Shown one piece after another: positions 1-64,000 of a stretch of DNA of 64,000 nt (its first letter is position 1; the number at the start of each line of letters is the position of its first letter). Under the pieces are notes generated by a model. That model saw nothing but the letters and a program-made list of their open reading frames with translations, was not told where the DNA came from and did not search any database. The stretch lies in NCBI RefSeq assembly GCF_964355755.1, contig NC_092675.1, positions 31,634,885 through 31,698,884 of the forward strand, read 5' to 3'. This DNA comes from Antedon mediterranea. Taxonomy: Eukaryota > Animalia > Echinodermata. Both the position numbers and the translations under genes were made by a program.

Positions 1-1165
1 AGAAATAAGTCACTGAATGTTAATATCTTTTCGTATGTTAATACACTGTGCTCAAGAAGTGGACCCAATTTGGAGCCAGTGTAAAACAGTGATAAAAAAT
101 AGAAATAAGTCACTGAATTTTAATATCTTTTTGTATGTTAATACACTGTGCTCAAGTAGACCCAATTTGGAGCCAGGAGAGCACAGTGATATAAAATAGA
201 AATAAGTCACTGAATGTTAATATATTTTCGTATGTTAATACACTGTGCTCAAGTGGACCTAATTTGGCGCCAGTGGAGCACAGTGATATGAAATAGAAAT
301 AAGTCACTAAATTTTAATATCTTTTCGTATGTTATTACACTGTGCTCAAGTGGACTCAATTTGGAGCCAGGGGAGCACAGTGATATAAAATAGAAATAAG
401 TCACTGAATGTTAATATCTTTTCGTATGTTAATACACTGTGCTCAAGAAGTGGACCCAATTTGGAGCCAGTGGAAAACAGTGATAAAAAATAGAAATAAG
501 TCACTGAATGTTAATATCTTTTCGTATGTTAATACACTGTGCTCAAGTGGACCCAATTTGGAGCCAGTGGAGCACAGTGATATAAATAGAAATAAGTCAC
601 TGAATTTTAATATCTTTTCGTATGTTAATACACTGTGCTCAAGTGGACCCAATTTGGAGCCAGTGGAGCACAGTGATATAAAATAGAAAAAAGTCACTGA
701 ATTTTAATATCTTTTCGTATGTTAATACACTGTGCTCAAGTGGACCCAATTTGGCGCCAGGAGAGCACAGTGATATAAAATAGAAATAAGTCATTGAATG
801 TTAATATATTTTCGTATGTTAATACACTGTGCTCAAGTGGACCTAATTTGGCGCCAGTGGAGCACAGTGATATAAAATGGAAAAAGTCACTGAATTTTAA
901 TATCTTTTCGTATTTAATATACACTATGCTCAAGTGGACCCGATTTGGAGCCAGGGGAGCACTGTGATATAAAAATAGAAATAAGTCACTGAATTTTAAT
1001 ATCTTTTCGTATGTTAATACACTGTGCTTACGTGGACCCAATTTGGCGCGCGCGCCAGTGAGCACAGTAATATAAAATAGAAAAAAGTCACTAAATTTTA
1101 ATATCTTTTCGTATGTTAATACACTGTGCTCAAGTGGACCCAATTTGGCACCAATGGGAGCACAG
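1..1165. repeat. ~119-120 bp tandem satellite array (open at window start)
   Basis: Unit AGAAATAAGTCACTGAA...TTCGTATGTTAATACACTGTGCTCAAGTGGACCCAATTTGGAGCCAGTGGAGCACAGTGATATAAAAT repeated about 10 times. It is followed by a ~250 bp segment present twice (~1125-1370 and ~1520-1780). Confidence 0.95.
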
Positions 1166-2732
1166 GGAAATAGTCACATTCAAAAACATCGGGAAAAAAT
1201 ACTGGAATTTAAAAATATTTCAAACTTGGTATATACTGTATGTTCAATATCGGTTACTCCATCCGTAAACCAAAAGAAAAAATAGTTTCAAGCCACATCA
1301 GTGATTTTAATAAATTGCGTTCGCTTAAGATAATACTTATGAAAAAACGTACAATTCCGACACATAGGCCTATTATGTTAAACTCTAATAATGATTTTGA
1401 CAATAAAAAAACGGTTAGGAATTCGACTTTTTCCCTGTAAATTGAGCAACTTAAATTAAAAATATACCAAGAAATATATATTGAAATCAAGGAGTATTTT
1501 TTTGTTACAAAATAAATGTTCGTATGTTAATACTGTGCTCCAGTGGATCCAATTTGGCGCCAGTGGAGCACAGGGAAATAGTCACATACAAAAACATCAA
1601 GAAGAAATACTTCTGGATTTCAAAAATATTTCAAACTTGGTACGTATATATAAGTTCAATATCGGTTACTCCATCCGTGATGCAAAAGAAAAATTTGTTT
1701 TAAGCCACATTAGTGATTTTAATAACTTGTGTTTGTCTAAGATAAATACTTATGAAAGAACATACAATTCCAACACATAAACTTAGCGATTAAAAAAAAG
1801 ACATATTGAACGTGTAGTAACCTATTGAACGTATACTACCAAATTTCAAATGTGTAGGACAATTATTTTATGACGATCAAAATTTAAAGTTTAAAAAATC
1901 CTTAGTCGCATTTTTATCCGAATTATTACTCATTTTGTTTGTACTGTATTTTGACATGTTAAAATATGTTAAATGCATATCGCCGCAAATTACTCAATTA
2001 TTATTTTTATGTTGGGTCTGATATGTTCGTTTTATTTATGCACCTGTGTTCTTAAGACATGACCTGAGCTCCATGATAAAACATTTAATTACTCCTGTGT
2101 TGTATTAAAAACCAATCAAATGAAGACGACAAAGTTTTATTAAATTTATTTTTTTTTATCACTAATTTTCTTCTTGATTCTGCTTGTATTGATGTGTGAG
2201 TTCCTGATATTCCTCTTTGTTCCTTAGGTCACCTAAGCAATGGAAGGAAAAACGTTTTAATTAAATTTCTTTTTTTTTCTTAGCATTTCTATTTCTTTTT
2301 TCATAGCCAAACTAGTAATACGTCTGTACTAAGAGAGTATTAATTTAACTGTGTCACTGACAGTTGAATTTGTTTTTCGCCAAGACTCCATGATATAACT
2401 AAACTGGAATGGAAACAACAAATCTAATAAATGCAAATTGTAGTGGAATAACGTTAAGAATGATAACACTGTACTGGTAGTAATCGTCATAAAAAATACT
2501 ATACATACTATACAACAAAGCATGAGATGTGCGATAACTAATAGCAAAAACAATAGCACGGTCTAATATATGCGTGAATGGCGCGCCATAGTAATCTGTT
2601 GTAGCCGAAACTGTCTGTGGCCGAAACGGTCATATATGCCTCTGAATATACCTCCATTATATCGTGGACCGATCAAAAATGACGTTCTGAATTTATAATA
2701 CCTCTCTTTTGTTGCTTGCGAAACGTGAAATC

Positions 2733-5700
2733 ATGGCAGCCCATCTAAAAAAACGAGCATATGTTGAATTTAGTGTTTCTGTTATTAAAGTGAGTTCTTT
2801 TGTTGATTATATTCGGATAGAGGTCCTATGCCTAGGTAGGCTATTATTTATTAGGCCCGCCTGGACACTATAGACTATGGTTGACAGAAGATCGGGCCCA
2901 TGGACGATCGGACTTATTCCAAGACGATCGGGTAGCAACGCCTGTGGATGTGGGGCCTAACTGTGTGGACGTCCGGGCCCAATATAATTAGACGATCGGG
3001 CATAACATTAATTAGACGGGCCCATTCAGCTAAAAATAAAGGAAAGACGATTGGTCCACGAAAATGAATTAGATTTATAATTGTTCACCATAAAATGAAG
3101 TAAAGTTGGACGTCCTTTCCACGAGTTTGTGATACAAAAATGTATAGCCTAGCCTAGCTGGTAGGCCTAGCTAGGCCTTTTTATTTTTATTTCTTTATTC
3201 TGATATAAAATCAATAGGAGACGGCTTCTGTACAAGAATTATAAAATAATTGTAATAATATCATTAAAATAAAAATATATAATAATAATGATAATCTTTT
3301 TCTGTGCATGTGGTGTTTGTTGTGCAGATAAAACTAACTTGTCAAATCTAGTTATTCTTGCTTTTATTGTACTACTACTAAACCATTCATAAAAGGCCTG
3401 TTTGCATATTTTATTTTTTCAGGACGAACGTGGACAGAAATCATGAATAATTGATTGGGTGTCTCGAAAACAGAGACCTCGAAAACAGAGACCAGAGACC
3501 CGAGACCCAGAGTCTCTGTTTTCGAGAAAATCACGAAAACAGAGACCCCCTATATTATGTAATATTATTGAGACGTTTTAGTGGGGGTCTCTGTTTTCGA
3601 GATTTTCTCGAAAACAGAGACCCTGGATCTCTGGTCTCTGTTTTCGAGGTCTCTGTTTTCGAGACACCCATAATTGATTAATTATTTTCTATTATAAAGA
3701 ATTGCAAGATAGCTGATATACTTCCTAAATATACTAAACCTAACCTTCTAAATAATCTCTCAACTATATTAAAAGACCTCGAACTGAGGGCTCCAGTGTA
3801 TAAACAGGGGAACGCCTTTACCACTAGACCAAACATTTCGGTTGACGAACGCTGTTTACTATGTATGTACTGGGTAGTATCTGCTTTACTACCCAGCAGT
3901 GTGTCATTTGTTACCGCTTATGACTATGTATGTATTGGGTAGTATCTGCTTTACTACCCAGCAGATGTGTCATTTGTTACCGCTGTTTACTATGTATGTA
4001 CTGGGTAGTATCTGCTTTACTACCCAGCAGATGTGTCATTTGTTCAATGTGCATGAATACCATGAGGCAACCCTGCATTCAATTTGTGATGGACCTTTAA
4101 GAGAACAATGACACGCTATGACTGTCTCTTTGTGATTGATGTACCATTTAGGTTTTTTAATGCACCCCTGCGTGGATAAATTAAATAAAATAATTAAAAG
4201 TAGGTGTGTTATGTTAACACATATAATTTTCTATTCGTTGAATGGAGAGAATCTTTCATTCAATGACAAATTGACTGCTCCAATTTTGGCTCTGCCTCAT
4301 TAAGAATAGAGCAATCAATATTTTAACTCATGAAATATTCTCACCATCAAACTCATAAACATACATTATTTTTTATAATGACGCACTCATGGCCCACATC
4401 TATTGGTTTTAAACAGTACTGTAGCAATTTTTGACATTTTTTTAAAGGAGGAAGTATCAAAGCCTAAAACTCTTCGTTTGACTGTTCCTGTATCATCTGC
4501 ACCTCCATTATTAGATTTGAATTTAGCAAGTGGACCTCAAGAAATATTAACACAACTTAAAACATTAACCGATAGCCTTCCTCTATCCCCTCAGCATGTT
4601 GGTGAGTGTACTATTTGTACAATACACTTATTAAATTAGTAATTTAAATGTACAGTAGTCTTTAAAGTAGCTAAACATTTTGAAATACTAAGGAAGAACT
4701 CTTGAAAATTGCTACATCAATATTAAATATTTTGAATTATAAACTGTGTCATGTTCCACATTTAAATTAGTTAAATGCTACATTTACACAATAATTTGGT
4801 TAGAAGAAAGAGAATGTTTTCACCAGGCTTCCAATTGACTTGGTTAAATGAAACATTTTAATGTTTCATTGAAAAATGAGTAATTAAATTACTCATTTTT
4901 TGTATTCATTGTCCAACTTATAACAATATTCATTATTTCAATAAAATTACTTTTAATGAATTTAATGTTGGCATTTATTCTATTTTTAGACTCAGTAATT
5001 CATACACTCATAGAACATTTACGAAAAGAAGAAATTGCGTACATCAAAGCTCGTATTATTAGCATTCTTGGTATACTAACAAGAACACCAGATTGTAACA
5101 AAACACTAGTCATTGATGAACTAACTCAAATGCTACGGAGGGAAAGTATGCTTACTTTTGGATCTAAATACTGAGTGATTCTTAAACTTATCTCAACTTA
5201 ATAATTTACCATCATTTTTAAATGTAATTTTATCATAAGATTTAGCGATTATTATTATCTGTTTTTCTTAAATAACCAATTTATTTCTTTAGCTTCTCAT
5301 AAAGTATGTGCTGAGCTATTTGGTACCATTTACAACATCTGTAGAGCTATTCCGAATTCTATAGACTTGCATCAAAAACTTGTTGTCCTAGCCTACAAGG
5401 TAAAGATAACTTTTAACAATCTATAATCAATCAAAAAATGTACAGTATGATCACTAAAATTCCCCAGTACTGCTATAACAACAACAACAATACTATGAAT
5501 ATTACTATAAAAACATCAATGCTTATTACAGTGTATAGAGTACAACACAGCTCACGGTACCGACTTGCAACACGTATCGCCTGATTTGTATTGGTTTCGG
5601 TTCTGTAAATTCTAGCATTGTTTGTACCATTCAAAACATTCTACATCAAGCATTCATCCACTATTGATTAATTTCAAATTAATGTTAAAAACTTCAGTTT

Positions 5701-8700
5701 TCTCTCATTTTTTTAAATTTCTGTAATACTAATAGAATTGTTTTTATTATCTGTTTTTGTTATAGGATCTTTTATATTTGATAATATTATATTGATAATA
5801 TTGTGCTAAATATCATTTTATACATTTCAGCATTTATCCAATTCAGACCATTCTGTGCGGCAACATTGTCTTTCAATAATAGGAACATTAGGATCCAAAG
5901 AAACACATGTAAAAATTAATGAAAAACAAGAAAGTCCATTACAAGTGTTAACAGCTTATGCAAAAGATCAAGACCCAAGAGTTCGTAGTAGCGCATTTGA
6001 AGCTATGGTGAGTATAAATCATAATAAATCTTAATAAATATAATTTTAATTAGAAAACAAGAAAATCATGTGATTATGTAATGGTGATAAAAGAAAGATA
6101 AACAAGAAATATAGATTATTTCAGAAGTTGAAATGCCAACGTTCCTTGCTTATGAGTAAATAGCAGATAAAATAAACTTAACATAATGGTATTTTGCATT
6201 GTTTTTTTTTGTGCAAAATTCAGGCTGAATTTATAATTATTTGTAATTATATAGTTCTATGTTAATATAAAGTTTGCGGTACACCACGTGTATTAGTTCT
6301 GAAAAGAACTGTTGAGTTTCTCGACGTTTCGATCAATATACTTTGATCGTCCTCAGGAGTGAGAATCTAATTTTGATTATGAATTAAAACGTTAATGGAT
6401 TCCTGGTTTAAATACTTAATAGTTTTCACTTACACAAATGTTTGATAAAATAGTTCCATCAGTCTGAACATGTATTACAATATTTGTGAAAGTGTTGACA
6501 AAGTTCTTAATATAGCCTTAATTGCTCTTACTTAGATGAATATTGTTCTTGTTTATGTGTAATTTTGACAAAAGAGTAATATAATATTTTTTACATTTTT
6601 ATAGTTATCGTTTCATCAAAAGGGTCAAGTTTTGGAACAGTCTATTTATAAACAGGTATACACTGCTCTACATGATGATAGTGAAAGTGTTCGTTTAGCA
6701 GCATTACGCCTTATGTGGGTCATAGGTCATGTCTATCCTGAGAGTCTTATACCTGTAGTTGATTCAGATGAGAAGTTGCGACTTGTTGATGATGCGTTTG
6801 CTAAGATTTGTCAATTAGTAAATGATTCAAGTGTTTTGGTGCGTACCACTGCTGTAGGATTGCTTGGTTCTTTGCATCGTGTCAGCCCACATTTCTTGGA
6901 GCAGACTTTGGATAAGAAGCTGATGTCAGGATTAAGGGTGAGTTTATGCAGTAAAACAAAGAGTACAGTACAAGGAAAATGAAACCTTCGAATGTACCTT
7001 GTCGACATAACCTAATAAGTAAGCTATAGAATTGTACTCTACTATACATCAATCTCCTACTGCATCATTGAATCAGAATTGGTTCTTTTAATTTCGTTTA
7101 GCGTAAAAGAACTGCACATGAGCGGCAAAAAGAACAATTTGTTTCTGGTGAATGGTCCAGTGGTAAAAAGTGGGGAGATGATGCTCCTAAAGAGGAACTT
7201 GATCCAGAGGCTGTAACCTTAATGGATACTGGAGCTTGTGGAGCATTTGTTCATGGACTTGAAGATGAATTCTTAGGTTTGCCAATGATTGTTTTTTATA
7301 TATAACAAATATGTAAATATAGTATTTAAAAACCACCATGACATTTATTTAACCGTTGTATATAATAACATCGATAGTTACAAGCAAATGTGACTATAGT
7401 ACAAAGACCATGTTCATCTGTATTTTTATTGTAACCTCATATCCATACAATTTTTTTTTGTAGGTTTAACCATACTGTACTATTAGTATGATGAAGATTT
7501 TGAAATTCATTGTGTTGTGTGCATAATTGTGACCATAACTGATAAGGTGTATACCTAAAATATAGATAGTTAACATTGTATTGTATCTAATGTGACAATC
7601 CTTTTATATTTAAAGTGATTATTTTACAGAGGTAAGACATGCAGCTTTAGATTCTCTGTGTGAGCTTGCCAGCCAGTCACCAGCATTTGCCTCTTTATCA
7701 TTGGATTATCTGGTGGATATGTTAAATGATGAAATTGAAAGTGTGCGTCTGAATGCTGTATATAGTTTACACAAGATAAGCAAAGACATTGTTTTAAGAG
7801 AAGACCAGCTTGAAACTGTGCTAAATGGCCTTGAGGTTAGTAAAATATTACAAAATAACCACTGATCTAAAAGTATTGAAATATAAAACTATATTCATTG
7901 ACTTCACTGTAATCGTCTTGAGATCAGTCAAATTGATGATTAAAGAAAGAACACCTATATACCATGCATAAAGAAACTCTAATAAACCACCCAGTGATAT
8001 AATGGTAATTCAATCATTTATAAATGGTTAACACTTTCACTGCGTATAACCGGTACTACTGGGTATAAATAGACGTCGTTGAAATATGTATACACGGTAC
8101 TACCGGGTATGGGCAAAACATGATTTAATCGTATTTGCCTATAATATATAGCACCCTCTATATTTTGTCTTGAACCAAAGAATATATATCACAAGAATGA
8201 GTATTCCTCGATTTTCCCTGTAACAGTAATATTGTCCATGTAGTAGGGCGCCGCCATAAGTGTCGATGTATCTGGGATGTATACAACTTTTTGTGACTGT
8301 TTCACTAATCAAAGGTTGGACCACCGGTAGTATTTTCATGATAAAAAATGTTATCAACTACATGCCAACATCATGTTAAATAATATTTGGATATTTAATT
8401 GTTCGTTTTATGCAATTTATTTAGTAAAAACTTCGTATAAACAGTTTGCTTTATCAACCGGGCGCTACGATAGCGTGACCGGGCATGTTGATGTTTTCAC
8501 GAAGGATAGTTTAATAATATTCCTGTTTCTGGTAAAATAAATAAATGTTAATGACATTTAACATTTTGTCCTATTAATAACATGTATTTTATACTAAGTT
8601 ATATCATAAAAACAATACTTAGTCTATATCGTGCCTAGCTTACCTGGATAAACCAACATAAGCCTCTCTCTCCGACGAGAGGTAAACATTACGAAAAGAA

Positions 8701-11700
8701 GAACATTAATAACATTAATTTTTCCCCACCCCCGTCGGATAATGGATCAGTCCGCCACCAGTACGCCCTCAAGTGAGACACACCCACTTATCATCGTTAT
8801 CATTTCTTTTCGTAACGTCGTTGTGTACGTACGTCTTTTTCTGAACACATTCCTGGAATTCCTGAGGAATTTGCGATAAAGACTTTTATACTGTAGACTG
8901 GAAGAGAAGAATAGAGCAAGAAAACGAAGCTAAGTGTAGTAGATCGTTATCTTGTGGTTGGATACGTTTAGAATCGTTACCCTTGGCTAGTTGCCAGGAG
9001 TTAAAATTTAGCGTTGTAAGCCGTTATCCAGAGTGTTTCACCTGGATAGAAATACTGGAAGATCTTTTGTTGTTCGTTAGGCTAGTGGGTAGAAGTAGGT
9101 CTGTTAGATCACCATGCCTAAGCAGGAGTGTGTTAAATGTAGGGGTCCCCGCTCTACCGTGTGTCCGCTGGACACCGTCCAAGTTCAAATCGCTCCCTAA
9201 GCCTAAGGAGCGCACGGAGGCTGTACCACCTCCGGAGGTGGGTACCGCCGATACGGCAGGCCCTCCTGCCGTCGCGCCGGAAGTTAGCCTTCCAGATATG
9301 CCTGCACCGGCTGCGGCCTCTGCGGTTCCGGGGGTGAATGAGATTTCTCCGGGGTTACTGCAAGCCATTGTTGCAGCTGTGAGAGCTCTGCCGAGGGATG
9401 AGCCTGAGGTACCCTCTCAGATTAGACCTCCTCCCCAGATTCCATACATTGATGTTGGCCCACAGCAGACCTCGTTTTTCGATGGTTCGTCCGTCCGGCA
9501 AAGGGATTACGATAGTGACAGGACGATGGCCTCGCTCTCTGACGATGATAGAGATAGCTTAAGAGAACAGGCCGGGCCAGGGGAGGAAGGTCTGCAGGCG
9601 CTAGTTATGCGGACGGTCCCCGCGGTGCTGTCCTTTCTCGGCGTCGATTTCACGTATCGCGAGCCTAAGCATACTCCTTCGTCTAAGCGGGTTTCCACTT
9701 TTGGCGTACGCACGCCCTTTAAGAAGGTATCTTCGTGCCCGGTTACGCCTCTCGATCCAGAACTTGTGGAACGTGTGGAGCTGATCGCTAAGGAGTCCAA
9801 GATTCGTAGGCCTATGCCTTATAGCCTGTCATCGGCTTTTCCGGTGCCGCAGAAACAATTCGAACTGTACATCGCGGCGCCGAGCGTCCCGGAGGCAGCG
9901 AAGGAACGGGTCCGTGAGGACCAGAACCTGGACCCGTCCAGGACTAATTTTTTGAAGCCTTCGGAATCCCGGACAGAGGACGTCCTTACGTCCGTCGACA
10001 GGGCCGCACGCGAGACGCTTAGAGCCGCCTCTATGGCCGGGTACTTGCTATCCTTTCTGGCTGATCCAGAACATCCGCCCCAGGGCGATTCGGACGTGAT
10101 AGCTCTACTACAGCAGATCATGGGCCTGGTTGTTGATCAACAGGCAACGATCTCATTATCTGCGGCCGCGGCCCGTCGCGTTAACGTCTTGGGTGCAACT
10201 GACATCGCACCGACCGATTTCCGTAGGTTTACTACGTCTGACTCCTTCGGGGCGCAGGACTTGTTCTTTGGCTCCTTCTCACAGAAGGAGGATAAATGGG
10301 CTCGTGAGAGGGAAGCTCGTCGGGAGACAAGAGCGCGCTTCCCGCAAAAACGCCGAGCTAGCAATTCACGCTCAAGGACAGCCGCACGACCGCCGCCTGT
10401 CCCTGCTGCTCCTCAGCAGATGCAGCCTCCCCCGCCGCCACCGGCTCAGCCTATGCAAAGTCAGGCTTCTACATCAAGACAGGCTTCACACCCCCCTCGC
10501 GGAATGCGAAATAGGGGTGGCAAAGGCGCCACCAACAGGAGTGGTCGCCGGTATTATAATGTGAAGCGCCGGTGACGGCCCGGGGACGCCCGTCCCTCCA
10601 AGCGAGGGCGGGCAGGTGGGGGGTCGCTTGAAACGGTTTTCACGGGTTTGGGAGACCCTGACCACAGACAGATGGGTTCTCTCCACCGTGACACACGGGT
10701 ATCGTATCGAATTCTCGAGCCCTCCGGTGAGCGGAGGTGCCCGGCACACGAGGATTCCGTCAGAGCCGGAAAAGAGTCAAGCGCTCATGACGGGCCTCGA
10801 AGCACTGCTCCAGAAAGGAGCTGTGGTGCATGTTCAGAAGGAACAACTTACGATCCCGGGACACGAATCCACCGTTTTCCTCGCCCAGAAAAAATCGGGC
10901 GATTGGCGACCCATCCTAAACCTCAAAAGTCTGAACAAGCGGTACATCCGGCCCCGCAGGTTCAGGATGGAGACTGTCTCATCTATCCTGTTGGGGCTAA
11001 GACGAGGGGACTGGGCAGCCACAATAGACTTGAAAGACGCGTACTTTCACGTGCCTATTGCGCAAGAGCACCAGAGTTGGCTGCGCTTCCGCATTCACGA
11101 TCAGGTATACCAATTCGTAGCTCTGCCGTTCGGCCTCTCAACGGCCCCACGAGTGTTTACTCGTCTAGTGAGAACCCTGGCGGCGTTCTTTCATCAACAC
11201 GGCATCAGAGTGTTCATGTACTTAGACGATTGGTTGATCGTGGCCCAGTCCAGGGACCAGCTGCTGAGCAGCTTATCTTTTGTCCGCCTCGTGACGGAAC
11301 AAGCAGGGTTCATAATAAACGAGGAGAAGTCATGTCTTCTCCCTTCTCAGAACCCTCTGTATCTCGGAGCCCAAATAAATTTGGTTACGGGCCGTGCGTG
11401 CCCATCCATCGAGCGTGTGGCCAAGGCAAGAACTGCAGTGCTACATCTTATCAATGCTCAGGCTCCGACGGCGTACGACTGGCTACGCACCTTGGGGTCA
11501 CTGGCCAGCTTCGTCGCCCTCGTTCCGTTCTGCCGGTTAAGGATGCGGCCTCTACATCTGCACCTTCTGGCAGCATACCGCCCAAGATCAGACTCTCTAC
11601 ACAAAGTGGTTCCAACGAATGCGTTCATTATCTCGCATCTCGAATGGTGGCTCGTGGAAGACAGGTTACTTGTGGGCACACCTATACAAAGGTCAATTCC

Positions 11701-14700
11701 GGATGTCCGTGTGGAAACGGACGCATCCGAAGTAGGCTGGGGCGGTCACATACCGTCTCCGGACATTCGCGTCTCCGGCCTCTGGTCGCCCGAGGAGACG
11801 CGCGCCCACATCAACCTGCTCGAACTTTGGGCAGTCGAGCGCTCGTTGGAGGCTCTTCTTCCCCATCTGGCAAATCGCCATGTTCTCGTCAATTCCGACA
11901 ACACAACCGTCGTGGCATACATAAACAGGCAAGGGGGTACACGGTCCCCCACGCTATGTTGCCACACGTGGACGTTGCTAATGTGGTGTATAAGACACAA
12001 CATCCAACTGTCAGCGGCCCACATTGCGGGTCGTCTGAACATAGTGGCGGACGCACTGTCCCGTCCACTTCTACGTCCTACGGAATGGCGTCTTCTTCCA
12101 ATAATCGCCACCCAGATCTTCAACCACTTTGGGCGGCCCCATGTAGATCTGTTTGCGACGTCAGGCAACACGCAGCTCCCGACGTTCTGCAGCCGATATC
12201 GGGATGCACATGCGTGGGCGGTGGATGCCCTGTCCATACCATGGGACAACCTTTGGGCATATGCCTTTCCACCGATTTCAATACTGCCACTGGTCCTGAC
12301 GCACATTCAGCGCCATCAATGCCAAGTCCTACTAATAGCGCCGTATTGGCCCAGGCAGCCGTGGTTTCCACTGCTTCTAGGCCTTCTGTACGATCAGCCG
12401 TTACGTCTTCCGATTCGGAACGACTTGCTGACGCAGGGCCGAGCTCGGTTTGCTCTACCGAACCTCATATCCCTCGACCTGACTGTATGGCCATTGTCAG
12501 GGATCGTTTCAGAGACTCAGGCATTCCAGATGGTCCGGCCGCCCTCGCGGCGAAATCCCGACGGGAATCCACTCTTGCTGTCTACAATAGCCGATTAAAA
12601 CACTTTTTCGAATGGTGCAAGCGCCAGAAGACCGACCCTATGAAAGTGACTTTGGGCCAGGTCTGCGCTTTCCTACATTACCTGTTTGAGTCAGGTCTGC
12701 AGGTTCGCACCGTATCCGGCTATCGGTCTGCCTTGGCTGCAGTAATTCCGAATTTTAAAGACGGCTCGACCATCTCTTCATCCCCTGCAATTTCCAGTTT
12801 GCTTCGCGGGATGTTTCGAGAACGGCCTCCTACTAAGGCCCTGATTCCACGTTGGGACGTCAATGTCGTCCTAGCCGCTCTTATGCGTCCACCCTTCGAG
12901 CCCCTGAGTAGGGCATCACTTTACAACCTGACTCTCAAAACTGCCTTTTTGATTGCACTAGCCTCGTGCAAGCGCAGAGGTGAACTGCATGCTCTTTCTC
13001 TGGAGCCAGGGCACATCAGGTTTGAACGGGGTGGCGCGCGGTTGGTTTTTAGAAAAGATTTCCTTGCAAAATCTCAGACATTGAACTTCTCGCCGCCGAC
13101 TGTGTTTATTCCCACCATTGCTGCATATTCAGGGGTTGAGGAAGACAGACTTTGGTGCCCGGTGCGGGCACTAAAGTTTTACATCAAACGCACAGAGTCC
13201 ATTCGGGTCTCAGCGTCACATCTGTTCGTATCGACAGTTGCACCCTTCCGACCGGCTGCTCGGTCGACGCTGGCAAACTGGGTCGTGGCAGCCATCCGGG
13301 CTGGTTACGACTCCACAAATACGCCTCCTCCGGCACATATGCACCAAGTGCGTGGCATAGCCGCTTCATGGGCGCTGTTTGCTGGGGTGCCCCTTCCAGA
13401 CATCCTGCAAGCGGCATGGTGGCGATCACAGTCCACCTTCACATCCCACTACCTGTCGGATACCTCCGCAAACCAGTCTACGGTGGCGGCTTCAATCTTG
13501 AAGCCCAGACACTAGGTATGTATGACAATGTTTACCTTGCCTCCCGCCTCCGACTAGACTCTAGTCCGGTGCTACACTGGCTTATGTTGGTTTATCCAGG
13601 TAAGCTAGGCACGATATAGACTACACAAACCAACAGTGGTGTTGGTAGTCTATGAGTGCCGCTTACCTGGATAAACGCCCTCCCTACCGTCCCCTCAGGC
13701 AGGTGGTCTTGAGAAATGATGACGATGATAAGTGGGTGTGTCTCACTTGAGGGCGTACTGGTGGCGGACTGATCCATTATCCGACGGGGGTGGGGAAAAA
13801 TTAATGTTATTAATGTTCTTCTTTTCGTAATGTTTACCTCTCGTCGGAGAGAGAGGCTTATGTTGGTTTATCCAGGTAAGCGGCACTCATAGACTACCAA
13901 CACCACTGTTGGTTTGTGTAATTTACCGGGCGTAGAGTAGTACACGGCAATGGTAAAGAATAGGCCGTGCTGAGTAACGATTCGTTGATTTTTGGTGTTG
14001 CTGTGTTCAGGCCTTTTTTGTGAACTAACTTAGCATGTTAGTAAATAATTGTCTGTAAAAGTGAATGTACACTAGTTTGTTAATAAATATGTATTATAAA
14101 ATAGTTTACAATTGCAAAAATTTTTATCATAATTCTATTTAACACATTGACTGCCAAGGCATTTTCCGTAATTTCTGTCCCAGTGCCAAGTCCCGTTTAC
14201 ATATTAAATTACAGTTTGAAAGTGTAACATCTGGTCACAGACTATCATGATGTCATTCAAAATACGATGGCGGGAAAAACCGTTGAGACGTATAAATACG
14301 TCACTGGCAATGGTCCAACAATTTTATTGACTTTGCCAGGAACGTAAATATACGTCGGGGATTTTCCGCGCTAAAATCGGTCAAACCTATCATCGAGAGA
14401 TAAAAACAGTAAACCACACTGAATCATTTCATCCTTTATTATTTTTATTTACTATTAGCGCAATTTATGACATGTTTGAGATGATTATATTGAGTGTGAG
14501 GGCGCCATCGTATCAACCATATTCAATGCATGAGGGAATAAACACAAACAAACATATGACATTTATTTTTAGATTATCGTTTACGTACATCATTCATAAA
14601 CTGCCATGCGATAATTCCTGTTCCAATCACCACTGCCAGCGATTCTACATACAATACAAAAGTGCTACGATTTTGACGTAGTATTACGTCTTGGCAAGTA

Positions 14701-17700
14701 GCGACACGCAATTTTTGACGTATAAATACGCCGTGGCAGTGAACGTGTTAATGTGACATGTATAATATATCTATTAAATCAAGTCTTATTTAGTATGTAT
14801 ACATCCGCCCTTATGAGGGCGGGCATCACTCACTGGCGCTCTCTGTTACAAATATCATTCTTGTGATATATATTCTTTGCTTGAACTTGAATATTTTTGC
14901 AAGTCATTAAAAATGTTTTCCAGCAAAAAAACGGCCCTCTATAGTTCTATCATATATAGTATATATAATAGTATTTCTATCATATATAGTATATATAATA
15001 GTATTTCTATCATATATAGTATATATAATAGTATTTCTATCATATATAGTATATATAATAGTATTTCTATCTTGGAAAGTTGTTTTGAGTAGCGTAATGG
15101 CGGCCATTTTGAAAGTAACCAAAATTTACCAGCCCCAATATAGGGCAACATCGTGTTTATCACAACACGCAAAAAAAGTTAGTTTTTGTACTATAGTGAA
15201 TTTTTGGAAAATGTCATTATTTTCACGATTTTTCACAAAAACTTTGATTTGTGCATAATTTTTATAATACAATAACAATAATTTTTTTTTATATTTTTAT
15301 TTTTTATACGTATCTTTATCAATATCCAGTTGGAAAAATGTATTCTTCCATAAGAATTTCTTATAGAAAATATAGTTTTTATCATTGATTCGATAAAAAA
15401 CACGAAATCTAAAATACCTGTAATGACGTCACATGACGTCATCAATATGCAAATTACTTTTTTTTTATACCTAACTGTAGACTAGCCTTTGCCGATCACA
15501 CACCACAAAAATAATTATACAATTATCTCAATTACTATTTTTTTGCAATTTATTAAATATCATATGTTTTTCTTAAATATATATTACGCACAGAGGTGGG
15601 AATAATGCTCCGCAGTGAAAGGGTTAAGATTAAATAAAAATACTTTTGAAATAAAAAAGTTATGAATTTAACTTTCAAAATGTACTTATAACAGCCAGAA
15701 ACTTCAAATCAAATTTAAAATGATTTTATAGGACTCATCTTCTGATATAAGACAAGGCCTTCATCAACTTTTATATACTGTTAGTTTTGCAACCAAGATG
15801 TGTCTTCATTTAACACTACAATTTTTGCTAAAGAATCTCAATAAATACCCACAAGACCGAATATCTATTTGGAAGTAAGTAAAACCACTTGAGAATGTAC
15901 CTCAGAATTGTTGTACAGCAGTAAATAGATATGATAGGTGCTTCATGTTGTTTTGTTATTAGGCTTTAAAGTAGTTTTACTAGAGATTCACCCATAATGT
16001 CATTATTATTATTATGATCTATTATCACGATAAAGAGTAACCATCAGCAAGATCTATTTGTTGCACTTGGGCCAATAAGATTGGGTGCAATACTAAATAG
16101 ATATGATAGGTGCTTCATGTTGTTATTAGGCTTTACAGTAGTTTTACTAGAGATTCACCCATAATGTCATTATTATTATTATGATCTATTATCACGATAA
16201 AGAGTAACCGTCAGCAAGATCCATTTGTTGCACTTGGGCCAATAAGATTGGGTGCAATACTAAATAGATATGATAGGTGCTTCATGTTGTTATTAGGCTT
16301 TAGAGTAGTTTTACTAGAGATTCACCCATAATGTCATTATTATTATTATGATCTATTATCACGATAAAGAGTAACCGTCAGCATGATCTATTTGTTGCAC
16401 TTGGGCCAATAAGATTGGGTGCAATACTAAATACAATGCTGGTTGGTGGATTCTATAATTAATAACTCATGCTTAACTTGGTTAAACACGTTTCTCCAGC
16501 ATGCTCCACTGGATCATGTTTGGGTGATCACGTTATTTGATAACTTTACGTTTGAGAACAGATAAATGGTGAACCTACTGTGTTTGTATTTGTATACAAA
16601 TTATTTTACTTATTCATATATTCCTTATAGATGTTCAAAGGCACTTGGTGAAAATCACTCTAACCTGGCTTTGACTCTTGTACCAGAACTTTTAGGAACA
16701 CATGCATATTTTGCTATTCCTGAGCCAGATATGGATGATCCTGGTTGTATCCTTAAATGAAAAACTTCCCAAAAGAAGTTGATGCCAATTAAAGTTTTTT
16801 TTTAAATGACATGATGACATTATATATTGCAGTTTGATTGATGTTTTGATTTATTATGGCAAAAAAGCATAGTGTGGCTTTGTATTAAATAAACTTAATA
16901 AAATTAAAGAGGCAGCATGTAACATTAACCAGAAAATATTTATAAATATTTAGTTTCATCCCTTATACTGTACAAAGATATCTGTGTGATGATTTTGATT
17001 TTCAACTCTGCAGTAACACAACCTACAATGACAACATTGTTACCAGAATATACAAAGAGACATTATGCATACTTGAGGGATAGTCTTCCACATCTTGTGC
17101 CACTTGTAAGAGTAAGTATGACATCATTGTGATCAATTCTTCTGTATACAGTATTTTGTTTATTGAGTTTGCAAGGCAAGATTTCTTATTTTGCAGCATT
17201 TTCAGGTGGTGTCTTCAGCACAAACACATACTTTAGTTCGTGCTAACTGCAGTCCTCAAGAATTTTTACAGCAAGCACTTGAGAAACTTGAACAAGTTGG
17301 TCGTCTAGATATGGACTCTGGAATTAAACTCATGGAAACAACAATTAGGTAAGATGTAGTAATAATTACATGTTGTAACATACACACAGCTCTACCTATA
17401 AATCCTGCATGGCTCATTTACTGTACTGGCAACAACATTCATCACCCTAATTTATTCTATTAAACCAGACAGCATCTATTAAAAAAAAAAAAAATCATTT
17501 AATTATATTGGATAATTATACTTCTAGTGTAAACAACCTCATATAAATTATGTTCGTTTTCGTCTTTTAGAGATCTGAGACGTGTTGTTAAACTTGAGGA
17601 AAACTTGGTAGCCTCAGCTGATTTTTACTCGCTCTACTTACAGTGTCAATTGTTACTTACAAAGGTATCCCATGAATCTGTTATTATATTTTGACACTTT

Positions 17701-20700
17701 GTACTAATTTTCTGTTTATGATATTATGTTGTTATTCTATTACTTTTCAACACATCATAACTGATGCCAAATATGGCTTGAAATACAGTATTGCTGTATG
17801 TTGTACAGACTATAAGTCAGTTCTCACGTATGGTGTAAGCCATGGCATACGCCTTGCGTAATGCAACTCACTATCAACCGAATCATGTTGTATAGACTAT
17901 GAGTCTGTTCTCACGTATGGTGTAAGCCATGGCATACGCCTTGCGTAATGCAACTCACTATCAACTGAATCATGTTGTATAGACTATGAGTCAGTTCTCA
18001 CGTATGGTTTAAGCCATGGCATACGCCTTGCGTAATGCAACTCACTATCAACTGAATCATGTTGTATAGACTATGAGTCTGTTCTCACGTATGGTGTAAG
18101 CCATGGCATACGCCTTCCGTAATGCAACTCAATATCAACTGAATCATGTTGTATAGACTATGAGTCAGTTCTCACATATGGTGTAAGCTATGGCGTATGC
18201 CTTGCGTAATGCAACTCACTATCAACTGAATCATGTTGTACAGGCTATGAGTCTGTTCTCACGTATGGTGTAAGCCATGGCGTACGCCTTGCGTAATGCA
18301 AATCACTATCAGATGAATCATGTTGTACAGGCTATGAGCCTGTTCACATGTATGGTGTAAGCCTTGCGTATGCGTATGCCTACCCCATCTTAAATAATGC
18401 CACAGAGCTAACTCCAGCAAGCTATTCAGCTGCTCTTCGATCTGAAAGCGTATGAATTGTTTAGGGTGAAATAAAAGTAAATAATGGTGTTTTTTAGGAA
18501 GTAATTAAATTCCAAATCAAGCGCTGACTGTAATTATTTAAAAAAAATACGACGTTCATTAAGAAAGTGTAAAATCTAAAAAGGGACCATGGGTTAGTAC
18601 TTTTAAAACATAAAGGATACTTTGACTTCTGTGTTTAACGCCATTCCTTAATATAACGAACGGCATACGTGTAAACCCCTGGGCATTTTAATCTGTGGAT
18701 TACCTTACCACTTACATAAAATCGCTAAATCCATTGGTATCATCTACAAGGTAAAACACTTTTTTCCTAAACATATTCTTTTAAATTTGTACAATGCGTT
18801 TAGCCTACCACACCTCTATTACTGCAATATAATATGGGGATATAAATATCCAAGAAACTTAGAAAAAATACATAAATTACAAAAACGTATAGCTAGAATG
18901 ATTACAAACTCACCGATGAGAACAGCCTCCAAACCACTATTACAAAGTTTAAAAATGTTAAATATAATATACTATATATATAAAATTCAAATTGCATGCT
19001 TTATGTTCAAATATCATCTCCAAGAACTTCCCATCCCTATAAACAACTTGATTCATTTAACCCTAAAACTGATCGCTTAAAGACATTAAGAAACGCAAAT
19101 AAGATATACATTCCACACAGTAGACTAGAAATAAATAAAAGATCAATTTTCATTGAAGGACCATCTTACTGGAATAAACTCCAGTCTACTCTTGAACAAA
19201 ATCACATGACCTCGCTCCCTATATTAAAGTACAATATTAAAAAGATGATATTTGAAACATATTGCTAGCTACTATTGCTACTGCACAATGAAGTTGTAAA
19301 TATTGTTATGTAATGCGTCCGTCTATGTTTTATGTTTAGACTACAAAGACAAGCCACTTTGGCTTCTGTGTATCTAACCCATAAAACTGTTAAATGTTGA
19401 ATAAATGTTGTTATTAGTAACAAAAAACTTGTGTAAGCCACGCCAGTCTTACACACGTGTGGAAGATAAACGGGCAGTTTATTAACCTCAAATGAATAAT
19501 TTTTTACAGGCTATGAAAGATAAACAGTGGTCTGTTCCAGCTCCACTTTGTCCTCAACATAATCTAACAATATCTGCTATTACAAAAAAGGTATTACTGT
19601 ATAATTTTCATCATATTTCATTCATATTTAAAAAGAATCTCCTGCATAATATATTGTTTGAAGGTTTGCATGGTGAAATCAAGTTTGCTGTACACCACGT
19701 TCTAAAAAAAACTGTTATGTTTCTCTCAACAGTTCTTTTCAGAACTACATATGTGAACCTTTATATCAATATAACTCCTGCTTAAACAATTATTTGATGA
19801 TGGGTTTGTTTTAATTTTAACAAAGGTGATTGAGTTATCATATCAACTAGAACACCTGTTTGTTGGTTGTAGTGCTCAAGATCTAGCATCTGTGTATCAA
19901 TTGCGACTTAGAGCAATAACTTTACAACTTTTGGTACAACTACGAGGACGCTCAGTATCTGGTTTATTCAGTAAAAGTAATATAAACCAACAATGTGAAA
20001 ATTATCTTTTAAAATTGAGTACTTTACAAAGGTGAGTATTAAAGGCACATATTAGTTATTAACTAAACACCAGCATTTATAAAACTTTTATAAGAATAGA
20101 ATTTGGATTTCATTAAAGATGTTTTGTCCACCTGAAAAAAATATTCTTAAACATTTTTGATGTAATTAATCTTCATTTTCATGTTTGTGAACATCTTGAA
20201 AGTCAAGTCTTGAAAAAACATAAGATGAAGAAAATTGCTTTTTATTCAGGAAACCAATCGCTATAGTATTAAATAATCATAAATTTAAGGGTCAAAAATT
20301 TGTGTCCAGTTATTAAATATATTTTATTAGAATTATTTTTGTTTTCTTTGTTAAACATGGTTGGCACAGAGAATCATGCTAATAATGTTTTATTTTTATT
20401 TCTGTTCAATACAATCTGTTTACTGATATGATACCACAAACTTACTAAAGTTGTAAAACTAAAATATATAAATATGTTTTACTAGATGAAAATCAACTGT
20501 ATTTTAAGCTTTTTTAAAAAAACTTATGAAGCCATTCCGCAGCCCTTCAAAAACTACTAGTGATAGACCCTCTTAAAGTATACAGTATCCCCTTTTTGTT
20601 TTTGCAGGTATTTTGCGGCAAACAATCTTCAACCTCATAGTTTTACACAAGCCCTGTTTTCTGAAATGCATAAGTTTGAGGCCAGCAAGCCTGGAATTTT

Positions 20701-22552
20701 AGCCAAGTTCCTGCAGCCACTATTGTTTCACCACAGAGTACCATGTTTAATATTAGACAACAAAGTGAAGCAAGCTTGTGCAGAGATATTTGAACCAGTG
20801 GGTGGATCTGATAATCCATTACGATTTACAGCTGGCTTAGCATTAGCACTAAATGTAGACTGTATACTAGACAATGTTGAGTATGTCCAGTCCATTCAAA
20901 TACAGGTACTATTTTTAATATTTGTTAAAATAAACATAATTCATTTTAAAAACAGACGAGGCAAAAATGTTTTAAAATTAAATATACAAGCTGTGCCGGG
21001 GATGGGGGTAGTGAATGGCTACCAGGGGCGGATCCAGGATTGTTTTTGCGGGGGGGGGGCACACGCGATCGTAGAGAGAAAATACACTGGGGGAAGCCCA
21101 GAAAAAAAATGCATTTTATGGTGTTCGAGATCACTAACGCACTCTGATTCGATCATCTGTAAAGGGTCTTGCACACCTGTTCACAGTTCTTGTTCCAAAC
21201 TTCAGGGTGGCGAAAGTATTTTTCCCAAAGACTTTCTCTGAAAATCCGAGAGAGGGCGTCTTATTTCGTCCCATTTTAGGGGAGCATTATTATGAATATG
21301 CATCTCTCTGCTGCGCCCGCCTTCTGAATGAACATTTTTAATACGCTGCGCTTTCCGAATGAATTGCCGATTCTTACAAAGGAAGGATATCGCCTTGTTG
21401 TAACTACGTATACGCCTTTTTCACGAAACGGAAGACATCTTCCATCGATGACAAACAATGCCGTGCAACGAAGCCTAACCAACAGAAATAACATAACATT
21501 TTCAGGGGATTTCAGGACACCTTGTTAATTAAAAAATCGTAACTCTTCAACGGAGGATCGTATGAGAAAAAAAATTACTGTAAAATGTTCTTAAAAGATT
21601 TGCCTACATCACTGTGTGAATTTGAAAATTGTTTTTCACTGCTTAAAATCCATCCAAAAAAACACCACAGTGTATAAGCATAGGCTGAAAATGCTATGTT
21701 ATTTCTGTTGGTTACGCTTTGTTGCACGGCATTGTTTGTCATCGATCGAAGATGTCTTCCGTTTCGTGAAAAAGTGGTCCCTGATATCGACGCCCGCCAA
21801 CTTCTAAATATAGAAGAATTGTAATTTTAATTAATTCGTACAAAGGGACACCGCCAGGGTAGTGCGTAACAACTTAACTGTACACGCTTTGGCCCTTGTA
21901 ACTTGATACAGTCTAGATATCGACGTGGCACCCCCTTAAATCCACGCCTGGGCTACAGCCCTGATATTATATAATCATCATTTCTGATAATATGATTAAT
22001 AATTTGAATTTGTTGTTCCTTCAGGTAAAATTTCCAGATACTCAGACCCAATTGTTTACACCAAGAATATCAGATTTCAGACACTTAAATGCTCTTCGAC
22101 ACCATCTTGTAACTCAAGTTTATCTGTCACATTCCCTCTGGTCAGGTGAGTTTTAAATAAATAACTTTTTCCTACTTTGTCACATTTATGAAGTGGTCTC
22201 AGATGGGAGTTGTACAATGTACTAAGAATTAGTCGGTACAATTATCTCTGAACAGGGCAAACCATCTGACTTTTATTGTAATTTATGCAAAGCTCCTTCA
22301 TACAGTAGTTTAAAATTATCGTCTTTATTTAAGAGCATGTATAAACAATTAACAGGAAAGTACCTGTTCAGATAATTTTTTTTCTTTGTTATAGATCCAT
22401 GTCAGGTTGAAATCTGTATTGTACTTGGCTACACAATGGATGGCTCAAAAGGTCCTTTAGCACCTCAATTTGGTAACAGTGATAAACAATGTGCACTACA
22501 ACTATGTAAACCTGTTAAGGTATATATTATGCCTAGAGCAACTAAAAAATAA
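2733..22552 (+). CDS. INTS4: Integrator complex subunit 4 (18 exons)
   Basis: GT-AG exons in consistent phase: 2733-2789, 4448-4601, 4990-5145, 5293-5399, 5831-6007, 6605-6937, 7102-7276, 7630-7835, 15732-15874, 16631-16746, 16978-17111, 17197-17348, 17571-17664, 19510-19590, 19826-20031, 20608-20905, 22025-22145, 22395-22552. Recognised INTS4 peptides: [90 protein letters not shown]. Confidence 0.95.
3457..3669. mobile_element. Palindromic MITE in INTS4 intron 1
   Basis: TIR GGGTGTCTCGAAAACAGAGACCTCGAAAACAGAGACC with its reverse complement at the right end. Flanked by the direct repeat ATAATTGATT (3447-3456 and 3670-3679). Confidence 0.85.
3850..4042. repeat. ~66 bp minisatellite x3
   Basis: Three copies, each containing the hairpin CTGGGTAGTA-TCTGCTT-TACTACCCAG. 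Confidence 0.9.
6320..6359 (-). ncRNA. Minimal type I hammerhead ribozyme motif (Penelope-like repeat)
   Basis: Minus strand reads CUC-CUGAGGA-C-GAUCAA(AGUAUA)UUGAUC-GAAA-CG-UC-GAG: core, 6-bp stem II, palindromic ACGU stem III and 3-bp stem I. Confidence 0.65.
8983..10575 (+). CDS. DIRS ORF1, gag-like (5' end probably frameshifted)
   Basis: 530-codon frame upstream of RT with a Pro-rich region and an Arg/Gly-rich C-terminus. The listed start is TTG, the first in-frame ATG is 9298, and a Kozak ATG at 9114 lies in another frame. Confidence 0.75.
   Translation: MASCQELKFSVVSRYPECFTWIEILEDLLLFVRLVGRSRSVRSPCLSRSVLNVGVPALPCVRWTPSKFKSLPKPKERTEAVPPPEVGTADTAGPPAVAPEVSLPDMPAPAAASAVPGVNEISPGLLQAIVAAVRALPRDEPEVPSQIRPPPQIPYIDVGPQQTSFFDGSSVRQRDYDSDRTMASLSDDDRDSLREQAGPGEEGLQALVMRTVPAVLSFLGVDFTYREPKHTPSSKRVSTFGVRTPFKKVSSCPVTPLDPELVERVELIAKESKIRRPMPYSLSSAFPVPQKQFELYIAAPSVPEAAKERVREDQNLDPSRTNFLKPSESRTEDVLTSVDRAARETLRAASMAGYLLSFLADPEHPPQGDSDVIALLQQIMGLVVDQQATISLSAAAARRVNVLGATDIAPTDFRRFTTSDSFGAQDLFFGSFSQKEDKWAREREARRETRARFPQKRRASNSRSRTAARPPPVPAAPQQMQPPPPPPAQPMQSQASTSRQASHPPRGMRNRGGKGATNRSGRRYYNVKRR
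10616..12598 (+). CDS. DIRS reverse transcriptase / RNase H / methyltransferase-like ORF
   Basis: VGGRL..F...W start. RT motifs [31 protein letters not shown]. RNase H motifs [39 protein letters not shown]-like motifs DLFA and YAFPP. Confidence 0.95.
   Translation: MGGRLKRFSRVWETLTTDRWVLSTVTHGYRIEFSSPPVSGGARHTRIPSEPEKSQALMTGLEALLQKGAVVHVQKEQLTIPGHESTVFLAQKKSGDWRPILNLKSLNKRYIRPRRFRMETVSSILLGLRRGDWAATIDLKDAYFHVPIAQEHQSWLRFRIHDQVYQFVALPFGLSTAPRVFTRLVRTLAAFFHQHGIRVFMYLDDWLIVAQSRDQLLSSLSFVRLVTEQAGFIINEEKSCLLPSQNPLYLGAQINLVTGRACPSIERVAKARTAVLHLINAQAPTAYDWLRTLGSLASFVALVPFCRLRMRPLHLHLLAAYRPRSDSLHKVVPTNAFIISHLEWWLVEDRLLVGTPIQRSIPDVRVETDASEVGWGGHIPSPDIRVSGLWSPEETRAHINLLELWAVERSLEALLPHLANRHVLVNSDNTTVVAYINRQGGTRSPTLCCHTWTLLMWCIRHNIQLSAAHIAGRLNIVADALSRPLLRPTEWRLLPIIATQIFNHFGRPHVDLFATSGNTQLPTFCSRYRDAHAWAVDALSIPWDNLWAYAFPPISILPLVLTHIQRHQCQVLLIAPYWPRQPWFPLLLGLLYDQPLRLPIRNDLLTQGRARFALPNLISLDLTVWPLSGIVSETQAFQMVRPPSRRNPDGNPLLLSTIAD
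10648..13515 (+). CDS. DIRS tyrosine recombinase ORF with long N-terminal extension overlapping the RT ORF
   Basis: C-terminal YR domain: [17 protein letters not shown], catalytic R in [19 protein letters not shown], and W..STFTSHY. First ATG at 10672. Confidence 0.9.
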   Translation: MGDPDHRQMGSLHRDTRVSYRILEPSGERRCPAHEDSVRAGKESSAHDGPRSTAPERSCGACSEGTTYDPGTRIHRFPRPEKIGRLATHPKPQKSEQAVHPAPQVQDGDCLIYPVGAKTRGLGSHNRLERRVLSRAYCARAPELAALPHSRSGIPIRSSAVRPLNGPTSVYSSSENPGGVLSSTRHQSVHVLRRLVDRGPVQGPAAEQLIFCPPRDGTSRVHNKRGEVMSSPFSEPSVSRSPNKFGYGPCVPIHRACGQGKNCSATSYQCSGSDGVRLATHLGVTGQLRRPRSVLPVKDAASTSAPSGSIPPKIRLSTQSGSNECVHYLASRMVARGRQVTCGHTYTKVNSGCPCGNGRIRSRLGRSHTVSGHSRLRPLVARGDARPHQPARTLGSRALVGGSSSPSGKSPCSRQFRQHNRRGIHKQARGYTVPHAMLPHVDVANVVYKTQHPTVSGPHCGSSEHSGGRTVPSTSTSYGMASSSNNRHPDLQPLWAAPCRSVCDVRQHAAPDVLQPISGCTCVGGGCPVHTMGQPLGICLSTDFNTATGPDAHSAPSMPSPTNSAVLAQAAVVSTASRPSVRSAVTSSDSERLADAGPSSVCSTEPHIPRPDCMAIVRDRFRDSGIPDGPAALAAKSRRESTLAVYNSRLKHFFEWCKRQKTDPMKVTLGQVCAFLHYLFESGLQVRTVSGYRSALAAVIPNFKDGSTISSSPAISSLLRGMFRERPPTKALIPRWDVNVVLAALMRPPFEPLSRASLYNLTLKTAFLIALASCKRRGELHALSLEPGHIRFERGGARLVFRKDFLAKSQTLNFSPPTVFIPTIAAYSGVEEDRLWCPVRALKFYIKRTESIRVSASHLFVSTVAPFRPAARSTLANWVVAAIRAGYDSTNTPPPAHMHQVRGIAASWALFAGVPLPDILQAAWWRSQSTFTSHYLSDTSANQSTVAASILKPRH
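13579..13676. repeat. DIRS internal complementary region (ICR)
   Basis: 13579-13623 is the reverse complement of the left terminus and 13622-13676 is the reverse complement of the right terminus. The two halves overlap at TA. Confidence 0.92.
14143..14747. mobile_element. Second piggyBac-like MITE nested in the first
   Basis: TTAA on both sides. Imperfect TIRs CACATTGACTGCCAAGGC vs CACGTTCACTGCCACGGC (15/18). Recurrent internal GACGTATAAATACG motifs. Confidence 0.7.
14941..15071. repeat. 33 bp minisatellite x4
   Basis: ATAGTATTTCTATCATATATAGTATATATA-type unit in tandem. Confidence 0.9.
15922..16432. repeat. ~167 bp tandem repeat x3 in INTS4 intron 9
   Basis: TAAATAGATATGATAGGTGCTTCATG recurs at 15922, 16094 and 16261. 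Confidence 0.92.
16747..16977 (+). other. Probable U12-type (minor spliceosome) GT-AG intron of INTS4
   Basis: Donor GTATCCTT. CCCTTATAC branch-like motif ~10 nt before the AG and no pyrimidine tract at the acceptor. Splicing restores [14 protein letters not shown]. Confidence 0.7.
17798..18380. repeat. 87 bp tandem repeat x~6.5 in INTS4 intron 13
   Basis: ATGTTGTA(C/T)AG recurs at 17798, 17885, 17972, 18059, 18146, 18233 and 18320. Confidence 0.92.
18715..19427 (+). mobile_element. 5'-truncated CR1/L2-group LINE 3' fragment
   Basis: [10 protein letters not shown]...[18 protein letters not shown]...LQKRIARMI...GPSYWNKL with a frameshift. AATAAA and an A-rich end. Confidence 0.8.
21023..21950. 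mobile_element. Non-autonomous DNA-transposon-like insertion with 6-bp TSD
   Basis: Imperfect termini CAGGGGCGGAT / ATCCACGCCTG flanked by GGCTAC at 21017-21022 and 21951-21956. Confidence 0.55.
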
Positions 22553-23649
22553 AGATTATTGAATTTCTATATAAACATTGAAAATCTTCATTCATCAGTG
22601 GAAAATTACTTTTATCTATTGTCATTTGCATATAAAATATACATAGAAATTATGTTTGCTCTGAGATATAAATGAAAAAGTAACAAAAATAATTATCAGT
22701 GTTACGTATAGTGTCACAAGACTCTTGTGATTTACTGTATACTGACAAGCATTTAGTGCCCGAATGGCAGCTGGATAAAAGCTGTTACGAAACATATTTG
22801 CACGAGAGATGATGGACCGGTAACGTCTACCGCTTACACCTCACATACATTATGCATGGAAGGAGTAGAATCTTGCAATATAGAATGTGTTGTCTTTCTA
22901 TAGAGTGTGTTTTCTTTCTATATAAAATGAAAGGTTATATTTTCAAATATAAAACATTTTATATTATTTGTTCTATTGCATGAATAAAAACGGTCATTAT
23001 TTGTTTTACAAAACACCTACTTTTAATGAGAGGCTAGGCCAAAGTCTAAGCCATTCGAGAAAACAGCACTCCAATTTTGGATGCGGAGTAGAACAATTTT
23101 GACGGCGCACACTACAGGTTGATTGATCATGATGATCTGATGATCAGTCAACAGCAGCATAGCCTCATCATGGAGCTATAAATAGCATTATGTCATGTGT
23201 TTGTTGCTCACTTACTGAGTATAACAAGAATTAACATGCAAAACAAAATTCCAGTACTCGATAATATAACAACATTTCACTCGATGACATAAGTTAAGAG
23301 TTCAATAGAAAATTTAAAATTTATTGAATGTTATGTGACCCGCAATCAAATGACAAGAATCTACTTGGTGTTATAATACGGTACTAACTTATGAATTCCA
23401 TCTCTGTAATTTACAGTGTTGTTCAGTAGGTACAATTAACATTTAGGTAGTTTTGCCTCATTTAGTTGTCCATTTATGATATGTTTGTGAAGACGAACTA
23501 CAGTAGTTATGATATTATTAAGGTGTATTGTATTTTACAAGTTCATTGTGCGATATGGTTATAATGAATAATGTTAAAAAAAAACCTGTAGGATATTTTT
23601 GATGTATACTATATGTACATAATTATCCTGTCATTATATATATATTCCT

Positions 23650-24030
23650 TCACTTGCACTGATGAAGGGCTAGTGTTGCCCGAAAGCTCTGCTAACTTTT
23701 CTGGCAGTTTTACTTCTCGTTTTGATTTAGCTTTTCGCTTTTTATTTTTGTATCTCCATTGAGATCCAGCCACTGATACCCACAGCATTGTCATTTTTTT
23801 CAGTAATTTGCCTTTGGATTTATATATTTATATATATATATATATAAATCCAAAGGCAAATTACTGAAAAAAATGACAATTCTGTATATATATATATAGC
23901 CCTTGCACTGATGAAGGGCTAGTGTTGCCCGAAAGCTCTGCTAACTTTTCTAGCTGTTTAATTTATCGTTTTTATTTAGCTTTTCGCTTTTTTTTTGTAT
24001 CTCCATTGCAATCCAGCCACTGATACATAT
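23650..24030 (+). mobile_element. Penelope-like pLTR remnant: two direct repeats with hammerhead motifs plus an inverted segment in (TA)n
   Basis: GCA-CUGAUGA-A-GGGC(UAGUGUU)GCCC-GAAA-GC-UC-UGC at 23656-23692 and 23905-23941. Inverted repeat 23787-23880 around a (TA)n tract. Confidence 0.7.
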
Positions 24031-25028
24031 ATAATTATCCAGAGTTGTACTCTTTAGCAATACATTACTTTTTACATTTCATATTTTGGCTTTGGGTTTT
24101 TGTCTAATTTTTCATAGTGACTAGACTCGGACATTTTTTGTATACATGCCACTGAATAGAAACTGTATATACTTTAAAATTCAAAATCCTGTAATATTTA
24201 AGAATTGAAAGGCATATTATTATAATTAAAATGGTATAGTGATTGATCTTTGGCTTGGTAAATGTTTGTCATCAATGCACAAATACAAAGGCTAGCAAGA
24301 ACTGTCAATAGTACCATTGTGAGATGTTTGTAATGCTTGAGCACACACTTATTCATTCTCACCACGCCTAAGTAGACATAAATACCTTCTAAATGATACA
24401 GTGGGTATTCGATAGTCGGTTTGATGAGGAAAGACCAGCAAAAATAACAAGTAAGTACCGTCTTGTATGTTTTCAATGTTGATATACCTGTAATAAAATC
24501 TATACAATATTATGTAGATGCCTGCCACAAAGTGTGGAAGGTGTCAGAATGCATGAAGATAGTACGGTATACAGTACAGTGGAAGATAAGAGCGCTTCTT
24601 ACTCTATATACAAGAAATTAATACATTACTATGTTTATAAATATATATAAATCTTGTGAGGCAAGCCATTATAATTCTATATTAATCAAATAAAACGTCT
24701 CAAGTTGAATCAAACGTGATGGTGGAGGTAGAGCCTCCAAAGGCGCCGATTGGGTGTAGTAGGGCAGTGGGGGGATTTATGGCAACCTTAAATAACGGTA
24801 AAGAGAGAAGGAAATAGAATTGTCATTGAAATTTATCAAGTTGTCTGTTAAATATACAATTAAATTTTATTTCAGCAGTTGCACAAAATGTCTGCACACA
24901 TTAAACAAAATTGTTAATTATCTTTCTGATCCAAAATTGACTAAAATGTGGGCAAATTAGTTATAATATAATATACAAGGTTTACAAAATATTTATGCTA
25001 GTGATTTTTATTTTGTAGGACTACAATT

Positions 25029-28000
25029 ATGAAGCGGCGAATACAAGAAACCCAAAACAACTGGTTACTTCCATGTTTTTTTCTTGTTGATTGTGTTGTG
25101 GCTGTAGCAGTAATACTATTTTGGTATTTTCTATATTATGAAGATATATTTAAAATCAATGATATGTTAGTACTTTGTTCTGATAATAGTTACAATTATA
25201 CAAAGCAATCATCTTCTCTCAGTGAGACGGCTCTTTATCTCGTCAGTTTTGTTGTTCCGTCAATTTTGGTATGTATCATACTGTTTTTAATATTGATATA
25301 GTTCAAAATACAAACTCACATTCAATTAATGATACTGTATTTTCAAACAAACTAGCGATCAATAGTACATAAATAAACGAACAAAAGATCCTTCAAAATG
25401 GTTTTAAAAGAAGGGTACTGTAATAGTGTTTGACTACACTCGTGTATTAACTTGCCTCATGCAATTCCACCACAATATATTCATCTTCCTGCGATTCATA
25501 CCTCCGTCCATTTTTTTCTAAACCTGTAGGCCTATTTGTTCTTGTTTTATTTTAATTTAATTGTCTTATGGAGGACGGCACGTAAATAAATGTTTTTTTA
25601 ATTTAGTTTCTCTCTGGGACTATACGCATACATATTAGTGTATACGAACCATATATTATTACTGAATATAAGTACGATTAAACATTCGTCGTCAACTTTG
25701 AACTAATCATAAGTAATCACGAATTGTAAACAAACATACAATGTCATGTTAGTCAATGCTACAAACGACACTTTGCTCGCACTACACGTTTTATTTATTA
25801 TTTAGATAGGCCTACCTATGATTTTACAGTACAATAATGCTTGTGTTTAGGAATGTAGTTGTTTTTAAAACCGTCGCTGTTTGTTGCTTTTTGACAGATC
25901 TTGTTATTTGAATTGATAATGGCACAGTATAATAGTAGTACCGATGGGCTTCCTAAGGAAAAGACGGTAATTACATTTGATTTCAGAGTTAAGCCGACAA
26001 TACGACGTATAATTCGTTATGAAGGTAAATACTACTAAATTTATTAATTAGACCTATCAAATTATATTGAATATTGTCTAATGTTTTGGATACCGACCGT
26101 CTTAGGCCTACTATTGTAATATATTACTTTATTTATTTATTTTAATACAGTATATTCACAAATCACAGAAAAAGAAACAAAATTGCCTGGGATTTACTTA
26201 ACACACACAAAAACAAAAAAAATGCACAGATCAATATATACATATAAAGACAAAAACAAATTTACCAAATTTATTTAGCAAGAGGACACAATTAGAAATG
26301 TTCCTACCTTTTTTTTCTTCTAGTTTTTGATTTAGTATCATGAATAATACAGTATTATGATCAATGATAATATTTTCGTACTTTACATTTAAGATGCCGT
26401 AGGCCTATGTTTTCCTAAATTGTATTTTTTTTTCAATTCTAATTCTAGGTCTATTCATTATTGGAGCGTTTTGTACATTAATATTTTCTGGAATTGGAAG
26501 AGTCATTGTAGGTCGACCAGCTCCTCATTTTTTTACAGACTGTCCAGAACTTCGAAACAATTGCAGAGAGAACTATGTTCAGTATGCTGATGGAATGTGT
26601 CAGAATGAGATTACTGAACACACGAGGTTGGTCCTCCCTAAGATACGACGATACACGTATGCCTACCATTTTAAACAAAAACATCAGACATCCCAACTTG
26701 GAAAAATTAAATATCGGGAGGTTTTATGAAACTATAAATGGCGCTATAATACTACATCAAATTATAGAGGGCGCTATAAAACACCTAAACATTGGCATAA
26801 TAGCATGAAGACTAAAATCCAATGGCCATGTACGTTATACTGTATAATGTTGTGTTTAGAAAAAATAAATAGTAAAAAGTAGCAGTGTAGCTGACATGTA
26901 GCCATATCAGAAAGATCAGCTGGCGACTGTAAAAGGCCATGCTTAAAGTCGGCAATTAAAATTCATTATAATATTAATGACCACTGTCGATATTGTAAAA
27001 TGAACTTTTTTAACTTTAATGAGGAATTGTTTTTTAAAAAATATTATTAAATTATTTTCAGGTCATCATTTCCTTCCTATTTCGCATCAATGTCATCATA
27101 TGCAGCATTGTTTGCAGGGGTAAGTTACTCGATTTTTATCATACTTGGCGGACAGACCTCAACACATTTGTATTAGAGAGGCAATCTCTCAACCTACCAC
27201 TTTTAATTTCTCTGTTCCGCAAGGATCTGTTTTAGGTCCACAATTGTTTACAATGTATGTATATCCTATTCGTAATATCATTAAGAAATATAATCTTAGC
27301 TATCATGTTTACGCTGATGACACCATCGTTTAAACCTACCATGACACAGAGTGAATTATTTAATTGATTTGCTTGAAAAATATATCTCTGGAATTCGTGT
27401 CTGGATGGCCAAAAACTTTTTAAAACTTAATGATGATAAGACTGAGTACATTCTATTTGGTTCGCAACAATTCCATCTAGGAGGGTTTCCATTGGTAACT
27501 TCTGTACTGAAAATACTACACAAGTTAGAAATCTTGGTGTAATTCTGGATGCCAATAGGACAATGACGGCTCATATTTCTAAAATTACGTCTGCATCGTC
27601 ATATCATTTAAGAAATATTCGAGGCATCAGAAAATACTTAAATCGTGCAGCTGCAGAGCAACTTGTTAGTTCGCGTCTCGATATTATGTGTAACTCCTTG
27701 TTATTTGGTCTCCCACATAAACAACTGCATAGGCTTCAGCTCATACAAAATGCGGCTACACGAGTTGTAACTAACTTGCCCAAGTTTTCGCATATTACAG
27801 GTACCTTAAAAGAGTTACATTGGTTGCCTATTAAACATAGAATTGTTTTTAAAACATTGTTAATTGTTTTCAAAGTTATTAATGGAATTGCTCCAGAGTA
27901 TGTGACTGATATGCTGGGCTTATACTCTCCTAAATGTAATTTACGATCCAATAATAAGTTGCTTTTATTTCAACCGAAATCTCACCACTCGTGCTTTTTC

Positions 28001-28216
28001 TATTAATGCTCCGCGGCTGTGGAATGACATTCCTGAATGGATTAGGCATTGCCATACAATTATTCTTTTAAAAAATCATTAAAATCATACCTTTTTGCTG
28101 AGGCATATGGTATTAATGAAGCATAAACAAACAGTGTTGTGATTAGCGCCTTGAGCACTTTTAGTGGATATGTGCGCTATATAAATTGTTATATTATTAT
28201 TATTATTATTATTATT

Positions 28217-28261
<45 letters not shown>

Positions 28262-31029
28262 ATTAGCCCTTATTATCGCTCTACGGTATTTGGTTATAGT
28301 TGAATGCATCAATTCACCATGTGTATTTATTAATTTGAATACATGCCATTCTTTTGTAGATTTATTTGTCAAAGATGATGACAATTACTGCTACTCGTAC
28401 ACTTCGTCCTGTATTCTTTATTACCATTATGTTACTTCCATTTATGGTAAGCCTTAATAGAGTTTCAACTCATCAAGAACATTGGACTGATATCATAGCT
28501 GGCTCCTTGATTGGAATATTCATAGCCCTATATATGGTAATTATTATATCAATCAAATTAATCAAATAGTAAATACTGTTAAATTCCCAGCAAATTGTAG
28601 CTCCGAGTGACGTGTCAGACAAAAGTTACAGTGAAGTTTCATGAATTCTGTGATTTGTCTTTCATAACCGAATTTGATATGTAGTGTTCGGTGTTTGCCT
28701 GTGATTGTTGCTCATGCGTCGCCTGAACCGCCGATATTCGGGAATGTGTTACTGAGTCTACTTAATTATCAAACCACAAAAACAGCAGGAAAAATAATCA
28801 TATTTAAATTGACGTGTTATGGACAATTCGCGTATTTTGGAAACAAGGCCATATACATGGCTACATTCGCGTGCTCAAGTTAGTGTTTACCGAGTGGTCT
28901 TTCTTCACATTATCAACATTTTGTCTACCAGGATATGGGGTTGTATGGTATTAAACGCAGACTGAAAATCAAAATACATAATACGTACCAAGTGGCCTTT
29001 CTTCACATTATCAAGATGTGAATATAATTAATGTAATTTAAAAAGTATCGCATCACTGGTACTACGGAGTGATCGGTAAGCAAATTGCAGCGGGTCTAAC
29101 ACTTTTTCAGCATAAGGTTCCATAATTTTCAAAAGAATACGTTCCAATGTTTTCATCGCGACAGACGTGAGCGCGACGGGTCTCAAATCATTCATGCTAT
29201 TAATATTAGGTTTCTTTAGGTACTGGTATTATGCATGAACGTTTCCAAATATCCGGGAACGTATGACAAGAAAGACACATATTGAAAATAAATGTAAATA
29301 TACCATCAAGATGAGGAGAGCATACCTTAAGTACTCGTGGGATTATCCGGCCCAGCAGCCTTCGATGAATTGGGTTTCATGAATTCGTTATGTACATAAG
29401 AAAATGCTTATACTAAATTTGGGATCATCTTCAGTCACCCGACACAAGCTAAATCGGGCCTATCTTTCTACTTTAAAATCATTAACATTAAAACGGTTAT
29501 AAAATTCATTTAACTCATTAACATATCGCACAGTAACATTCGGAATCGAGGTAGGTGTATTACCACCGTTTGTGTAACCACTCATAAGTTTCATACCCTG
29601 CCAAACTTCTTTCATAATTAGACCTGAAGTTATGTTCAACTTTTTTCTATAAATGTTCTTCTTTAATCTCTCTAGTCAATATTTTCGTACGATTAGAGTC
29701 GCCCATCTTGAAGGCTCTATGTTTCTCACACAACAGTAATTTAACGCCTTTCGTGATCCATGGCTTGTTATTAGGGTAGATTTTCACTTTTTTGAACTGG
29801 AACGCATTTATCGTTACAAAAGTTTATGTACGAGCTCACTGCATGAGCAATACTATTCAAATCTTCATCCTCCGTAAAAATATCCCAGTCGGTAGATTCA
29901 AATTCCGCTATAAGGGCCTCCTCGGCTTCAGGTGACCATTTGCGTACATTAATAATTTTGTTTGGCAAGTCTTATTTAGTGGGCGATATTTGGGACTGAG
30001 TAAAACCAAATTATGATCCAATTTGCCCAAGTTCGATAGTGGGGTCGAATTATAAGCGTCCTTCACATTTGAGTAGCATAAATCAAGAATCGCGTTGTCC
30101 CTGGTTTTACATGTAACTAACATGATGATAGTAAATGGCCGTAGTTTTCTTGAGCTTGCATCTGTTGAAATCGCCGTGGATAATTACAAGCGCCTCAATA
30201 CCTTCGATTATTTCTGCGATCTCATTTGACATATTTTGGAAAGAATCGTGTGTTGTGTTTTATTGGGTTAGCGCCCCCTCAAGTTGACGTATTTTGGGAA
30301 CAAATATGCGTATTTATAGGACTCACCCTATAGATTTAAATGATATTGAAACCATTTTATTCAGTGTTTATAGGACACAAAATGCAGTATACACTGGTAA
30401 CTTATATTTAAATGATATTGAGACCAGTTTATTCAGTGTTTATAGGACACAATATGCAGTATACACTGGCTTGCAAACTTGAGCACAACACCATTGTATA
30501 AGCAAAATAAAGCATCAAGTTGTTTTAGCCCGCAGAACAATAGGCCTATTAACAAATATTGTAATAATTATTAATAACAGTTATAATGTGTTATATTCAG
30601 AGTCTGATTGTTCTGAATGGCTTTGAGGGATCGTTGCAAAAATCTAATCGACCAAACATTGAACAGCCGAAGAAAGAAGATAAAAAAGGTGGAGGAGGAA
30701 TAATGCAAACGTTAACTAGAGAAGCCAGTCGTGTATCTAGTCGACATGCTAGTCGTCGTGAAAAGGGAAATGATTTCATGAGCAGGTTGCATGAAGTTAA
30801 ATACAATACTGCTCACAGAAGTTACTATGACAACAACATCGATGACTACAGACGGCAAGAAGAGTTTGTCTATAACCATCAACCGCCATTACCATCTTTT
30901 GCAGAAGATGGGTTGCCCGCGAATGAGCAAGCAGCCATAGCTGCCTTTAAAACAGAAGCACGCGATACGGACTTGGGAGATGGTCATTTAGCAGATGATG
31001 ACCAACCAATGTTTTTATACCATCATTAA
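25029..31029 (+). CDS. PAP2-family phospholipid phosphatase-related protein (PLPPR-like, degenerate catalytic motifs)
   Basis: Exons 25029-25268, 25898-26024, 26449-26626, 27062-27119, 28360-28536, 30601-31029. Multiple TM segments. Motifs GRVIVGRPAPHFFTDC, RSSFPSYFAS, NRVSTHQEHWTDIIAG, and a hydrophilic C-tail. Confidence 0.85.
27130..28262 (+). mobile_element. Degenerate L2-like LINE 3' portion
   Basis: VPQGSVLGPQLF, HVYADD, FLKLNDDKTE, LQLIQNAATRVV, LHWLPIKHRI with frameshifts. (TAT)n tail. Confidence 0.88.
29440..30240 (-). mobile_element. LINE endonuclease-region fragment (Rex1/L2-like)
   Basis: GDFN, TRDNAILDLCYSNVKDAY..LGKLDHNLVLLSPKY, FESTDWDIF and KPWIT remnants with frameshifts. 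Confidence 0.75.
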
Positions 31030-33177
31030 TTATTTTGTATTCGTTTGTGTTTAAACAGCATACAGTATATGCATGGTGATACTATTGATATTTTCTGGAA
31101 GAAAATCTTTTGAAACATGTCGATAGACCTATAGCAGCTAAATATACAGTATATATTACATTGGCCATGCTTGGCCTGGTTGCTGAATTTAGACATGTAA
31201 ACACACATAATTTCCCACACATTCAATGTATTATACACGTTCAGTCATGTCACTCCCTTCCCTCTCAGAAATGACTCATGCAATCCTTTGTTCGCTGCAT
31301 TTGATGAGGTAGGCCAAAGCATATTTTTATGATTAGAAATCTACATTTGCTACATCTTTTAATTTTAAAATGAGAAAATTTTCTTTGTAAGGATCCTTCC
31401 TCTTTCCATCCGCATCCATTTCAAACATACAAGTATGTTACCGATTGGAAGGTGTTTCAGAGTAGTTGCAGATGGAAGCTGAATATCACATTGTAGATTT
31501 TATAAATTATTATAATATATTTTTAAAACAATAAATGGACTGATACATGTGGATAATTTATCGGCCTAATTAATTTTAGGAGTCAATTGGATGATTTCCA
31601 AGCTGGTTTTGTCGGTGAAGGTCTAACTACATGAGTAAAATTGGCAGCCACGAATTGCTTAAATTGATTATTATATATATATAATGGTTGGTCTTATACT
31701 GAGCTGATGCTAACGAAGGAATAATGGTGGCCTTGTTTTTCAGTCTTTTTATGTTAGTGACGTTATACCATGTAGTTCCCATATATATATAATTGTACCT
31801 TTAGGTCTGTACTGTAATAGTTAGTATTAATTAATAAATAGCCAATATACTAATGTATTCAGGTCTGTACTGTAATAGTTAGTATTAATTAATAAATAGC
31901 CAATATACTAATATATTCAGCTGCAATCGTTTTCAGTACGTTTATACTAAGACACTAAACAATGTTAAATTATACAATTGCATATTATTAATCATAATAT
32001 AGTTTTAATGTAATGTATTGATATTTTTTAATGTTTTATATATTGTATGTTTTTTTAAGCATCAAGAACAAAATTTCATGTTCGCCTAGTTGTGTTCATG
32101 ACAATAAAGATTTATCTCATCTTAGTTCCAGCTCCATTACAATAATTTACACGTATTTTTAATCGTATACTTTGTATTATTTGTCATATTTATCTTGGAA
32201 ATAAAATTTACTACTTCTTTTTTTTTTATATGACAACAAGATTTGGCAGAACAAACGAACCTCTGCATCAATAAATAATAAGTTTACTAATCAATCAATC
32301 AATTTTAAATGTTAGCATGAATTTTTCTTTAGAATACGGGTAAGAAATATAATTATTCTGCCAAATCTAGAAACAAATCAAGGGCGTAGAGTAATCGCTA
32401 AGACGGAAGCTGAATCTGTGTTTCTCCAGTATCAGGAAAATTTGAGAAGACAGCATACAGTATGTTTCACATATGTATCGCCTATAATCATAAACCAACC
32501 TTACCCTATGATACAGGCGCGCATATGCAATACACATCAAATGCTGTTTAATGCTATAGTATGTCGATATACAGCACTAATCGGGTATATTCTGAAGGTT
32601 TAAAATACACGTCCCGTATTAAACAAACGGAAAACATAGTATAGAAACAAAATGTTGAAGATGAATGAATTGAAACATAAAAATAAATTAGAAAGGGATT
32701 AATAAACTGTAGTATAGCCATCAAAACAAGCCAAGTCCGCGTTATGGGGCTAGGGTTAATCGATTAATCATACATTTTTGTTAAACAATAGGTTTATTAC
32801 TTTTCCAACTTAATTCGGCTAAGTACACCTCTGAAAAATCTGGATTAGGTCCATGAATAAAATAACGAAGATGAAACCAGGCTACCTTACGAGATCATCA
32901 ATCAATCAGAGCTTGTAGCCCCTCTATCATAACTTTTAATTATCGAATAAAGCGTATATATTATGTGAATTCGACTTTGTTGTAGTCTGCATCCAGATAC
33001 AAGAGAAAAATTAAAGTGGGTAGGTATTTTACAAATTGTAACTCTCGTTACTGTAATGCTCTCTAAATGGTCGTTTACTAAATATTTTAATATTTCTATT
33101 GTCGATTGACTTTTGCATATCTTGTGATCGTTCAGAATTGTTTTTGTTTTGTTTATAAGGAGGTGATTCTGACAAAA

Positions 33178-36100
33178 ATGAACAAGCAAACAGAGTATGA
33201 CCGTTCTCAAAAGTCTTGCAACCACAAATGTGGTAGGCCTACAATTGATCATCCGATTCCATTTCTTGTGATTGCATGTCTACAATTCCTAACTGCAATT
33301 GCTGCTGGAACATATTTTGGTGGTGTGATAAGCACACTTGAAAAACAATTTCAATTTGACAGTAAAATGTCTGGATTAGTAGGTATCATAAACGATGCAT
33401 CAAGTTTATCAGCTGTTTTATTTGTAACATATTACGGATCGAAGTCAAATCAGCCAAGAATTATTGGAATAGGAGCTATAGTTAGTTCGCTCGGTTATTT
33501 CTGTTGTGCGGTGCCGCATTTTTTCAATGATAATTATCAATACAAAGGCATGTCAACAAACGATGAACAACAAAATACTGGTCCACTTTGCAATGTTACC
33601 CTTGGTAATAATTCGGCTGAAGAAATACTGGAAACAGTGTATGTTGAGAAAGACACGAGTGGCATTGCTTGGCTTTGTATTGGCAATTTGTTGATTGGTT
33701 TTGGTACATCACCATTATTCCCGTTGACACTTACTTATCTTGATGATTCTACAATCGATCCTTCCACAACATCGATTTATATTGGTAATTATACAACCTT
33801 TAATTTACTGTAATCAATTACCATATTTGAAATTTTAGTCGTTTAAATTGATTTTAATGAAAGCTACTTGCATTTATGATCAGTTTAAATGAGTTATTTT
33901 ATGCTTCTCCTAAATTGTTTAACCAATTAAATAATTGTTGTTATAATTATCCTTTCTTAGGTACCTTTATGACGATGACATCATTTGGACCTCTTCTGGG
34001 GTTCTTTACTAGTTACAAGTGTTTGTCATTATACGTTGACTTCGAACGCTTTAGTGTAGAAGACAAGCCACTAGGATTTCGAGATCCAACTTGGCTAGGT
34101 GCTTGGTGGCTTGGATATCTTTGTGTCAGTGCTTTAATGTTATTTTTGTCTTTACCAATGTTTTTCTTTCCAAGACACCTCACCAAGCACGAATGTCAGA
34201 TATGTAGCCGAATGATTAATGATGGTAAAAAAGAAGACATTATGGTTGGAATGTCTTTTCGTATGTTCAATGAATCTAGCGTCCTTGCAAATATTATTGG
34301 TAAGATACAAACTATTACAAAGTCAACCTCAAAAGAAAATTAAAAATATCAATCTGTTTACCAATTTTTATGAAAATTTAAAAATATTTTTCTCTATATG
34401 ATTACATAGCCCGCAAAATATTGTCTATTATACGATGTTGACAAAAACAAAGAAGACAACAGAACGATAAATATCATGTTTGTTAATTTAAGCTTAAATT
34501 AGTTTCTTCCATAAAAATCACCGTATAATTACTATTGTAAACATTTATTTGGTTTATTGTTTAGGTTTTATGAAAGCAATTAAAAGACTGATAATGAATC
34601 CTGTATTGACATTCGTATTATTGGCAACAGCTTGTGACGTAGCAATTATTGGAGGCTTCATATTCTTTGTAGCCAAGTATATTCAAGTGCAGTTTAATGT
34701 AGCTCCAGCTATCGCTTCCATCATCGTTGGTAAGACTTACTGATCATAATGCTCATAACTCATTTTCCTTAAAAACCATAAGATCGCTATTCTTTCAAAA
34801 CTCAAGTGTATCCACATCCACATATAGAAAAAATCAGTTTTCTTTAAAAGGGTTGGGGTGGTTGTGTTTAAAAAAAAATTAAGATGCTCATCATCCGTAA
34901 GCATTAACTAACTGATGGTTGTAGAGATCATCAACGGGAGAAATTTAAAGAACTTCCAACGAAAAGTGACAAAAAGATTACATATGCAATTTTCTTCTCC
35001 ACCGGCATAGTTTGTTGCAGATCACGTCATACGTATTTAGTGTCACTTTTTAAGACCAATTTATGTAAATTTAATTTATTTAATTACAAGAACAGTAATT
35101 CCAACTGTTACGTAAAAAGGTCGAGCGGCTTTTTTTGTAAGAAATATTTCTTGTTATTTTTAGGTCTTACCACAGCTCCAGGTAATATAATTGGCAACGT
35201 TATAAGCAGTTTTATAATAAAAAGATTAAAACTAAAGTTACGCGGCTTATCTCTCATGGTAGTAAGCATCTGTTTGACGGCGGCGTGTTTGTCAATTCCT
35301 GTACTCTTTATTGGATGTACCAATCCTAAAATAGCTGGTGTAACTGTTAACTATGAAAATCACCAACAATTGTAAGTAATTCACATCCATCTAAATATTA
35401 GGGTGTCTAGAAAACTTAGATCTCAGATATATCTGAGTTTTCTAGATCTAGACAACTCAGATATCTGATACTATAAATTTTTTTGATACTGCCACGTTAG
35501 ATAGAAAATGTCTGACGATTTTACCGTCGTATTAGGCCTACTACCCACAACCTGATTGTTTACTCAGCCACAACTCAGACGTTTAATTGATTCCCATCCT
35601 GGTCATCAAGTTAAAGCCCGTATAAACACGATAAGTATGATCAATTATCTAACTTATATTTGTAATTTGTTTGGTTTCATCCTTAACAGAAGTTTACCAG
35701 TTGCTGGTGATGCCTGTAATCAGCATTGCTCATGTTCAAACGGTGTTTACGAACCTGTTTGTGGCGCAGATGGTGTAACGTATCTATCCCCGTGCCATGC
35801 AGGATGTACTACACTACACAATGATATTGCTAACAACAAAATGGTATCAAAATTACTCTCAATATTTTACTGAGTGATTTTTTATAATAATATTTAATAA
35901 TGTAATGAGTTTAGTACAATTTGTTTTTAAACATTTATTAGATTATAATATGTAGGCATATGTGAATAATTAATTCTAACAAAGAATGTATATTGTTTGT
36001 TTGATGTTTTTATAATTTACAGAACTTTTCGGACTGTGCATGCATTGGTCAATCTTACACGGACAGTGACATTCCTGTGGCTATTGAGGGCGTATGCAAT

Positions 36101-39100
36101 TTTGTTTGTGATAAAACATTTGTATTTGCTCTATTTGTTGCAATCATTTCAATGTTTGCTAGTATGAGAACAAATCCATGCGTAATGACAACATTAAGGT
36201 ACCTACCGTATGTCAAGTGTTAGTTCCGCATTTTACAATATTTTTGCACGCACCACCCGTAATTCCGTATTCGACATACATATCGGGATACTTCCTTCAT
36301 GGACAGTCAAACTATTTACCTTTCGTATGAGATTTTTCGTTTTTGGTCCATTTACTCATTTATGCATTTCTTCAATTTATTGGAAAATACCAATAATACT
36401 GTACCAATATGAAAATGTAAAGTTTATTTACTTAGATCTGTAGCAGACGAGGACAGAGCTGTAGCGATGGGTTACCAGAGTCTTGTAGTAAGAACACTAG
36501 GTAATTTTAATGACCTACCTTGCTTCAATATTACTTTATTTTCAAGATGATTCTCTCAATTAGTAAGGGAGTGCAGACGCATTCTCTCCATAAATTCTTC
36601 TTTTTTTCTAATTCGAACCTATCCATAAAATCCTTACGGGCTGCGGCTGCCAAAAATTATTTTTTAAAGAACTGATTGATTACGTTGTAGGTTTCTTACC
36701 TGCTAGCCTATACTTTGGTGCCGCTATTTCTTCAACATGTTTATATCGTCAAGAAACAGATGCTGGAAATGGTGCATGTCTAATATACGATCTTGAACAT
36801 TATCGTTTTGGCTTCATTGGTACTTTTGTCGCTTTGAAGGTTATGGGTGGTATTTTTGCATGTTGTGTCTTTTTGACTGTTAAGGTAAGATATTCTGTTT
36901 TATATAAGAATAGCATGCATTCAATATTTCTATATAATTTGTTTCTACACCATTAATAATGTAATATAATGTTGCGTTGAGGTACTAATGAAGACTCTTA
37001 CTCGCTTGACTGTCGTAACACATATATTGTTTATTCAGTATAATACTTCAGTACAATATACAACTATAAGTATAGATAAGGAACGGACGATCAATGATGC
37101 TGTCAGTGAGGTGTGAAGTGTGTTAGTCTGCTTCTGGAGAAGTGGCTGTGAGGTGTAGATGTTCTTCTGAAGAAATGGCTGTGAGGTGTGTGCTCTGTGA
37201 GGTGGCTGTAAGGTGTGTCTGGGCCCTTCTGAAACTTGGGAGTATATTGGCCCTCGGTTCATTTGCATATGTCACTACGTAATATTAGAGGGTAACGATT
37301 GGTCCTAAGTTGATCCAGGGGTGTTTAAGTGGGAGTGATTGATCTTATCTGGGGAGGTTACAATGATGAATTGGCCCTGTCGAATCTCTGCTTAAAACTG
37401 TCAGTATCTAATTGTTTTACGATGGGAACGGTCGCAAAGTTAAGCTAAGTGTTTTCTTTAGGGACTCTATTATAAACTAAATGGTCATTAAAACATCTGG
37501 ACAAACTCTCCCCTGGACTTTCTGGGTCAAGTTTGTGAACTTATTTGAATTCCGATACAAAGGTCGATTTCTTAAATATAAAAGTATATCGTTATATTAC
37601 ATCCCTCTGTTTCCCTTTTTTTCTTCTTCTAATCTATTTAAAATATAAAAATGGTTATAATGGTGGCATGCAAAATTAAAGTTATATAAAGGAAAAAAAA
37701 ACATTATTATACATATATGCAAAATTGAGTTAGCCAAAACCATTGACTCTGAAGTGTAACCTTATCACTTTCACTCTCTCTCTTCTCTCTCTTTAAAAAA
37801 ATGAAATTAAAAATGAATTTGGTATAAAAATTCGGATTACCGAAATATAAACATCACAACGGTTGGGTTTCCCTAAAAAACATCGGTCAAGAAGTCGACT
37901 CTCGTTAATTATTTGAAATAGAAAAAAATTTTTATAAAGGATAAATTGAAATCAATCGGTGGGTTTATATAATAATCGATAAAAACGGAATGCACTCCAC
38001 GGTATGTCCAACATGTAGGTAGTGGTGTAAGGGATCTCATTCAAATATACCATACCGCAATTCAAGCATTGGTATTTCTTGTTGAAGGATATTTGTTGGC
38101 AATTTTTGTGAAAAAATGTGCCGCAGCATTTGTTGATTGTACAATCAGTATGAAAGTTTTTAATTTCGGGGTTACATTGACAAATTTGGCAGGGGGTATC
38201 TTGGTATTTATTTTCCAGGTACTGCATGTTACGGATGTGCGAATGTAGTTTTTTCTTATATTTAGTTACAACATATCCAAATGGTGAGTGTTCGCTAGGT
38301 TTTAATTCGTCTTGGGGTATGATGCCTGTTTGTTGTCGGACTCTTGAAAAAAATGTTGTGCATTGTGGGGCTTTGATGTCTTTTGTAATTGCTAAGAGCA
38401 GGAGGGTCATAGAATAAATATGTTGTCTGTGAAATGCATGTGTGTTTGGTATACAAGTGGCGATGCCGTCTAGATTAATGGAAAGGTCGATTGTGGAAAA
38501 GTCAAGTAGGGCTGGTTCACTCTTATGCTTCCAAATGTAGTCTATAATGGGGGAGGACATTTTGTCGAAACAACATAAATAACTGCCAATGTGTAAAAGG
38601 GTATTTAATTTGAGGTTTGTCAGTTGGTCTGCTGGACGGATGTCGCAAAGGAATAATAAAACTCTTTTCAAGGAATCTAAAGTAAATGGCATCGTTTTGG
38701 TAATATGGAGAATTACGTTTTGTTCGCTTTGGTAAAGGATTATCTTCTTTATAAGGGCACATTCTGTGGACAGGGGCGTCATTTGAATTTTGTGTTTTAA
38801 GCATTACTGTGTAACGTCAAGCTTTTCGGATTCCATTTTAGGGGGAAATTTGGAATTGACTAAAATTACGATAAATAAAATTAAAATGTATTTAAAATAA
38901 ACAATATTAAACTAAATAAACGATATAAAACTCAAACAATAAAATTTCAAGTTCAACTATTACAACAATCTCACAAAAGTAAATTAACTTATAATTCGAC
39001 AGTAAATAATGTATATTTGATACGCTCGTGCAACTTATTTATAGTCTGCCCATCCGGTTGTTTATATATATATAGCTCGTAATTGGCTCTACTCCTCCCT

Positions 39101-42100
39101 CGAGCGTTAATCAAACGTCAATTGGTCAAATTTAAAGAACTTAGAGAATATGTACAATGAATATATATCAAACAAACGCACATCGATCACCGCCTATCAT
39201 AACGCCACCTATCGTAACACCACCCCCAATACGTAATGTAAACATTCGACAACCTCCAGAGGAACGACTAGTAGACAAAAATAAGCAAAGCAAAGATACT
39301 ACACATCGAAATGTACCAGTTGAATTGTATACATCGCCCAAACCACTAGTACCCAACATAACTGAATTTAAGTCAGCACACATCCCAAAACAACAAGACT
39401 TAGATAGATTAATTGATGTTATTCAAAGAAAGATAATTAGAGATTATAACCTCCCAGTAGATGTTAAACAATTACGTGTTGAACAAGAAACTTCACCATT
39501 TTTTAAGCCAGTTTACGATTATTTAGCTCATGATATCCTTCCAGCTGATAAGAAAGCAGCTCGTGCAGTTCAGAATAAGTCAGAGCAGTACATATTGTGC
39601 AACGGTTTACTATTCCGTTTATTTTTCCAAGATAAAGGTGGAGAATTTGTATTGCAATTAGCTGTTCCTGAAAACTTATCAGAGACTATTATTTCTCAGT
39701 ATCACGACAATTTGTTAAGTAGCCACCAAGGTACGATGCGTACTTACCTTACCATTAGGAAATTATTTTACATGCCCCTTATGTTCGAGAAAGTCAACAA
39801 TTATACCCAAGCGTGTCTCAGATGTCAACAATTTCGTCCCAAAACCGATAAATTACGTCCTTTACACGATCGAGTACCAGCAACTTACCGTCCCTTTCAT
39901 ACACTCAGTCTAGATTTTAAGAGTATGCCAACATCACCTTCAGGTTTTAAACATATTATGGTAGTATGTGATGAGATAACTAGATTTTTGATTTGTGTAC
40001 CTTTGAAATCCATTGATGCCGAAACAATTTGCGAAGCACTAATTCAAAAGGTCATCAGTATTTTTGGGCCCCCATCTCGTCTTATTTCAGATGCAGCAAC
40101 CTCCCTTACAGGAAAATTATTAACACTATTATGTAATACCCTTAATATTGATAGGAAAATCATCAGCGTCCACAATCACGGTAGTTTACAAGTTGAACGT
40201 CATATCCGCACCGTATCGGACCTGTTAAAGGTCAACCTTAACCAATTCGGAACAGATTGGGTTAGATTTGTATCAACAACATGTTATGCTTATAACTCGT
40301 TTTCATCCCCACATCTAGGAAACCACTCCCCTTACGAATTAGTTTTTGGCCGCCAACTTCCAAGTTTGACCTCATTAGCATTTAACCCTATTTCAGGATT
40401 GTCTCATTCCTATGAAGAATACTTTGAACATCTCAAGAAGAAATTTCAAAACATTTCACAGACAATGCTACAATTACAGCGAACACAACAAAACGTCCAA
40501 AACTCGAAAATTTCCCAACGCTTAGAAAAAAGTCCAATTTACTCAGTAGGACAACTCGTATATTTATACAAGCCAACATCATCATCACTAACAGCAAATT
40601 CAAAGAAAATCGCCGCAGAATGGGTCGGACCATTAGTGATTCATGAAGTACTAGACAGAACACACTACATCCTAGCGACGATTAAAGGAGAAATACTTCG
40701 CGACGTATTCAATTATAAAAGACTGAAACCCTGTTTTATGAGAACGCCTAAAGAACGCAAAAATTTTACACATCTACAAAAACTTAAACAATTGTTGAAT
40801 GAACCCACCGATGATAATAACGAGAAAATCCAAAACACCATTAATGTAGTAAATGACGAAACCAATGTTGAACATGATAGGACACCAGCCCAATTGCAAT
40901 CAGATACCCTTACACATCCAACTAAGATAGAACCCCTTAACTTGCAACCTTACATTGACTGTGTAGAGAATAACATGGGATTAGCAGCCCCATTCCAAAT
41001 GAAAGAAGAACAAATTAAGGAACAAACTAATTTAATTATGACAGCACCTAATGATTCAAATATGATATTAAACCGAGGTAGATTTAAAGCAGGACATTTC
41101 CAAGTTTTAGTTTCATATTCTAAACCGACTTCAGCCGAACGCAACACCGATAAAACAAAACACGAATCTAATGATCGCAAATTTTGGTGGAATATTGACA
41201 GATATAACGATACAGATAAATTAATTAAAGAGATCATTAATGATAAACAGATACCGATAAGTGGATCGCCAAAACGATTCATAAAACGTTTGTATAATGC
41301 AACGAATTACTGATTTAATTTTTTTTTGCAAGATTATTTTTAAATTACGACATTTGCTAAATTAATGATAGCATAGTCTACGTATTTGATGAGATTTGTT
41401 TAGTAATGATGTGATTTCAGTTAAAAGAGAATTGAATTTATGTTTAAGTATTGATTTGTAACGAGTTTTTTGATAAAGATTAATTTTGAATTTTGATGAT
41501 CGATATATTGAGATATTGAAAAGAACGACAATCATTTTGTAACAAATATTTTGTTTAACCTTTGAGTCGTTAATCTCAAGCATTAATTAATTGATATACA
41601 ATAACAGGAGATTTTCTTAGTACTTTTAATTGTAATTTTTTTTTAAATTGAGTACAAAAGTCGAATTTGTCGATTGATTGAAATCGTAATTACCTGTGAA
41701 TATAAATGCTTAAATCGATAAAGTTGTGATGATAACGATATATTGTGGATAAGTTTGTGTCAACGGGACACACACATTTGTTTCTTTTAAAGTTTTAAGT
41801 GATTAAGTTTGATATTTTGATTTTAGGCTAATCAGCCACAGTTTCTTGAGTTTTATGTTTTAATTTGATGATTTATGTTTGAAGGCCATTAGAATGCGAT
41901 GAGTTGTCGCACAATTTGATGTATGTTCAATGTAACATACTATTTTTAAGTTTTGTATTTTTATTTGAACTGATTTATGTTTGATTTACGCGAATTTTAT
42001 ACCAAATTAATTTTTAATTTCATTTTTTAAAAAGAGAGAAGAGAGAGAGTGAAAGTGATAAGGTTACACTTCAGAGTAAATGGTTTTGGCTAACTCAATT

Positions 42101-43098
42101 TTGCATATATGTATAATAATGTTTTTTTTTCCTTTATATAACTTTAATTTTGCATGCCACTATTATAACCATTTTTATATGTTAAATAGATTAGAAAAAA
42201 AAGGGAAACAGAGGGATGTAATAAAACGATATACTTTTATATTTAAGAAATCGACCTTTGTATCAGAATTTAAATAGGTTCACAAACTTGACCCAGAAAG
42301 TCCAGAGGAGAGTTTGTCCAGATGTTTTAATGACCATTTAGTTTATAATAGAATCCCTAAAGAAAACACTTAGCTTAATTTTGTGACCTTTCCCATCGTT
42401 AAACCAGGAGTGATTGACACTATTTAAGTACAGATTTGACAGTGTCATCCATCACAGAAATACCTTATTATACCGTTAATCACTCCCACTTAAACACCCC
42501 TGGACCAACTTAGGACCAATCAGTAACCTCTAAGATTACGTAGTGACATATGCAAATGAACCGAGGGCCAATATACTCCCAAGTTTCAGAAGGGCCCAGA
42601 CACACCTTACAGCCACTTCACGGAACACACACCTTACAGCCACTTCACGGAACATCTACACCTCACAGCCACTTCTTCAGAAGAACATCTACACCTTACA
42701 GCCACTTCTTCAGAAACAGACCTACACACTTCACACCTCACCGACAGCATCATTGATCGTCCGTTCCTTATCTATACTTATAGTTGTATATTGTACTGAA
42801 GTATTATACTGAATAAACAATATAATATGTGTTACGACAGTCAAGCGAGTCAGAGTCTTCATTAGTACCTCAACAACGCAACATTATATTACAATAAATA
42901 CATCCTTATTCACATTGTACTTAAACTTGAATTTTATAGTTTTGGAAGACTCCAAGAGATAAGAGAAGACTCCAAGACTCCAAGAGAAGACTCCAAGAGA
43001 AGACTCCAAGAGATAAGAGAATCAAGAAACTGAAAAACCAATACGAGGATTATCCAGCTTCAGCTGATGAAAATAAAATTACAGAAACGTTGGCATAG
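33178..43098 (+). CDS. Organic anion transporting polypeptide (SLCO/OATP family)
   Basis: Exons 33178-33784, 33961-34299, 34565-34729, 35164-35371, 35690-35843, 36023-36198, 36436-36500, 36691-36884 and an inferred last exon 42940-43098. Motifs ISTLEKQF, OATP signature DPTWLGAWWLG, Kazal-like CSC...PVCGADGVTYLSPCHAGC, GACLIYD. Confidence 0.9.
36960..37601 (-). repeat. Left LTR-like unit (642 bp, oriented outward)
   Basis: On minus, the purine tract AGAAGAAGAAAAAAAGGGAAACAGAGGGA (37602-37630) directly precedes TGTAATATAACG. The unit ends CATTATATTACA with AATAAA ~70 nt before the end. Confidence 0.8.
37952..38782 (-). CDS. 276-aa protein with C-terminal RING-like zinc finger (element cargo)
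   Basis: Intact ATG-initiated intronless ORF containing CQIC-x19-CC-x4-H-x2-C-x10-CLNC. Confidence 0.65.
   Translation of the reverse strand: MTPLSTECALIKKIILYQSEQNVILHITKTMPFTLDSLKRVLLFLCDIRPADQLTNLKLNTLLHIGSYLCCFDKMSSPIIDYIWKHKSEPALLDFSTIDLSINLDGIATCIPNTHAFHRQHIYSMTLLLLAITKDIKAPQCTTFFSRVRQQTGIIPQDELKPSEHSPFGYVVTKYKKKLHSHIRNMQYLENKYQDTPCQICQCNPEIKNFHTDCTINKCCGTFFHKNCQQISFNKKYQCLNCGMVYLNEIPYTTTYMLDIPWSAFRFYRLLYKPTD
39000..39156. promoter_or_regulatory. Candidate divergent promoter between the RING and integrase ORFs
   Basis: TATATATATATA at ~39063-39074 and ATTGG (reverse CCAAT) at ~39082 and 39121, in a locally GC-richer patch between head-to-head ATGs. Confidence 0.4.
39157..41313 (+). 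CDS. Stand-alone Ty3/gypsy-type DDE integrase (718 aa)
   Basis: H-x6-H-x29-C-x2-C zinc finger. D (LSLDF), D (LISDA) and E (QVER) with 34 residues between the second D and E. SPYELVFGR and a GPY/F-like WVGPLVI. In-frame TAG at 39142 just upstream of acaATG. Confidence 0.93.
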   Translation: MNIYQTNAHRSPPIITPPIVTPPPIRNVNIRQPPEERLVDKNKQSKDTTHRNVPVELYTSPKPLVPNITEFKSAHIPKQQDLDRLIDVIQRKIIRDYNLPVDVKQLRVEQETSPFFKPVYDYLAHDILPADKKAARAVQNKSEQYILCNGLLFRLFFQDKGGEFVLQLAVPENLSETIISQYHDNLLSSHQGTMRTYLTIRKLFYMPLMFEKVNNYTQACLRCQQFRPKTDKLRPLHDRVPATYRPFHTLSLDFKSMPTSPSGFKHIMVVCDEITRFLICVPLKSIDAETICEALIQKVISIFGPPSRLISDAATSLTGKLLTLLCNTLNIDRKIISVHNHGSLQVERHIRTVSDLLKVNLNQFGTDWVRFVSTTCYAYNSFSSPHLGNHSPYELVFGRQLPSLTSLAFNPISGLSHSYEEYFEHLKKKFQNISQTMLQLQRTQQNVQNSKISQRLEKSPIYSVGQLVYLYKPTSSSLTANSKKIAAEWVGPLVIHEVLDRTHYILATIKGEILRDVFNYKRLKPCFMRTPKERKNFTHLQKLKQLLNEPTDDNNEKIQNTINVVNDETNVEHDRTPAQLQSDTLTHPTKIEPLNLQPYIDCVENNMGLAAPFQMKEEQIKEQTNLIMTAPNDSNMILNRGRFKAGHFQVLVSYSKPTSAERNTDKTKHESNDRKFWWNIDRYNDTDKLIKEIINDKQIPISGSPKRFIKRLYNATNY
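42217..42893 (+). repeat. Right LTR-like unit (677 bp, oriented outward)
   Basis: Purine tract AGAAAAAAAAGGGAAACAGAGGGA (42193-42216) directly precedes TGTAATAAAACG. CCAAT at 42516, octamer ATGCAAAT at 42550, short tandem repeats ~42600-42740, AATAAA at 42812, and an end of CATTATATTACA. Confidence 0.8.
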
Positions 43099-43451
43099 CT
43101 TGTTTTCTATTCACATATTGATGCAATTATTCAAAATTTATAATAAACAAATGCTTGTATAAGTATAGCAAATATTATTAATTAACTTCTTCCTCATTAT
43201 AAAACTTATCGATATTATAATTACACTAATAAATATTAATAACAAATGATATAACTATGATGTAGTGATTCAATGTATTCAAAATTAGAACGTTCTAATT
43301 AATTTGCTTTGGATGCGAAACGTATCGGGTGATGGTGATAATACAATTTTACACACAATTATTTTTAAATCATTTATACATTGGAAATTTTGGAAACAAT
43401 TTAACAAATTGAATATGGTGAATGTAAGAAACAAATGAACTAGATGTATTA

Positions 43452-43605
43452 GAAAACAAGTGAAGGTTGTTAATTTAATTATATTACAGCTACTGTATTC
43501 GGCCAAAGACATCCAACGCCTACAACGTGAAAACAAGTGAAGGTTGTTAATTTAATTATATTACAGCTACTGTATTCGGCCAAAGACATCCAACGCCTAC
43601 AACGT
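43452..43605. repeat. ~78 bp direct tandem duplication
   Basis: GAAAACAAGTGAAGGTTG...CCTACAACGT present twice. Confidence 0.85.
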
Positions 43606-45358
43606 TTAAAGCTCGCAAGTTCGACTCTTTCAAAAACTATCACTGCAGCTTCACATTATTTCTGACCGTCTTCGCTCATCCAATGATATATTCACCCTTT
43701 AAGTGCCTAAAACAAACTTGGCAAATTTCATTTTCATTGGACATTTTTTGGCGGTGGATCTTTCTCTTGGAATTTATTACCTCATTCGTCATCGTTAAAA
43801 CAATAAATTATTAATCTGTTCTTAAAACTCACCTTTTTTATTCTTTGGCTTTTTCTAAAGTTTGTGCCGGTCAACACGCTACACTTAAATTTTGATGTTG
43901 TTAACATTTAGGGCCTACATTAGAAGATTGTTCAAATCATGTAAAACAATTTCCGGGCGGGAACCTTTTAGTTTGCAAAAGTAATCTCGAAAAGAACTCC
44001 ATGTGGAAAAGAAGTCCACCCAAGAGTACTAAAATGAAGGAGCACATGGTCTTCTTTTTGAAAAGCCTGTGGTACTGGTAAGGCCTTATAGTACTGAGGC
44101 AGGGAGAGCACATTTAACATCTTTTTTTATTTTGATTTTGTTAATCAATGTTGCTACATTGGTAGCAAATGTCCGATTTATGCAAGATGTTGTATTTTAA
44201 TATGTTATGAATAAACGTTTATGGTAGTTGGTGTGTATGGCCGCACCATCCCAGAATAAAAACATGTTTTAAACAGATAGTTTGTCTCCGATGGTTTTTG
44301 TATGCGGTTAATGTTTTTATTTTTTAGTTTTTATTTTTTTATTTTTTATGTTTTTATTTTTTTGAATGCGCCTTGAGCACTCTTGAGTGGTATGTGCGCT
44401 ATAAAAATCCTGTTATTATTATTATTATTATTAATGGAGAGTGAAATAAGATCAAATATAGAACATTTGCAAAGATGCCGATTTCTAGACGAATTTTCGA
44501 AGCTTAGACTAATTCCGTCGCCGCATAGGCATATACGAAGTGGAGTTTTTAAAGTAAATAACCTCACCTAAAATTTTAAAGTCGCATCTGGATAGTTGAA
44601 ATTTTAAATCATAATTATCATAGGTGTATGTAATAAGTATAAGTGCAATTCTGGGCTCTATTTCATTTAGCTCTGCCCCAACAATGGTGGGTTAGTAGGC
44701 CTATTGGAGACTTAATATTTAATTTCATATTTCAATGAATAGGTGCGCTTTCCGGGGAGAAGCTCTGGCTACTCTTTGGGAAGTAGGCCTAGAGTGTACT
44801 ACTCTACACGTCCAGTGATTCCATGATGAAAGAGGGCGCTGTCAAATTATTTAATTCAAAACAACAACAACAACGACGAGAATTCGTAATTATACCAAAG
44901 AACTTATAACACAAGAATCTCCTGTTCGTCCGAAGCGCGTAACAATTTCGAAAGGCATTGTGGGATAGAATAGAGCTATGGGTGGCGCCATTGTGAGCCA
45001 TGGAGTAGGGCGCCCGCTTCAAATTAGAAAGTCAAAATCATAGAGGGGATCTGCTAATGCTCTAGGGTGGAGTAGAGTAATTGACTGAGGAGTAGTGCGC
45101 CCGCATCAAATTAGAAAGTCAAAATCATAGAGGGGATCTGCTAATACTCTAGTGGGGGGGAGGGGGGGGGGGGGGGGGTAGAGTAATTGACTTCCTAGTT
45201 TGGAGGGGGCGCTGCTCCATGATGTGAAATGGCGTCGCCCAGTTTGACCTTTTAACCCTGTACTTCCGATACTGTGTTTCGAATGCAAATTGAAGAACAG
45301 GAGATTCTTGTGTTATAAGTTTAGGCTAGGGGCTAATTAGTATTACTATACTATTAAA

Positions 45359-48300
45359 ATGGAAGAAGGTGGCAGAAAACGGTTTAAATTTTTAAAACTT
45401 GATAAACAATGTGTCTTTACTACTGATAAAAATGTTATTGAACTCTTTCAGAAGTGGTGAGTCTCGAATCACAAATCGGTTATTATTAATTATAATTATT
45501 TGTTGCATCTAATTCTAGGCTAAGGCCCTAGCTAGTAGGCCTAGGGGCGCTAATGCAGTTTCGTACCCACCCCTTAAAATTACTCAAAATCTTCATCCAA
45601 CCTACTCACGAGTTGTCCGCCCTGGTCCAGTGGATCAAATTTAGCACCAGTGGAGCACACAGTAGTGATATAAAATAGAAATAAGTCACTAAATTTATTA
45701 TCTTTTCGTATGTTAATACACTGTGTTGTGCTCAAGTGAACACAATTTGGAGCCAGTGGAGCACAGTGATATAAAATTATAAATAGAAACAAGTCACTGA
45801 ATGTTAATTATTTTGCTGGCGTATTTATTTTCGTATTTTAATACACTGTGTTCAAGTGGACCCAATTTGGCACGCGCGCCCAGAGGAGCACAGTGATATA
45901 AAATAGAAAAAGTCACTGCATTTTAATATATTTTCATATTTTAATACACTGTGCTTTAAGTGGACCCAATTTGGTGCCAGGGGAGCACAGTTATATAAAA
46001 TAGAAATAAGTTACTGAATTTTAAAATCTTTTCAAATGTTAATACACTGTGCTCAAGTGGACCCAATTTGGAGCCAGTGGAGCACAGTGATATAAAATAG
46101 AAACAAGTCACTGCATTTTTTTAATATCTTATGTATGTTAATACACTAAAAATGACTTTTCAATGTTTCATTTTAGTATTCTTTATTTTTTTGCATAAAA
46201 AAGAAAGGGACTGTAAATTATAAACTTAATATCTTTTATAGTATTCAATTAGATCATAGTTCAAGAATTTAGATTTTCACTCCAATTAAGTATCCAGTAC
46301 ATGGTGACTAAGTTGTTCCATCCAACCCAATATATTTATAGAAAAGACAACTTCAAAGAAAATGTCACTTAGAAGGGACACAGCCCAAGGCTATTAAGTA
46401 CATTTTTTTGTATCTTTATGTATGCCTACCTATATCCAGTGAACATGATGTTAACATTAAATATTCTCATCCCTAATGTGGGATTTTAACGCGTTTCTAA
46501 TTATACCAATCAGTTCCAGAGTTTTGGACAATTTTGGGGTAAGGAACACAAATATCTGTAAGTGCAGTTTTACTTGCTCATAATTTTTGGTATCAATGTA
46601 TAAAGCAGTGTCTCTTTATTTTTATGTAAGTTGATTGTAATTTAGATAATTAATGACATCACATAAAGACATTGGTTATGTTTTTTAAAGATTTATTGTC
46701 CCCCAAAAACAAGAAAAATGAAGATTAATTATAATTTTTTTTTTATTCCCCAATGTTTTTTGCCTTTTATTTTATCCATTTACACAAGGTAGGTCCATAG
46801 AATATATAATCAAAAACAATCCCTCAGGATGTATCCTCTTTTGTGGATTTAGAGGCTATCCCTGGAATCATACAAATGCATGTTTTTTCTATGTTTGTTT
46901 TCTTTTTATGTATGGTATCAAATCAATTTGTAAGTTATTTCTTTCGTCTATGTGGATTGTTATGTGTTTCTTTTAATTTCATCAGCTAATTTGTACATGC
47001 ATGTCAAAATAGAAGTGACGAAATGCCTGAAACCACAATGAATAACTCGCCGGGTAGATTTTTCTATGCACAAGTTTAAAATGAAAAAATATACTTTAAA
47101 TTATAGGGGTGTAAAGATGCTTATTCAACACTATAACTATGATCAGATGTTTCAAACTTACATGAAAGATGATTTTATGAAGGTAACTTGTTCATTGATC
47201 AATCTTCTTCTCATTCTATTTTAATTTTGTTTATTCACATGGATTCTAGTCAGCAATTCAGCTTGACGTGGTTGTTGACTGATTTCAGCAAGCTGTACCG
47301 ATTTAGCCAAATATGTCATGTTTTGTCATTCTTTGCATCGTGCAAACAGTTCAAAACATGCACTGAATGCACTTGTGGCAAATTTTAACACTAAGCCCTA
47401 AATTATGTCTCGTCTTTCATTGTGGTATTCTGAATAATTATTTTACATTATATAAAGTTCTGGTTTTACACTTTACTGCATATTATATTTTTCCTTAAAC
47501 CTAAACAGAAAATAAGCCATAATATGCAGTTTGGACAACCTCTGTATCTACGTACGTGTGTAAAATACTACATCATACATTCTTTGTTGACGTCAATACC
47601 ATACGTGATATTAATTGTTGATGCGTTTCAACGTGCGGATTGCATTTCACATGTTTATAATTTATTTGATGAAAATCGAATAAAAGTTTATTTTAGACAG
47701 TTATTAAAACAAATGAATTATTATTATTATTATATCAAAATTTATAAAGCGTCAATTCAAAGACCGAGGTACAAAATCAAAGGCGCTGGGCATGTTAGTG
47801 GTCGAAAAAATGAGTTTTGAGCAATTTTTTAAATAAGGCAACAGAAGAGCAGTGTTTAATTTGTGGGGGGAGTGAATTCCAGAGTGTGGGTGCAGCAAAA
47901 GAAAACGATCTATGACCAAAGGTTTTAGTGGCTATGCGTGGAACAGAGAGTAAAAAATCATCAGATGATCTAAGAGTTCGTCCAGGAACATAAAAGGCGA
48001 TTAATTGACGGATGTAAGCAGGTTGGTTGAAAAGAAGTGCTTTAAAAGTAAGGAGCAAGATTTTTCGTTGAGTGGAGAGACTATTCCATTCAATGCTCTA
48101 TTTTACCCGGCTCCACCTCATTAAATAGTCATAATTCATCATTGTATACCACAAACTATCTACTGTAGCACGTTTTTTTTTCAGGAGTTTTTTGAAGATT
48201 CAAATGTCACAGACACCTTAAACATTTTAAACAGCAGTGGTGTTGCTACAAACTTTGGTAGGTTAATCATTTATTTGATACAAATTATATAATTAACTAA

Positions 48301-51300
48301 TAGATTACTTTAAAATCATTAAAAAAACCAGGTCATTCTTATTGTTAAATATACGAGGAAATATAGAAAATATATATGTACTACCAAACAGTTTATGATG
48401 AATGATATCTCGTTAATGCTTATCTGGCCATTTAAAAAAAATAGCAACCATTTACGTCTATTAAAGATGTATTGTCCACCTGAAAAAATAATTTGGAGTG
48501 GAGCTGTAGCTTGGTGGTTAACGTGCTTGCCTTCCAATCCCAAGGTCCCGGGTTCAATCCTGACCTGGTCCCGGGTTCAATCCTGACCTAGTGCAGGGTT
48601 GTAACTCATGACTCTTTCAACTCCACTCCCTAAGCCTCAAATGAGACTTAGTTTATAAGCACGATAAATTATTAAATAGTTTATTCATCCTGTAGTTGGT
48701 GAGTTACTCGCTGTTGGATGAGTATGAATAAAAAAAAAAAAAAGTCAAATTGGATGCCAGCCAATGTGTTTTTGGTTGAATTTAACCATTTATTTTGTCA
48801 TTTTCAAAAAAGTGAAAACATTATTAAGTGATTAACTTTATTTAAACTACAAAATAACATATTCTGTCTGATTCAATTCTGATTTAATTAATCTTAATTT
48901 TTCATGTTTTGGGGGACAATACATCTTTAACTTATCTAAAAATCTCTATTATTTACTTTAAATCCAAAGACAAATCACTGAAAAAATGAAAATGCTTTGG
49001 CTACCAACTTGATGTGCCTTGTTAAAAATAGAGCAGTCAATTTTTTAACTCATGAAATATTCTCACCATCATCATAAACATTCATTATTTGTATTTGCAT
49101 GTAATATGACCCACAACCATCCAATCAAATGACAGGAATTTATTTATGTTATAATAAGTGATATTTAAAAAAAAACAATAGGTGACATTTTATATTTTCA
49201 TCAATCCCTCTATTAAAGAATTTGACATAAAGAATTTGAAACTATCATTCATAAATTTTTAGCTAAATTTCTAATTATGTTTGTGGTGTTTAGAATTAAC
49301 ACATGGTGTACCACAAAGATTACATGTCAGTCAAGTTTGAGGCCGTGCTGGCTTGAATTTCCCAATTATTTGATATTTAATTCAATGATGAAAACTAGAC
49401 AAAAACTTAAAGGAGCCATGTTACAGTATTGTTAACATACTTTGTTGTTTTACAGCTACGAATGTAGTTAGAGTGGAATGCAGCCCAGTACCCTGTTTTT
49501 ATACTAGTATGTCATTTTTTGATAGACTACAGAAAGAGTCAATTGTAAGGGAAAATGGAAGTATTGCCAAATGTTTAGACGAGTTTTATGAAGGCTTTAC
49601 AATTGCTGATGAACTAAGAAAGGTTGGTAGAAAATAATTCGCCCCTGGACTCCACCTCGGTGGCTCCCTTGCTCTCAGCCAATTAGAAGGGAGAACAAGT
49701 GCAGTGTTCACCACCACGCATAAATTGTTTATATTTATTTTTTCTTTTAAACACCACCCTTACTCAAATGATGGTGAGAGCACTGATAATGAATATATTC
49801 TGTTTTTTAATGTGCAATATATAATATCGAAAAGAGATATTTTTTTAGATGCTGCTTGTAGAAGACTCTGATAACTATGAGATCTACACTGATCAAGAGA
49901 GAGATGAGTTTCTATTTCGTCTTCTGAAACTAATTTGCCTTGGTGGCCCAGTGTGTCAATATGAAGATAACATAATGCCATATTTTGATACTATAAAAGC
50001 ATTATATAAAAATTTGATAAGGTAAATTTGATTGTTTGAAGTACAGTTTATTTTATTGTAGAAAAATAGTAAATTATAAACTGATACTCTTTAATAAATA
50101 TAGTGTGTGTTAAAATGTTAAACTCGTGAAGAAATAAGTACATTATTATTTCTGAATGATAAAACTATAATATTACTGTATCACCAAAAAGCTTTCTACT
50201 TGTTTTTACAAATTAATTGTGAATTAATAGTACAGGATGTTTTATTGTTCATTCATAGTGTTCAAAAGGATAGCAAAGAGCTTCTCGTGTCTTCAATTGT
50301 ATATAGATTCAAAGGATTTGTAAGTATATAATATTAAATTACTAATATTATCTTAGTTCCTGAATTAACTGTAGGATTTCAAAACAAATCCTGTTTTATA
50401 ACAAAGACATTTAGTGAAATGATGAGGCCAATAATTATTTTATCAAGAAATAACTGTTTCTGCTGTAGCAAAATAAATATTATTATACAGTGTACAGTAC
50501 AGTATATTTTTGACAGCAGAATTCATAGAAAATATATATATATATATACTGTATATCACCAGGCGGTTTAGAATTAATGTTCTTTGCCTGCTGTGTTTAT
50601 ATAAAAGTATCTCTTCGGAGATCCCGCCTTGTGAATAAAAATAGTGAAAGATGAGGGCGTATCAATTTGATCTCTGTTGCGCGTGCGTACTACTGAGGAC
50701 TAGTGCAGTTCCGCCGTACCACGCCGAGAATGTTAAAGAATCGCTATCCAATCGAGTTCGAACAATACCATGAAAGCCCCAGTGGTCTAATGGTTAGGAC
50801 ATCTGCATATCAAGCAGGCGGTCCGAGTTCGAGTCTCGGTTTGGGCGACTTTTTCTCATTCTCACAGATTTCCTCATCTTTATCGTTTCAAATTAATTAA
50901 TTAAATTTTAGTATATCACTAGGCGGTTTAGAATTAATGTTCTTTGCCTGCTGTGTTTATATATATATACTGTATGAAATATATAATTTCCTCATCAAAC
51001 TTGTGGATAGACAATATTGGGGAAGGGACTTTTAATTAAAATAGAAAATGAAATTTAAATTATACTCTTTACCATGTTTATCGAGTAATTAAAAAATATA
51101 CAGGCTCACGAAAGCCAGTTTGAGTTAAAAGAAATATTTAAAAAAAAAGAAATATTGAATATAATGTAACTTTACATTTAGAAATTCTGATATTTTTTTT
51201 TATTTTAAAGGATAAGGATTGTATGCTAGTATTTCCAAGTAACGTAGAGCATGAGCAGAATGTAGCGTATGCCATTATTGACCCACTTAAGCGCCATGTG

Positions 51301-51339
51301 GCTATTCTACAACACAGATGGGTGGGGTCAGTCTGGTAA
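45359..51339 (+). CDS. CFAP300: Cilia- and flagella-associated protein 300 (C11orf70), 7 exons
   Basis: Exons 45359-45456, 47107-47182, 48185-48257, 49456-49622, 49849-50021, 50259-50319, 51211-51339. Recognised peptides: VPC..SMSFFDRL, KCLDEF..IADELRKMLLVEDSDNYE, EFLFRL..ICLGGPVCQYED, IIDPLKRH. Confidence 0.92.
45620..46147 (+). repeat. Short, more diverged array of the same ~120 bp satellite in CFAP300 intron 1
   Basis: About 4.5 units with CTCAAGTGGACCCAATTTGG...GAGCACAGTGATATAAAATAGAAA, in the same orientation as 1-1165. Confidence 0.9.
47717..48065 (-). mobile_element. L2-like LINE 3' end
   Basis: LLTFKAL...YVPGRTLRSSD...FGHRSFSFAAPTLWNSLP...FKKLLKTHFF followed by a (TAA)n tail. Confidence 0.85.
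48496..48743 (+). mobile_element. tRNA-derived SINE
   Basis: A-box TAGCTTGGTGG, B-box GGTTCAATCC (locally duplicated), CAACTCCACTCCC core, AATAAA and poly(A). Confidence 0.8.
50551..50965 (+). mobile_element. Direct-repeat-bounded tRNA-containing repeat in (TA)n
   Basis: ~52 bp direct repeats GTATATCAC(C/T)AGGCGGTTTAGAATTAATGTTCTTTGCCTGCTGTGTTTATATA at 50551 and 50911, with TA tracts on both sides. Confidence 0.65.
50776..50847 (+). tRNA. tRNA-like cloverleaf, anticodon ATC (Asp-type); probably repeat-derived
   Basis: Acceptor GCCCCAG/TTTGGGC (one mismatch), D arm GTCT/GGAC, anticodon arm TCTGC-ATATCAA-GCAGG, T arm CCGAG-TTCGAGT-CTCGG, and T5 at 50850-50854. Confidence 0.55.
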
Positions 51340-52052
51340 TGAAATTATGTTGGTGAGGTCAGTTTTTCAGTTACAGAAAGATTATGCTTATTGTAGCACA
51401 CCAGGTGCGGAATATTGCGCATAAAATAGTCAATGAACAGCAAAATGATACGCATCAGAGTTTATTTTAACTCTCCAATGATGGACATATTTTTGTAATT
51501 GACTGTTTGACGTATGAAGGTTTAAACTATATAAATCAAAATAGGAACAGTTCTACTAGTAAACAAAACAGTAATACATATATCAACAAAAGGATAAACA
51601 CTACTCTTATGGTATAAGTAAGGAAATACAGTTAGTAGTATCCAATAAACTTACATTTCTGGCTTTCAGGTGTATATAAATAATCCTATTAGATACAAGT
51701 ATTCAGCAAGGTAGTATCCAACAAGGTATAGCATTTAACTCCTACCTATAACACTACCCTAGACATAGACAAGAATTGTAAAAAAAAGAATCCTGTACTA
51801 TACTGTGTGCTAGGATTTTTTTTGGGAAAATATCCAAAAAATTAACTTTTTAAATTGTAATTATTATGCTATAATATTGCTAATCAAATAAAGATCGAAA
51901 CGTTGAATCATGGCTTTCCTTTCGTTATTTTGATTCAGTGTTATACTATTTAAACATAATCAGTGCTATTTTAGTTACTCTCTGATCTATAGAAAAGTGA
52001 AAAAATAATATCTTTATACATCCTAAGTATATGTATATATATATATCTCTAA

Positions 52053-52647
52053 GGCTGTGTTTATACAACACCCTAAATTTGAACACATCTTTAATTTTTA
52101 GCGTGTTGCACGGGCCGAGGTCAACCCCACAAAAACATTGTAGTTATACATTAAATCGTAATACCGTGTCATACCATAGTTCATAATCCTAAGTGTTTAT
52201 TAAGGATTTTAATAAAATGGATGATTTCATGTAAAATTTAGTTTATTCAGTTATTGATTTTTTAAATCTGCTTTTGAATTAAAAAAAAAATGTTTTAGAA
52301 TTAGGATAAAACTATGCTACATTTTGCCAAATTATGCCAACATTTGATTAGCATTAATGTCAAGTGCTAAATCAGTTAAAATATGCAAAAGCACAATCAT
52401 TTATTACTGTAGATTTGGTAAACATTTTCACAGCACATACTTATATTTAACGAGAGGTCAAAACAATACTCTGAGGACACCTTCAACACGCCAACTGCAA
52501 CCGGGAATCCACACAATTTTAGGATTCAGCCAAGTAGCCTTTTTTGCAATTAAAATCTCATTACACGGAATCTCTTCGATGTTACACAACACACTTTTTG
52601 TAAGCGTGGTGAATATGCGTGTAATAGCATGTTGTATAAACGCGCCC
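52053..52647. mobile_element. PIF/Harbinger-type (Tourist-like) MITE
   Basis: TAA on both flanks. TIRs GGCTGTGTTTATACAACA vs GGGCGCGTTTATACAACA (reverse complement of the right end). Confidence 0.7.
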
Positions 52648-52650
52648 TAA

Positions 52651-64000: not shown

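Follow-up and report, generated by a model that had tools for sequence, protein, structure and literature searches.

Structure of the inserted unit and its host intron

An intron of an OATP/SLCO gene of Antedon mediterranea contains a unit with long inverted, LTR-bearing arms, the features of which are listed in Table 1 (positions are those of the window, i.e., the whole stretch of 64,000 nucleotides that was analyzed). The host intron without the unit and one ATAA measures 117 nt and the frame runs through in phase. Contigs of one public run (X5) departed from the stretch at 36884, the last base before the intron. The window contained no paralogous OATP intron for comparison. Telomeric repeats are found no more than 20 kb from the window.

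Table 1. Features of the unit and of the intron that contains it
Feature	Position	Strand	Details
Host OATP/SLCO intron	36885..42939	+	GT 36885, AG 42938-42939; phase 0 on both sides; OATP Pfam matches
ATAA duplication, left copy	36956..36959	+	Chance match about 1.1% given local base composition
Whole unit	36960..42893		5934 bp; 5' TGTAA, 3' TTACA
Inverted arms, outward-facing PPT+LTR	36960..37834 and 41991..42893		Left 875 bp, right 903 bp
3'-type LTR of putative parent B	36960..37601	-	642 bp; TG...CA; U5 end outward; PPT/LTR border as in the PBS-bearing LTR of relative L002
Polypurine tract (adjoining 37601) and distal 3' UTR common to the right arm	37602..37834	-	
Accessory ORF of putative parent B	37952..38803	-	283 codons stop to stop
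Predicted internal promoter of the accessory gene	38980..39136	-	CCAAT 39125 and 39086; TGACGT 39120; TATA-like 39068-39043
Piece of pol 3' UTR of putative parent B	39104..39172	-	Homologous to 41915-41991
Putative fusion junction	39169..39172	.	4-base overlap CAAA common to both halves
5'-truncated pol of putative parent A	39169..41313	+	RNaseH-integrase linker end, HHCC finger, D256-D315-E350 core, GPY/F-like motif, C-terminal tail
3' UTR and polypurine tract of putative parent A	41314..42216	+	
3'-type LTR of putative parent A	42217..42893	+	677 bp; U5 end outward
ATAA duplication, right copy	42894..42897	+	

ATAA flanks the unit on either side and the duplication is 4 bp long, lengths of 5 or 6 bp being ruled out. 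The two arms matched at 88.7% including gaps (blastn); 54 of the 865 aligned columns differed by substitution (6.2%), there were 48 gap columns, and the divergence was uneven, one block reaching 28%. A purine tract ending in GAGGGA precedes each LTR-like unit. The first-pass annotation had described the termini, the flanking ATAA, arms of about 0.9 kb and PPT-preceded LTR-like units of these lengths, all of which were recovered here. Its shared inner sequence of about 200 bp upstream of the LTRs is present and measures about 230 bp including the PPT (2.2% different); its 12-bp inverted LTR ends are also present, but are imperfect (11/12 and 10/12, read by eye). The motifs it had reported occur in the right LTR: CCAAT at 42516 and 42568, the octamer at 42550 and AATAAA at 42812.

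Searches of the unit by tblastn with the proteins of related loci detected no gag, RT or RNase H, and TGG follows neither LTR as expected of a PBS, in agreement with the first description. No LTR copies beyond the two arms were found in the 64-kb window. The direct LTRs, single PBS, gag and RT of a complete Ty3/gypsy element are therefore not found in the unit, whose LTRs are inverted.

The integrase and its parent family

The right half encodes an integrase with intact HHCC and D-D(35)-E motifs and a GPY/F-type motif that reads GPL (residue 494). Pfam detected only integrase-type domains and no OTU or Ulp1 domain in this protein, and its best solved match was Ty3 Gag-Pol (E 3e-22). Four of five related loci contained RT, RNase H and integrase in a row, the fifth being a 2.3-kb fragment, and a long inverted repeat was detected in none of the five. 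In the pol of L001 (1589 aa), the unit's pol fragment (P0001) matched residues 912-1576; it also aligned to the end of the L003 pol, and the nearest neighbors of the integrase were pol proteins with 54-70% identity. In a quick tree made from search hits only (34 of 40 rows kept, four being too short and two without the core; distant rows long-branched), P0001 lay on an ordinary branch (0.19) within a clade of 20 (SH-aLRT 98), six rows of which bear RNase H or RT. Seventeen pattern matches to relatives in viral contigs were obtained, none of which was confirmed.

The pol contigs of three of the four runs (X1, X5, and X8) enter at 39169 carrying different upstream letters, and an X9 contig of 2465 nt has 1749 upstream letters. 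Together with the domain order in the related loci, this entry point indicates that the integrase is what remains of a pol polyprotein truncated on its 5' side and not, as first annotated, stand-alone by origin. The pol frame runs without a stop from an ATG at 39157, which sits in sequence of the other parent.

The relative L002 contains a PPT, an LTR and TGG followed by gag, with a PPT/LTR border that is the same as in the arms of the unit. A PBS-bearing LTR was observed in this relative only; among the contig loose ends listed, none of A. mediterranea had one. In L001, pol is followed by a GDSL-like ORF. The order of pol domains and the TG...CA LTR after a PPT place the putative parent family among the Ty3/gypsy-type LTR retrotransposons.

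The left half and its accessory gene

The accessory ORF ends in a RING-like finger (residues about 193-254) and in this copy is cut from its upstream ATG by an in-frame stop at 38804-38806. Its lone HMMER relative, which was weak, is the RING-H2 protein P0040 (E 4.6e-4). The ORF by itself had no RING match in Pfam, no match among 252 candidates and no usable Atlas match, and its single-sequence fold was too poor to use (pLDDT 40.9). The promoter assigned to this gene is a prediction based on the motifs in Table 1. The adjoining UTR piece aligned to its counterpart in the right half with a local score of 63, which was not reached in 500 shuffles (highest 60).

In X1, the continuation of the left-parent contig matched 41885-41910, within the pol 3' UTR, on the opposite strand (24/26; 0/100 shuffles). 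A second left-parent form departs at 39136 in X1, X5, and X8; in X1 it is joined to 41944 on opposite strands, and an 18-letter motif of X8 was located at 41941-41958 when two mismatches were allowed but not at one (16/18; 3/100 shuffles). In three of four runs the left half runs on, in the usual orientation, into sequence resembling the pol 3' UTR; it is thus the 3'-terminal part of a sister subfamily with a RING-like accessory gene in its 3' UTR. These continuations suggest that the order in parent B is normally pol UTR, accessory gene, PPT and LTR.

The central junction

The junction was checked in the assembled public contigs of four runs (X1, X5, X8, and X12). None of these runs had a contig bridging 39169-39172, though both halves are high-depth repeats; assembled contigs drop rare variants, and X12, which covers only 39251-39310, carries little weight. 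The bins at 39144-39165 were covered by a single contig, in X1 (depth 3636), which departs after 39172, and by none in X5, X8, and X12. A variant with a depth of 137 that branches at 39136 was retained in X1, so low-depth branches were able to survive there. X1 has fixed differences from the window in the host flank and is therefore probably another individual, the junction being known from the window alone. The contig data are compatible with a few junction copies, which may exist in other individuals. Each half was about 99% like its own contigs (no differences in 219 nt and five in 788 nt), and both subfamilies were abundant.

Origin of the unit

The unit is built from the 3' ends of two Ty3/gypsy-type sister subfamilies placed head to head at the 4-base overlap, and we consider it likely that it was formed a single time, by fusion of two cDNAs that were both incomplete. 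Both parts of this reading had been raised in the first-pass annotation, namely that the arms are LTR retrotransposon 3' ends facing each other and, as a listed alternative, that two 5'-truncated elements fused once. Parent A contributes the truncated pol with its integrase, 3' UTR, PPT and LTR, and parent B a piece of the same 3' UTR, the RING-like accessory gene, distal UTR, PPT and LTR. Rather than representing a new class of element, the unit probably arose through a rare accident of replication.

In the proposed mechanism, RNAs of A and B would have been co-packaged and both minus strands would have halted early, A in the RNaseH-integrase linker and B in the 3' UTR. The minus-strand 3' ends, complementary over the four bases at 39169-39172, could then have primed each other to give linear DNA with a U5 end on each side, and integrase supplied by the particle would have inserted it by a 4-bp staggered cut. 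Alternatively, the same product would result if integrase had paired the U5 ends before host end-joining sealed the inner ends. Mutual priming first is slightly preferred, the sequence being unable to separate the two orders. Insertion by the family's integrase through two U5 ends is likely under either order; symmetric intasomes on U5 ends carry out concerted integration in vitro (PMC3738965). The unit lacks a PBS, an RT and any inward-facing LTR promoter and is expected to be inert as a retrotransposon.

The close similarity of each half to its own contigs, compared with arms that are 6.2% apart, would favor fusion over divergence after insertion. When 3.1% neutral change per arm after insertion was simulated, the ORF stayed stop-free in only 3.8% of 1000 trials (indels ignored), which would point the same way. 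The host intron, in phase across the unit and with a 4-bp duplication, also counts for the preferred reading. Two observations count against it: the open integrase frame from its ATG near CCAAT boxes is unexpected for an accident, the chance of a frame match being about 1/3, and the 4-bp duplication alone has a chance of about 1%. In a word search of the open-access literature, no title or abstract opening described LTR elements fused head to head and flanked by a target duplication.

Two separate insertions, oppositely oriented and afterwards brought together by a genomic deletion with its breakpoint at the 4-base overlap, would account for the two different parents, both abundant, and for the microhomology. 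This scenario is unlikely, since ATAA would be a 1% chance match and host DNA between the sites would have been lost, yet the residual intron is of plausible length with in-phase borders.

It is quite unlikely that the unit is a young element with inverted LTRs that transposes as DNA, its integrase excising and reinserting it by the two U5 ends. Such an element would use a two-way internal promoter to express the RING-like gene leftward and free integrase rightward, each ended by an LTR polyadenylation site. The intact catalytic motifs, in-frame ATG, TGT termini and 4-bp duplication would suit it, and Bao et al. propose a possible Gypsy origin of Ginger1 (PMC2836005). Against it, the junction was bridged in none of four runs despite the deep repeats in both halves, none of the five related loci had inverted arms, and the last CCAAT lies only about 30 bp from the ATG. 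Retroviral-type integrases work on free linear ends and are not known to perform excision, which also counts against such an element. We give equally little credence to a DNA transposon caught at birth, in which one replication accident would have placed a still intact gypsy integrase, newly supplied with a start codon, downstream of a two-way promoter and between two U5 ends, an arrangement proposed as the starting point of Ginger1, copying having begun in the lineage of the sequenced individual. The undescribed class proposed at first, either an LTR-to-Ginger transition or an RT-dependent partner, is not supported, given the unbridged junction, halves that continue into ordinary parent sequence in three of four runs and the pol order of the related loci; further copies of the inverted layout, for which a search had been advised, were found neither in the contigs of the four runs nor in the related loci. 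A new class would call for signs of mobility, and the unit shows none.

An assembly or read chimera is very unlikely: the junction was absent from the public contigs of all four runs and telomeric repeats are near, but a fold-back chimera would have identical arms, host exons are in phase on either side with a 4-bp duplication, and assemblers are not known to make joins on overlaps as short as 4 bases. A non-autonomous element that depends on RT and is primed from a PPT on each strand is scarcely credible; a PPT does precede each LTR, but there is no PBS, both LTRs face outward and leave no promoter for a full-length RNA, and the junction is not amplified. Autointegration was rejected, since in retroviral biology its product keeps one PBS-bearing half.

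Comparison with known systems and significance

The unit resembles Ty3/gypsy elements (Metaviridae) in its HHCC-DDE-GPY/F-type integrase, TG...CA LTRs, PPT, 4-bp duplication and relatives with gag and RT-RNaseH-integrase, but differs in being two inverted 3' halves with no 5' half. It shares with Ginger1 and Ginger2 a gypsy-like integrase between inverted ends that start with TGT and a 4-bp duplication (PMC2836005). Inverted ends are 40-270 bp in Ginger1 and about 50-180 bp in animal Ginger2, and the 875-903 bp of UTR, PPT and LTR found here exceed both; targets are CCGG/CCGT (Ginger1) and RTATAY (Ginger2) vs. ATAA; and the Ginger1 transposase has a C-terminal OTU, Ulp1 or PHD domain (absent in one known family), none of which Pfam detected in the unit's integrase (PMC2836005). 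Ginger2/Tdd elements have no GPY/F motif, an RTATAY target and short TIRs, whereas the unit has a GPL motif, ATAA and long arms. Unlike Ginger, the integrase is a fragment of a living pol, and nothing indicates that the unit exists in several copies.

Aberrant retroviral integrations and cDNA fragments joined by microhomology likewise give one-off rearranged inserts, with Ty or other DNA pieces (PMC5041404, PMC11372161); in contrast to those cases, the host junctions here are clean and of the integrase type with a duplication, and the abnormal joint is internal, between different cDNAs. Troyka and the Kuafuorterviruses are also LTR retroelements of aquatic animals with a Gypsy-like domain order, but Troyka ends in CG...CG, duplicates 3 bp, carries LTRs of 100-400 bp and lacks a GPY/F motif (PMC12440569, PMC11673190), whereas the family of the unit has TG...CA ends, 4 bp, LTRs of 642-677 bp and the GPL motif. 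Troyka was rejected on termini and duplication length.

As a one-off, the unit would be a clean natural record that, in the germ line of an animal, a gypsy integrase can insert a two-U5 molecule assembled from two distinct cDNAs. It would illustrate a one-step passage from an LTR retrotransposon to an integrase-only unit with inverted TG ends, a route proposed for Ginger1 (PMC2836005), and is a natural example of the structure that a gypsy-to-Ginger transition requires, with no sign of movement. Annotators may note that such units mimic TIR transposons.

Accessory 3' ORFs behind pol, such as the GDSL-like ORF of L001, have been described for rotifer elements (PMC5408684). The gene found here differs in being RING-like and in its predicted use of its own promoter rather than a spliced message. 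The 3' UTR of the parent family accepts exchangeable accessory genes, RING-like in this unit and GDSL-like in L001.

Structure of the inverted unit

The layout proposed in the first-pass annotation was borne out. The unit spans 36960-42893 (5934 bp), carries TGTAA...TTACA ends and is flanked on each side by ATAA, a duplication with a chance probability of about 1.1% given the local base composition. Each arm contains the predicted purine tract with a GAGGGA end followed by a TG...CA LTR-like unit (642 or 677 bp), in which the CCAAT, octamer and AATAAA motifs were also found. The reported absence of gag, RT and a PBS held as well, as gag, RT and RNase H probes from related loci matched nothing inside the unit and no TGG follows either LTR. 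Alignment of the two arms showed 54 differences in 865 columns (6.2%), with 2.2% in the pre-LTR part, 7.7% in the LTR part and 28% in one 100-column block. The unit interrupts a host OATP/SLCO intron (donor 36885, acceptor 42939, phase 0 at both) that measures 117 nt without the unit and one ATAA. The unit is a real structure, composed of ordinary parts in a rare assembly.

Features of the inverted unit and their positions in the window
Feature	Position	Strand
Left arm	36960-37834	
Right arm	41991-42893	
Accessory cassette of the parent subfamily (RING-like gene behind CCAAT/TATA motifs)	37952-39136	(-)

Integrase derived from pol

The integrase of the unit is a piece of pol. P0001, the integrase-bearing protein, contains an HHCC finger, D256-D315-E350 and a GPL motif; its closest solved relative is Ty3 Gag-Pol, and its start falls within the proline-rich linker separating RNase H and integrase. 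RNase H is present upstream of the integrase in the best two of 37 P0001 homologues and in several others, many of the remainder coming from short contigs. Named homologues were from sea urchin, limpet, sea cucumber and crinoid, which together with the TTAGGG repeats identifies the host as an animal. A quick tree, which retained 34 of 40 rows and left out Ginger references, placed P0001 on an ordinary branch inside a supported clade of 20 with six RNase H- or RT-bearing proteins. RT, RNase H and integrase are consecutive in four of five related loci, the remaining locus being a 2.3 kb fragment, and no long inverted repeat is present in any of the five.

Locus L003 encodes gag and then a 1614-aa pol. 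In L002 (4631-8932), pol is followed by a PPT whose border is likewise GAGGGA, a single 297-bp TG...CA LTR, a TGG-starting PBS-like site, a leader of about 1.4 kb and gag, which reads as a tandem pair with a common LTR or a one-LTR circle. The RT active-site motif is HHDD in L001 and VHDD in L003 pol, vs. the usual YxDD, and may help to name the lineage.

Two parents in public sequencing runs

Thirteen runs from six studies contain part of the window, and five were compared as contigs only. In run X1, single contigs of the RING-like region had depths of 5190 and 5079 vs. 279-318 for host intron contigs, and depth over the integrase and LTR regions was higher than that of the RING-like region. 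Both halves of the unit are clearly repeats, depth itself not being copy number.

Across bins 39144-39165 the only coverage was a single X1 contig of depth 3636, with no contig from X5, X8 or X12. This contig follows 39095-39172 and then diverges from the window, its letters past 39172 fitting the pol 3' UTR (41885-41910, opposite strand, 24/26). The reverse complement of 39104-39172 is homologous to 41915-41991 with a score of 63, attained by none of 500 shuffles (top shuffle 60). A second left-half form diverges at 39136 in X1, X5 and X8. In X1 it is reported to link up with 41944, the two lying on opposite strands; in X8 the letters beyond 39136 fit 41941-41958 with two mismatches, and no match was obtained when one mismatch was allowed. 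Because the continuations from 39172 and 39136 fit the pol 3' UTR, the left half's own copies read, in one direction, pol 3' UTR, promoter-like region, RING-like gene, distal UTR, PPT and LTR. The left-half parent is an element of ordinary layout that carries an accessory gene within its 3' UTR, and the inner 230 bp common to both arms corresponds to the UTR downstream of the cassette.

On the right side, pol contigs of X1, X5 and X8 join the window at 39169 with upstream letters that differ from it, and X9 contains a 2465-nt contig with 1749 letters ahead of its match. Since the left half ends at 39172 and the pol contigs join at 39169, the halves overlap by four bases (39169-39172).

This junction was bridged in none of four runs (X1, X5, X8 and X12), in which contigs drop rare variants and X12 barely covers the site. 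X1 retained a variant of depth 137 next to contigs of depth 3600-5200, so a low-depth branch at the junction could have survived. X1 has fixed differences from the window in the host flank and seems to be a different individual from the window's source. An amplified junction family is excluded in the sampled runs; a few private copies may exist.

The RING-like region had no differences from X1 contigs over 219 nt and the integrase had five differences from X5 contigs over 788 nt. When the 6.2% arm gap was simulated as arising after insertion, the integrase frame stayed stop-free in 3.8% of 1000 trials, indels uncounted. The arm difference is therefore most readily taken as one between subfamilies, and the fusion as recent.

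Accessory RING-like cassette

The RING identification is based on the cysteine pattern and a single weak match to a RING-H2 protein, and an E3 ligase role would be a guess. In this copy of the RING-like gene an in-frame stop (38804-38806) follows an upstream ATG where the window differs from public contigs, and reflects either a lesion private to this copy or an error of sequencing. Contigs cover the cassette in runs from three organisms, at about 96% similarity in the case of X8; its protein is almost without relatives. A GDSL/SGNH-like ORF, below the Pfam cut-off, lies immediately behind pol in L001 (5217-5810). The parent lineage seems to swap 3' accessory genes. Accessory ORFs downstream of pol have precedents, among them GDSL and exonuclease ORF3s in rotifers (PMC5408684).

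Origin of the unit

Two parents, a 4-base overlap, an intact U5 end at each host border and a 4-bp duplication are established, and the unit is probably a one-off chimera. Sister RNAs of the two parents may have been co-packaged, both minus strands remaining incomplete. Their 3' ends, complementary at the 4-base overlap, would each serve as primer for the other strand, yielding a linear DNA that ends in U5 on either side, which integrase would insert normally. The same product could arise if integrase paired two U5 ends first and the host later joined the inner ends. Concerted integration by symmetric U5 intasomes occurs in vitro (PMC3738965), and yeast breaks capture joined fragments of Ty and other DNA, with microhomology at break ends (PMC11372161).

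Two insertions followed by a deletion are an unlikely source of these features. A nascent DNA transposon is slightly less likely still. DNA-based movement would require excision, which retroviral-type integrases are not known to perform. An assembly chimera, the unbridged junction notwithstanding, is very improbable. The unit lacks the requirements of the RNA cycle, and an RT-dependent partner element is the least credible reading.

Ginger transposons are similar to the unit in outline. Arm length, target and domain content rule out Ginger1 and Ginger2 as described in PMC2836005; termini, duplication and motif rule out Troyka as described in PMC12440569 and PMC11673190. Word searches of open-access text showed, among the titles and abstract openings listed, no description of a head-to-head product of exactly this kind. 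Aberrant retroviral insertions are on record, but their host junctions are damaged, unlike those of the unit (PMC5041404).

Other elements in the window

A GC-rich element at 8620-13896 is bounded by inverted ends of 188 bp (96.8%). It contains an RT ORF at 10565-12595, overlapped by a second ORF (10576-13512) with a weak phage-integrase SAM-like match, and looks like a DIRS1-type tyrosine-recombinase retrotransposon. A 97-bp satellite family is arrayed twice (1-1172 and 45623-46147). A short high-depth repeat (about 35115-35470) with a small palindrome (35429-35464) lies in a different OATP intron from that of the unit. Fragments of non-LTR retrotransposons, carrying a direct repeat of 1 kb (55842-59709), lie just inside TTAGGG telomeric repeats at about 61000-64000.
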